DNA from: Phyllosticta citribraziliensis
Lineage: Eukaryota
Direction of reading: 5' to 3'
NCBI RefSeq assembly: GCF_038025025.1
Contig: NW_027117346.1
Location: 1,178,001 to 1,242,000, forward strand
DNA: 64,000 bases
The position numbers were made by a program, and so were the translations under genes. Numbering within the stretch: position 1 is the stretch's first letter; each line of letters begins with the position of its first letter. Below are positions 1 to 64,000 of this stretch, piece by piece. Under the pieces are notes generated by a model. The model was not told the origin of the DNA and did not search any database. It saw only the letters and a list, made by a program, of their open reading frames with translations.

Positions 1-1
1 T

Positions 2-2154
2 GATTCTGAGCGCTGGGAGACTTGGTACTTGCAAGCGCTCTCATACGACTACCAAATCGATGAGATGGTGGCGTGGTCGGCTGAGAAAGTCAACAGAAAT
101 GACCCTGATTTAATACAACACCAGAGGGCAGCGATACATTGCTACGCAATGGCAGTGGCCACGGCTATCCGACACGCGGACTCTTCCGACAGAACCCAAG
201 ACAAATTGGCGCAACTCTATGCCGACTATGGCATGAGAATGTATGCATCTACGAGGGATCCGTTTGCAATGCAGGTGTTCGCTTTCAAGGAAGCCGAGAC
301 CAGGTTCTTCAGCAAGCATCAGGTTTTGAGGGAGGCCCCATTCAAGCCCATGTCCGAATATTCGGCCTGGAATTTCGCTGCTGGACTGTTCCAAAGGGCA
401 ATCAATCGCAGGCCCGACTACTGGCTCAATTACTACATGCTGGGCAAGTGTCGTTGGAAAATTCAACACAGGGTCTATCATTCCCACCTCCAGGTCGCGA
501 CTGAAGCTACTCTGAATGCGTTCAAACGAGCTATAGAGGAGCTTCCAGAAAAGAGGGGGTCAAGGGATGCAATCCTCGAGCCACATTACAAGCTGCTATC
601 GGTGCTCCACAAAATGGTCCACGCGAAAGACGGACATATGAGGTCGCCATACCACGCCATGGTAGATCTTCAGATCACGCCCTACGCGAGACAGGTCCCC
701 ATGCCTCTTTCCAAACATAGTCATATTATGGAGGGTGATCACGAGGCATGGGACGACTACTGTCTCAAGGTGTTGAAGGTCATTCGGCAGGCCGACAAGT
801 CCAACTGGCATCACAGAATGACCGCAAGGGCTGCCCAGATCCAGTATGGCGATCCACGACCAGAAGAAGCCTTCATGTCGGCCCTCGCCGCCAAGACTGA
901 GCTCACACAGCAAATATTCACCAAAACAATGCAGCTACAAGTATGGAAGCCAGAGTACGAGCGTTTGGGTCGTCATTTTGTCTACACCACACGCTATACG
1001 ACATTCTTCATCGAGCTGCTAGCTCAGACAAATGACAGAGCAGGAATGGAGGCACTGGCCAAGAGAGTGAGACGACGAAATCACGAATTCTACCAGCACG
1101 CAAGACTTTGGCAGTCTCTGTGCCAAACCTATCTCAAGGTAAGTGTCTACCCCCAAAGGCAGACCTCTTTTGTTTCTAACATTGCTCGTAGATGCTTCGA
1201 AAAGCTGCAAAGATTCCCGAAGGCCATGAGGATGCTGTCTTCAAGGCCATTAATCACGAAGAATGGCTCTTCTGGGCCGGCAAACTCGAAGTGTGGTGTC
1301 GAACGCAGGGACACACGTCGCCTGTCTATGAGGTCCTCACAGAAGCCATCGAGCTTCGGCGCTTGAACAATAACCTCATGAAGGCAACGCTGATTGACGA
1401 CCTCATTGGCGACACCTACGCACTGCTGTACCAACAGGTCGTGCCGGAACTGATGGCCGAATCTGGTCCTGCTCCCACATCTGAAACAACGCAGCCTCAA
1501 ACTGGTGCTCTGGCAGCTCCTGAGCGGACCAACATGATGTCCATGCACAACATTATGAACATGGACGGAACTTCGGATCCTCAGGGACAAAACCCAGCAT
1601 TCCATGTCTTGAACCTGCAGTCCTCGGCACAGCCGCAGCCAACACCAGCGGAACCCCCCACGACAACAGCCGGTCCCAAGACCCGGGTTAAGGGTGTCGG
1701 GCGTCGAGAGCTCATGCGCAAAGCTGATGCCGCCGTCACCCGTCCAGCCGCTGCTGCTTCCACAACAACCATTCCCATACGCGCAACGCCGACACCAAAG
1801 TCGGTGCCGCCCGCAGCTGATGCCACTGCCGGTGCAGCTGAGGATCGGGAAAAGGTTAAGGAGGAGCCAGAAGCAGAAGGCGAAGCAGAGGTAGAGGGCG
1901 AGGCAGAGGCCGAAGCCGAAGGCCAGGACGAGCAGCAAGAAGCCGCGCAGGAGACGGCAGAAGAGGGGACGCAGGAGGAGACGGAGACGGGGACCGGCGC
2001 TGCGGAACCGAGCGCGCCGGCCAGCGGGCACGACAGCGCGGGCGACAACGCCGACGACGAGAGCGAGTTGAGTGATTTGGACGAGGACATGGAAGAGCCG
2101 GAGGAAGAGAATGCGGAGGGCTTTGCCAAACACAACGGGGCTGGTCCCAGTTGA
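2..2154 (+). CDS. HIR3: Histone transcription regulator 3 (HIR complex / Cabin1-like), 5'-partial; exons <2..1138 and 1192..2154
   Basis: Frame is open from the window start (DSERWETWY...). Contains Hir3-like motifs ILEPHYKL, DKSNWHHRM..RAA.I.Y, QIFTKTM..QVWKPEYER.GRHFVYTTRY. Intron 1139..1191 (GTAAGT...CTAAC...TAG) joins ORF 29..1366 to ORF 1192..2154. Acidic low-complexity C-terminus. Confidence 0.88.
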
Positions 2155-2900
2155 GCAGCCGGTGTTGGTCTCGAGGCAAGGCAGCTTTTCCTATCTAAGC
2201 CGGGCGATACGGGAAGAACGTGTGGAAATTGAGGTCTGTTATGAGCAGGTGAACTCGAGAGATGCTCTAATCATTGCTGCATGAGCTGACGGAGTGCGTC
2301 CGTCATCGTCCCTGGCGTCGGGCGCTGGCATTGGCGCAAAGAGCATACATACACACCATCGGTTTAATGGTGAGCTTTGTTGATTTCTTGTCTGGAGACT
2401 TTTCGAGCTGCCCAGGCTTCCTTCCCACGTGCTTGTCAGAAGGCCCAAGTCCAAGTGCTTGCTTTCTACATTGGACGACAGTGAAAGGTATTCGCCTACA
2501 ATTAACTTCTCTGGTGGTGCACTGCATGTGTCATTTTCAATGTGTATTCCATGCCCATCCTCTAATACTGTGCAGTAAGCTAAGGGAGATCACATGGCGT
2601 GTCGGACGAGGTAGTAGGTACCTTATTCTTTCATACTTTTTAGTCACAAGCTACGAGTGTGGATGGGACTTGTGTGGCGGGAAGGAAGTAATCATGAGCA
2701 GCACACTGTGAGATGGGCGCTGGATAGTAATCATTCATAAGCAGACCTTTGATTTCTCCCCGCCTATTGAAGATGCTAGTAAAACGAGAGCAAGCAGAGT
2801 CAAAAAGTCGAACCGCCTTGTAAAATCGACTGTGAAACGGACGCGCTGTTCATCCTCCTCTCGAGCAGATTAAATACACATCGCGCTGACAGACCACATA

Positions 2901-4171
2901 TTACAACTTACTCCCCGTCTTCCCCTTGACACCCGTAACCCTCACGACCGCCCGACCATTGCTCAACACGACCTTGCCGCCCTCGACCCTCGTGACAAAC
3001 CTGACCTCGTCCCAGCCCTGCGGCTCGCCCTCGGCGGGGCCCGTCCGCCAGAAGTCGCTGACGAGCGTGTCGCCCGGGCGCACGGGGCTGGCGAAGCGCG
3101 CCTGGAACGACTTGAGGTTGGCCGGGTCGGAGCCGCCAAACGACGCCAGCAGCCCGTGCGCCGTGGTGTTCCACGAGTACAGCCCGTGCATGATGGGCCC
3201 GCCGAAGCCCATGGCTTTGCCTGGCTCCGGCGTGGCGTGCAGAGGGTTGTAGTCGCCGTTGAGACTGCGGGCGTGGGGGGGTTAGTGTTTGGTCGGGAGG
3301 GGAAGGGGCGACATACCGGTATAAGTGGGCGGTCTCTGGACCGGTCTTTTGGACAAAGGTTGCGTCGGGCGAGCGGTCCGTGGGTGGCGGGTAGTTTACT
3401 GCCTTGGGACCTGTGCGTTGTGCGTAAGTAGAGGTCGTTGCTGCCTTCGTTTTGCAGGCGCGTCTCCCGGGCTGTGCCTCTCTCAACTCTCTCCTCCCCT
3501 GAGTTTTTTTTTTTTCTTTTTCCTTTGATGTTCCGTCCCATCACTCCAAATCCAGGGTTCCCATCCAACAAGAAATCAGGATAGTCAAAAACTCACCCTT
3601 CGGTCCTCCCCAACCCCCCTGGCCAACATAAAACCCGCTCCCAACAACCCGGCTATACACCTCCCCAGTGCTCTTCTCCACCAGCAGCGTCTCCGTCTCG
3701 ACCACGGTGCCCGGCTTGCCCTTGTCGTAGACGCCCAGCACCTTCTGGCGGATCTCAAAGGTGCGGCCGGCGCTGGTGACGGGCAGGGGCTTGAGGACCT
3801 CGATGCGGCGCTCGCCGTCGACGGTGCGCTTCGAGTCGAAGGCCGGCACGCCGGGGATCGGGGGCCCGCCGCCGGTACGCGCGTAAAAGTCGACGACTTC
3901 TTGGTCGGTGAGCTTGAAGGGCAGGATCAGGGGGTACGTCGGGAACGCGGCGAATTTGGGATGCAGTTCCTGCGGCGAAGCGCGTCAGCTACGTGATGTT
4001 GACTGCTTGGATGCTATATATGTATACGACTAGACTCACGTAGAGAAAGTGCAGCTCGTCGACCGTGCAGCCGATGCTGTTGGCGAAGAGCAGCAGGTCC
4101 CGCTTCAACCAGGCGACCTCGATGGGCGGGTATTCGAAGCCTACACCCGGACCTTGGTTTTGGTTGCTCAT
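2901..4171 (-). CDS. Peroxisomal MaoC-like dehydratase (enoyl-CoA hydratase 2); exons 4171..4040, 3969..3597, 3410..3317, 3264..2901
   Basis: Spliced frames join cleanly across three GT-AG introns. Hydratase-2 motif YRLNGDYNPLHATP...GFGGPIMHGL and FASPVRPGD. C-terminal PTS1 -SKL. Confidence 0.9.
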
Positions 4172-4559
4172 TTTGGCTCTTTCTTTCTCTTTCTTGGCGT
4201 TGGATAGATTGATGACTTTTGGATGCCTCCTCTTTATGGTTGGCTTGCTACGATGGAAAACCTGGTCGTAGTAAGAAGCGACCAAAAGGCAAGAATGGAT
4301 GATGATTCTCTCGGCGTTCTTCAGGCGGTGTCAAGACACAATTCGGTGTAAGAGCAGCCACTCAAATGCAGGATCTCACAATCAAGCCCAAGGAATCAAG
4401 GTAGAGGGGGAGAGAGAGCAGGAAGAAGTACGCAATGCTGTCAAGCAAAAGTGTCTGTCCGTCGGCGGGGAAGCTGGGGGGGTTATGCTGTTCCCCGTGC
4501 ACTGGCCAATGCGTCTCGCTTGCTGACGTGCTGCTGCGGTGGGGTGCAGACTGCCGATA

Positions 4560-4861
4560 CCGAGGCATCAGCCGGGGTCCGAGGGGTCGTCTGGTCTGTC
4601 GACTAATCCAACTCCTCTTTGCCAGGCTGCTTGGGTCCACATTGCTTGACATTTTTATCGCGAGCACAGGGGACTTGAGTTGTATCTAGAAGGGTGACGA
4701 AAGCCTCCAGGAAGTATCATTGCGTGTGAAGTTTACGTGCTTCTGACCTGACCTAATCCGAAGCTTTGCTCGTGAGTATCAAGATGGACACAGGCAGCAT
4801 CCAGCATAAGTAGGAGATGGTAGGAGATGGGAGGATGCAACTGCCTATGCCGTTGCCTCGG
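4560..4861. promoter_or_regulatory. Three CCTCGG/CCGAGG cores (putative FarA/FarB-type fatty-acid-response sites) upstream of the peroxisomal dehydratase
   Basis: CCGAGG at 4560-4565 and 4579-4584, CCTCGG at 4856-4861. This core is the established FarA/FarB motif of peroxisomal and beta-oxidation genes in filamentous ascomycetes. Confidence 0.45.
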
Positions 4862-5916
4862 AATATGGGCGAAATGGATACATTTTAACGTGCTGCTCTG
4901 TCGACTGACAAGAAGCCGATATCAGGCTGAAAGTATCAATCTATAGTGACTTTTGTCCTCACAACTCTTTCTGAACAAGTTCATTACCAAAATTCACCCT
5001 GTTTTTTGTTTTGGATGCGCCAGCCTAGGTACACTCAGTCCATTCCATCCCAGCCAGCCCAGCCAACGCCTCTGCGTTGCTGGCCACGGACAAATTGTTT
5101 CACAACCTATGTACAGTACATGGCTCTTCCATTCCATCCTTTACCACCGCCGCCACTATACCACCATATCCATTACACCTCGTCACGTGTCTTTGGTTTC
5201 ATGGTGGGAACGTTTTGATTCCTCGCTGTTTGTTGTTCGTCATTGGGGGTTGAATGGTTGCCGGAACTCAATCGCGCGCGAAACACTGAAAACAAGAAAC
5301 CGAACAAGGAAAAATTGACGTGGAAGAAAAGGGCAAAGGGGCGCTGAAGTTAAATTGAATCGAGCGAGACCGCGACGAGAAAAACATGCTATGATGCTCC
5401 GTCCAATGCAAGGTTTGATGGAGGAAAGGGGGAAATAAGAAATCAAGGAAGTAGGGGGCCAAGTGCGGACGAACAACTCCAGCGTGGAAGTGCAAAAGTC
5501 AAGGGGCTGTTGGCTTCCCGCCAAAAGGGCTTCGCAGTGGCAAGCTCCAGGCCTCTCGAAGCGCGTGCCGTTTCCGTGAGCAAGCAGCGACCCTGGTGTT
5601 GTTCGCAATCTTCCACCGAAGCCGGTGGTTTGATTACCTGATAAGATGAGCGCCAGGGTATCGCGAGAATAGCAGAAACCGCCCATCAAGCATTGTTTGC
5701 TTTGTCATTTCATAGTGACCAAACCGGTAACCGAAACCATTTGAATCAACTTTTGACCCAAAAACCCGAACGAAGCCGAACTGTCCGAACAGCAACGAAA
5801 GGCAGGAATAATGCCCTCATGTAGTGAAAAGCGCAAGAACCCTCTCGACCCAAGCATACTTGCCCCGGTCTCAAGGCCAATTTTGAAGCCCGGGATCCTC
5901 ACGGTGCCGTCTCCTG

Positions 5917-8659
5917 TCAGACCTCAAACCCAGCACCGTTGGAGTTGTTGAAGATGCTTTCATCTGTCTCTGGATGCCCGCCAGACTCGATGCCAGTCAT
6001 TCTATCGCCACGCGGCTGCTTCGGCGACTGTGTCCAAGGCTCCTGGACCTTTACGTCCTCGTCCATGGGATCCATATTACCAAAGTGCTCTTCCATGTGG
6101 CTGTCGTCGACGAAAGTGAAGCCCTTGAAGTTGGCTTGTACTGTGGGTGAGAGAGGCGTCGAAGCAGGGTTCATGCCCGCAGCAAGTGCGGCCGCACGGG
6201 CGTTGAGAGACGTTGCTTGGTTCAAAGCATTGGTGAATTCGGGATCAAAGTTGGACGTGTCCAGTTCAGACTTCAACTTGGGTTTGAAAGGCGGGACCAG
6301 GTTCTTCTTGGATAAGGCCTCCCAATCAATGTCGGCGAAAAAAGGATGGGCCTTGAGCTCCTCGGCGTCTCGATTCGCACCCAGCCTGTGCTTCGGGTTG
6401 CGGTTGAGCAGGCCTTTGACAAAGTTGCGGCCTTCGGTGCTGAGTGCATCGCGAGGGAAACGAACCTTGCCGAATGCGATGTTCTTGTACATTTGCTGCG
6501 TGTCTTCGGCATAGAAAGGGCTCCAGCCGCAGCACATCTCAAAGACCAATACACCGAGAGACCAAAAGTCGACCATCTTGGTGTATCCATGCTCGTCGAG
6601 AAGAACTTCGGGGGCAAGGTATTCCGTAGTGCCGCAAAATGTGTTGGTTGTGGAGTCCTCGGTCAGATTGGCCTTGGAGAGACCAAAGTCGCAGAGAGCA
6701 ATGTGGCCATTGGCGTCCAGGAGGATGTTTTCAGGCTTAAGGTCTCTGTAGACAATGTCGTGTTCGTGAAGGTGCTGCAGAGCGAGGATGAGTTCGGCAA
6801 TGTAAAACTTGGCGCGGGCCTCGTTGAAGCGTCCTTCCTTTTGCAAGTGCCAAAACAGCTCTCCTCCAGACATGTAATCAGTTACCAAATACAGGTCGGT
6901 TGGCGTTTGGAACGAGAATTTGAGCCCAACGATGAAAGGCGAGTCTGCCATGGCAGTCCGCACCAGGATGTTGCGCTCTCCCAGCGTGTGGGCAACCTCC
7001 TTCTTTTGCACAATGACCTTCTTCGAAAGCACCTTCATCGCGTAAATACGGCCCGTATCCTTCTTGCGCACCTGGAACACTTGGCCAAACGTGCCCTTGC
7101 CGATCAGCTTGAGTATCTGGAAATCTTCGGGTCCAAATTGCTTCTTCTCTGCCCGCTGGAATTTTAGACGCAGGCGAATCTCTCCCGTGACGAGATCTTG
7201 TTCGCCTTCTCTTGGCTCGAGGTGAAACCATGTGTCCAGGCCCTTTTCGTGTTCCACCAGAGCGGGGCAAAATCTGACGTGTCCCAGGAACGCCTCCTGG
7301 TTGGACTTGTCATACACCGAAACATCTATCTCGGCATGATCACCCACGACGTCACTTCGAGCGCGTCAGCCAAATGCATCGACAAGTTGAGCAAGTGACT
7401 TACAAGGTCGCCTCGTGGTCCCATTTGGGGTTTGTAGTTTCATCAAGTCTCTCCCGAGAATCGAATCCGTGGCTGGAGCTCTGCCGGCTCCGCATGGGAA
7501 TCGCCATGGGCCTTCCAGAGTCGCTGTCGGTGCGCATCATGGCCATGGATCCCCTTGGTGGTTCTTCCTCCTTCTTTGGTCCGGCGGAAATATCCTCTGC
7601 CCATTGGAACTGACACACAACATACGGATCCACGCTCGGCTTGAGCCCTCGGCCCTCGACGATGGAGACTACAAGCTTTCCCTTGAGCGCGGCGCAGTTG
7701 CCGGTTCCCGCGCCGTTGGAAGTGCTGCTACGCGTGGATTGCGAGGGGTTGGAGACGACGGGCGGCGGCTGCTTTGTTTCTTGAGATTGTGTCCTCGGAG
7801 TTTGCGGTGGCGTGTTCTGAGTACGAGCCGCGCTTTCAGTTAGCGTCCTGCTATCCTCGTGGTGTGCTGATGCCGAGGGGCGCCGCGAATCAGAAGGGGT
7901 AGCAACGGCAGGGCTAGACTGGGAGTTTGGCGTGGTTTTAGTTACTGGACTCGCAGGGTTCGCAATGTGTGCAGCGGAGACGGAAGGGTTCGTGATGGTG
8001 CTGGAGAGTGGGCTGGAGGGCGTGATGGTGTGCCGGCGAGCGGTGGGGACAGAAGTGCTCTCAACTTTACCGTTCGCGGAGCGCGAGCGGAGAGGTGCTG
8101 GTGTTGTTGTTGTTGTTGTTGTGGTGGTGGTGGGCCGATCTTGAGCGCTTCCTTCGTCCTTGCTCGCTCTGTGCAGGGAGGATGCAGATGAGATTGGAGG
8201 AGTTGGCAAAGAAAAGGATGGAGTGTCCTGAGGCGCCGCAGCGCGAGAAGCGGGGATGCCCATCTGCTCGTGCGGGAGCAGTGGTGGACTGTGCTCGCTG
8301 CTGCTGCCGCCAGACCTGCTGGGCGAGCTAGGAGCAGTCGGCAGAGCGTTGGCGCCTACCTTTTGTCCCGCACTCTGCAGCGCTCGGCCATCTCCATCCG
8401 CGTGTGCTGTGTTGGTGGTGCTTTGCATGGGTTGGGTGGAGGGCTCAGGGAGCGACGGTCTGGGACGGAAAACCAAAGGAATCGATGGGATGGAAGAACG
8501 AACCTGGCCAAAGTAGCTGAGTATGCCTGGCTGTCGCTTGTCTGTCGGGTCGGGGCGAGGTGTTGCGGCGCCCGGGGGCGTGGAGCTGTTGGAGCCGATG
8601 TGGTCGTGCTCGTCGTCGCCGACGCGGCTGGGAGCGGCAACGTGGTCAGCGGACGGCAT
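5917..8659 (-). CDS. SCH9: AGC-family Ser/Thr kinase Sch9/Sck1 (C2 + kinase + AGC C-tail); exons 8659..7404 and 7354..5917
   Basis: Kinase motifs GKGTFGQV, YRDLKPEN, DFGLSK, TFCGTTEYLAPE and hydrophobic motif FKGFTF. C2 domain (GKLVVSIVEGRGLKPSVDPYVVC). Intron 7403..7355 (GTAAGT...GCTGAC...AAG) joins ATF|DVVGD. Confidence 0.95.
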
Positions 8660-9016
8660 GGTTGGGTAGATGGAGGGGAGAGGAGTCGAGGAGAAGGAGA
8701 GGGGGGTGGTGGTGGTGGTTGAGGAGGGAGTTGAAGATGGGGAAGTGGAGTAGATGATGAAATGCGAGAGAAGGCTATTATTCTATTTCAAGAAAAATTG
8801 GGCGGATCGCAAAATCGAACCACTGGTCCCCTTGCTAAGCGAAGAGAAATGGCGTAGATCCATCCAAGCTAGGGCGGAGGGACTCAACGGCGGCGGCGGA
8901 CTCGATGCAGCCTCGAACTTTTGACCGCATGGCGGCGGCCAGAAGTGCGATGGTGCGGGCGAGCGACGACGGGGGAAGGCAGAGAGCGTGGGTGGGTGGG
9001 TGCGGTGGTGCCGCAA

Positions 9017-9051
9017 CGCAGCGCAGCGCAGCGCAGCGCAGGGCAGCGCAG
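9017..9051. repeat. (CGCAG)n pentanucleotide microsatellite
   Basis: cgcagcgcagcgcagcgcagcgcagggcagcgcag, seen directly. Confidence 0.85.
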
Positions 9052-9102
9052 GAGGAGCGTAGCGGTAGTAGCCGCGGGCAACAGAGGCGGCGCGCTTCAC
9101 AC

Positions 9103-9450
9103 TTACCTCTGACTGATGGCCTGTCGCAGCAGGTCGGTCGCTGAATGCGGGTTCAGGTCGTGGGATGTCGTCGTCATGTTCCTGGCGAGCCTCGGGCTGG
9201 GTTTTGAAAACGAGGACGGCGAGACGGACGACAGGGTCGGCAGAGCGCTGGCACTCTTGGAGGGCGAGGACAAGTCGGGTCGCAGGTTGGGACGGCGCGG
9301 CGGTTGTGATGGTGTTGATGAAAATTGTGGATGTGGTGGTGGAGGAGGATGAGTAGACGCAGACGGCGGACGAGGAATTACGGCGGGCGGAGGTTGGATG
9401 TTCTCGCGGGCATTTGTTGCGTTTGAATTCAGTATCGATGGCTTCGTCAT
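9103..9450 (-). CDS. Upstream ORF / candidate alternative first exon of SCH9 (115 aa if unspliced)
   Basis: ATG-initiated ORF (MTKPSILNSNATNARENIQ...SATDLLRQAISQR) whose stop codon lies inside a perfect donor, AG|GTAAGT, at 9106. Confidence 0.55.
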   Translation of the reverse strand: MTKPSILNSNATNARENIQPPPAVIPRPPSASTHPPPPPHPQFSSTPSQPPRRPNLRPDLSSPSKSASALPTLSSVSPSSFSKPSPRLARNMTTTSHDLNPHSATDLLRQAISQR

Positions 9451-10374
9451 TTTCGGACCTAGCTTGACCCGTCGGTCGCAGGGGGAGGACCGAACGGGAA
9501 GTTGATTGGGCCGGCCAAGGAGAGAGTGGGTCGTGGTCGAGGTGAAGGGGGCAACAGTAGACTCGAGAGAAGAGAGAGAGTATACCTAGAGAGAAAGCGC
9601 CCCACCCCGTTTCTTCACTTGACCGCTCGTTTGGAGGCCGACCAGGCCTTGCCCTTGGGCCAGCGAAAACAGCAGGGCGCCACCACCACCACCACTACTC
9701 CCACCACCCGGTGCGGCCCAAGCCGCTGACGGGGTCCTTTCAACACCGGAAGGGCATAATGTCAGGGCACACGATGAGGTGCATGAACTCTTCAGCTAAC
9801 TACTTGACAGATCCCAAAGGACGCCGTGTACAATGACGGTCGACATATGTAGTGTATCTATGCTGTGCTGCTCGCCTGATAGGAAACACAAGCTGAAGAG
9901 AAGACGACGGCCAAATGCCCAGCCTGCCAGCTCAGTCGCTCCACCGAGGCCAGGGATGACCTGTGCCATGTCTGTCTCGCCGTTTAAACAAGTGGCTGGT
10001 GGCGCGGCTGGAAATAGCTTCACGTCAGCCAGCAGAGATGGATGATTATTCTGTGAATCCAAAGGAAAGGAAATCAGCGTCAGGCGGCCAAGGACTGACC
10101 TGACTGACTGAGCAGAGGGTACGGCCGGAGAGGAGAGCCATGCTGCTTTGAAATGGATAACCTGCTTCCCGCAGGTCCTGGTCTGGTCTGCAAGCAGATA
10201 AGCAACCGCGCGCACCTCAGGCACGCACCGGACGGCAAAGAAACGGAAGCTTCACGTCCAGCAGAGCCAGGGCAAGGAACTATGACGCGATGACGGCAGG
10301 GTCTCTCGGTGCGCGGCGGTGCTGTGCTGGCGTCAGCGGCACTCGCCGGAGATGGCTGGGCTCCGATTCGTGCG

Positions 10375-10424
10375 AGATAAGATTAGATCAGTCCGAATCA
10401 GATTAGATCAGATAAGATAAGATG
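10375..10424. promoter_or_regulatory. Degenerate (AGATN)n pentamer array containing three GATAAG sites in the SCH9/RSC7 divergent promoter
   Basis: agataagattagatcag...cagattagatcagataagataagatg, seen directly. Confidence 0.45.
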
Positions 10425-10666
10425 CACCGTGGTCTTGGCAATCTCGACTTCGGACTTCAGTTGGTTGTCGTCTCGTCTCGCCTCGCCTCTGCTTCGCGCA
10501 AACACCTGCCCTGCCGACGCGCTTGCTCACCTCCGTGCACCACCGCCCACCGCACACCTCACCATGCCTCCCCGACGCTCGCGCGCCGCCGCCGCCCGTA
10601 CGCCCCCCGCTCACCCGACGCCCGCCTTTTTTTCCTTTCTCTTCCCTTCTAACAACAACCTCTCCC

Positions 10667-12273
10667 ATGGCAGGTACTCCCACGCCTCTCGTCAACGACT
10701 CCGACCTCGACCTTGCAGACGCGCCCGAATCCGCACAAGACACGCCTCAGCCAACCGATGTCGACCCCGACGCCCCCACCCCGGCCCAGGAACCCGACGA
10801 TGACGACCATGTCGAACCAGACGTAGACCCAGACCCGTCCGAACGCTCCTCGCCCGTCGTCCAGCAATTCCCGCGCAAACGCCGCCTAGGACGCCCGCCC
10901 AAAAATCGCCCGCCCGACTGGGACAACGCCGATTCCAACAATGACAACGACTCGCAGAGAGGCACCCCGGCTAAGCGCCGTCGCGGTCGTCCTTCGACTG
11001 GCGGCTTCAGAGGCAGACCGCGCGGAGGCCCGTCGCACGTCACCCGCGTCCCCATTGACAAGGAAGGAAACATGATGGATGTGGTTGATGACGAGGTCGC
11101 CTTGCCTGAAGATCCCGAAGGCGAGCAAAAGGTGGACAAGATGGGCAACCTCAAGGGCGGCAGGGACTACAGGGTGCGCGTCTTCACCATCAGCGGCCGC
11201 GGCGACCGCCTGTACATGCTTTCCACCGAGCCCGCGAGATGCTGTGGCTTCAGGGACAGTTACCTCTTCTTCACCAAGCACATGCAACTCTACAAAATCA
11301 TCGTGACCGACGAGGAAAAGCGCGACCTGATAGACCGCGAAATCATCCCCCATTCCTACAAGGGTCGTGCCATTGGTGTCGTCACCGCCAGGTCCGTCTT
11401 TCGCGAGTTTGGCGCTCGAATCATCATTGCCGGCAAGAAGGTCATCGACGACTATTATGCTCAGGCAGCACGCGCCAGGGGTGATATCGAGGGCGAGCTT
11501 GCGGATCCCAACGACCGTCTGCCGCCACCTGGCGAACCCTACAACAAGAACCAATATGTTGCATGGCACGGTGCTAGCGCCGTCTACCACACTGGTGGTC
11601 CCAGCGTACCTCTCCAAAATGGCAAAGCTCACCAAGTCAAGCGGAGGATAAACATCACATCAGCAAATTGGCAGTTTGAACATGCCCGTTCTGCCAGGCA
11701 AGTATCTCGGTAGCCATGCCCGTGGTGCTCTCGCTAACTCTGTGCAGTCGCTTCAATAGCATCCTCGTGGAAGCTCGACGGCTGAACCTCGCTGGCGCCT
11801 ACGACCCCCACACGAATCAACTGCATTTTCCCAAGATCATGCAGCCGACACATGCCCGCTGGGAGCATCTACCGGCCGAGTCTGAAGAAATCGTTGAAGA
11901 GGACGTCTCCAAACAGACCAACGGGGTCAATGGTGTCAACGGCACGGCTCACAAGCAGAAACATGTCGACTCGACCTTTGGCAAGGTTCCTACTGTAGTG
12001 TCCCGCAATTTCTTGGTCATCGACACCCACTTCCAATCTGCGCCCATGACTGGCTTGGGAGTGCCTGGGCCGGACGGCGACTTTCGTGATGTTGGCGTCA
12101 ACGGCTTGCCAAATCCATCTGAAGAGATCCTAGAAGATTTGCCAGAAGAGTGCCGCAAGGCACTGCAAGAGGCCAAGGAGAAGGAGCGCGAGTGGAAAAG
12201 AAGTTGGGGCTCGGAAGCCGTCGACGGTTGCAGGAACCAGCTCAAAATTGGGTTCCTAGGCGTGCCCGTTTGA
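10667..12273 (+). CDS. RSC7: Chromatin structure-remodelling complex subunit Rsc7/Npl6; exons 10667..11697 and 11748..12273 (GC-AG intron)
   Basis: AT-hook-like RRLGRPPKN and RRRGRP motifs. CRC-subunit domain GEQKVDKMGNLKGGRDY..RVFTI..RGDRLYMLSTEPARCCGFRDSYLFF and VTARSVFREFGARII. The exons join in frame only through the GCAAGT donor at 11698. Confidence 0.9.
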
Positions 12274-12780
12274 GCTCCGAGTGCAAGCTTTACCAAGGAT
12301 TCATGGATGGCGTTTGGGCGACGATGATTCGTTACGACTGATCTGATATCCCACTCGAACTTGTACACTAGGCGTGTGCCAATACCCGGCATGGCACCGT
12401 GGGAGCATTAACATTGATAGAGGCTAAACAAAAGCTCATGCTTGACCTCATTTCCTTTGCCTATCTAGTCCACCCCCTGCCCTTCCTTGCCTTTGAGATT
12501 GCGCCTGTCCGAGAATGTACACGCAAGACGAAAATAAACCCACTCGCTCGTGGTTGCGCAATGCATGGCGGGACCTTGGCCCAGACTTGGCATTCTCCAA
12601 ACAGCATGCTTGCGGCGTCATGGAGAACAAAAACGTCCACAATGGCTTTTTTTTCTTTCATCTCGCCTCTGGCCATGTTCGTCCTTGTCTCGTCCCTCTC
12701 TAGACCTTTTCTTTCCCCGTACATATTCTCTCAGACAGGATCGAGTCTGCATCAACATCCAGGTTTTGCGGATAGCGACA

Positions 12781-15700
12781 ATGTCTAGCACCAACGCTGT
12801 TGTGTGTCCAATTCCATTCGTCCCGGACACGGATTATCCCAACAGCAAAGGCTGTAAGTGTCATTCTGGAAACGGACTTGGTCGGTACTGACTTGAACAG
12901 ACCTCGACGGCCGGTTTTGCGGCCTTAATCCATCGGGATCCGGACAGAAATGTTGTCTGCCATGTCCTATCCAAGATTGGGTATACAGTGACGGTAAGCC
13001 GACATTCAGAGACGAGTGATCCGCTTCAGCTTCTAACTGTCTAGGTTTCCTCTCCCATTTACAGACGGCCAACTGGCTTGGAGTTGCCTCGTTCTCCTTT
13101 ATTTGCTTTCTCTTAATATCTTACTTGGTCTTGCCATCGAACAAGAGCGGCCGGCACTATCTCACAATTGGTACTGCCATTGCCGTCTTGTTCCAGACGG
13201 TACGTCGTTTCAAAGGGCCGCGGTGACTCTGCTGATATGCTCTAGCTCGGTCTATTCATACCACTTGGCACGAAGCCAGACCTGTGCTACGACAACATTA
13301 CGCCGAACTGGCAGGCAACTGATAACTCCTGCGCGTGGTCCGGAGCGCTGCTTTCTCTCGGTTCGGTTGGAGTCGCATACTGGGGTGAGTTGTGGACAAA
13401 GACAAACTCTCGCCACATTGCTGACCGCCACAGTCATGTTGCGCGCCATCTGGCTCAACATTCGCGTCTGCTGGGACAAAGACCCAGGCAAATGGTTCAT
13501 GATTTTCGCCATTGCCAGCGGCATCGCTTTGCCTGTCTTGTTTACGGCGCTCTCCGTCTCCATCACGGGTGTGGCCTACCGCGTGGGGCTGACTTGCTTA
13601 CCCAACCATGATCATGCCATGGAGACCCTTTGGGTGTGGCAAATCATTTTTTCCGTCGCATCGCTTGTGATCCAGCTCGTCACAACCTTGTATTGCGTCT
13701 ACATCTATGCACGCGTTCTGGTGCAATCGCGCGGACAGACCTTCGGCTCGAATTCGTATGGCCAGAATGCCCAGAAGCCTCAGACTGCGTGGCGGCGACT
13801 TAGACAGCTTCTGCTTCTCCAATGGCGGACCATCACGCTGACCCTCATCGTCACCATTGAGACTCTGTACTTTGTCCTGATTTTTTGGGCACAGGACAGG
13901 CGATTTGGTGAGGTCAATACAGCCGTTACGACAGCTAGCACTGTCCGCACTTGGAGCGCATGTCTAGTCCTGTCCCAAGGCAACAAGAACGACTGCATTC
14001 ACTACACCAACAAGATTCGGCTGCCCGAATCGTCGGTGATGGGGTCGCTTGTATTGCTCGGGGTAAGTGACCCAAACTCTCTGGATCCGCTGTACTGACA
14101 TTCTGTAGCTCATTGGAATGCAACACTTTCTCCTCCTCGCACAGCCGCGCCTCTTCCACGGTTGGTGGAATTTGATCAAGACGCACGGCTTCCGTCGCCG
14201 CGGCTCGGATGTGCCCTTGACCTCTCTGCTTCCACAAAACGCACAAAACCAGCGCGATAGCGCTACCTCTGCGCTACGCAGCCCGACTCCTAATACCGGC
14301 GGCACCGGCGGCAATGGCGGGAAAGATTTGGGCACACCCACAGCTGCTTCGCCCGCATCAAACACTGGCGCCAACATCAACGCATCCGACAAGACTCCTC
14401 CGAAAACTACAAATTCGACAACCACGACGCCTACGACTACCACACAAAAGTCCCTCCTTTCAGCCGAGACTACGCCAACTACTCCCAAGACCCCGGCCAC
14501 GAGTCTCAACCTCTCTTCGCGTCCATCATTCTTCTCCCGCCGCGCCTCATCCCACACTCGGTCTCCGTCCCGCGGTGGCGCCATTGCGCGCTCCCTCGCC
14601 AACACGCCAACGCACCCGCACGACGGCTACGACGAATTCGACTCGGACGACGTGTACGGGCCAGATTCGGGGCACGCGCCGCCGCGCACTATCTCGCACC
14701 CATACGGATTCGCGCTGCCGTCGGAGCGAGCCAGCACCGTGACGGATCCGGCAGAGCGGCGGCGGCTGGCGCGGTCGGGCGACATTGTCGACTTTGACTT
14801 CCAGCAGTACGACCACGATGTGCGCAACAGCCGGAGCAGTGCGGGCAGCTTCGACGAAGCAGCGCGCGGCAACATGCGAGACAGCGGGAGCAGCTTCGGC
14901 ACGCAGGGCATAGGTCTGGGCATTGCGTTGCCCGTGGGAGGGCTTGGGACGGGCCCGTGGAATACGCCCGCCGCTGCGCATACCGCTGGCAGGGGTTTGG
15001 ACGAGGAGGAGGGAAGGCGCGCCACCAGTCCTGTCTCACACCCCTTGCCCCTGTCCAACCATCCAGAGTACTATGCTGCCTTTTCGTCGGCGACGGATGA
15101 TTGGGACCATCATCGCCCGGTTACTCCACCCCCTCCTCCCCTACCTCTCAACTTTTCGCGAAGAGGTAGGGGAAATGGTACTGGAGGTCCTGGTCGCGGC
15201 GCTGGCGGTCCTGGTCCTGGTACCACGTCGACCGTGCCCAACAGCGGTGGAATGCATCCCACGGCTGCCGGACAGCGCAAAGCATCGTGGGCCGGATCTA
15301 GCGGGGCTGTGTCGTCCGTCGGGTCTTCCGTCGGGATGGGTGGCTCTGCCAAAGAACGAGACAGCATGGGCGCGAGTACTGGTCGCAGTGTATCCCCATT
15401 TGCGACGGGCGACTGGGAAAGAGTTGATCCCCATCATGTCGCTGCTGGGACGGGCCACGGTATCCAAGTATCCGACTACGCATCTTTTGAAGCCCAGCAG
15501 CAGCAGCAACACCATCGTCGGCCGCCCTCGCTCTCTCACAACCTCGCGCCCACGACGCCGCCTCCTTCGAGCGGGCTGCCGTCTATCCCTGGGCCCTCTT
15601 CGCCTCCACAATCGCCCATCCAGTCAGCTGCTTCGCGCACGCCCGCCTCTCGCACCTCGCTCGCCACGCCCCTCAAGGCGCCGTACCAGCACCCTCCCCA

Positions 15701-16325
15701 GGCCCCTAACCCCCACAACGTCCACCCGTCCATCTCGCCCTTCTCCTTCCAAGCCCACCAGCCCCAGCACCTCTTCACCCCACCCGACTCGTCATCGCCC
15801 AGCAGCACCAAAGTCGCCCCGGCGTCGGTGCTCTCCACCGCTTCGACGGGCTCCGCCTCGTCTTCCCTGCCGCCCACGCCCACTCCCGCGCCCAAGACGC
15901 GCGGTGGAGCCACGTCGGCATCGGTTCCGCACCTCTCGACCGGGACGTCGCCGTCGTCGCCCAGAATCATCAAGCTAGGCCGCTCGGCCACGACGGCTGC
16001 GCTGCCGCCGCCCGGCTCCAAGAGCGGCGGCAGTGGAATAGCGAACCCGCACCGCCTGCCCAGCTGGGCGCGCGACACGGCGAGCACGCTTGGCTTCAAG
16101 CTGGCCAAGTCGACGAACGACGAGACGGCACGGCAGCAGAAGCAACAGCAGCCTGGCTTCACGTCGCCGCAGTCTGTCCGCGACGCCGTGAGGCACCCGG
16201 GCCGCGGCCGCGGCGGATTGGGAATGCACCCCGTCAGCCCGGAGCCGCCCGAGGTGCTCGACGAAGAGGACGAGTACGAGGCGATAGCCAACGCGGCGGC
16301 CGAGGCGAACAAGCGCGTCGTCCTC

Positions 16326-16356
<31 letters not shown>

Positions 16357-16721
16357 AGGACGACAACGACATCGACGACGCCAAGGGCACAGCGGCGGCA
16401 TGGCGCAGCAGTCGCTTCAGCGGCAGCTCGTCGTCGGTCGGCAGCGGGTACGTCGATGCCGTCGCTGACGTCGGCGACGCGGCCGGCCAGCAGACCAACA
16501 AGGCGAACAATGCGCGGGCCAGCGGGAGCGGGAGCGGTGGCGGGTTTCTGGGCGTGGGGAGCAGCAGGAGGTGGAGCGGTGGCAGCTGGGTCAATGGGAA
16601 GAGGCGGAGTGGGCAGAGCGTCTTCAGCTCGTTGAGCGGGATCAGTAACGGGAGCGCGAATGCGACGGGGAACAGCGGCGGTGGCGGTGGCGGTGAGTGC
16701 GTCAGGAAGAGGAGCGTGTAG
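12781..16721 (+). CDS. 7-TM G-protein-coupled receptor, GprM-like (Cys-rich N-terminus) with a very long disordered C-tail; exons 12781..12853, 12901..12993, 13045..13199, 13246..13384, 13434..14062, 14109..16721
   Basis: Five canonical introns give a continuous frame: CPIPF...YLDGRFC...CCLPCPIQDWVYSD...SYLVLPSNKSGRHYL...IPLGTKPDLCYDNITPN...CAWSGALL, followed by several hydrophobic segments. Confidence 0.8.
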
Positions 16722-17926
16722 CTGTAGCTGTTGTTTTTGTGTTGTGTACTTTGAGGAGAAGGAGATGGAGGAGTTGAATTGCTTCGGGAAAGTTGATGGA
16801 GTTTTTCCTGTCTTCAGTTCTCTCTACATCATTTCGCTGTTTCTGTTCGGCTGGCTGTCTCCATTTCGAAGCAATTTGGATTGATTGAATTTTCAGTCTA
16901 TCTGTCATTAATCCTCTCCTCCACCATCCACGAAGCCCATCTAATTCAATGTATCCGCCATGTCATCCCCCTTCCTCACTTCCTCGTCCCGCCGCTGCTC
17001 CTCATATGCCTGCTTCACCTACAACAATAAATGCACACGCCATGTTCCATTACATTGCTATTCCATTACTGATTATGTAGCGTTCACGTTATTTGCTCAT
17101 TACATCGTCATTCATATTGCCTGCTACTCTTATCTGCTGCTGCTACGGTACTGCTCCTTCATTTACTCATCCATTGCCAGGTAACTTGGGTGCAAACCAC
17201 CGCCAGTCGTCCGTCTGTCCACATCGCTCCGGCCCGTGTGTGTATGATTACGTACACCACGCCCACCCAACAAATGAGCAGAGGCACCACAACGACGCAT
17301 AGTATCCGAAATGAAGACGACTGTTGAGCAAAAAGCGAAAAGCGATAGCACGACAAACGCATATGCGAGAGCAGCAGAGGGTAGCAGCAACAACAAACAC
17401 AACAACACTTCAGAGACGAAAACTTCTCCCAAACCAATGCATGAATGTAGGCACAGACGAGAAGTGAAGAAAAGAGGAAGGAAAGAAAAAGGGGATTGGA
17501 AAGAAAAAGGCCGCCTGCTGTCCACCCATCCGTCCATCCACAGCATCGTCGTTCCATCTGGCCATCCAGCCCACCCCCACCGTGACACCCCTTCGCCCAG
17601 TCGTTTCTGGTCCACGGTCTGTTCACTCAGCCTGACCTTGTCGATGCCACCATTTCCACTGGACGACGGCGATGAATGGAATCACCTGCTCGCATGCGCA
17701 TCCCTCGGCCCCCGTCCGATTCACTGCCCTCGAAGAAGTGGGCCCCGCCCGTCTGCCCGACTCCTGGTAGTAGTCTAGATTATACATGATCCATGATACA
17801 TCTCATAGTAGTAGCGTCCGTCCATCCATTCATCCTTCGGCATCCAACGCTTTCTACACACATACGCACGGCGACGACTCGCAAGGAAAGAAAGGGAAAA
17901 GAGACATGGGGAAATAGAGCATATTC

Positions 17927-18773
<847 letters not shown>

Positions 18774-19300
18774 GACTGCTGGGAGTAGAAAAGTGCGGCG
18801 AGGGTGATGGGCGTAAGTGTCGAGGCGGGCGGTTGAGGTGTGTCGTGGTTACGTGGGCCGAGCTCTGCCCGGGAGAGAGGGAGGGAGTGCGGTGACGAAG
18901 GAGGGAGAACGGCGGAAGCGAGGACTCGGAGTCGGAATCAGGGCAGGCTAGATCGCGGAAAAGTCGCCTGTAGTGTTGCGGTCGAGCGCAGTGTCTGGGG
19001 AGCAGAGGGTTGATGGTTGGGGGAGTCTTTGTCGAGACGTGGAGGTTATGTTGGCAGTTGATGCCGCAGCCAGTGCTCGACTCCTGGCACCGGGGAAGGA
19101 GCCAAGACTTGAGTTGACCGCCTGAGACTGAGACCCGTCACCTTCTCCACACACACCACCTGCACCCACCCACCTTGCTTGACCCGCCGCCTTTATTCTC
19201 ACCGTCTCCTCTCCTCGTGAAGATTCTGCCGCTCTCGCGCTTCACCATGCTCCATTCACTATCTGGGTATTTTGCCTATCGAATGCTCCCTGTCCTCTCC

Positions 19301-21590
19301 TCACCACCACTTGGCATACGCCCACCGCATGCGCTTCAGCACCTTCCGCTGCTTTGCCACCCCGGTGCGAATATCCACCAGCGCGTCCGTCTCTTCGATA
19401 AAGTCATGAAAGATGCGTACGGGCAACACCTTTCCGGCAAGCTCCCGCAACACGTGGACTTCGCAAAGCAGCAATCCGTGGTCTTTGTAGAGGAGCTCGC
19501 CGAAGCTGTTCGGCTGCGCCGAGACAAGGATGCGGTCAATGTTCCTGGCCGCAATCGTCAGTGCGAGACAGTAGACAAAAGGACATGTTTTCCTACCTCA
19601 TGACCCGCACGATTTGGCTCGACAGCTGAGTCTTTTCCCATCCGCGCCGATCACCAAAGGTGCTTTGCAGCCATCGCGTAACAGCGAAGCACACAAGCAC
19701 TCCGGGCGTCAGGCCGATGAAGCTGTCCCTGTCAGTGCCCGAAATGGTACATGCTTCTCGGCGATGCGCTGCATGACTTACCCAAACAAAAGCTCCTGAC
19801 TCTTGAGAATCGAGTCAATGCCGCTCATGGCCACCTCGACGTCGACCTTGGTCTTTTGGATCTGTATGAGCAACGCACGAATCAGGTTACCCGAAAGCGC
19901 GCCCACAATGGGCTTCTGCATATCTTTTTCATACGCCCTTAGCACTGGTGTCAAGTCGCCCTCTCTGACCCTGGCCCTAATGTCGATGATATCAGCTTCG
20001 GAAAGATTGCCCTTGTTGTCCGGGTTCTGCACGGCAAAGTCGACAACCATTCGTTCGAGGCTGGCGCGGTCGCCCTCGAGACTGCGCTTGCTCATGATGG
20101 AGACCTCGCTATCCTCGTCGTGACGGATTGTCCCGATGATGCGTTTCGTCGGCTCGAGCACCCAATTGTTGAAGAAGTCTATTGTTGTTCGGCCGAGGTC
20201 GCGGATCGAGTCGACAATCTCTGCCCTGTGGCCCATGATGATACGGTATATGGTGGTCGAGGAGATGAGAAGCGCCGTTGCCGGTAGCCAGTAGCGAACG
20301 AAGCCAGAAGGCCGTCCATGCTGCCTTGAGCGCGCCTGGAACTGAGTGGAATAGCTCGACAGATGATTGTCCAAGATACTCGTCAGCCGCTCTGCCACCA
20401 CCGTCGGGTTCAGCGACAGCGCCGTCTGCCCGGTCGTTTCCAGCATCTGATAGTACTCGTCATTGTAGGTCTGGGAAGCCACTTCGCTGTCAAAATCGTC
20501 GACAGCGACATTGACCTTGCTGACTTCGCCAAGAACAATGTCCATGAGGGCGATGGACCGCGTGACGGCTCCCTTCCACTTGTGAAGACTCTGCTCGGCC
20601 GTGTTGACTGTAGGGGTGCGGAGTCCCTCGTGAGTGCTGCTGTCTTGTCAGCCAGCCCGTTATCATGGCCCCAGTACTTCATGAATCAACCCACCTGTGA
20701 TTGCTCAAGCCCTCACCCAGCAGCACGCCCAACGCATTGGCATTGACGAGCTGCAGCTTCTTCAATGCCGATTGCTTCGCCCTGGCTTCGTTCCTCACTC
20801 TGGCCAACGGCGACAGCACCCTGCGCTGCAAATCCTCGACGTTTCTCTCACGCACCACTTCCTTGACCATGCCGTAAAACTCTGCCCAACCGTCCCCCAA
20901 GCCACCGCGGCTCACCACGTCGCCGTAGATGTCCTTGGTCCACGACCACAGCCGCACGGGCGACGTCTGCACCGAGTATAGTCCGGCGTGACGGTAGCTG
21001 CCCAGCACGTCGTCCCAGTACCAAATGTCGTCGGCCAGCGGCAGCGTCTGCTCGAGGATCGTGTTGAGGACGAGTCCATACGTATGCACCGCCGCCTTGC
21101 TCAGGAGCAGCCACTCGAGCTCGTGCTCATACGAGTCCTCAACATCGCCTTCATGCGCCGCCGCCGCGATTGTGGAGGGCGCAAAGTGTACTTCGCATGT
21201 TGGACACTGCTCCGCGATGCGGGCTTGTCCCAGCACGCCTCGGATCCGCTCAGCGCTCAGCAAGCGCTTCTTCTGCCCCACGCCCGCCGCTGAGAGGCTC
21301 TTGACGAGCGCCTGTAGGTGCGCGATGCGCGGCGTCGAGGGTTTGTATCCAGGGCCGTAAGGGTGCGAGAGGAGGTCTTGGGCGGCGGACGCTGCTGCAG
21401 ATGCCCCGGCTGCGACAAAAGCAGCGCCAGTGGTATTCGTGGGGCTACTGGCGAGGAGCGGCAGACGGTCGATTTGACTGTCAATGCGGTTGATTTGGCT
21501 AAGGATTACAGAAGTCTGAGGTTAGCGGGACCTGCTCTGTGACGGTCGTTTGGCAGACCCTGGATCGACTCACTCTACCACGAAGGACAT
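19301..21590 (-). CDS. NCA2: Nuclear control of ATPase protein 2 (mitochondrial), multi-exon
   Basis: MSFVVDQINRIDSQIDRL start (17-nt first exon). Motifs ELEWLLLSKA, DDIWYWDDVLGSY, RYWLPA, NWVLEP..RIIGTIRHDE, SLERMVVDF, EGDLTPVLRAYE, LIRALLIQIQKTKVDVEVAMSGID.ILKSQEL. Ends RWAYAKWW* at 19301. Confidence 0.9.
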
Positions 21591-21741
21591 GATGAATGCT
21601 CCTTGTCGGCTCGCGACGTCAGTCCTTTTGTTCCTTCCGTCCAAGATGTAGCGTGTATGTGGTCTGTGGGCTGCGCAAGAGGTCCCGTATACGTCTTCTC
21701 GTCTCAGTCGTGTGGAGGCGCGTCGCGTCGCCTATGCGGGT

Positions 21742-21768
21742 CGTCTCGTCTCGTCTCGTCTCGTCTCG
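21742..21768. repeat. (CGTCT)n microsatellite
   Basis: cgtctcgtctcgtctcgtctcgtctcg, seen directly. A similar short array lies near 10468. Confidence 0.8.
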
Positions 21769-23731
21769 CGTCCTTTCGTGTCGTATGATTCGTTTCGTCG
21801 TGGTCGTGGTCGTACGTCATTCAGCCTTCCCAGGCAGCCCTTTGCTCTCTAGCAATCCAGCTCTTCCGCTCGTGCCTCTGCAGCAGGTTCTTGCGTCCAA
21901 TGAGTGCGCGCTTGTAGTATTCGAACCCCAGCCCAAGCCCGATGCAACACGCGCAACGCAGGAGGCGCCTACTCGAGCAGGCGCATGTGTGGAGGATGTA
22001 TGTACGGGGGGGACGAATGCGGAAGCGCGGACGACGGATGGCCCAGACAGCCAAAAGCAAAAGCAAATAAAAGCAGACGGTCGGATCGAGGCGAGGTTGT
22101 ACGACTTTAGAGGACGAACGAAGAAGAGGCAGAAGACAATGTTGTTTGTATGCCCGGTGGGCCTGGGTCCCACGCCACGACGACGTACGCACGCCCCTCC
22201 AAGCTCGCTCGATACAGCACAATGCGACGCTATGTGCTGCGACACTCACCGTCGAGCTCACCAGCAAAAGCCCCGTCTGCTAAGCCTACAGGTGGGTGCT
22301 CTTAACGCTTCTTGCCTGAGCACTTGTAAAGCTTCAGTGCGAGCGGTGGTATGCTTGTTTGCTGTGGTGTAAATGAGCTGTTCTGCAGGCCCCACCGCTA
22401 GTTTGCTCTCCTTCGTTCAAGTTTAAGCTTCCCTTTCCTTCCCTGCAGCTGGTTGGCTGTCGAGCGACAAAGCCGTGGACAATAAGACGTCGTGCATGCG
22501 GTTTGTTTGTGAGCTGAATCGAGGGAGTGGTGAGCAGCACAACTAAGGACAGGCACGACAGAAGGCTGATTGCCTAGACAAGGCGGTGGAGGAGGTATGT
22601 GGGCAGATGGAGGTGGGGCGGCCCGCTGCCCGACCGCTTGCGGCGGCGGTCAACGCTGGAAGCCTGTGTGACGTAAGACTGCATGCCTTGCATATGCTAG
22701 GCATGTCTAATTTGATGGTGCGGGGGACCTTGCATAAGGAGCATTTGTACCTACGTTCTCTGCTCCTATGCAGGAGTGAGCAAATAGGCCAAGGGGGAAA
22801 GTGTAATGGTGCTGCTCACTTGTTCAAGGTGAAGAGCAAGAGGAAACGTAGAGATCATATATTGGAGTTCGTAAAGACAGTCGTGTTACACATTTGGATG
22901 GCCAGTTATACAACTGGCTGATCATGCTCCATCATCATTTCTTGGTCTGGATACCCGTCCAAAGTTCATGGTTAGCAAGGCCCAGAGCATAAACACCTAA
23001 TAAACCAAAGCGCATCCAAAGATGGTGTGCAGATCGCACTTGATTCGTTCTCATGCCGTCTTTTCTTGTTTCCTTTGCTGTCTGCTTTCTAGCCTGCCAC
23101 CTCTTTTCCTTTCGCGAAGAAGAAATGACCAGGAACACCGAGGTAACTAAACACAAGTACAGAATGTGATGCGCGTGAGGAAGAGAGGGAAAATGTGTAA
23201 ATCCTCAAGTACCAAGATCCAGTAGACTTGTGTAGGATGTCGACGTGGTGAAAGAAGTAAGTAGGGCAAAGAGAGAACGGCCGTTTTTCGATGATAGTTG
23301 AGCAAATGTCGACATGCCAACATGATGTTAAGCAGAGGTGCGTGTAAACAAGAAGACCGTGTAAAGAGAAGTGACGGAGCAAAGACGAGAAGCAAGGAAA
23401 TGTGAGAAAATGATGTCGCAAGAAATGCCACTAACAACCAGTGCAAGCGCGTTTGAATGAAGAAGATTGATCGTCATATGTGAGTGTGGTGGAGGCGTTC
23501 GTCGAGAAAGGATGGCACGGGGGATAGAAACAATTCTCCCCGAGTCCAACCGCAGTGGTCAAAGTAGATAGGGCGGCCCGGCAAGTCTGAAAGATCCAAG
23601 AAAATAAAAAATAAACAGTAGCCAACCGAGCAGCGCCGTGCTGCAGCAGCCAGAAGTCTGGTATCCAAAAAGCAAGCTTCCCGCCATCGAACGCCGCCAT
23701 TAACGCCGTTGCCAAATAAACTTCGCCAACT

Positions 23732-26455
23732 CTACTGTTGCACTTGATCTGTCCGAGCTCTCTTCTTGCCCTTCAGCTTTTTGGACGCTACCCTTCGTAC
23801 CGTCGCTGCTGTTTTGGGCCTGCTGAAGATGCTCATGGATTCCGTTTCTTTCGGGGGCGGAGGTCTGCCCCAAGCACCGCTGATGCGCACCATGTCCTTT
23901 TGGTGAGCCTTGCGACGCTCTATCCTTCGGTTGTCAATCGTGTTTTGCGAAACGTGGCCGAAGCCGTTGCGACGCCGGAAACAGGCCTCCATGAGGGTGT
24001 TGGGGTCAATGAGACGGCGGGGGATTGTTTGAATGATTTGAAAGATTTCCATGGGGTCGTGGATGGCGCGGATTTCAGCTTCGCCCATCTTAAGGACGGC
24101 GAGAGCGATGCGGAATAGGGTCTTGGAGCCTTCGTAAAAGAACGAGTCCCAGACGCGGAGAACAGTTTCAATTGGAAAGTTGCCGACGAAGAGCGACATG
24201 AACCAGGAGGTCATGGCGAGAGAGACGGTGGGCAGGCGCGCGGCGCCGGTCGAAATGTTGGGCTCCATGTCCTTTGTGTCGTCAATCTTGTTCCAGATTG
24301 CAGGCATGGACTCGCGGATGCATTGCATCAGGACGCCAATGTCGATGTTGGCTTCCAACACACGGCCGTGAGTACCAGGAAGGTGGATGCTGGTAATGAT
24401 GTCTAGCAGGATGAACGCCTTTTCCTCGTCTTCGTCCAGGAATACAAGAAGCAGGCCGGCAAGGAAATTGAGCGACTGGCAGTATCCAATTCCAGGATTG
24501 TGCACAGCAAAAGCCTGGAGCACTCGGCGCAGCGCGCGCAAAATGGGCGTCTCACACTCTGGCGTGAGCTCCGTTGCACGCGTGTCAAGCAAATGGGCGG
24601 CATTCATTGACGCGCGCGACTCGGGCCTGAACCTGACGTTGTCGGGAAAGGTACGATTGAGATCCCGCTCAATGTGCTCCTGGTCCTGCTCGCTGAGCTT
24701 GCCGTCACCCACCTGCTCGATCAAGTCCCAGTAAAGGCCCGGATTTTGCTCCAGCCGTGCAGGCCCGCCGCCGTACCAAAACCATGCCTGCCCACGCCAT
24801 TCGGGTGGAATGCCCTTGCGGATATACCTCTTCATCTTCTCCGACCGGGGAGGGAAGCGCGTGGGTTGCTCCGTCGGCAAGCCATTGGACTTCATGAGGA
24901 GCTGCCACTTTTTGCGGCGGCGCTCGACGTATTCCGTGTATGGCTTGTTCCAAGCGTCGTACTGGTCGACGGTAATGTACTGGGTTGCCTTTTTGAATCC
25001 ATAACGATCGCGCGGGATCGACGAAGAGTCCTTCAAGCGGGCGTAGGCTCGTTCTGGCCGTGGTTGAGTGACGGGACGTGGTTTGGGCGGGGGGATTGGT
25101 GCGGCGGATTTGGCCGATGTTGTGGATGAGGGGGGCTCTATCTTCATTGCTTCTTCCTGAGCAGCCATGATCTTGGAGGTTCGGGAGATGCGAGAGGGCG
25201 TGACGTAAGGAATGTCGTTGTCAGGGGGGAGTTCCGGCCCTAAGGCGGAATCTCGTACAGCGTTGGTGGAATGCCTTCGCACCCTTGGCGGGGTTTGATG
25301 TTCTTCGGGACCAGGGTAAGTGGGAACCTGAGACGAATACCCCTCGTCAGATCCGTCGGGGATTTCCTCAGCGGGGAGATCGTCCGTGAAACCCTGCTCG
25401 TACATGTCGATGGCATCTTCCACAGTCATGCCTTGTTCAGACTCGGCATCACTGTGCTCGAGGTCGGTGTGATCGGATGCTTGGCGCTCAGGGTCGGGGT
25501 GGGTGGTGGTGGTGGTGTTGGCGGAAACGCTTCGGGACGAGACGATGCTGCTGCGAGTGGTTCCAACGGCGCCGGACGATGCGATGGTGAAGCCTGAACG
25601 GTAGCTGGAGCGAAAGTCGGCGAGGGCTGGACGGACGGGGGGTTCCCGACGAAGCATGGAGACGTAGCTGTCACGGACGGGCGTCGAGGCAGTCGTCTTG
25701 TCCCATCGGTGGGCGGCGGCAGACTGGCGCTCGCCGAACTTGACCAGATTGGGAATCGAGGCCGAGGTCCTCAGCTGGCGATGGGGCTTGATGAGGGTGT
25801 GAGACGAGGCTCGCGGACGGGGGAGCGGGCGGGCAAGGTCATGGGCGACGACGTCGTCTTGGTCTTGGGGCGAGAAGGGCGCCGGGGAACCAAAGGGCGA
25901 GGGATGCACACTTGGGCCAGGGGAGGTGTCGTCGGTATATGGGCGCGAGGCGATGCTAGTGGCGCGGGAGCGGCCGGCGGAGGTCGAGATGGGTGAGGAC
26001 GGGGGTTCGACGGAGCGGGGGATACGATGAGTTTCGCGGATAGGGGACCCCAGGCAAGGCGCGGCCGGGGATTGGGCGCGCTGCCGAAGTCGTTGGGAGG
26101 ACTGTTTGCGGAGCGGGAGGTGCGGGAGGGGAGCGGCAAATGCCAAGGGGCGGTCGACCATGGAAATGGACTCGCGAGACTCGTTGGACGAGATGGACTC
26201 GGGCGGCGTATCGATTATTCCCAAGGGCGGGCCAACTGGAGCGTCGATGGGATGCATCCCCAGGCCGTTCAACAGGCGTGGGGAGTGCGGCGCGCTCGTA
26301 GGTGTCGATCTCCCGGAGCGGACGACGTCGACGTGCTGCAGAGCGTCGGGACGCCTCTTGGGCTGATGGTGGTGGTGGTGATTGTGGTGATTGTGGTGGT
26401 GAAGGATGCTGTGCAGGGCATCGTGGACCGGGTGAAGGTCGACCTGGGGGCCCAT
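23732..26455 (-). CDS. MSB3: TBC-domain Rab GTPase-activating protein, Msb3/Gyp3-like
   Basis: 907-aa ORF with RDRYGFKK, KMKRYIRKGIPPEWRGQAWF, IERDLNRTFP (Arg finger), GYCQSLNFLAG (Gln finger) and ETVLRVWDSFFYEGSK. Confidence 0.88.
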   Translation of the reverse strand: MGPQVDLHPVHDALHSILHHHNHHNHHHHHQPKRRPDALQHVDVVRSGRSTPTSAPHSPRLLNGLGMHPIDAPVGPPLGIIDTPPESISSNESRESISMVDRPLAFAAPLPHLPLRKQSSQRLRQRAQSPAAPCLGSPIRETHRIPRSVEPPSSPISTSAGRSRATSIASRPYTDDTSPGPSVHPSPFGSPAPFSPQDQDDVVAHDLARPLPRPRASSHTLIKPHRQLRTSASIPNLVKFGERQSAAAHRWDKTTASTPVRDSYVSMLRREPPVRPALADFRSSYRSGFTIASSGAVGTTRSSIVSSRSVSANTTTTTHPDPERQASDHTDLEHSDAESEQGMTVEDAIDMYEQGFTDDLPAEEIPDGSDEGYSSQVPTYPGPEEHQTPPRVRRHSTNAVRDSALGPELPPDNDIPYVTPSRISRTSKIMAAQEEAMKIEPPSSTTSAKSAAPIPPPKPRPVTQPRPERAYARLKDSSSIPRDRYGFKKATQYITVDQYDAWNKPYTEYVERRRKKWQLLMKSNGLPTEQPTRFPPRSEKMKRYIRKGIPPEWRGQAWFWYGGGPARLEQNPGLYWDLIEQVGDGKLSEQDQEHIERDLNRTFPDNVRFRPESRASMNAAHLLDTRATELTPECETPILRALRRVLQAFAVHNPGIGYCQSLNFLAGLLLVFLDEDEEKAFILLDIITSIHLPGTHGRVLEANIDIGVLMQCIRESMPAIWNKIDDTKDMEPNISTGAARLPTVSLAMTSWFMSLFVGNFPIETVLRVWDSFFYEGSKTLFRIALAVLKMGEAEIRAIHDPMEIFQIIQTIPRRLIDPNTLMEACFRRRNGFGHVSQNTIDNRRIERRKAHQKDMVRISGAWGRPPPPKETESMSIFSRPKTAATVRRVASKKLKGKKRARTDQVQQ

Positions 26456-26514
26456 GGTAGGCGCGAGACGTGGGCGAGGGCCAGGCGGAGCATTCCCTGC
26501 GACGGATTCGGCTT

Positions 26515-26590
26515 CAGGCCAGGTTCAGGTTCAGGTTCGGATTCAGGTTCAGTGCAGCGCAGTCGGGTCAGGTCAGGTCCAGTCCAGGTC
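26515..26590. repeat. Degenerate (TCAGGT)n repeat in the MSB3 5' region
   Basis: tcaggccaggttcaggttcaggttcggattcaggttcag...tcaggtcaggtccagtccagg, seen directly. Confidence 0.7.
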
Positions 26591-27044
26591 GTCGACTCCA
26601 GGATACCGCTGGCGGCTTGACAAAGGCGAGTCGCCAGTAGTTAACGCATTGAAGGAGCAAGCGCTAACAGGAGCCGGAGATTCACTTTGTGGCGCTCGAG
26701 CGTCGAGATGAGGAGCAGAGGACCGGGAGCAGCCCTAGCCTTGGGGCCCTCCTGATGCCACGATGTCCGCCGCGCTGACGGCCTGGTCCTGGCAATAAGA
26801 GAAGAAAAGTCGTGAAAAGTCAAAAGCTCTGAGCGTCGTGAGAACCTGGGGACTCTGCTGCAGACTGTGCTGGGGCACCAACAGCGCGTCACGTACATGG
26901 CACTTTGTTCTACACATGCACTGCACCGTACTGTAGGTAGGCGCTGTCAGTTGGACGCAAGAGGATGGCAGATCTTCCCACCAGCGGCGGGCCGCGCGAG
27001 ACACGGAATCCCCCTGCAGATGGATCGGCTTGGCGGCCCATGTG

Positions 27045-27064
27045 TTTTTTTTTTTTTTTTTTTT
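27045..27064. repeat. Poly(T)20 tract upstream of MSB3
   Basis: 20 consecutive T residues. Confidence 0.9.
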
Positions 27065-29846
27065 CTGCCAGTCGTACCGAGAGCATGCACCTCTTCCAAA
27101 GAGACGGCTGCGCCGGGTGTGGAGTCGACTGCTCGCGCTTCGCTCAGTTGAAACATACGAGCCCGAAGCTTGAGTTTTGGCTTTGTTGTGGGCGGCGCCT
27201 ACACCACCAGTCGCCGTATGTATGTTACGTTGCGCCTCTGAAATTGCAGAAATGCATCGTTCCATCGCTCTCATTGGTCCAGTTTCCAAAATTTCAACGG
27301 GCAGATTACATTTCACCCGAGCTCCGAATTACTAACCCCAATCCCCAACACCGCCGCACGCGCACCAAACAAGCCACTTCAAACCTACCAACCTTGGCCG
27401 TGGTCAACCACGCATAAACAACAAATTCAACACAACAACGGCAGTGTCCACGCTTTCGTCCCCGCCGCCGCAAGTCGTCTCAGCGCTCGCTTCCCATGGC
27501 CGAAAGAATCCACCTCCCACGCGCTCAACAGGTCGTTTAATGTCCGCCCTGTCCTTGCTTCCGACGAGCCCGTCGGCATCGTTCCACCACAGCGTGGCCC
27601 GCGTCCTCTCACAGCAAACGTCAGCGGCTTTCCTTCCACCCTGCCAAACACAAGACACGAGGAGCACGTCTCAGCCAAGAACCCAAAACCTCATGTGCCG
27701 AGCATTCCACATGCAATCAACAACATTACATCATCGTCGCCATCATCGCTCGTTGCTCGTTGCTAGAAAAAGATCAGGAAAAGCTTGCCTTGCCGATCAT
27801 CTCCCGCCTTGTACTCCCAGCCAATCCGCCGCATCCATGGCCAGTCGTGTTCTGCCCATCGCCTTCTCCAAAAGGCCGAGCAGTAGTCGTGCGTAGGGCG
27901 ACGGACGGGAACCTCCCGTCCGCAGCTCGCTCGCTGATGAATCGCTTGCTCGCTGGTTGCCTGACCACCTTTGGCGGATCCATGACTGACTCTGACTACT
28001 GGCAGGAAGTGACGGGAGTGACTGGCGACAGCGTCCAAATTTCGCATCCATGGCGTTTGTCCGCGGACCTCGCAAGGCTGTCATCGATGAACCACTGAGG
28101 CGGAATCACAGCTCACGGGCCGTTGCTACATTGACTACGCCTACACGCATCCACTACAGTACTCCTCAAGTCTGAATAAAAAAAAAGAAAGCACTTGCCC
28201 AGAGCATGTCATTGACCACGCTTCCCACTCCCCCGACAACCGCACCTGCAAGCAATTTCGGCGAGCAGGGAGATCAACAAGCAGATGAGCGCCGAGCTTG
28301 CCGCCCCTGCTTGCATACCGTGCGCGCACAGCGAATGTCAACGGGGAAATCTCGAAGCCGCGTTAGAAAAGGATTGACATGTTCTAGAAGGCTATCGACA
28401 GAAACTTTTTTCTTCTTGCTTTTTGATGAGATTGTCATCTCTTTAAAAGTTTTCCCCGCATACCCGGTTACGAGCGGACGGACTTGACCGTAGACATGGC
28501 TGCTCTGCTCTTACAAAACATTTGCTCTTACGCGAGTCGCCTATGATGTTGTGTAGGGTGTCTACAGGACTGGGCACCAGCGATGTCTGTTGTGAGCGCA
28601 CGGTTCGACCAGGGGCATTGCTGCTGTTGCTTGCGGTTGAATAGGAGGCCGATGGCCATGACAACGCGGCTAACAAAGCGAATAATAATGGATGCAGTTG
28701 CACACGCATGCCAACCCTGATACCTGTCTGATGCGACAATGCGAGATCCATGGCCTTGTTGGAAGCAGAGGGACTGTCGTTGGAAAAAGCATAAAGAGGT
28801 TAGATGGAATGAGAAGAAAACAAGCTCGCAGGATATAAAAAGAAGCAGAAAAGCATGACGGTTACTACCGTCTTACAAACTTCTGCTTACAAGTCTGTTG
28901 ATCATACTTCCCGAATGCTGCAAGCCCTCGTGAGTCCAAGAAAGCAGCATGCTTCCGAGTCGCCACGAAATTCAATATGAACGAGGCAGCTTTACTATCA
29001 GCACCTGCTTCTCCACAACCAAATCCGCCAAATCCCACCGCCAATAGAGAGAGACTCTTGATCAAAGCAACGTCTCGCCCCTTTCCTTTTCACCCCTGTC
29101 TACCATTTCATGAACATCATCAGCTGCATAATTGGTCCCATGCTGCCACGACTCATCACTAACTGCTCTTCCCTCCTCCCCTTACTCCTATACAGCTTGG
29201 CCACGTAGTCCACGACGCTTTCGAAATTACTGCATTTGCCCCCCTTTTCTTTCTCCTCGCTTTTCATCTCCGCAGCAATGAGTCTGCAACAGTTTGAAGC
29301 GGAACTGTTCTCAATTTTTTGTCTTTCCTACTGAAGACGTACTCGTAGCAGGTGCTTGGATTTCTTGCAAGGAAGCGAGGTAGACTGTTATGTAGACCAA
29401 GAAAAAGTGGAAGGCAGACATGATGGGTGACAAAATAATGTATCTATCCATCAATCAATCAACTCCGTCCTCAATTGTCTGTCTGTCTATACACTGTCCT
29501 AGAATTGTTTGCCCCGATGTTCGTTTGTTCCATAGTTCGAAGATGGCCGACTGTCCGTCTGCCATCTACTGCCACTCCTTCCGTGCGGTCTTTCCAGTTC
29601 AGGTTCTCGAACACAGCTACATCCTGTGTTCTGTGGCACAGTTTCCTAGCACATGCCTCACTGCCTTGCCAGACAGCATCGAGCTGCTTTCTGGCTTCTA
29701 TGCTCGCTCGACTCGCCAACAACGCACATGCAATCTCGCCCAAATCCGGACTGGCCTCTTCCAACAACGCGGCATAGCCGCGCTTCGGGAGCCACAGACA
29801 GCCCAAGCCCGCACATCCTCTCCCATCCATCTCGCACTCGGCAGGC

Positions 29847-30549
29847 CTACTTCCTCTGCGCATACCGCTTGACCCACTCCTTGGCCGTCTTCTCAAACTC
29901 CTTCTTGTCGCGCTTGTAGACGTCCGCGATGGCGGCCTCGACGGGGTCGCTGACGTCGGGCTCGATCAGCAGGTTGTACACCATGTCGAGCACGGCGCTC
30001 AGCTTGTTGGGCGGCTTCCACGAGTCCGGCCGCAGCATGCCCAGGCACATGAGCCCCTTGTCGTCGTTGGACACGTTGGGGTGGTAGATCTTGGTGTGGA
30101 ACGAGAGCGTCGGCGGCTTGAAGGGGTACTCCTTTGGGAGAGTGATGACGAGCTTGAATTGGCCGCCCTGAGTTTGCGTGCACTGTTAGAATGCTTCCGA
30201 GTAGTGGTTTGAGCGCTGCTGGTGCCGCTGACTGCTGGGAGCGAGGGAGTTTATGACGTGGGGGCCTTGGGACCGAGGGAAACATACCGCGTACGCTGAT
30301 TGCTCTGGTCCGTCAATCAACACCTCCCATATGTGCAGGTTGGCACCCCCGTCGCCGAGCGTGACCTTCATGCCCGCGGGCGGCGCGTTGGTGACTTCAG
30401 CCAGCTCCTGTCTACGAGTCAGCCGTCACTGTTGCCGCCAAAAAGACAAGCGCGAAAGACGCGCAGAAATCTCGTCGGGGAGTCTTCCAGACGCAGATGT
30501 ATCGCGTGAGACGTACCTTGCTGATGCGGCGCTGCGCTCCGGATGCCAT
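29847..30549 (-). CDS. Ubiquitin-conjugating enzyme E2; exons 30549..30517, 30407..30288, 30167..29847
   Basis: MASGAQRRISK|ELAE...WEVLIDGPEQSAYA|GGQFKL...EYPFKPP.LSFHTKIYHPNVSNDDKGLMCLGMLR (HPN motif plus catalytic Cys). Confidence 0.92.
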
Positions 30550-32766
30550 GGTGGGCAACGACAGGTAGCAGCGGGTGGATTTTTGGCTACGGGCTGGGTT
30601 CCTGCTGGGCGTCGGCGGCAGAGATATCAACGATTTGCGGCGGCAGAGATGAGGCGGGCGAGAAGTGAGGTTAGAGAGTGTGTGGATAAGTGGAACGCGA
30701 GTCGGTTTTGGCTGGTCGCTGGAACCGGTGGTGGACACCGCCTTGGGATGGCTGGCTTGTCCGAGCGCAGTGGTGACAAATGTTGACAAACGATAGGAGA
30801 GGCAGCTGGTGATGACGGGCAGCCTGAGCTCGCTGACAGATGGACGCTCCTGGTGGCGAATCGAAGAAGCAGGCTGGCTGGTATTTTTCGGAGAGGTGAA
30901 CGGAAATAGTCGTGGTGCAAAACAATCTACACGTACAGCGGAGACATCACGGTGGTGGGGTAACTATGCACATGCATGCAGGCGAGAGGTACGGAACAGC
31001 TGCTATTTTAGCTTCCTGGACAAGCCATCTGTCTCCTTGGATACCATAAATGCAGACTGGCGCCAAATGTACAACAAAGACGCTGGCGATGGATTCAACT
31101 GCCATCTTCAGCTCTTCCATTGAGCATTTTCACAATTCCCGGCTTCGATAACCACTGCGATAAGGTGCGGCCCCACCTGATTCGAGTCATCTGGGCGACA
31201 TCATGCCTGTTTAAACGTGTCATGCGAGACATCCACCTTGGATATATGTACCTTAGCTTTCATGTCGACGTCACAGACATTCGACGTTTCCCTGGCATTT
31301 GTCAAAAGCACCTCCTCTTTGGTCCAATACACCCTCATCCGTCTCAAAGGACGTGCGCAATCGGCCATGTCCCCTTAGCAACTCAGGACTTCTCCTTTTC
31401 AACCAGGACACGACAGCAGAACTGAAACCAGCATCACCGCACAGAGGAATCCGACAACAAAATGGTCGATCTGCCGAAGCCGCTGAGTCACCCTCTATCC
31501 GTAGCCTTTGAGTATTCTGATCGACGTTCTGGAAAAGGAGGATCGCCCTTCGCTAAATCTGTTCGGGGATGAAGACGCTGTGAACGCTTTTCAGTCCCGA
31601 GTCCCGTTCACCAAGTAAACATAAGCGACGGCCTTTCTTCGAGGGACATGTCAGTAGTTTCATGACTACAGCTGTTGTTTCAGTAGCTGTTATAAGTGTA
31701 TAGACAGACGTGTCTTCACCAGTGGCGCAATATCGAAAAGAAGTGCGTCTGTTGAAGCTGCTGCCGTTGACCGCACTCTTGTTTTCCAAAGAACTGTCCC
31801 ATCTGGTGAGCTACATCCGCTGGAATGTGCTGGCGAGACTTTGGCATTCCAGGAGAAGTCTCACGGGTGCAAGTCTTTCACCAATGCACAGACTAGACAA
31901 GTGGTCACTCCAATAGGCGAGTTGATCTAGGAGTAGACGTCCGTCTTTCCAGATGATCATCACGGTCCACACGTGCGGGATCAGCCTTTCCCGCCGTGCG
32001 TGGCATGCGCCCCTGGATGTGTTTGTCCTGGTGTGCAGCGCTCCGCAAGTCATCCTTGCCATGGCGGCATTCCTTTTTTTGGGGTCAACCTGGCAGCGTC
32101 GCAGGAACACGTGTGGCACCGTGTCTCTGTCTGGGCTCTGCAGATGCGACGATATGCCCAACCAGAGACGTTGGAGGAACTTTCGTGATAAGCGCGCGAA
32201 GCGATGGCATGGTGGTCTCGTGAGCTGGATGCTGCCGTGGTACGTCTTGGTCAGGACCAGGCCCTGATGACGCCTTGTTCAAAGCGGTCGTCCGGTCCCC
32301 GCCTGTTCGCATCGCGCAAGCTGCGGGATGGTTCAGATGCTGGCTGGCTTGCAGATAGGCTGTGTTTTGTTGTGGAATGAGGCCAGCATGCATGGTAAAC
32401 GGAGATGCAGACCAGGTGAGTAGAACGGACGGCGCGCTGTGGCCACAGTAATCGAAAAGAGAACGAACATGTTCAGGAGAGGGGATGTGGAAGGTGTTAG
32501 GTAGAGATGTCGGACTGAGGTCAGGGCGATCCCAGGCGGTCAGCGAAGTCCCGACTGGCAGCCGGACCGGGAGGCGTGAGACTGAGAGGAGGGGCACTGC
32601 GCTGGTAAGCACTGGAGGCCCCCACTCGACCACTCAACTCGCCAACATCGAAACCCTATTCCTTCTCCTGCTCTTCCATTCACTCTTCACCAGTACATAG
32701 CTCCGACACCTACCCTCGACTCCTCGTCTCCTCAACAACCACCAACCCACCTCATCTCCTCTCACA

Positions 32767-33478
32767 ATGTCTTGGCAAGGTACGTTGCTCCTTCTGCCTG
32801 CCCCTCTTCGCGCCACTGGAGCTTTCATCAACTGACGCCCCCTCCAGCATACGTTGACACGAGGTACTGCTCGCCCGCCTGATCCAGAGTCGACTGGACC
32901 CGCGCATGCTGACTATCGCACCACAGCCTCGTCGGCACCGGCAACCTTGACAAGGCCGCCATCTTCAACGCCGAGGGCAACAGCGTCTGGGCTGCATCGG
33001 CCGGCTTCACCGTACGTCCATCGCATCCCTTATGCGGCATCCACGAGCCCACCAGGCGCAGAACTGGGTCGCGGACTCGGGCACAAGAAGAGGCCAAGGC
33101 AATGAAGCACGTGGGCTGACGTAGCATATCAGGTTGCCCCCAATGAGATGCAGGAGATTGTGAACGCGTACAAGGACAAGGGCGATGCCAACGGCATCAA
33201 GCAGGTCCAGAGCACTGGTCTGCACGTTGCCGGCGAGCGGTTCGTTGTGCTCAAGGCTGACGAGCGGAGTCTGTACGGAAAGAAGGTGCGGCGCAACATC
33301 CCCTTTGTCGAGCCAAGTATGCTAACACGGCCGCGAAATCTAGGGCAAGGAGGGTCTCGTCATTGTCAAGACTACCCAGGCCATTCTCGTCACCCACTAC
33401 CCCGAGACTGTGCAGCCCGGCGCTGCCGCCAACACGGTCGAGCAGCTGGCCGACTACCTCATCAGCGTTGGATACTAA
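32767..33478 (+). CDS. PFY1: Profilin; exons 32767..32779, 32848..32863, 32927..33011, 33133..33285, 33344..33478
   Basis: [23 protein letters not shown]...SVWAASAGF...[22 protein letters not shown]...[13 protein letters not shown], across four canonical introns. Confidence 0.95.
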
Positions 33479-34454
33479 GGGCGCTGGGAGGAGCATAGCG
33501 GAGGTCGACGCCGTCGCGCGCACAACCAGCAAGCGACCGAGAGCGGCCAAAGACGGCGATTCTCGACGGAAATGAGTGCGCTGTTGATGTTGTAAACAAT
33601 TTAACTGGCATTACCCACCCCCTTCCTGGCGAGAGGGCTCAGGTTCCAAGTTCGGTTCGGTTCCGACTTTTATAGAGAAGCGCAAGCAGAAAGCGACGGA
33701 GCAGAAGCAGTCGCCCGGCCGGTCGATTGGGTCATTGGTGGGTGTTGGACGTTCTACTACCGGCAATGAATGGATTCCCCCCAAAACTTTTTTGCTCCCA
33801 TCCTTCCTCGACATGAGCGCCTGACCATCGACAAGCTTTCACAAGTAGCGCTGCCAAGGGCACTGCAGACAAGCCTTTTGGCCTAGACACACTCCACGAG
33901 CAAAGCACTCCCTGTAGCATCGCTGAACATACACAGCCACGGACGGGCCGACCCTCATTAGTTGGTCCGTTCCCTTTCAGTCCACCACGATTGGCAAGGC
34001 CACTTTCTTGCCATTTGCTCGTCAGGAGTAATCTCGCCCGCTTCTTCCGCAAATTCATCCTCTCTTCTATCACCACTCAATAGACGTGGATGCACCATGG
34101 AATGAAAATTCGTAGATATATGTTAGTAGTGGAAGTGGTGATTTTTGAATGTCTACGGAGCTTTGATCAGTCTGGTCGCTGCACATTGGGTGTCAGAAGA
34201 AATGATATCTCCTGGTACTGCTTTTCATCCAGCGAGCATCCATCCACTACCAAATTTGCAGTTAGGGAGCTGTCTTTCGCTGCGGACGCTCGACCTAGAG
34301 AGTATCACTTCTTTCGGAACGCCTTATGACTGGCCTCTCACTCGCGAAATCACAAGATGCGCCCCGCTCCACAAGATTGAAGGGTCATTCCTCGTCTTCG
34401 AACCGACCGCCCGATTCAACACTCCTTCGACTACATACGGTTCATCACAGACAT

Positions 34455-36823
34455 CTAAATATTTTCTGGCACTGGCGTCTCAGTCCCACTCGTATTCCTA
34501 CCGCTGTCCTCTGCTCCTGCCTTCTTCTCTTCAACAGCGGTGTCCCGTGCTGGGATGTCTTGAGATGCTTCTTCATCGTTCAAGGTGTCTTCGTCTTCGT
34601 CGGTCGTCATGAACGCCTCGCCGTCCAAGTGCTTGTATCTGAACCAGAAGATGCCCGTCTGCACGAAAAGGGCAATGGCCGGGCCGGCCCAGACCCAGAT
34701 GAGGTAGGGCTATCAAGAAAATATGTCAGTACATGCCTCTCTCGTATTGCGCTATTCGGTTTAGGACAGCAGGAAAGAAGGAGAAGAGGGGACTCACATC
34801 CTTAATAACAGGGCTCAGAATCTCGCCGAGGGCGCTCGACAGCGCCGTGGTGAACAAGAAGAGCGACACGACTAGCGCACGCATGCTCTTGGGGCTGCGC
34901 GCGTACGCCAGCTCGTACGCCGTCACATTGCAAAAACACTCCGACAGGGCGCCCAGCGAGTAGACGGGCACCTGCCACCAGATGCGAATTGGGCTGACCT
35001 TGCCGTCGGACACGCACGACGTAGCCTGGTAGCCGCAGGGGTTGGTCTCGTAGACGCGGTACTGCACGATGGTGCCGATGACACCCGACAGACACGCAAT
35101 GCAGAAGCCGAAGGTGATGCGCTTGATGGGACCGAAGGCGATCTTGTTGCGGCGAAGGAAGGGATAGACAACCATATTCAAAATTGGGACCGCGACAATG
35201 ATCGTGATGGGGTTGAAGTTGGAGAGCAGGTCGTTGGGTGCGCCTTTGCTGAGCATAGTTGAGCCTGTGGCGTGCGTTAGCTTTCTACTCCTGCGTGCGC
35301 AATCCTGAGGATTAAACGGGAATGAATTCCAGCCAGTGCAGGGAAATTAGGTGCTTTCGAACGTGCTTCAGACATAGTAGAGCTCAGCGTACCTTGGTTA
35401 TTCGCAACACTGCCAATGCCATTGTCGTTGAGGTTGTAAATGGGGAAGTAGAGGAAGATCTTGCACGCGTCAAGCATGCGCGAGACATCATCGACGAATT
35501 TGTCGGACCAGCGAATGGGCTTGCCGCCAAACGTTGTGATGCCTTTTTCGGCGAGCTTGGAGGGCATAGCTGCGGCCCAGTAATCCTTCTTCCAGAACTT
35601 GAAGCCGTTTTCCTTGACAACGACGCTGCACACTTGGACGAATTTTGTCAACTCGGATCCGCTTGGAGGCACCTTGACCAGCCGCTTGTACATGAACGCA
35701 AGCAGCAATGGGAGGAGCATGAAGAGGATGGTGGGAAGGAGGAAGGCGAGCCAATATCCAACGTCCTTTTCCGCATATGTTGTTGCAAGGGCGAAGAAGG
35801 CTCCGACGTTGATGAGGGCTAGTAAAGTCAGCACTTGTCCGACTTGAGCTCGTGATCTTGGTCGTACCATAGAAGACCAGCATGATCTGGTTGACCGTGG
35901 CTTCGGGATCAACAATGACCTTCTCGCCCGAGTCCAGAACCCTCGTGTAAGGCTTCTGGGCCGTGTACTGATCCAATATCAAAGGAGCAACGTTTGGTTT
36001 GAAAATACCTAGTTCGGTTAGATGGAATTTAAGAGGGAAATACCAGATGCTCACCTGCGCCCAACGCAAGCACTAACAGACTGACGATAAAGGGTGCCAG
36101 TCCCTTATACGCTTGCAAAACACTCGGCAGCGCACCAAATATCATGATGATGTGGGAGACGAAACAAATGACAACTCCGATGGCAATTGTCTTGAATCTT
36201 CCGTACTTGACGTCGGCAAGCCACGCTCCTCCGATGGGAACGACGTAGGCCAGGAAGCTGAAGAGCAACACAAAAGCGTTGGCAAATTGGAGCCCTTTGC
36301 CCAGGGCGCCCGCAGTCTGTTCAGAGCCCTTCTTGATGGCACCTGCTCCGTTTCCTGGTGCATGTCAGTTTAACTCGACGTTCTAGACGTTTAGGAACAG
36401 ACCTCCTTTCGGTAACGGATATTCCAAAAAGTTGGTAAACACCGTTTTGGCACCGTAGAATGAAGCCCGCTCTGCAAACTCGACTAAACACAGCAGCCAG
36501 CATACCATAGGAATGGAGCCGGGAACTTTTCGTAGGGTGAGCTGTTCCTCGGGGGTCGGATTTGGCAGTCCATCATGACTGCTAGGGGGCACAGAAACGG
36601 CGTCGACGGTGCCTCGAAACTTCTTGTCCAAAGATGTTGCTCTATCGCTTGAGCCGTCACTAATTCCAGCGAGCGTCTCGGCCGTGTGTCCCTGGGCGAC
36701 TGCGGCAGGTACTTGGGTAGACAAGATGTCGGCCGTCACCGAGTCTGATGTAGCGCCCGCTGTATTCTGGTTAGCAAAAGCCTCTGTATCAAGAGTATAT
36801 CAAGAGTGGGCGAGCGTACACAT
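34455..36823 (-). CDS. PTR2: POT/PTR2-family di-/tripeptide transporter, multi-exon (4-nt first exon ATGT)
   Basis: Motifs VEFAERASFYG (ExxERFxYY-like), YVVPIGGAWLADVKYGRFKTI, GIFKPNVAP, INVGAF, PNDLLSNFNP, ELAYARSPKSMR. Several short introns. Confidence 0.92.
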
Positions 36824-38299
36824 GCTGGGTCGATTTACGCCGATTTCGAAGCTGCGTGCAAAGAAGGAGGACCTGGGCGCGCTCTCCTTCACGAAACGGC
36901 CATACTCTACTTATATGAACAAGATACATCCATATCATGGTGACTTGGGCCTTGACTTAAGACACAGTCGACGGACCGAATTCCTCTCTGGTCGAAGCAG
37001 CGGCGCAACGCGGCCCCATGCACACCATCCACGCGGCCGATAGTCGTCGACCGCGCCAACTCCCCGCATGGCGACTTGGTCTACTTTGCCGCAAACTAAA
37101 CCGATGATTAGCGACTGTGATCACCGCCATAGTGGAGAGCGTCGGGACTAGATCTCGAAATGCAAAATGACCGGGGGGTTCTTCGTCATGCTCCCTATCT
37201 GAGATAACAATCGTCTTTGCAGGCGCAATCAGAAGAGCCGTTTCGGAGAACCACGCCCCGAGTCGAGAATACTCTCTGCACTTCAAACCGATTCGATATT
37301 GCCGGAGGTCGAGTTGTCGAGGTCCGCTAGGTCTGCAACGCTTCGCGGCGCCTTACGTCGGATCCGGCAGGTGTCGCCAAAAAGCGGATGGCGTGATAAT
37401 GCTATTTTGTTTCGCGAACATGGCGAATGGCGAAAACTCGAACAAATGCGCGGCTCTTTCGAAATACTTCAATCATATGACAGCATCTTTCTCCGCCGAC
37501 CCCGGCACCACTGAGCGCGAGATGTGTAATGCCAACTCTTTGTGTGGCATCTAGATGAACGGCGACTGCCGATGCGGCCAGCGAATTTCAAGATGGATGT
37601 CCAGAAGATCGGCATTCTCTCCATGATGGTTTGAATTGGAGCGAATCATAGTGGAGATGAAGATCCAGAGATAGGAAAAGTAGCCTGATGAAGGCAGCGA
37701 TAGCCGCGAAGAAGCGTGTTTGCGCTGGCTGGCGAGGCCCTGAGCACGACACGATCAGCATTGTGCACAGCAGATTCGGTTCCAAGCCAAAGGTTTGACG
37801 ATGATGAGAGTTCTCGAAGAGCAGGGTTTGTTGTTGTCTGCACAGAGGCTGATGCGAAGGCGGATGCGGCTTGAGTGACTTGCTGACTCAAAGAACCCTG
37901 CTACATGTACACGCTGACGCGCTTCGCCGCTTCCTCTCCGACCTCACTCAACCATCTCGACACATAGTCCGCACAAGCTTTGACTCTGTTTCCATCATTC
38001 ACTTGCGACGGATATCCAGACAAGAAAGAGATTCCGTTGCAAATGGGAGAGAAGGCTCGATGAATGAACAGCTCACTAGACCGCAGAATTGGCCGTACTC
38101 CGGATCTTCTTAGGCTCATATTCCGTTCTGACCATTTCGCACACGTCGCTTCCCAGGACCCAGCCTCGCTGCAGGCCTCCAAGCTGGCCGGCCACATATT
38201 GGGCGCTCGATATCGCTAGAAAGAAATGGACCGCTCCATCGTACAGGAACAGCGAAAACAGCCTTCAGCAAGCACAAAGGACCTTCGAAAGCTCAGGAA

Positions 38300-39416
38300 T
38301 CATTGCCGCTTGATCGGATATTTTGCTCCACAGGCTTCTATGTTCAAAATGTTTGCAATCAGCGAATCGCTGTACCACAAATGCGCGCCATTGATGGGAG
38401 CAGGTCCTGGATCGGCCTTCGCATTGCAATGCTGATGGCGTCGTCAGTCGAACTCATGCAATGTCAACCTCTCAAACTCACCTCCGGGTCAACGCCCTCA
38501 CACCGAAAGGTCGTCTCCGGTCCGTTGGTCCTATCGTGGCTCTGCCAGTATTCAATTCCATGATGCCGGTAGCCCAGTACCTTTGGCGGAATCTGGGGAA
38601 CGCCGTCGTTGGCATGTGTCACGCGGAAGTGGCGTTCAGGCGAGATCATGGCGTCGGCATAGTGTGCGAATGCAGGATTGCCGTTGCGCGGCTCACCGTA
38701 CGTATAGACCGTCGGATTCAGACCAAGGCCCTTCAACGACACGGCTGCTATGGCAGCAATGGCACCGCCAAGCGAGTGGCCTGTCACGACTAGCGATGCC
38801 GATGGATTGCAGTATTCCTCGTTGTGTAGGGTTTGGATTATGTCTTGGGCGACCGAGGCGTAGGCTTCGGAAAAGCCTTTGTGGACCTGAGAACAAGCAT
38901 TGATGAGTCCACCACTTGTTCCATTTTCCCTTTTGAGGATATCTCACCTTGCAGGGGGTACAGTCTGTTCCTGGCGCGTCAAGAGGTACCAGTTGCCATG
39001 AGATGTCAGTATCCAAATCTCTGACGCTCTCAGTCCCCCGAAAGGCCAGCACAACTTCGTTTGCGCTTGGCCAGCGATACAAGTAGGCCTGCGTATCCGT
39101 CCGGGGGTCGTCGAAGTATTTGAGTATTCGCGAGCCAAACGGGGGACTTTCACAGTCTACCGCGTAAGAAGCAGCGGAGAATTGGTTGTACTGCACAATC
39201 TTGTCGTACACATTGGGCGAGACTGGGCCAGAGTCAGCAGCGCCATTCCACGTAGCGCGTCGCGATGCGCTTACCAGCTATTGGCGCGTGAGCTCTTGCG
39301 CCTTGAAATCCATCAGCGCCTGAAGCATTGGAGCTGTAGAGGACGCTTTGCGCCGCGAGATTTGGAGATGTTGCGATGCCGAAAATGGGCTGCTGTGGTG
39401 AGTTGAGAAGATCCAT
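38300..39416 (-). CDS. Class-3 lipase / feruloyl esterase A-like hydrolase; exons 39416..39275, 39222..38948, 38886..38482, 38431..38300
   Basis: VVLAFRGTES, VHKGF, VTGHSLGGA (nucleophile elbow), YTYGEPRNGN..FA, RVTHANDGVPQIP, YRHHGIEYW, AHLWY. The start codon is uncertain. Confidence 0.87.
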
Positions 39417-39775
39417 GGTGATGGACTGGTCGGCGATTCCCCTCGCTTCTGCGGAATTTGTTTCTCTCAAATCCAATCGTCTTCCCCCAAGCCGACTTGA
39501 GCTGTTGCCTCGACAGGCTCTCTGCAGTAGAGGCGGGGTTCTGCGGCCGAGACAGGTGGGAGTGGGATCAAGGTTGACACTCCCTAGTCGCTGTTCCGTG
39601 CCGCCAGTCATCCTCCGCTGCTAGTCTCAGGAACGAACGCTTTTCATCTGTCTTCTCTGGAGCCGAGGTTCATGATTTTTTGATCTTGACCCCAGCCCAA
39701 ATCGCCTCCAAAACATCTCCGCGAGACGCGTCAATCGCATTCTGAATCTATCGTCCAAGCGACACGACCACCACA

Positions 39776-40324
39776 ATGCGACCTTTTTTGCTCCTTGTCT
39801 TCATCCTCACCGTCTTCTTCAACTACGCCTCCGCCGACAACACCTTGCCCAGCGTCTCCTTCACCCGAATTCTTAAAGGCGTCAGCAACATCCAAGACGG
39901 CACAGTCGACCTCACACACAACACTGGCTATGTGATTTCTGGGCCATTGGGCGTCGCGCCCGCACTTCAAGTCCATTCGACCGCCGTCAAACTTCACAAG
40001 CGCCTCAAGTCGACATCCGACCTTTTGCGAGCCTTTCCCACAGCCACCTTCTCGCCGCCGCAGTCACTTCAGGTGGCGCTCAAGATGCTCTCGCTGCAGG
40101 TCGCGGTGCGCAAGAGCCTCAAGACGACGGCGGCCAAGGCCGACGCCTTTGGCGAGCTGAGCCCCATTGTGCAGGCCACGCTGCTGCAATTGAGACACGA
40201 TACGGCGGTTTTTGGGCAAGAGCTGGTGCCGCGCTTGGGGCGCTTCGAGCGTCTCCTTGCGCCTGCACTGATCAAGATGATTGATGGCTACTTCAAAGAC
40301 GCATTGGCAGCCTTTGGGGGATGA
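39776..40324 (+). CDS. Secreted HsbA / cell-wall mannoprotein-1 family protein (copy 1)
   Basis: Signal peptide (MRPFLLLVFILTVFFNYASA), 182 aa, Cys-free and helical. Family-like pattern KADAF...IVQATLLQLR.DT..FG..L...IDGYFKDALAAF. Confidence 0.75.
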   Translation: MRPFLLLVFILTVFFNYASADNTLPSVSFTRILKGVSNIQDGTVDLTHNTGYVISGPLGVAPALQVHSTAVKLHKRLKSTSDLLRAFPTATFSPPQSLQVALKMLSLQVAVRKSLKTTAAKADAFGELSPIVQATLLQLRHDTAVFGQELVPRLGRFERLLAPALIKMIDGYFKDALAAFGG

Positions 40325-41075
40325 GGTGGAGAGCGTCATTACGGACGTATGTCTGGTTACTCTCCCCCTTCTGCAAGGACGGCATGGAAGAATTGGCTCG
40401 GCGTCCTGTAGGCAGTTGTCTGCGATCCAATCACGGCTCAGATTGAGCTGTCAACCCTCGTTGCCTGTCCACATTCTTCGACGTCGCTCACCGAGTTCTT
40501 CCTTTTCCGAAGCCAAAAAGACCTGGCTGGGACAGTACCTCTTCCCCGCGCTCCATTGAGGCCGAGGCACTGGTCCGACTGCGCCATTTTGAAGCTATGA
40601 ACCAATTCATGAGATGCTTTCACATGGGAAGAAAAGGTGCATCAAAACATGTCCACAAGCTGATTTTGACCAGACCACACAGATGGACTCGGTTACTCTG
40701 CAAGTGAGCCCATCTACGCTTTCCTGGTGCTTCGACTAAAGATTCCGGGCCAGCCCTGCATGCGGGCGGGACGGGTGCGAACTAAGGTTCGGGATGCAGG
40801 GGTGCGACGTCTTCGCCCATACCACATGCAGCCGATTACTCGCGGCATGTGCCTTCTCTGCTGTCTGGAGTGCCTACCGTACGTAGTGCCATCCATCGCC
40901 AACCCGTGCGTCTGTTTGGAAGCCGCCTCCAGCTGTGGTGATTACCTTCTGAGGTGTGCCGCACTTGGATTCGGATTCGACAACTTTTCGGCATCTCATC
41001 CAGTCGTTCCAAGCCTACCGTCCAGATTGCTCCCACCTTCGAGACGAAGCAATTCAGCGTCAACCACCAACAGCC

Positions 41076-41657
41076 ATGCGTCTTTTTCTGCTGCCGGTCT
41101 TGTTCCCTTTCCTGCTCTTCTTCCTGCTCACTCCACGCGCCGCGAAAGCAGACAGCTCTCCACACGCTGCCGACCAACTTCTCGCCGACATTTACCAAAT
41201 ATCGTCCCTCCTCGCCTCACTGGGCCGCCAATTGACTCCACTCGCCATCACGCCTGCGCCTCCCGCATCAACCATCCAAGCCATCCGCTCCTCAATGCAG
41301 CAGACGACGGCGCAAATTGCTGCTTCGTCGCGCAGCGCAGCCGCCGCCCAGCCCTTCGACGACGCAGCCTCGGCCGCCATCGCAAACGCCATTGCCGACC
41401 TCAAAGACGCTGCGTTTGCTGCGCTCGACGTCCTCGAGTCCCGCCGCATGGTGTTTGATGCTACGAGCGCGGGCGCTTTGGGCTTCGTCAGCGCGCGTCG
41501 CTTCGTTCGCACCGATTTATTGGCGTTGGGAGAGGCTACGACGGCGTTTGGCAGCAATCTCATGGGGAAGATGGTCAAGGGCGTCAGGATTGCCGCGCCT
41601 CTCGTCGTTGGCGATTTGCATTGGCATTTTACGAGGGTTGTGGATGTCATGTCGTAG
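41076..41657 (+). CDS. Secreted HsbA-family protein (copy 2)
   Basis: Signal peptide MRLFLLPVLFPFLLFFLL from ATG 41076. Motifs QPFDDAASAAIA, LDVLESRRMVF, VRTDLLALGEATTAFGSNL, DLHWHFTRVV parallel copy 1. Confidence 0.7.
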   Translation: MRLFLLPVLFPFLLFFLLTPRAAKADSSPHAADQLLADIYQISSLLASLGRQLTPLAITPAPPASTIQAIRSSMQQTTAQIAASSRSAAAAQPFDDAASAAIANAIADLKDAAFAALDVLESRRMVFDATSAGALGFVSARRFVRTDLLALGEATTAFGSNLMGKMVKGVRIAAPLVVGDLHWHFTRVVDVMS

Positions 41658-42182
41658 AGTTGCGAGACACCAAGTGGGGATTGGGCGAGTCGACTTGTTG
41701 GAAGAGTTTCTCTATCTTCTACCATCTTGAAGAGCAGGGATCTACGTTTGTTTGCGAGCTTGCCTGCTACGAATCAGTGACAGCGGAAAGGGAACGCCAG
41801 TGGAGATGCTTTTGAACGAGATTTGAAGAGGAGGCGCAAGAGATGCTCGAGACGGACGTTTCGGTCTTTCGGTCTAATGAGGAAGCATGGCCTTCGGATA
41901 TCTTCAGGACCCACTCCCAGATTACGCCACCAACACCAAGGATGATTCGTGCGACAGCGGGGTAGACTTCTGGATTATTTAGCCACATGACTCCGCCGCT
42001 ATTCGTATACGAAGGCGAGTCCCTCCAAACAATAATAACACGACTGTGTCGCGATGGAACAGGTCTGCCTTTGCGCGAGTTCGGTTTGAAGGAACCAATT
42101 CCAACTCACCGTGGATATGGCCAACAACCACCCAACACCATTGAATGACGTCACGTCAGCCTCCAGCAGCAATCTTGGTGCC

Positions 42183-43250
42183 ATGTCCGCTCAAACGCTC
42201 TCCGCCGTCGTTCCCCCAGTCGTCCTGGGCGGCGCTGGATTCAGCAATCAATTGCACCCAGATCCAGCGTCGCTACCATCCCGCGCCATCATTTCTCGGG
42301 CCTTTGAGCTCGGCGTGCGCGCCATCGACACATCGCCATACTATGGGCCCTCTGAAATCATACTCGGCGATGCCCTTTCCCAGCCAGCCGTTACAGCCAA
42401 ATACCCTCGCTCCTCGTACCTGCTCTTCAGCAAAGCGGGCCGCATTGGAGCAGACCAGTTTGACTACTCGTCAGCATGGATCCGCAAGTCTGTTAAGCGC
42501 AGCCTTGAGAGGCTACGTACGCCGTATCTGGATGTCGTGTTTGCGCACGACGTCGAGTTCGTGACCGAAGACGAGGCTATCGCCGCTGTAGGCGAGCTCT
42601 TCCGACTTGCGGACGAGGGTTTCGCGCGCTTCGTTGGGATCTCTGGATATCCCATTCCGCGACTCTTGTCTGTTGCGCGCAAAGTTCGGGAACGTCATGG
42701 GCGCTCGCTCGACGCGGTGCAAATCTGGGGCCAGCTGACGCTACAAAACACGCGGTTGCTGGAAAGCGGTTGGCTGGACCAATTGAAGGATGCAGGTGTC
42801 AACTGCATCTTCTGCTCCAGCCCACTCGCGATTGGTCTGCTACGCTCTGGAGGTGTTCCCGTCGGCGACTTGGGAGACTTCCATCCGGCTCCCAAAGGCC
42901 TTAGGGAGGCCGCGGCAAGGGCGTCGGAGATTGTCGAGGAGCGAGGCGGCAATTTGGCTGAGCTGGCACTAACTTTTGCCATTACTACGGCCTTGTCTGT
43001 CAAGGCTCGGACCGGGACCAGCGTCAATGTCGTCGTGGCGGCTGGGAGCATTGCGGAACTCGAAGCAAATTGGAAAGTGGCATCCACGGTGCCGAGGCGC
43101 GATTCGAGGGACAGTCACGAGCAAACGAAAGGCCGTGACATCGACAGCCTGAGAAACGGAAACGACCTGTTAAGCCCTAAAGAAGCTGAGTTGGTCCGGA
43201 AAGTCCGAGAGATTCTCGGTGAATGGATCGACCACAGTCTTGGGGACTGA
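42183..43250 (+). CDS. Aldo-keto reductase, L-galactose / D-arabinose 1-dehydrogenase (Ara2-like)
   Basis: PPVVLGGAGFS, AIDTSPYYGPSE..LG.AL, SKAGRI...FDYS..WIRKSV.RSLERL.TPYLDVVFAHDVEF, VGISGYP, GDFHPAP.GLR. An alternative in-frame ATG exists at 42117. Confidence 0.85.
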   Translation: MSAQTLSAVVPPVVLGGAGFSNQLHPDPASLPSRAIISRAFELGVRAIDTSPYYGPSEIILGDALSQPAVTAKYPRSSYLLFSKAGRIGADQFDYSSAWIRKSVKRSLERLRTPYLDVVFAHDVEFVTEDEAIAAVGELFRLADEGFARFVGISGYPIPRLLSVARKVRERHGRSLDAVQIWGQLTLQNTRLLESGWLDQLKDAGVNCIFCSSPLAIGLLRSGGVPVGDLGDFHPAPKGLREAAARASEIVEERGGNLAELALTFAITTALSVKARTGTSVNVVVAAGSIAELEANWKVASTVPRRDSRDSHEQTKGRDIDSLRNGNDLLSPKEAELVRKVREILGEWIDHSLGD

Positions 43251-44697
43251 TCCGGGACGACGTCATCTCACTGGCTCTAGAACGGCAAAGACGCAAACAA
43301 GCTGTGGATTTTAGAGGACACCACTCAGTCGAAGTATCGAGATGCAAGTTCGACTGTTGCCTGAACTGGAGAGCCAAAGAAGTCCAAGCAGAATTGCAAC
43401 TCCGCAATCATTGCAGGATAGCGAGACGGCAACTGCTCGTCAAAGTGGATCCACAACAAAAGCCAAACATTGGACGTTGAGGTATTGTGGAATGATGTTG
43501 GTCTCCAGATCTGGCTGGCAGTGGATAGTAAGCAGTCCAAATACCAAAGACCTAGACCTTGATGCTTCAGTCAGCTTCCAACCGACGATCCCGTATCACC
43601 ACTTGGGGTACCTGACCAAGATTTCGGATCTATCGGCGCCACAAGTGAGACGTTTGCCAAAATTCCAGGGAACCACCCAGAAGCCGAGGATCGGGATGCG
43701 ATATTAAAGCCGGCCTGACGCGTCAACGATGAGCTCGTGGTGGTGAGAGACGTGCATCAGCGGAGAAGGCGCGGAGAAGACGTCGCCAGCAGCCCGGGAT
43801 GGACAGTCAATGAAGATCTTGCCACCCCCAGACAACAGGCCACATGGACGCAGTGATCGAGGCTGATTGGAAGCGATTCGTATGGGGAAAAGAGAAAATT
43901 GGTGAGAAAAAGCCACCGAAATCACCATTCTCTCGGTCGCCACTACGCTGCGATTGCTGCTAGTGACGGGAGGATGGCGTTGAAAGGACGTCACTTGTGG
44001 CTGCGGGAGAGCCGCTCGGCTCGAAAAAAGCTCGGGCCTCTTGGTGCGGCTCCTACTCCTCTACATCGACTCCGCTTCACTCTATCTCGATCGGATCTTC
44101 TGCGCCATCTCACCAGCGACTTCGCCCTCACTACATGTCCCGAAGTCTGGATTCTGCTGGTTAATCAGCCTCCTGTCCCGGCTCCGACCCGCAGCTCGCC
44201 ATGCACCCACGCCCGAGTCGCATGGCAAACGGCTCTTCAGCTTGGAGCACTCCACCAACGATTGATCGCAAATGCCCGACTTCGGTCCATTACCCTGCTG
44301 TGCATCTCTCATCAGGCCTACTAGTCGTCCCTGTCCTTGGTGTCATCGATGTGGACGCACGCGACGTGACGGCCTCTGCACTTCGCCCATTGGTCGCTCA
44401 CCGGGTGGCTGCCCATAATCCCTGCCACTCAATGTCATCCAGGCCAGCTTTGGCCCAGTGTTGGCGTCCGGCACGCTCGACCGTTCCTCTTCCAGATGGT
44501 CATGAAGTCACAGCAACGCACTTTCCCATGTCTCCAGCAAACATTGCCATCGGACCATGCGCCGGCCACTATGTCATTGCACTATAGCCGTTGTAATCCA
44601 TCTCCAAACTTGCGATGTTGTAGCTATAAGATGACCAGCTCCTCTTGGCCGTTTTTCAAGCACCAACCACCACGATCCTCAATCTCCAACTTCCACA

Positions 44698-46242
44698 ATG
44701 CTCTCGAGAAGTCTCTTGACCGGCGCTGCCCTGGCCTCTTTGGCCGCAGCTGCTCCTGCTCCTGCATCTGACGTTCCTGGTTATACGGATGCGGATGCGC
44801 CATACGCCACCGAAACGCCTGCACCTGTCACCAAGCTCGCTACTTCGTTCGGTCTGGATTCTCAAATCTCCGCTACCTTTACCACTCCTTCGACCGAGCC
44901 CCCGAGAGTGAGCAGTGACGTGACTGGCCACACGAGCCACGGTCCATACTCTGGTACCCCGACTACCACCGGTGCTGTTCAGGCCCCTACAACCTTGGCC
45001 TCTACCGTTTCGGCTTTGCCTCCCAACCCTACCGCGACCTACTACAACAAGGACGGTACTCTCACTGAGCCTGCACCTGCACCCTACGTTCCTGCAGGTG
45101 GATTGGGAACCAACGGCACCGAACCTCGTTACATGGTAAACTCAGACTTTGATTTCGAGTCCATCCTGCTCGGTCTGTACCAGGAATGGATCGAGTTGGA
45201 CCTCTTCAACAACGGCCTTGCGACATTCAGTGAGGAGGACTTCCTTGCCGCTGGTCTGACGGCTGAGCACCGCGAACTGATCCGCTTCATGGCGGACCAG
45301 GAGACTGGTCACGCAACGCTGTTGAGCCGCATGCTTGGAGAGGCAGCGGCTCCACAGTGCACGTACAACTACCCCTTTACCACGGTCCGCGAATTCATCG
45401 ACTTCAACGCGAAGCTGACGCGATGGGGTGAATCTGGAGTTTGTAAGTCAATCCAAGGTCTTTCGACCCATACAATACTAACTGTGGAGCCAGGGGGCTT
45501 TATCAACCACCTTGACTCGCGCGAAGTTGGTCAAATGTTGTCCCAGTCTATTGCCACCGAGGCTCGCCAGGAAATGTCCTTCCGCCAGATGCTTGGCCTG
45601 CACCCTCAGCCCGTCTGGTTCGAGACCGGCATCCCTCAGTCGTGGGCCTGGACCTACCTCGCGCCTTACATCTCGTCTTGTCCAGAGGGAACGACGCGCC
45701 TGGCATGGCAAAACTTCCCCGCGCTGCATGTTGTCAACAACCCCAACCCGAACCGTCTCTCGGCCAACGACACCAAGGACTTTGAGGTCGTTGGTAACCG
45801 CACGGCCGACCCGTCCGACTCGCGCATTCCTTCGGATGAGTCGTGCGTCAACCTCAATGTGACGGGCTACAACTGTGGACCGGCCATCTCCCGCAACCGC
45901 AGCGAGCCCCTGTCCTTTCCCGGCCGCCAAGTGCGCTTCACGTGGGACGAGCCTGGCCAGGCTGTTGGACCCAACAACAGTTACGTTACTTCGTCGACCG
46001 CTGGCGACCCCAAGTTTGTCGCCTGGGTCAGCCAGCTCAACCTGACTTACACGCCGCTCGAGGTTACGGGCCAGAACAAGGGTTTCACGTACCAGCCTCC
46101 CGACGTTGTCTACCAAGGTGAAGGTGCTGTCAACGAGACTGTTTTCGTCGCGTTGACCGACTCGGACCTCTACCTGACGCCTTTCAACTTGAGCATGATC
46201 AACCCTCATGTTAAGGCTTTGGGTCTGTACACGGCCGGCTAA
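44698..46242 (+). CDS. Rds1-like secreted ferritin-like (Ferritin_2) stress protein; in-frame 51-nt intron 45443..45493
   Basis: Signal peptide and Ser/Thr-rich stalk. Ferritin-like ligands YQEWIELDLF, DQETGHA, RWGESGV|WGF, ATEARQEM, and WFETGIPQSWAWTYLAPYISSCP. Confidence 0.85.
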   Translation: MLSRSLLTGAALASLAAAAPAPASDVPGYTDADAPYATETPAPVTKLATSFGLDSQISATFTTPSTEPPRVSSDVTGHTSHGPYSGTPTTTGAVQAPTTLASTVSALPPNPTATYYNKDGTLTEPAPAPYVPAGGLGTNGTEPRYMVNSDFDFESILLGLYQEWIELDLFNNGLATFSEEDFLAAGLTAEHRELIRFMADQETGHATLLSRMLGEAAAPQCTYNYPFTTVREFIDFNAKLTRWGESGVCKSIQGLSTHTILTVEPGGFINHLDSREVGQMLSQSIATEARQEMSFRQMLGLHPQPVWFETGIPQSWAWTYLAPYISSCPEGTTRLAWQNFPALHVVNNPNPNRLSANDTKDFEVVGNRTADPSDSRIPSDESCVNLNVTGYNCGPAISRNRSEPLSFPGRQVRFTWDEPGQAVGPNNSYVTSSTAGDPKFVAWVSQLNLTYTPLEVTGQNKGFTYQPPDVVYQGEGAVNETVFVALTDSDLYLTPFNLSMINPHVKALGLYTAG

Positions 46243-46514
46243 GCGCTTCTCTGGGGGAAGACAGACGTGGATGTTCAAAAGCACTGCTTGAAGCCTATAG
46301 TCTTTTGGAAGGTGATGATACCTCATCTGTACGAGTAATACGAACTTAATATTCAAGACTTTGTTTACCACATCAAACCACGATATTCATCAAACTGTGT
46401 ACGAAACTTGAGGATCCGAAAAATTGCTGAAAAGGAAGTTCTAAGCACAGAATGAACTGTGGCGCCGAACGACATGTTCAGGCTGACGTGATCGAGCCTG
46501 CTGGAAGCATCCAC

Positions 46515-47715
46515 TCAGACGCCAGTGGCCTGTCCGCCCTCCTCGACGCGCCTGCCCTGGCGGTCGAAGCTGACGCTACGGCCCTCCCACAGCGCCTTCT
46601 GCAGAGCCCAGCCAATTTCCATGCCCTTCAGTCCCAGCTCCAGTCCTACGGGGACGGGCTTGTCCTCAGCAACGCTCTCCAGGAACTCATTGGCTTCGGT
46701 AGCAAAGGCATGCTCAAAGCGATCCCAGTACTCGCTCTGGACCTCGTTCGCGATGCCATCGGGGGTCGCGACTTGGGTAAAGTCGGCGCGGGGATGGACA
46801 TTGACAAAGAGCTTGCCCTTGTCGCCAATGACCTCGGTGGCAACGTCGTGGCCGTGTGTCTGAGTGCGGCTGGCGTAGAAGTAGGCCATCTTACCGTCCC
46901 AGTACTCGACGACGGCGATGCCGTTGTCGATGTCGTTGGACTTGGCCAGGCCCTCATAGTGCGTGATGGTGCCGACAGCGAAGACGCGCTTAGGCACGAC
47001 GTCTTCGCCCAGATACCACAGCGACAGGTCGATGTCGTGGATGGTGCAGTCGACGAAGATGGCGCCGTTCTTTTGCGCGTAGGCTTCGAAAAAGCCGCTG
47101 TCGTCGCGCAGGTCGCCCGTCTGGCTGCGCACGATGAAGGGCCGTCCGATGGTGCCCGCGTCAATCTGCGCCTTGGCTGATCGGTACGACGCATCGAAGC
47201 GGCGCGAGTAGCCGGCCATGATCTTCAATTCGGGGTGCTGCTTTGCGAGGGCGACGACGGCGCGTGCCTGCAGGCGATCACTTTGCGCGTGAGTTTAGGT
47301 CGTCAAGCCTCGATGGTTTTGAGCTACGTACCTCTTCCAGATCGTACGACAGCGGCTTCTCGCATAGCACGTGTAGCTTCTTGTGAATGGCGGCCGTCGT
47401 GATGCGCGCGTGGAGGTCGGTGCTGGTGCTGACCCAGACGGCCTGCAGGCCCGGCTGCTCCAGCATCTTCTCGTACGAGTCGAACACCTCGACGCCGCTC
47501 TCGGGCCCAAAGAACTTGCGCGCCCACTCGAGCTCCGCCGGCGCTGGTGTGCAGACTGCTGTCAACTTGGCGCGCGGCGCGCGGTAGATGAGTGTCTTGC
47601 AGTGTCGCTTGCCCATGCGGCCGAGACCGACGACACCAATGTTGACTTGAGGGGCCGGGAACTTGTCGGGCATGCTGCTGAGAGCATCCACGCTCTGCGG
47701 CTTGACCTGAGGCAT
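46515..47715 (-). CDS. Gfo/Idh/MocA oxidoreductase (myo-inositol 2-dehydrogenase-like); exons 47715..47332 and 47267..46515
   Basis: GVVGLGRMG Rossmann motif, HVLCEKP, GYSRRFD, GAIFVDCTIHDIDL. A TATAAAA box lies on the minus strand at 47859-47853. Confidence 0.9.
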
Positions 47716-48576
47716 GTTGGATATGTGGGGCGCGGCGGGATAAGGATTGCGGAGATGGACGAAAAGGGAACTTCTTGAAGCTCTTGTCTTGAGGACAATG
47801 GAGAAATGAGAATTGAGATGATTGACTTTCAGAGAGACGCTGGCGCCCTTGGTTTTATAGCTCTTGACTCCCGTACCGCTCATTGAAGCCGTCCTGGACA
47901 GCAGAGCTTCCGGGCATCACCATCGGGGAATACCTTCTCTTCAAGGCACCTTACTTCTCGGAAGGCCAAATCCATCGCCAACCTCGGGCCAAACTTGCTT
48001 CTTCAGCACGGATTATGGGTCTCTAGTCCCCACGGCATCCAGTCGAGGGCAGTTTCGCGGTCCTCAATGACGAATATCGAGGTCTTTGATTGGATCTCGT
48101 CGTGGTCGTCTCCATCTTTTGCGGTCGTTGCATGCGGGGTTCTGCAGAGTAACGAGTCTTTGAACGACATTACTTTCCTTTTGGCGTCCAGGTGAGCGGA
48201 AATCGTAGTGGAGAATTCTTAAGCGGATACGGTGAGGTTTTGAGGGCATGGAAAACAGATGCCGACGTCTGGAGTATCCAAATTCACATCCAAGCGCGGG
48301 GTTGCGGGGTCAGGGTCTCGCTTATTTGACGTCATTTCGGGCTTAGATTGAAGATATCCCTGTCAGACATCTGGGGCTTCTCCTCAACACGTGATGGGAA
48401 CAAATTCTGCGTATATTCTGATACGTCGGGAAGCCATGAGTACAACGTTTGGTTCTTCCATTCGCCGTTGCGCTCGTGTAAGTTGGCTCTAAATTTGGGG
48501 AGGAGAGCTGGTTCTAAATGCACGTCGTTGGAACATGCATATCCACGAGCCGGGGGTATCCAGCACGTCGGTCTTC

Positions 48577-49536
48577 TCAAACTCTCTCTTCCCAGGCCTT
48601 GCAAACAGTGGTCCAATAGCGGTCCGGGTCTTCCCTCATGTGTCCAACGTGAGGGCTCTTTCCAAAATTCTCCCTATGCACGACCAATCCCTTGGCTTCC
48701 GCTTCTGCTGCGTGCTCTTCGACGTCGCCTGCCGGAATAATCTGATCGCCATTACTGTACACGTACCACCTGGGTGCTTCCTTGCGGATGACTTCTGGCG
48801 ACGTCGAGTTCAGTTGGTGCCTCAACAACGTTGCCATTGTCGGAAAGCCAAACATTGGGGGGATTTGGTAGAAGATTAGGAGGAGGGTTCCGATGGCGAA
48901 TTGCATTGGCCACCGCACGTAGAATTGTTTTGGAAGAGCCATGCTCATGGCCGTTATTGCAGGCAGCAATCTTGAATGACCGGGCGCTGAGTCGAGGATA
49001 AGAGTCTGCGCCGGCAGTGGTCTTTCTGTGATGAAGCGGTACTGCTCAGCCAAGAGGATCAAGTTGCCGCTGCCTCCGTTCGACATTGCGTGCACGAAAA
49101 GTCCATCCGAGTCGGGCGTCGGAATGAAGTTGTGGAGAGCGGCCAGTGCGGGAGCGAGATCCTTCTTTTGACGGGCCTTGTTGTTGAAGAAGAAATCCGA
49201 CGTCGACGACGTGAGGAGCAGAATCGGCGTGCTGGGCCAAAGCTGTTGGTAGTACAGAACGTACTTGGAAACGTGCTTGACATTTGCATCCATCCAACTT
49301 GACAGAAGCACCAACTTCGGATCCTTAGCATGCCGAGATGCTCTCGTCTCCTTTTCCTCTGGCGTGTAGAGGTGCGTCTTGTTGTTGAGGGACTTGAAGC
49401 CCGGCAAGACCGAGGCTGCGGCGACGGTCGACATGGTGCGGTACGTAGCTCTGGTGCCACCCGGAATTGACCTCGTTGACAGTGCAGTTCCACGCCAGAG
49501 CGTGAGAGGAAATCGGCTTTGGAAGCGATAAAACAT
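48577..49536 (-). CDS. DUF829 / TMEM53-family alpha-beta hydrolase-fold protein
   Basis: LVLLSSWMDA..KHVSKY, HAMSNGG, ILDSAPG, RWYVYSNGDQII...DVEEHA, FGKSPHVGHMR.DPDRYW. Start is ATG 49536 or 49434. Confidence 0.85.
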   Translation of the reverse strand: MFYRFQSRFPLTLWRGTALSTRSIPGGTRATYRTMSTVAAASVLPGFKSLNNKTHLYTPEEKETRASRHAKDPKLVLLSSWMDANVKHVSKYVLYYQQLWPSTPILLLTSSTSDFFFNNKARQKKDLAPALAALHNFIPTPDSDGLFVHAMSNGGSGNLILLAEQYRFITERPLPAQTLILDSAPGHSRLLPAITAMSMALPKQFYVRWPMQFAIGTLLLIFYQIPPMFGFPTMATLLRHQLNSTSPEVIRKEAPRWYVYSNGDQIIPAGDVEEHAAEAEAKGLVVHRENFGKSPHVGHMREDPDRYWTTVCKAWEERV

Positions 49537-50091
49537 CTCGTCTCTCTTTCTTTTGCACGGACTCGAGGCGTTCAACCGCTCCGGTCTTCGGCCGGGAGAG
49601 AATGTTACTAATCACGACCCTCGGCTTGAGGTCTTGATCGCTTCAAGACGACTTCCGCTAAACCCTTACTTCAACTGCGATTTTCTTAGCTTCCGTAAAG
49701 CCAGCACCCAAAAACCCTGCTGCTTATGCGGTCGCCAATGGCAGAGACGACCGGTCTGGACGATGGCCCGTGACGGGCGCTCACGCAATGCCCTCGTTGT
49801 CTACTTGGCGTTTGCCATCAAAGCGACGACTCGTGGACCGATAACAAAGCCCGAGAATCGATGGACCCTTGTGCTGCCTACTATTTTGAGATTGGCGGCA
49901 GCCACGTTCACGTCCATTTTCGCCAGCAAACACAAAGCCTTGAAAAGAGACGCTTGGAGCGCAGTACAAATACAACATGGGGCTGTCGTCTGAATCAAAG
50001 TTTTCCGTCCTCAATATTTCATTCTTTTCCCCCTCGCTCTTTTCATATTTTTCCTTCTCTCGGCCCTGGTGGCGTATTCTCGTACTTCAAA

Positions 50092-51669
50092 ATGAGCCGT
50101 ACTCAAGTCTTCAACCGCAAAGACTTCTCCAAGAGTTTAGCAGAAGGCCTCAAAGCCTATGGCTTCGTCTCAGCTTATGGCTGCAGTCCGTTGGTCATCG
50201 CGGTATGGGATGCCGTCCGCCCGTATTTACATGGCTCTATTTATGCATCTGGATGCATAATGATCCTCCTTCCGATGTTATGTTCAGCCGCCACTGGGCT
50301 AGTGTCTGGAATCGCTGGAATACCGGAATTGCTCAACAAGTTTTACACGACGTACTGGACAAGTTCAGTCACCATTGACGATAGCCGATGGGATGTTTTG
50401 CACAAGGTCATCGCTTGGGCCAATCACAACATTCCGGCCACTGGAAGAAACATCAAGGTCACAGACAAGAGAGTCACCGGCCTCAACGAGCAGACGATTG
50501 ATTTTGGAACCGCTGGAAGACAAGGATTCATCCACAAGAATCTCCGTTTCTGGTTGGAACACACGACGACAAAGGTCAATTCAAATGATGAAGTCGACAA
50601 CGTGACCATCACATGCGGAGGTAGAGATACACGGCCTCTGCAAGACTTTGTCAGAATGTGCGAGACTTTTACCGACGAGCTCATCAGCGAGGCAGTCTCG
50701 GTTTCCAAGCCAGACGACCGATTCCGCCACTTTCAACCCCCAATCTACACTCGTAGACGAGACATGTCGTCGGTCGACATGGAAGAAGACGTCAAAGCGG
50801 CTTTGATCAGAGATGCACGGAATTACTTCCACCCTGCCTCCAAGGCCTATTACGCTAATCAAGGCATTCCTCTTCGCCGGGGCTATCTCTTCTGGGGTCC
50901 TCCGGGTTGCGGCAAGACATCCATCTGTGTCGCTCTTGCCAGCCTGCTCCAAGTGAAGCTCTTCTCCATTTCTCTGGCCTCTGCAAATGCCAACGACCGC
51001 AACCTGGAAAAGCTCTTCTCTGATCTCCCAAACAAGTGCGTCGTGCTGCTCGAAGACATTGACAGCGCGGGCATTAGCCGCGAGAACATGGCCCAATCCA
51101 CGAGCAAGAAGTCTGCGGACAGGCAGAAGGGTTTCGACGACGAACATCTCCCGCCGCGCGTCACCCTGAGCGGCCTCTTGAACGTCATCGACGGCGCCGG
51201 AGCCGCCGAGGGCCGCCTCATCATCATGACGTCCAACCACCCGGAGACGCTCGATCACGCCCTCATCCGCCCCGGCCGCATCGACAAGCAAGTCTACTTT
51301 GGCCGCGTCTCCAAGAACGTCGCGGCGGCCATGTTCAAGCGCATCTACAACAGCTACGACGACGACGAGCAGCAGGATGCCGACTTTGACGACTTCATGA
51401 CGGACGTCGATGCCGTCGAGGACCTGGATCTCCTGGCCGCTGAGTTTGCCCGCCAGGTCCAGGAAGACACACTGACGCCGGCTAAGTTGCAGTGCTTCCT
51501 CTTGGAGCGCCGCACTTCGCCTTGGGATGCCCTGCGAGATTTTCCACAGTGGGCAGCAAAGACCCAAGCAAAGCAATGGGAGGCGAGAGCGCACAGCATC
51601 GCCGTGGAGAGTGAGTCCTCTTCAGACGACGAGGTTTACTATTCGGCCAGATCGCGCTTCAGCCCCTGA
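50092..51669 (+). CDS. BCS1-like AAA ATPase (divergent fungal paralogue), intronless
   Basis: YYANQGIPLRRGYLFWGPPGCGKTS (Walker A), VVLLEDID (Walker B), VTLSGLLNVIDG...EGRLIIMTSNHPETLDHALIRPGRID, LTPAKLQCFL. Confidence 0.88.
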   Translation: MSRTQVFNRKDFSKSLAEGLKAYGFVSAYGCSPLVIAVWDAVRPYLHGSIYASGCIMILLPMLCSAATGLVSGIAGIPELLNKFYTTYWTSSVTIDDSRWDVLHKVIAWANHNIPATGRNIKVTDKRVTGLNEQTIDFGTAGRQGFIHKNLRFWLEHTTTKVNSNDEVDNVTITCGGRDTRPLQDFVRMCETFTDELISEAVSVSKPDDRFRHFQPPIYTRRRDMSSVDMEEDVKAALIRDARNYFHPASKAYYANQGIPLRRGYLFWGPPGCGKTSICVALASLLQVKLFSISLASANANDRNLEKLFSDLPNKCVVLLEDIDSAGISRENMAQSTSKKSADRQKGFDDEHLPPRVTLSGLLNVIDGAGAAEGRLIIMTSNHPETLDHALIRPGRIDKQVYFGRVSKNVAAAMFKRIYNSYDDDEQQDADFDDFMTDVDAVEDLDLLAAEFARQVQEDTLTPAKLQCFLLERRTSPWDALRDFPQWAAKTQAKQWEARAHSIAVESESSSDDEVYYSARSRFSP

Positions 51670-54483
51670 TTGTCCGCATCGCTGCAGGTATGTCACCAAG
51701 CTTCTTTCTGTTGACGGTAAATAGTCACGTCTAAGGCGCTGGTATTCTAAACATTCAATGTCAAACTTACATCCCACGTACTTTCGTCTTTACAGCCGTG
51801 CTCATTCAAGTCTGAAGTTGTCAAGGCAGATGTCGCAAAAGGTGATTAACAACAGCGAGCAAGTTCCAGAACGACATTTCCTTTGTTTCGTAGCGCCCCT
51901 CAGCCTCCACATTTGCGATCAAAGACGGTGCAGTAAAGACATGACAAAGAGAGAGGTTTTTGATTTCTTCTCGCTGGGGGCACAGTCTTAACTCTTCTAG
52001 AAGCACAATCAGCAAAATCCTCTTCTGACAGGATGTTCCAGCCATTTCCGCCAAGAGTAATAGCTCTCAACGCCTCAAGGTTTGACATGACATGTTGTGA
52101 CACTCATGTGTGGAAAAATAGGGAGCATCGATCTGCTTTTCCCAATGTACAGTCGCAGGCAATCAAGAGTGCCATGGTCAGAGGATTCTGAGGAGCGTCC
52201 CCAGCCATCACATCTGTAAAGGAGGTCGCCAACAAGGAGCAATCACAAACCTGCGGAATGTGCAGCGCGTGCCACGACTTTTGCGCCCAAGCCTCACTCC
52301 TTCTCGGCCCTCTCATTGGACGGTAGACTTCATCTAGACGTTAGACGTTGGACAACGCTGCGACGCACCGGCTCAATCAACACAACACGCACATGGCGCG
52401 ACAATCTACCGCCGCCGTCTGATGCTAAGAATAGCGCCACCCCTACCGCACTCGACGTGGGGATGCGGCAGCTCTGCAAGCGGCCGACGTACGGTACACG
52501 GCTCCAGGAGATCCCCAGAAATAAAGTCACGGCGGAGAAGGGGAACACCTCGAGGTGAGCAGGGATGCTCCCAAGGCGCTGCTGTAACGTCGCGCACCAA
52601 TCAAAGTTTGATTTGCACTCATTCGCCGCATGCTTGGTCGGCTTCTCCGAAATCACTGTAAATCTCTCGAAAGTACAGGTCAAAGTCTTATTATTGTGCT
52701 TATGGTTTAGCCGCAATAAAGAAGGCCCTTTTTTTATATTTGATGGTTTTGATCTAGACAAGAGTGGTTTGGTACAATGCGGTACCATCTGTTTCGACAC
52801 CTGAAACAATCAGGAGCGTCAACGGTATGTATGCGAGAGAAGCGAAATGGTTCAAAGAAGAGAAGCGGAAAGGTTCTCAAAGTAGAAGCCTCTGCTGCCC
52901 AGCATCTCCAACAGATCCGTCCTCAACACCCTGTATGCTCCGCGTCTTAGAAGGACTGGCGGACTTCTTGGGAAAGAGAGCGGTTGAAGGAGATCGCGCT
53001 GGGACGGCAAGATCAGAATGTAGAGTCAGCGGGCCAGGTACCAGGGGCACCTCATTCTCCCAGCCACCGCGCCGTACCGTGCCGCGTGAGACCAGAAGAT
53101 CGGCAAGCGCGGGAGAGCCGTGACGTGCGTGAAGACTGTCGAGTGTGAAACTCGAAACGAACAGAACAGAATTAACACGCAGCGGGGTCCTGGCCCGCGT
53201 CAGGAACATGTAGAAACAATAGTGTAGAACGTGAAGATGATCAAAGGACAGCGAGGCAATGAGACAGTACGAAAGAACCCCGACAAGACGAAAAGAAATG
53301 CCGTACAAAGCCAAACGAAACTGATAGATAGCTTGCACAATGAGTGTCTTGACAAACATGCTTTAGCTGGGGTATTTGCAGCATTTGGTGGTATAATTTA
53401 TGCAAAGAGCAAGACAGAGCAAACAGCGGCGACAATTCCACCAAAATCCATCACCTTAATCCACAATCCATTTAGCAACCAACGAGCAAGAAAGGAGTCA
53501 CGAAACAGAAAAGGAAGAACGAAGCAATCCGAATGCAATTAGTGTGTTATAGAAGAGAAGAGTGAATTCGAGGCAAACCCGGCAAGCGTGCTGAAAGACA
53601 GGCGCTATAGGCGCCGCGTTGGCAGGCAAGCCGTGGAGGGAATCGAAAAAGTCGTCAAGTTTGGGGATGCTCGTGCTGTGCAAACGGCATTAGGCGTGTG
53701 CGTGTGGTGAAGTGGTGAAGACGGAAAATGGCTGACCATCGCCGGGGAGACCGGAGGGGAAAGCCCGAGGAAGAAACAAAACCGGATATCGCAGAAGAGT
53801 AAAAAAGGAAACGCGGCCAGAGGAAGGAACAGCGGCGGACTCTGAAAGGACCTCGGGGGCCAAGACGCGGAAGGTGGACCGAAGGCGAGTAAGAGAGCCA
53901 GCGCGGTGGTTGCCGACTTGTCGACGGAAAGGAGGGGACCTGATCCACTAGCCCAGGCGCGGCATGAAGAGCAGAATTTTCAACGCGCATAGTGCAACCG
54001 AAAAAGCCCCGTCGCGGCAAGAGCCCAACCATCAACACCCCGTCCAACCAACAGTAATGTTCCCCCCACCCGAGCCGTATGGTCTAATCGCAGCTCAACA
54101 GGCGAAAACAAAAAAACCCTAACCATCCCAGTGAAATCTACGCAAGCCAGAGAGCAATTTGGGGGATGCGCATGCCGTAATCGTCAAAGCCAATCCGGTG
54201 TTGAGGCGCCGGTGTCGAAGTGTAGTGCAAGGAAAAGCTGCGTCTGCGCAAGCGTGCCGTCGTCAAAAACAAAGAAACCAGAATCTCGGTATCGACAGGG
54301 AGGAGACCGGAGTAGGAGAGAAGGGAAAATGCGCAAAGCTTTTGAAAAACAATCCCCCAAAACTTTTTCAATGCCAATTCGCTGCAAAAGCAAAGCGAAA
54401 CAAGTCTGAGGCTTATTGACAGCAGTCAAGAGTCAGACAGCCCATGCTGCGGGCGCCCGGCAAGCCCTGGCGTCTTTGGTGCA

Positions 54484-55908
54484 TCAGCCGGCGACAGACT
54501 GAGGGAAGCCGGTTGCCATGAAGTAAGGCGGGTGCTGACGGGCGCAGTACATGCAGTTGCAGCCGACGCCGTGGCCGCTCCACATGTGGTGGCCGTAAAC
54601 AGGGGTGTACGCCGAAGGGGTGAAGAGCGGAGCCTGCTCCTGCGGGCTGGGCAGCTGATGGTAGGGAGGGAAACCGAAGACGCTGCGACGTGTGTAACCC
54701 TCGGGAGGAGCCCAAGTTCCAGGTCCGCCGTAGTACTCTGGAGTGGTAGGTCCAGTGTGGGGCGCAGACGAAGGAGAGCGCTCGGTCGTAGTGCGGGACA
54801 CGCCCCAGGGGTCGTGCTGAGCGTAACCAGGCGTGCCGTGCTGCGACAAAGAGTCGCACGAGGACAGGGACTTGGCATACGTCGATTGAACGGGAGACGG
54901 CAGCTTCGGAAGCGAACGCAAACGGTTCATGTTGTGCTGAACCCTGGTGTCAATGGGAGCAAGCTTCGTCTGGTTAGCGACGCGAGCGGCAGCGCGGGCC
55001 TCAAATTCCTTCCAGTGCTCGTTCCAAGAGTTGAAGCCACGGGGTTCGTTGGGCTGGCGATGCAGGTTGAACCCGAGTTTTTCAAGCCAGTCGCGCTCCA
55101 GATGGTTCAGTTCGACGACGTTGATGCCGCTGACTTCGGACCAAGACCTGTTGATGAACGTGTTGTCGTCGAGGAACTTGCTTCCCAACATCAAAGCAGT
55201 CGTCAAAAGACGATAGATTTGAGAGTCGGGTCCCTTGAGCGGCGCACCAGTCGAAAGCATGTCCATGCGAATCGACAAGTAGTTGAGGCTCAGCATGATC
55301 GTAGCCGAGGGGAGGCGGGTCGCACAGAGAACCTGGTGGACCCACTTCCTGAAGGACGGAGGCGATTGACGACCTGGTTGGATGCTTCGCACAAGGTCAA
55401 TATCTGCAAGGCAGATCGGGGAGTTGAGCAGAGCATACATTCCCTGTGCCATCTCGGACACGAAATCCGTCATGGTCTCCATTTCGTAGTCGAGCTTGGC
55501 ACTGACGCCACCAACGGGCTTTTCTTCCTTCAAGGCCATGTCCACGCGAGGCTGTTCTTGCATCGTACGCTGCATATTCATTTCGGGCATGGGGAGAGGT
55601 AAGATGGGGGCGCCAACAGACTCGTAGTAAGCAGGAGGCTGGAAGGTGGACGTATTCGCATTCTGGTATCCCGCATGCTGGGGGTACGCCATGTGCTGGG
55701 GAGCCATGCCGGAGGGGTGGCCGTAGCGGTCTGAAAAGTCGTAGCGATGCTCCTCATGATTTCCGATGCCGGGCTGAGCGGAGTAGTGGTGTTGCTGGTA
55801 CTGCATATTTCCACAACCGTTGTTGTTGTTGGCGTTGTAGCTCGGAACGAATTCTGGCGGCGACAAGGGAAGGTGCCGCGGCATGGGAGGGCGGAAGAAG
55901 GAAGGCAT
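54484..55908 (-). CDS. CLG1: Pho85-type cyclin, Clg1-like
   Basis: EEKPVGGVSAKLDYEME.MTDFV, FRKWVHQVLCATRLPSATI, ALMLGSKFLDDNTFINRSWSEVSGI.V.ELN.LERDWL. Confidence 0.85.
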   Translation of the reverse strand: MPSFFRPPMPRHLPLSPPEFVPSYNANNNNGCGNMQYQQHHYSAQPGIGNHEEHRYDFSDRYGHPSGMAPQHMAYPQHAGYQNANTSTFQPPAYYESVGAPILPLPMPEMNMQRTMQEQPRVDMALKEEKPVGGVSAKLDYEMETMTDFVSEMAQGMYALLNSPICLADIDLVRSIQPGRQSPPSFRKWVHQVLCATRLPSATIMLSLNYLSIRMDMLSTGAPLKGPDSQIYRLLTTALMLGSKFLDDNTFINRSWSEVSGINVVELNHLERDWLEKLGFNLHRQPNEPRGFNSWNEHWKEFEARAAARVANQTKLAPIDTRVQHNMNRLRSLPKLPSPVQSTYAKSLSSCDSLSQHGTPGYAQHDPWGVSRTTTERSPSSAPHTGPTTPEYYGGPGTWAPPEGYTRRSVFGFPPYHQLPSPQEQAPLFTPSAYTPVYGHHMWSGHGVGCNCMYCARQHPPYFMATGFPQSVAG

Positions 55909-56594
55909 CCTGGACTAAACAGGCGCAGTGAAATAAAAGAAACAGTGCGCAGACACTCTGGGACGGTCAGAAGAGGAAGTCTTGAGCGGTTTTGGGAGGA
56001 CTGACCGTTTCTTTTACCTCCGACCGAAGCGAACTTTGAGCAAAAGCTCTGAAGGCGACCCTGAAAAGCGAATCTAGTAACAGTGTCTCATGCGCGGGCG
56101 AAGATTACGAGTTGGCTGAGGATGTGTTGCGAAGACTGGCGAGTTGTCGATGTTGAGTTAAGATGAGCGGAGACAGCAAAGGAGCCGACCTATGCGCGAG
56201 TGTTGTTGACGTGTGGTCCGGGTGTTGTTGAGTTCACAAGAGAGTTGTGAAGGTGAAAACCAGGGCCAAACAGCAGTCGGGGCCTTGACAAGCACGGGTC
56301 GAAAGACAACGGCGACGCGTTTTGCTCGACGAGACGTGCGAGTGCTTTCTGTCTTTGGGAACAGAATGTCGGTGGGTAGGCCGAGACGATTCTAAGTAAA
56401 TAGCTCGTCGTGGGTAGCCTCTTCTCGACCGCCTTTTCGGTCAAGCCGGCCTACAACAAAGAAGGCGGCTCGCAGGATTCGCTGGAAGATGCGGCTCAGA
56501 GCGACGAGAACGGGACGATGATTGTGCGTTCGTGTTGCTGCGGCGTCAGGCAGGGAAAAGAAGATGAGGAGGGAGGAGAGGAAGAAGGTGCAAT

Positions 56595-56624
56595 CGGTCG
56601 GTCGGTCGGTCGGTCGGTCGGTCG
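56595..56624. repeat. (CGGT)n tetranucleotide microsatellite
   Basis: cggtcggtcggtcggtcggtcggtcggtcg, seen directly. Confidence 0.9.
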
Positions 56625-57416
56625 GGCGACGGGAGAGAGAACCGTGGCTTGGAGAAGAATCTGCTGGAGTCGGCGCAGCGCACGGGACTTTTGCAGATGA
56701 TTCTCACGATGCCAGATCTCGAGCCACGGCAGAGAGGAGAGAGGATGGAGGAGGATGCGAGTGGATGGCGGCGACAAACGGAGGGCGGAAGCAGGACTTG
56801 TATCTTTTCGACGGCGGTCCGAGGCAAAGTCGGGGCCAGGAACGATGAGCAGCGTCACAGCCGGTGGGGACGGAGGAAGGGGAGCGCTGTGGCCAGGGCG
56901 CTGATGTCGAATGATTTGGCGGCGCAAGGAGGAGATGGTTGGGGAGGGAGAGAAGAAAAGAGGCGAGAGAGGGGAGGGTGGATCGAGAAGGGACATATGA
57001 GACCGGACGGACGAGGGACGGGAGTCGAGTCGGGGCCGTGGTGATTCATCAGCCCGCCCCCAGTCCCAACCTGAGCGTCTGGCCCTTCAGTTCGGGCACC
57101 AGACGCAGCCTACATGTACAGTGCCCTTCCTGTGGCTTACATCATGTCATCTGTGTTGTGGCTGTGGTTGTGGCTGCGCCTGTTGGCCACAATGAACGCC
57201 CGCCGCACAACCTCCAACGCACACGATGCATCGCTCGAAGACAAGGAGGCCAACACAGACAGAAGCTTGATAAGAGTGCCAGGACATGATCAATCCATTC
57301 AAACTCCCTCCGTCTAATTCGTCCCAGGCTCCGTTACTTTTTCTACCTCTGCAGTGGCACCCGAACGCCCAGCTCTAAACGAGTTCAACCAGCATTTTAC
57401 CTCCCCAAAGAGGTCC

Positions 57417-58596
57417 TTACAAGCCGGATACGTACTTTTCGCCGGTCGCATGTCCACCCTCGGCATCTAGGTAAGCAGCTCTGGTCACATTGACGGTGCG
57501 GTCAGCGGCGCTGTCAACACCAATCGAGCCCCAGGCCAGGATACCAGCCGTAATGTCGGAACTGTCAAGGTAGATGTACTCCACGAACGGGTCGTACTCA
57601 TTGGTGGCCTGGCCACCTGAAAAGCGGTCCTCGTTGTTCGACGTCACTGCGATCGTGTTGGTGTTGTAGGGGGCCGTGGCCTCAACAGCCGAGCGCAGCG
57701 TCTCGTCAAAGTAGAGCTGGCCAATGTGGGCAACCGTACCGCCAGTCGAGGTGCTGTTTGCAAGCGCCTTGGATCCAACGTGGACGACGACGTGCTCGTG
57801 AGTAGTACGGCCGAGGTAGTGACCTTGATGGCAGTTAGCAGAGTCCACCAACGTACAGAGCCATGGATTGCGCACCGGGGAATATGGTGTCAAAATCAAC
57901 GATACCATCAACGTTGGTTGACTGGACGCCACGCAAGAAGGTCGAGTTGAAGCCGCCTTGGACGCTACCGTCAATGCTGACGCCGATGCCGGAGTAGACA
58001 CCAGTGGCGTTGCACTACAAACACCGATCAGTACATGCTGACAAGCTCAAAGATTGAACCAGACTCACCCCCCAAATGTCGACAAAGGCTTCGGGAAGAG
58101 GCTCGCAAGTGGTGGTGTCGATGAACTGCATCTCAAGGTGGAGGGGAACACCAGGCTGCTCCTCAGTCACATCAGCGCGGATGTACTCACCAGAGACAAA
58201 GTAGGGGCCAATGGTGGTCTCTGGGGTGAGGATGCAGCTGGTATTCGCGCCAAATAGATCGGCGTCGGCGGCGACAATGCCCGTCTCATTGTGGTTGACA
58301 TTTCCCCAAGCCACAAAGTCATCGAGATTGCGACGGTGCTTGATGCTGTTAGTAATGCCACGCTCCTTACGCAGACGCTGAAGAGTGGCAGCACGGCGCT
58401 CAATGGCCCGCTCCTGGGTCCTCTTCATCTTCTCCGAGCCAGCACACTTTTCAAGGGAGCGAGTCTGCTGGCTGGCGATGGCGTTGCGGTATTCAATCTC
58501 ACGCTTGACCTGAGTATGGGTGCGGTGAGGCTCAGGGTGGGCTATAGCCAGAGTTGAGAGAGCCGCCACAGCAGCAACAGCAGAAAGGTTAACCAT
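57417..58596 (-). CDS. Secreted intradiol ring-cleavage dioxygenase-like protein; exons 58596..58069, 58014..57876, 57823..57417
   Basis: Signal peptide. CILTPETTIGPYF...IRADVTEEQPGVPL, DIWGCNATGVYSG, TFLRGVQ.T..DG...FDTIFPGHY.GRTTHEH, HIGQLYFDE. The Tyr/Tyr/His/His iron-ligand positions are present. Confidence 0.88.
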
Positions 58597-58749
58597 TTTG
58601 GAAAAAGAGGAGGAGAACGGCTGTCAAGGCAAAGCTTAGACTGGAGTGATGGTGCTGTCTACGAGGATATGTTGGATTGTCGCCCGGATCTTATACACGG
58701 CCTGAGCAACGTCCTCAAGATTTTTGCAACAGTCGACAGCCGTACACAG

Positions 58750-59037
58750 GTCCACGCCGCTGTCAGGCCCCAGCATTGCGGTACTTTGGTGCCGGTCAAT
58801 AACGGGAAGCTGATTCAATCGACCTGCAGAATAGAGCGTAGTAAGTGGACCAGGGACCTCTATCGTGCACGTACGGCCGGGGAACTTCCTCATATTGCAG
58901 CAATCGGCTGTCGTCCACGCCGCCACCAGGCTCAAGCATTTTGGCACTTCAGCGCTGGTCAATCATGGGGAAGCTGATACAATCAACCCGCAGAAAAGAG
59001 CGGGAAAGTGGACCGAAGAGGCACCTCTACGGTGCAC
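58750..59037. repeat. Degenerate direct repeat: ~120-bp copies at 58750-58870 and 58913-59037
   Basis: Both copies share gtccacgccgc..cagg...agcatt..gg.actt....gc.ggtcaat...gggaagctgat.caatc.acc.gcagaa.agagcg...aagtggacc...acctcta..gtgcac. Confidence 0.8.
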
Positions 59038-59509
59038 TATTCTCATCAACTCATTTGGTGTTTGGCACGTGCAGCCTTGGCCGAAGCCGTGCAGTGTTCG
59101 AAACGCTCTTAGCACTGCCGTTTTGTCGGGGACCTATCTCCAACGACCACTTAAAGACAGCTGCTTTGTAGGGCAAAGAGTTGACCCACTGCTCGCTCGC
59201 TGCGGAACAAAGGCGACGTATCACTGCCGCCCTCCAGAACTGCTTGATAGGTCGGTACACAATCTGCAGGCTCCCAGGCTGTGGGCGCGTGATTGGCAGG
59301 TTTCAAGGAATGCTCCCAATGTAGGCGACATATCGGCCAAGCCCGGCCGCGATTCAGCTGGTAGGTTGCGGCTCCGCTGGAAAAATCTACCGACGCTACC
59401 CAAGTCAGCAAGATGTCACTTTAATACTCCTCTCAGCGCACCTTTTCGGCGCAAGTCTTTACGCCCACACTGAGGGTAGAGAGGAAGGAATCTCTCTTGG
59501 TCGGTTGTT

Positions 59510-59545
59510 GGTTGGTTAGGGTGGTTAGGGTGGCTAGGGTAAGTG
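59510..59545. repeat. Short telomere-like array (GGTTAGGGT)x2 + GGCTAGGGT
   Basis: TTAGGG at 59516 and 59525, CTAGGG at 59534, with 9-bp periodicity. Confidence 0.6.
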
Positions 59546-60561
59546 TGTAAGGAGGAGAAGCGTATGGAGAGTGGGTTTAGGTTTAGCCTGGGTGCTGACT
59601 ACCTGGAAGAAACCTTGGCCGCATCCACATTTTAGGTCAGGGGCTGTCGAAAAGGCCAATTCAACAGCTGTCCATCTGTCTTGCACGTCATCCGTAACTG
59701 AATTGCGTTGTGCTTCTTTTCGGCGTCGGGCCAGTGACGGTGGGTTTGACGGGGGCCGTTTGGCGCACTACAGGCAGGCATGGGGATATCGCTACTGGGC
59801 ACGATGGTGGAGTAACCACATGCAGAGCAGTCGCTCCAAGCTCTCTCTGCGTTTCGCTTCTGGCTACCGTACTCTGGCGACTCTGGCGCTGATCGTTGTG
59901 CACCCAGCGGAGGCTCCAACGGAACAGCTGCCACATGAGCTTCGCTGGTGGTCCCTCGGTGCGCTTCTGTCGAGGCTATTCGGACTGCATCACGTCCCTT
60001 CTTCGCTAACGACGTCGGCAAGCGCACCAGGCACGGGCGAGAGCCGAATTTTGCAGCCTGAGCGTGACATAATCAAGGGCGCGAGCAAGCCTCGGCGGGG
60101 CTAGTGGCCATCATGAAGGGCATTGAGGATGAGCAGCGAAGGGGCAACGAACGGGCGGGGCTTCTGGCTACCGTATTCTCTGGCAACCAACCAACGAGTC
60201 AAGTGTCATGTATAATTTTATCCGCGACTCTCTGCCCTGGGGGCTGGCGGCGAAATTACTTGGTCGCTCCTGGCCTGGCTGTGTCAAGCCAAGTTCGTTC
60301 AATCAAGCAGTCAATGCAATTTTGCCCGCGACCTGACCCCTTGGACGTCGTCACACGCGAGATCCATGGCGCCCGTCACGATCGCGTCCGTCGTGGTGGC
60401 AATGGAAGAAATGGATGCTGCTGCCTCCCCTCCCATCCATCAAATGAGCCACGCCGCGTCTGACCACACCAGACCAGACCTTGCGCCGGCTGAGACAGGT
60501 TTCATTCCTGGCCTTGCGACTCCTCTCCTCGCTGCCGCCATGCCTAGGTACTGTACGGACT

Positions 60562-60580
60562 TCTCTCTCTCTCTCTCTCT
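60562..60580. repeat. (TC)n microsatellite
   Basis: tctctctctctctctctct, seen directly. Confidence 0.85.
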
Positions 60581-63500
60581 GTCCTGACTCTCCCGTCCAC
60601 CCGCCAGGCTGCCGTCTTTTGGTAGTTCTTAGTGGTCCTCTTGACTCTGCGCCATGCAGCGCCAGGCGAGCACATGGCGGCGTCAACGCCAAAGGACAAC
60701 GACAACGGGCTGCCAGGCTGCGCCTCCATTCCTCAGCGCTCGTTTCCGGGTGGGTTCGGTTTGCACGTGCACCAACGATTCCCCGTTGCCTCAGCTCGCT
60801 CATGTGCGTGCCTCTGAAAATTCCAAAGGCCCTGCGTATGCGGCATGGGGATCCTGCGGGACACGTCTGGGCGCCGGACCATCACTCCTGACACGGGCCA
60901 AATGCTGCTGCCATGAAATTATTTCGATGGCGTTTGAGAGACTGTCCTGATTGCTGAGTGATGACTGACTGGGCAACACAGTCCTGCCTCAACAACACGT
61001 GGATATTCAAGGGGACGCGTTTAAGCGCTGTGGCTGTCTCCTATGGCACACTGACCTAATCACCGCAACCCGTCTCACACAAAAATCAACCATCTCACCA
61101 GCCAGCCAGTATGGTAGATATGTGTTTTGCCACTCGTACGGTAGGTAGGTCGTGCTGTGGTGCAGTGCTCCACCATTGGTACCCAACCCAACCCACCTCA
61201 ACGACATCATCACACGCAACCATCCACCAGAACCAACACCAAGCATTTTCCGTCGCATTGTCCCCTCTTCTCCGACGTCATTGCGCGCTCCGAGTCCAGA
61301 TCCTACCGGACCCGGACACCCGACAAACCCCGCCGGCCATGTGCTTAGGTTGGCTGCTTCCTGCTCTCCCACCACTCACAAGCCTCGCGCCGTGCAGCTG
61401 ATAATTGTCTCTGCCGTCTGCTTAGTTTTCCAGGCGGCCTCCGCGCACTACCAAGGCGACATCGTATCGTTGCCATCTTGGCCCAAGGTTCGAGTCAACG
61501 CGCCTGTGAGCCGACTGGTCGACTACAACCGCAGGAAATGCCTAGTTGTATCCCTCACCCTCTCCTGCATATGGTGCCCACCAACAAGTCATCTATCCAG
61601 ACCATCCGCCCTCGGCAGCAGATGACCTCACTGCACAGCGGCTTGTTCCTCTCCTGCCTTTTCCTCCCATACTCAATCGGCTGTCATCGCATCGCCTTTC
61701 TATAGTTCTGACTCTTCCTTCGATCCCCGCCCAGCTGCACCAAACTTCGTATCTCTCGCTATTCACCCCTTGCACCTTTTCAAGTCAAGGCAATTCCATG
61801 AATCTCACAACCAATCTCACAACCCCTGCCCTGGCCGCTGTGCGCCGACAACTACATCTCGACATCTTCCAAAAAACCCCAGTCCGCTCCCGGTTACCTC
61901 CGTCTCTGCTCTTCCGGCGGCGGCGCGGCAGCGGACGTGGCCGCACTGCCCCCCGCATCCGTCCGTTCATGTAGCCCACCACGTTCTTCTCCCCGCCCAT
62001 CACAGAACCCCTTGGGCTGCCCAGCCTTTCCAACTCGCACACGCTGCACACCACCTCCGCCTCTGGTTTTTCGACTTTGCCGATCCAACTCATTTGATCT
62101 GTATGGCCCTGCCATGACAAATCAGCATTTGAACCTACCTTTGCCGTGGAGGCGGCCTGAGGGCCTTGCACGTTTCCCGTCAACCACTGCCGACACCACA
62201 TGGGATGCGGCCCACTTCATCCGGAAAGGCAGTCTTACCCCTACCACACCACCACCCTACATACCTACCCTACCCTACACCCAGCCAACTATCACCTCCC
62301 TAGCCATTCACCCACGCCCGTCCACCCAACCAGAGGCACCCAACCAATCCATCTACGCGGTGCCGCTAGCTGCATGCAAGCTTGCTGCACCTGCATACCT
62401 ATGCATGTATGTCCTATGCGCAGACACGTACGGACATGCCAGCTGCAACGTGCGCGTGCCTGCCCGCCGCCCGCCCGCCCATCGTCGTCTGCGTATTCGT
62501 CGACCGACCGACTGCCCTGGGCTGGGCTGGGCTGCGCTGCGCTGCGCTGCTAAGAAAAGAAAAGCCGCGGCATCTTCCGCTCGGGGCTGGATGGTGAAGA
62601 TGGGCTGTCTGTGGTGGGGCCAGGTACGTACGATAGATAGGACCACGACGATATGGTGTGCTTTGTAAGGCGAGAGGACGCTGGTCGATCGCTCAGATGA
62701 GGCTCGTGATGAAGATGGGTGGAGAAGTAGGTGAACTTGGTAGTGAGTGCTTGCGGCTGTAGAGACCCCTGAATTTCCTCCAGGCTGTGAAGAGACTCGC
62801 CTTCGATTCTAATTTCGTCATCGTCATGCTCATTGCTATTCATTTCCCTCTCTACCTTTCGTTCGCGCCAACTCTACCCAAAAAAGGAAGTCACCTGGGC
62901 TGTAAATGCCAGCCAGCCAACGACTGTCGCCTAGTCGGCTGCCACGCTGATTGTAGTCATGTTACGTGTTTGGTTGAGACGCCGACGTTGCTCGCATCCT
63001 TCTTATTCTACTTCCGAATGCTATTTTGAAGTGTTCTTCTTCCTCTTCACTTTGTTGTGATTTTGGAGGTGCAGATTGCAGCGAGGCAGACGTGACACGG
63101 GATGCAGGGGTTCGATGAAGGGCACGCAGACAGATGAGGTGATTTGAAGAAAATGTTAGATGTGGCGCATGAAACTGTGGCGAAGAGCAGGAAATTAAAT
63201 GCAGGTAGACGCGAAGCATTATTGCCATCACGGCCTGTGTAGCGCACGATTGAGGGAATGGTGGGCAATCGGGTACGTGAGAAGGAACGAAGGGGACAGA
63301 GTTGGACAGAGTGCAAGGGAGGTTCGGTCAAGCAGTCAGGCAAAAAGAAGGAATGCAATCTCTGCTCGCTCAATATCAGACCAGCGAGGTTTTTTGGCGT
63401 TGGGAAGAGGGGAGAGTGGATGAAGGTCAAGGGTCGGAATCACAGAGATTGATGGACATGGGCGATGGGAATGCAATAGTACAGCAGCGAGGACAACTTC

Positions 63501-63714
63501 ATCACAGTGAGGACGACAACGTGAAAAAAGTGGAACCACTCGATTCGCGGTACTCCAGACGCCAATAAAGGATGAGCGGCCCAGCGGCTCCCATGGTATT
63601 TAGCCAGCTACCCTACGATACGAAGACGCCTTAGCCTTGCCCGTCGTAACCCATCCCAATAAAAAACAGCTTTTTGATTGCCCATCACGCAGCAGCATGC
63701 CGTAGCAGCCGCAC

Positions 63715-64000
63715 TTAGTTCATCTGGCGGATGAGGGCGTTGATGTGGTCCTCACGGTTGCCAAGGTCACCACCCTCGACGAAGTGCTTGAACTTGCGGG
63801 GACGGAAGCCACCAGTGGGGTTGGACAGCTTGAAGGGCCACAGGAAGTTGCAGGCCTGCTTGAAGTTGGGGCCGACGGTGTAGATCTCGTGGATCAGGTC
63901 CTCGATGCAGACAATGCCGAGCTGGCCGAGGTTCTCCTCGATGATGGCGTTGTCGGTCAGCGGGATGCGCTGCTTGTTGACCTTGCCGTAACCGCGCTTG
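63715..64000 (-). CDS. RPL7: 60S ribosomal protein L7 (uL30), 3' part
   Basis: Minus strand reads [90 protein letters not shown]. Confidence 0.97.

Follow-up and report, generated by a model that had tools for sequence, protein, structure and literature searches.

The window, a 64,000-nt stretch of Phyllosticta citribraziliensis DNA, carries an SCH9 locus on its minus strand, where ORF calling and translation gave a kinase ORF with …FKGFTF… in its tail and a stop codon; we take FKGFTF, in exon 4, to be hydrophobic-motif-like. Pfam searches of exon 4 matched PF00069 (Pkinase, 2.9e-70) and PF00433 (Pkinase_C, 2.1e-15), an arrangement of kinase catalytic domain and then AGC C-terminal extension that fits SCH9/S6K-like AGC kinase orthologues. 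Neither exon 1 nor the 419-aa ORF matched any Pfam family. The C2 domain went unmatched in the two pieces searched separately (the 419-aa ORF and exon 4) because intron 3 divides it; PF00168 (C2) is present in a 96%-identical model, P0001, and in nearly all orthologues listed. The best relatives are named 'SCH9' in Lasiodiplodia, Pyrenophora, Alternaria and Exophiala, 'SCHA' in Curvularia and 'sck1' in Cladophialophora. By orthology, the kinase would be a phosphorylation target of TORC1 and act downstream of it. The features of the locus are listed in Table 1.

Table 1. Features of the SCH9 locus, in window coordinates
Feature	Position	Strand	Evidence
Exon 4: rest of C2, protein kinase domain, AGC C-terminal tail, stop	5917..7354	-	Pfam and ORF
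Intron 3, 49 nt, GTAAGT…GCTGAC…AAG	7355..7403	-	Joint 7354/7404 in four of four runs
Exon 3, 515 nt: S/T/P-rich linker and first half of C2	7404..7918	-	Contigs colinear through 7832-7844 in four of four runs
Alternatively spliced in-frame segment, exitron-like, 585 nt, 195 codons, GTTCGT…CAG	7919..8503	-	Joint 7918/8504 and unspliced contigs
Exon 2, 124 nt, (S)RVGDDEHDHIGSNSSTPPGAATPRPDPTDKRQPGILSYFGQ	8504..8627	-	X1 contig 5 (exactly 8504-8629), X16 contig 8, X6 contig 15
Intronic ATG, in frame with exon 2	8657..8659	-	Start codon in public Phyllosticta models
Intron 1, 479 nt, GTAAGT donor, CTGAC branch site 8649-8645, AG 8629-8628	8628..9106	-	Joint 8627/9107
Exon 1, coding part, 344 nt, phase 2, MTKPS…KSASALPTLS…NPHSATDLLRQAISQ	9107..9450	-	Joint 8627/9107 and motifs in orthologues
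Minimal 5' leader of the SCH9 mRNA	9451..9561	-	X2 contig 13, 9107-9561 followed by adaptor letters

The RNA evidence consists of assembled contigs, not raw reads, from four runs (X1, X2, X6 and X16); such contigs tell neither abundances, transcript ends nor rare forms. The records of X1 and X2 guess an RNA origin, which we inferred from their spliced contigs. X6 and X16 belong to a single study and come from a related species, X16 being a declared RNA-Seq library from a relative about 94% identical to the window. Three joints were found, all with GT..AG ends on the minus strand: 8627/9107 (skipping 479 nt), 7918/8504 (585 nt) and 7354/7404 (49 nt). One 3322-nt contig (X16 contig 8) carries all three on one molecule. 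The joint 8627/9107 occurs in all four runs. In X2, X6 and X16 either flank measures 124-255 letters, with 255 on both in X2 contig 13, whose sequence matches the window exactly. In X1, the short sides of the two key joints measure 28 letters (8627/9107) and 30 letters (7918/8504), just below the 31-letter rule of the tool. Intron 3 (7403-7355) is always removed, and its AAG acceptor (7357-7355), named in the preliminary description, is real.

That description had noticed a 115-codon ATG-to-TAA ORF on the minus strand (9450..9103) ending within a donor, CAGAG/GTAAGT, with the donor G at 9106, and had read it as a coding exon of 344 nt, ending in phase 2, that is fused in frame to the SCH9 kinase. 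The ORF, the donor and the exon length and phase are as described, the donor is used in the RNA contigs, and the joint 8627/9107 together with frame arithmetic bears out the fusion; the acceptor proposed did not stand. The acceptor in actual use, AG 8629-8628, had been overlooked. It lies in frame, 32 nt downstream of the presumed start, ATG 8659, with a CTGAC branch site 18 nt upstream. Ordinary spliceosomal removal of the 479-nt intron (9106-8628; GTAAGT…CTGAC…AG) joins exon 1 in frame to …RVGDDEHDHIGS…, with the predicted junction peptide …AISQSRVGDDEH…. Since exon 1 is joined to exon 2, ATG 8659, the start taken by ORF callers and public Phyllosticta annotations, falls within intron 1. The swap of the kinase N-terminus that had been suggested thus does not take place: exon 1 adds 115 residues before …RVGDDEHDH… and displaces only 11, MPSADHVAAPS, which are the 3' end of intron 1 as read by the ORF caller. 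Nor does the ORF act as a uORF or microprotein on spliced RNA, where TAA 9105-9103 leaves with intron 1. It would end separately only on RNA that retains intron 1, such as X1 contig 6.

The position of the stop codon inside the donor is explained by phase, since any phase-2 exon with a GTRAGT donor reads xxG TAA or xxG TGA; exon 1 of a metagenome locus, L001, likewise stops inside its donor (AA/GTGAGT). Taken alone, the open frame of exon 1 carries no significance, since 111 of 2000 mononucleotide shuffles have no stop either, and by GC content at codon positions neither exon 1 nor the 585-nt segment is distinguishable from intron 1. The relative's indels total 6 nt in exon 1 and keep the frame, whereas those in intron 1 (+4, +1, +1, -8) do not make a multiple of 3. 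Intron 1 also holds a GC-rich tandem repeat (~8974-9055) and a long pyrimidine tract (~8780-8662).

In the RNA contigs exon 1 runs in frame into exon 2, and its peptide is conserved at the equivalent position in orthologues, as befits a constitutive first coding exon. In an alignment of 18 orthologue models, KS(A/S)SAxPTLS, NPHxAxDLLRQA and the MT… start recur in other Dothideomycetes, and exon 2 is the best-conserved part of the N-terminal region. The pattern [DE]LL[RK][RQ] precedes the DDEHDxIGS block in 52 of 120 orthologue models, and composition-corrected BLAST matched residues 92-114 to nine of 122 stored proteins at E<=0.01. A metagenome scan with a 50-residue query returned two loci (L001 and L002), of which L001 has the same layout: MTAPT…DLLRQAMTGMQ, a phase-2 GTGAGT donor, an intron of ~460 nt and then exon 2. 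Conservation of exon 1 is visible only by local alignment against SCH9 orthologues. No annotated kinase came out of whole-database searches with this peptide, which is too low in complexity, and a comparison with 901 candidates among longer proteins gave no match at E<=0.01. An exhaustive HMMER search of representatives gave two matches. One, P0121 (2759 aa, repetitive, matched in 25 stretches), was judged a composition artefact; the other, P0122, is an unnamed 172-aa ORF on a 1.2-kb contig and was also the sole match at near lengths.

The three junctions, the reading frames, the co-existence of both forms of the 585-nt segment and the conservation of the exon-1 motifs were observed directly. 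We conclude that the 115-codon ORF is very probably the first coding exon of SCH9, followed by a 479-nt intron 1, an optional 585-nt segment and a 49-nt intron 3, with products of 806 and 1001 aa. The spliced coding sequences (2421 and 3006 nt) have compatible exon phases and one terminal stop each.

Exon 1 is missing from each of the three public Phyllosticta models recovered, which take the intronic ATG as their start. RNAs that retain intron 1, or that start inside it, may be translated from ATG 8659 to give MPSADHVAAPS-RVGDD… without the exon-1 peptide; in the intron-retaining RNA, exon 1 would be a uORF stopping at the donor TAA. We regard such a second start as a serious possibility, while leaning against it. 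Intron-1-containing RNA is not negligible in X1, where an unspliced contig over the intron-1 acceptor (contig 6, 1088 nt, of which 374 nt were placed at 8600-8973, up to a masked repeat) has a depth of 668 against 979 for the spliced contig, these depths being contig means that are not read as isoform ratios; a similar contig in X16 has a depth of 3.5. The ATG is in frame, and exactly 6 nt separate it from the branch-site hexamer GCTGAC downstream, an arrangement that recurs as ATG-6nt-[GA]CTAAC in L001 and L002, and so in all three DNA loci, two of which were found only through exon-2 similarity. It is preceded by a ~120-nt pyrimidine-rich tract, and 23 of the 120 models begin M-x-x-A-[ND], with further ones showing T-[ND]. 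Against this, X2 and X6 have no cover in 8683-8996, which we do not count as proof of absence. The X1 contig reaches at least to 8973, beyond ATGs 8930 and 8863 that would come before 8659, and thus looks more like a retained intron or pre-mRNA than the product of a nearby start site. Most of the 'conserved peptide' that follows the ATG comes from reading the branch site, the pyrimidine tract and YAG as codons, and the models that begin there are selected for an ATG.

For the spliced mRNA, transcription would begin at 9561 or further upstream, and the most likely start of translation is ATG 9450, predicted from the sequence. No ATG occurs in the leader (9451..9561), and 46 codons before ATG 9450 there is a stop in the same frame; X1 contig 7 extends to 10378, so that the RNA may begin beyond 9561. 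Alternatively, exon 1 could be real and translated from an internal ATG at 9177-9175 (MTTTSHDLNPHSATDLLRQAISQ…), so that only ~24 of its residues are made. Such starts occur in annotated Lasiodiplodia, Diplodia and lichen-fungus models, six of the 18 aligned orthologue models (P0004, P0007, P0090, P0106, P0115 and P0063) start at a Met aligned with 9177, and only the last ~23 exon-1 residues score in composition-corrected BLAST. We nevertheless consider this improbable: the mRNA extends to at least 9561, where ATG 9450 is the first ATG after the in-frame stop and has A at -3; KSASAxPTLS and MT…, upstream of the internal Met, are common to Pleosporales, Friedmanniomyces, L001 and P0122; and the relative's indels in 9321-9333 preserve the frame.

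The 585-nt segment (8503-7919) is 3 x 195 nt long and contains no in-frame stop, a property shared by five of 2000 shuffles. It is removed in X6 and X16 (joint 7918/8504 with 124 letters each side) and in X1; in the window's own species, removal rests on the X1 contig with the 30-letter short side and a graph break at 8504. It is kept in X1 contig 4 (7896-8533), X2 contigs 12 and 13 and X6 contig 16. The segment thus combines the properties of an exitron: canonical sites with removal and retention in RNA, and an open frame that is a multiple of 3 and has coding homology in orthologues. Removal gives the 806-aa product and retention the 1001-aa product, which would have identical exon-1 N-termini, C2 and kinase domains. 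Among the orthologues, which align across the segment and cover 97-100% of the 419-aa ORF, a skip from the segment donor right after …YFGQ is found in 15 ('AT') plus one ('NQ') of 120 models. When the first 230 residues are compared, only one of the two proteins P0083 (798 aa, on a 3.6-kb contig) and P0057 (C. lunata SCHA, 875 aa) has the stretch after YFGQ. The 195-aa piece alone, under strict filters, matches seven of 122 proteins. The variety of N-termini that had been expected from this locus exists in the form of this alternatively spliced segment, and not as the swap proposed.

It is improbable that the segment is a constitutive intron, with the kept contigs being traces of pre-mRNA or DNA, or a plain exon, with the joined form being an assembly artefact. 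X1 may be rich in pre-mRNA, since it also has unspliced intron 1, and its kept-segment depth, again a contig mean, is 442 against ~3400-3900 in the adjoining exons. However, X2 contig 12 lacks intron 3 yet continues through 7918 to 8032, and X2 contig 13 lacks intron 1 yet begins at 8359, within the segment; otherwise spliced RNA therefore retains it. The open frame also argues against a constitutive intron, as do the encoded cross-class motifs LPTAPSSP, PPLLPHE, YPTPP.SSASS and RRHT. An artefact is countered by the joined form, which has exact GT..AG ends in three runs of two studies.

The preliminary description had instead spliced donor 9106 to the AAG at 7835-7833 as an alternative first exon, replacing ~275 N-terminal residues (…AISQ-S-AARTQNTPP…), with a TAG acceptor (9107 to 8774) as second option. 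GCTAAC (7844-7839) and the AAG are present, 7832 occupies the third position of a codon in the kinase frame, frame arithmetic yields open reading frames for joints of 9107 with 7832 or 8774, CTAAC occurs just once in 8659-7404, and Pleosporales short forms resume a few residues beyond, at (NQ)ATPPQTPRT. The model is nonetheless very improbable, because neither 9107/7832 nor the joint to 8774 occurs in contigs of the four runs (from which rare variants drop out), where 9107 joins 8627 instead and the putative acceptor is plain coding sequence of exon 3; between 9106 and 7404 there are 36 AG dinucleotides in phase and free of stops, of which this acceptor is one, and just 7 nt separate its branch A (7840) from the AG, compared with 11, 18 and ~19-23 nt in the three RNA-confirmed introns of the gene.

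With exon 1 as the first coding exon and the segment as optional, the locus can be compared with known systems. The three Phyllosticta models, P0001 (P. citrichinensis, 898 aa), P0002 (P. paracitricarpa, 741 aa, partial) and P0003 (P. capitalensis, 738 aa), are 85-96% identical over the 419-aa ORF. They differ in beginning MPSAD… at the intronic ATG, the partial P0002 having three residues ahead of that M, and P0002 and P0003 remove a different, shorter internal piece (…VRSSIP/PLSSI…) than the 8503-7919 segment seen in RNA. Annotated Dothideomycete SCH9/SchA proteins (C. lunata SCHA P0057, Lasiodiplodia hormozganensis SCH9 P0004 and Friedmanniomyces P0094) share KSSSxVPTLS and AADLLRQAM, directly before DDxHDxIGS, and the same junction; unlike the locus described here, they are single models without stated isoforms, and their exon 1 is unalignable outside the two motifs. 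Exitrons are alternatively spliced internal parts of protein-coding exons, described mainly in plants and humans. The present segment resembles them in its GT..AG ends, its length, its open frame, its coding homology in orthologues and the presence of both forms in RNA, and differs in its setting, a TORC1-pathway kinase of a filamentous fungus. Among the matches listed, a literature search gave no fungal exitron and no paper on alternative splicing or the first exon of SCH9 in filamentous fungi, subscription journals lying outside that search. The yeast SCH9 gene is intronless and has a single N-terminus. S. cerevisiae Sch9 has the same order of a long low-complexity N-terminal region, C2, kinase domain and AGC tail, whereas the N-terminal region described here draws on three or four exons, with 195 optional residues.

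First exons missed by annotation and alternative introns that keep the frame are known kinds of finding, and the result is useful more than surprising: an ordinary gene-model correction plus one exitron, of modest interest. It corrects how the gene for a central kinase of growth control is modelled in a plant-associated fungal genus, in which all three public models recovered miss 115 N-terminal residues and start within an intron. Across the 120 orthologue models, annotations disagree on the start and on the internal segment. Tentatively, in a reading that we hold less likely than not, Dothideomycete SCH9 could be a multi-isoform locus whose N-terminus varies independently in two modules, namely two starts (exon 1a, bearing KSASAxPTLS and DLLRQA, and an 'exon 1b' ATG used through an intronic promoter or intron retention) and an exitron after YFGQ/GT that would remove 77-195 linker residues. 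There would then be up to four kinase forms, possibly differing in membrane targeting or TORC1 access, and growth conditions may choose among them, given that X2 has the kept form only and X1, X6 and X16 mainly the removed form.

A preprint on yeast Sch9 reports that the N-terminal domain (aa 1-182), and not C2, is required for vacuolar localisation and TORC1-dependent phosphorylation (bioRxiv 10.1101/2021.07.09.451810). Given the role of these yeast residues in vacuolar recruitment and TORC1 phosphorylation, any functional difference between the 806- and 1001-aa forms would, by analogy, be expected in membrane targeting or regulation. Because the N-terminal region of yeast Sch9, according to the same source, decides both vacuole reach and phosphorylation by TORC1, the optional 195-residue N-terminal piece may provide a filamentous fungus with a testable route to tune TORC1 output by splicing, and the possible second start would add further N-terminal variation.

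As RNA evidence, contigs assembled from four sequencing runs (X1, X2, X6 and X16) were aligned to the window. X1 and X2 were assigned to the window's own organism because their long listed pieces match it in every letter; the records give no library type for either, and both were treated as RNA because both contain spliced contigs. X6 and X16, both declared as RNA-Seq, come from a single plant-metagenome study and represent a relative approximately 94% identical to the window. The contigs of the four runs report three splice joints, every one GT..AG and on the minus strand, and all three joins occur together in one molecule, contig 8 of X16 (3322 nt).

Structure of SCH9 in the window and support for its splice joints
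Feature	Coordinates	Strand	Length (nt)	Remarks
Exon 1	9450-9107	-	344	
Intron 1	9106-8628	-	479	
Exon 2	8627-8504	-	124	
Optional segment	8503-7919	-	585	
Exon 3	7918-7404	-	515	
Intron 3	7403-7355	-	49	
Exon 4	7354-5917	-	1438	carries the kinase domain and AGC tail
Joint	7354/7404	-	49 skipped	4 of 4 runs
Joint	8627/9107	-	479 skipped	4 of 4 runs; 124-255 letters per side in X2, X6 and X16, 28 in X1
Joint	7918/8504	-	585 skipped	124 letters in X6 and X16, 30 letters in X1; absent from X2

The preliminary description had proposed that a 115-codon ORF upstream of SCH9 is an alternative first exon, spliced from a donor at 9106 to an acceptor inside the kinase gene. On re-reading the minus strand, the ATG-to-TAA ORF is present at 9450..9103 and closes in CAGAG/GTAAGT, with the donor G at 9106 and a phase-2 stretch of 344 nt from the ATG to 9107. 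This donor is real and used, as the RNA joint 8627/9107 demonstrates; it pairs with the AG at 8629-8628, ahead of which lie CTGAC (8649-8645) and a pyrimidine run. Since the first base of exon 2 is a third codon position in the kinase frame, exon 1 joins it in frame, and the fusion reads …DLLRQAISQ-S-RVGDDEHDHIGS…; the junction peptides expected from the spliced model are …AISQSRVGDDEH… and …SYFGQSSPAVATPSD…. The ORF is, thus, a spliced coding exon with a genuine donor, but the acceptor suggested for it, and with it the swap of the kinase N-terminus, does not hold. No 9107 to 7832 joint was seen in the contigs of the four runs, those of each being colinear across 7832-7844, and the second option, 9107 to 8774, was likewise not found in their contigs. 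Nor does the ORF act as a uORF in the main mRNA.

The sequence features behind that proposal were accurately read, and none of them is rare taken singly. GCTAAC occupies 7844-7839 and AAG 7835-7833, 7832 is a third codon position in the kinase frame, and the frame stays open when 9107 is joined to 7832 or, past the TAG at 8777-8775, to 8774. Shuffled versions of exon 1 are stop-free in 111 of 2000 cases. Donor 9106 has 36 in-phase, stop-free AGs downstream of it, the proposed AAG among them, and the branch A of that acceptor is just 7 nt from the AG. A stop inside the donor is a property of any phase-2 exon with GTRAGT, where reading through gives xxG TAA or xxG TGA.

The two resulting coding sequences, 2421 nt for 806 aa and 3006 nt for 1001 aa, contain no stop other than the terminal one; the ORF-caller model has 897 aa. 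The ATG at 8659 falls within intron 1, 32 nt from its 3' end, and the N-terminus called from it, MPSADHVAAPS, is the branch site, pyrimidine tract and CAG read as codons. All three Phyllosticta models recovered begin at this intronic ATG (MPSAD…) and, therefore, lack exon 1; the partial model P0002 has three residues ahead of that methionine. ORF calling and these three models miss the first exon and begin at what is an intronic pseudo-start. Two masked repeats probably differ in length from strain to strain: a GC-rich short tandem repeat in intron 1 (8974-9055; GCGCT/GCTGC units) and a Thr-codon run (ACA/ACC) in the optional segment (8089-8139).

Contig 13 of X2 reaches 9561 before adaptor letters begin, so the mRNA includes ATG 9450. 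Its frame is closed by a stop 46 codons upstream, after which no ATG comes earlier; position -3 is an A, and the leader from 9561 onwards is likewise free of ATGs ahead of 9450. Translation from the internal in-frame ATG 9177, where several orthologues have their annotated start in the alignment, is a minor alternative. Contig 7 of X1 is colinear from 9107 up to 10378, so 9561 is not a fixed RNA 5' end. Its portion 9562-10378 (minus strand), with five ATGs (10141, 9969, 9846, 9784 and 9757), is either a long 5' leader or the product of separate upstream or bidirectional-promoter transcription. The divergent neighbour approximately 1.1 kb upstream of SCH9 (10667-11713, plus strand) encodes a chromatin-remodelling Rsc7/Swp82 subunit (PF08624, E 3.4e-57). 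The adjacent ORF 11716-12273 (185 aa) has no Pfam match and may be a further exon of that gene.

The closest proteins to the 419-aa N-terminal ORF come from Phyllosticta species (96, 93 and 85% identity), followed by proteins named SCH9 or SCHA in other Botryosphaeriales and Dothideomycetes. Among 120 orthologue models, 52 carry [DE]LL[RK][RQ] ahead of the DDEHDxIGS block, 23 start with M-x-x-A-[ND], that is, ATG, 6 nt and the branch site GCTRAC, 44 have other N-terminal forms, many of them likewise intronic read-throughs, and one lacks the anchor motif. An alignment of 18 orthologue models shows two conserved exon-1 motifs, KS(A/S)SAxPTLS and NPHxAxDLLRQA(M/I), and a shared MT… start. Exon-1 residues 92-114 were matched by 9 of 122 stored proteins (E<=0.01, with composition correction and SEG). 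A scan of metagenomes with the exon-2 peptide gave two loci, one of which, the genomic locus L001, repeats the SCH9 layout of the window: an exon 1 (MTAPT…KSASSIPAV…DLLRQAMTGMQ), a phase-2 donor with the stop inside it (AA/GTGAGT), an intron of approximately 460 nt and an acceptor preceded by ATG-CCAGCT-GCTAAC. Downstream of these parts it also has the conserved intron of the C2 domain. In the relative sequenced in X6 and X16, exon-1 indels (-4, -1 and -1 within 13 nt) keep the frame and those of intron 1 (+4, +1, +1 and -8) do not.

Two Diplodia seriata models (P0007 and P0008) read through the equivalent of intron 1 as 22 in-frame codons (…MQ-SALAARMPLLAMRFANRLVASS-RVGDD…), a stretch that a Lasiodiplodia model (P0004) splices out. 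Judged from these protein models, intron 1 in that lineage appears to be only ~66 nt and in frame, again with M-x-x-A-N. A Venturia nashicola protein (P0023), whose alignment covers 98% of the SCH9 N-terminal ORF, has kinase, AGC-tail and C2 domains and is labelled 'ATP-dependent RNA helicase dbp2' by its source; the public name seems to be a mistake.

The intronic ATG could also serve as a second start, through an intronic promoter or retention of intron 1, a reading made possible by its conserved position and by an unspliced X1 contig across the intron-1 acceptor (8600-8973). In all three DNA loci, two of which were picked by exon-2 similarity only, the ATG is in frame and precedes the branch hexamer by exactly 6 nt. 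However, intron 1 is without cover in X2 and X6, the X1 contig extends past two more upstream ATGs (8930 and 8863), and the models starting at the intronic ATG were pre-selected for possessing one. We consider a second start a possibility of the less probable kind. If intron 1 were retained, exon 1 would serve as the uORF originally imagined.

SCH9 does have one genuine in-frame alternative splicing event, away from the site first proposed. The optional segment (GTTCGT…CAG) is 3 x 195 nt long without in-frame stops, the other frames having 2 and 5, and was open in 5 of 2000 shuffles. RNA spliced at the other introns can retain it: contig 12 of X2 has lost intron 3 yet continues through 7918 to 8032, and contig 13 of the same run has lost intron 1 yet starts at 8359, within the segment. 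X6, X16 and X1 show its removal, with the kept form alongside in X1 contig 4 and X6 contig 16. Both forms, therefore, exist; the difference between runs hints at regulation, contig depths being unable to quantify the two forms. The segment fits the definition of an exitron, a term from the plant and human literature; a literature search found, among the matches listed, no paper on an exitron in SCH9 or in fungi.

The segment contains motifs common across fungal classes (LPTAPSSP, PPLLPHE, YPTPP.SSASS and RRHT), and the 195-aa piece alone was matched by 7 of 122 proteins under strict filters. Its donor GT belongs to the Val codon following a conserved YFGQ, and V comes next in 94 of 120 models (VR 67, VG 20, VC 7). 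In 15 models YFGQ is followed by ATPPQTPRT, and in one by NQATPPQTPRT; this direct joining indicates that those models skip from the same point. Within the first 230 residues, the post-YFGQ stretch is present in only one of P0083 (798 aa, from a 3.6-kb contig) and the C. lunata SCHA P0057 (875 aa). The Phyllosticta models P0002 and P0003 have an annotated internal intron (…VRSSIP/PLSSI…) that differs from the 8503-7919 junction of the window and the relative's RNA; no GT was found in the window at the matching donor position, and the annotated intron may be a prediction artefact or a species difference.

In yeast, Sch9 is reported to require residues 1-182, but not its C2 domain, for vacuolar localisation and TORC1-dependent phosphorylation (bioRxiv 10.1101/2021.07.09.451810). 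By analogy, exon 1 and the optional 195 residues would lie in the portion of the kinase that sets its location and its access to TORC1.
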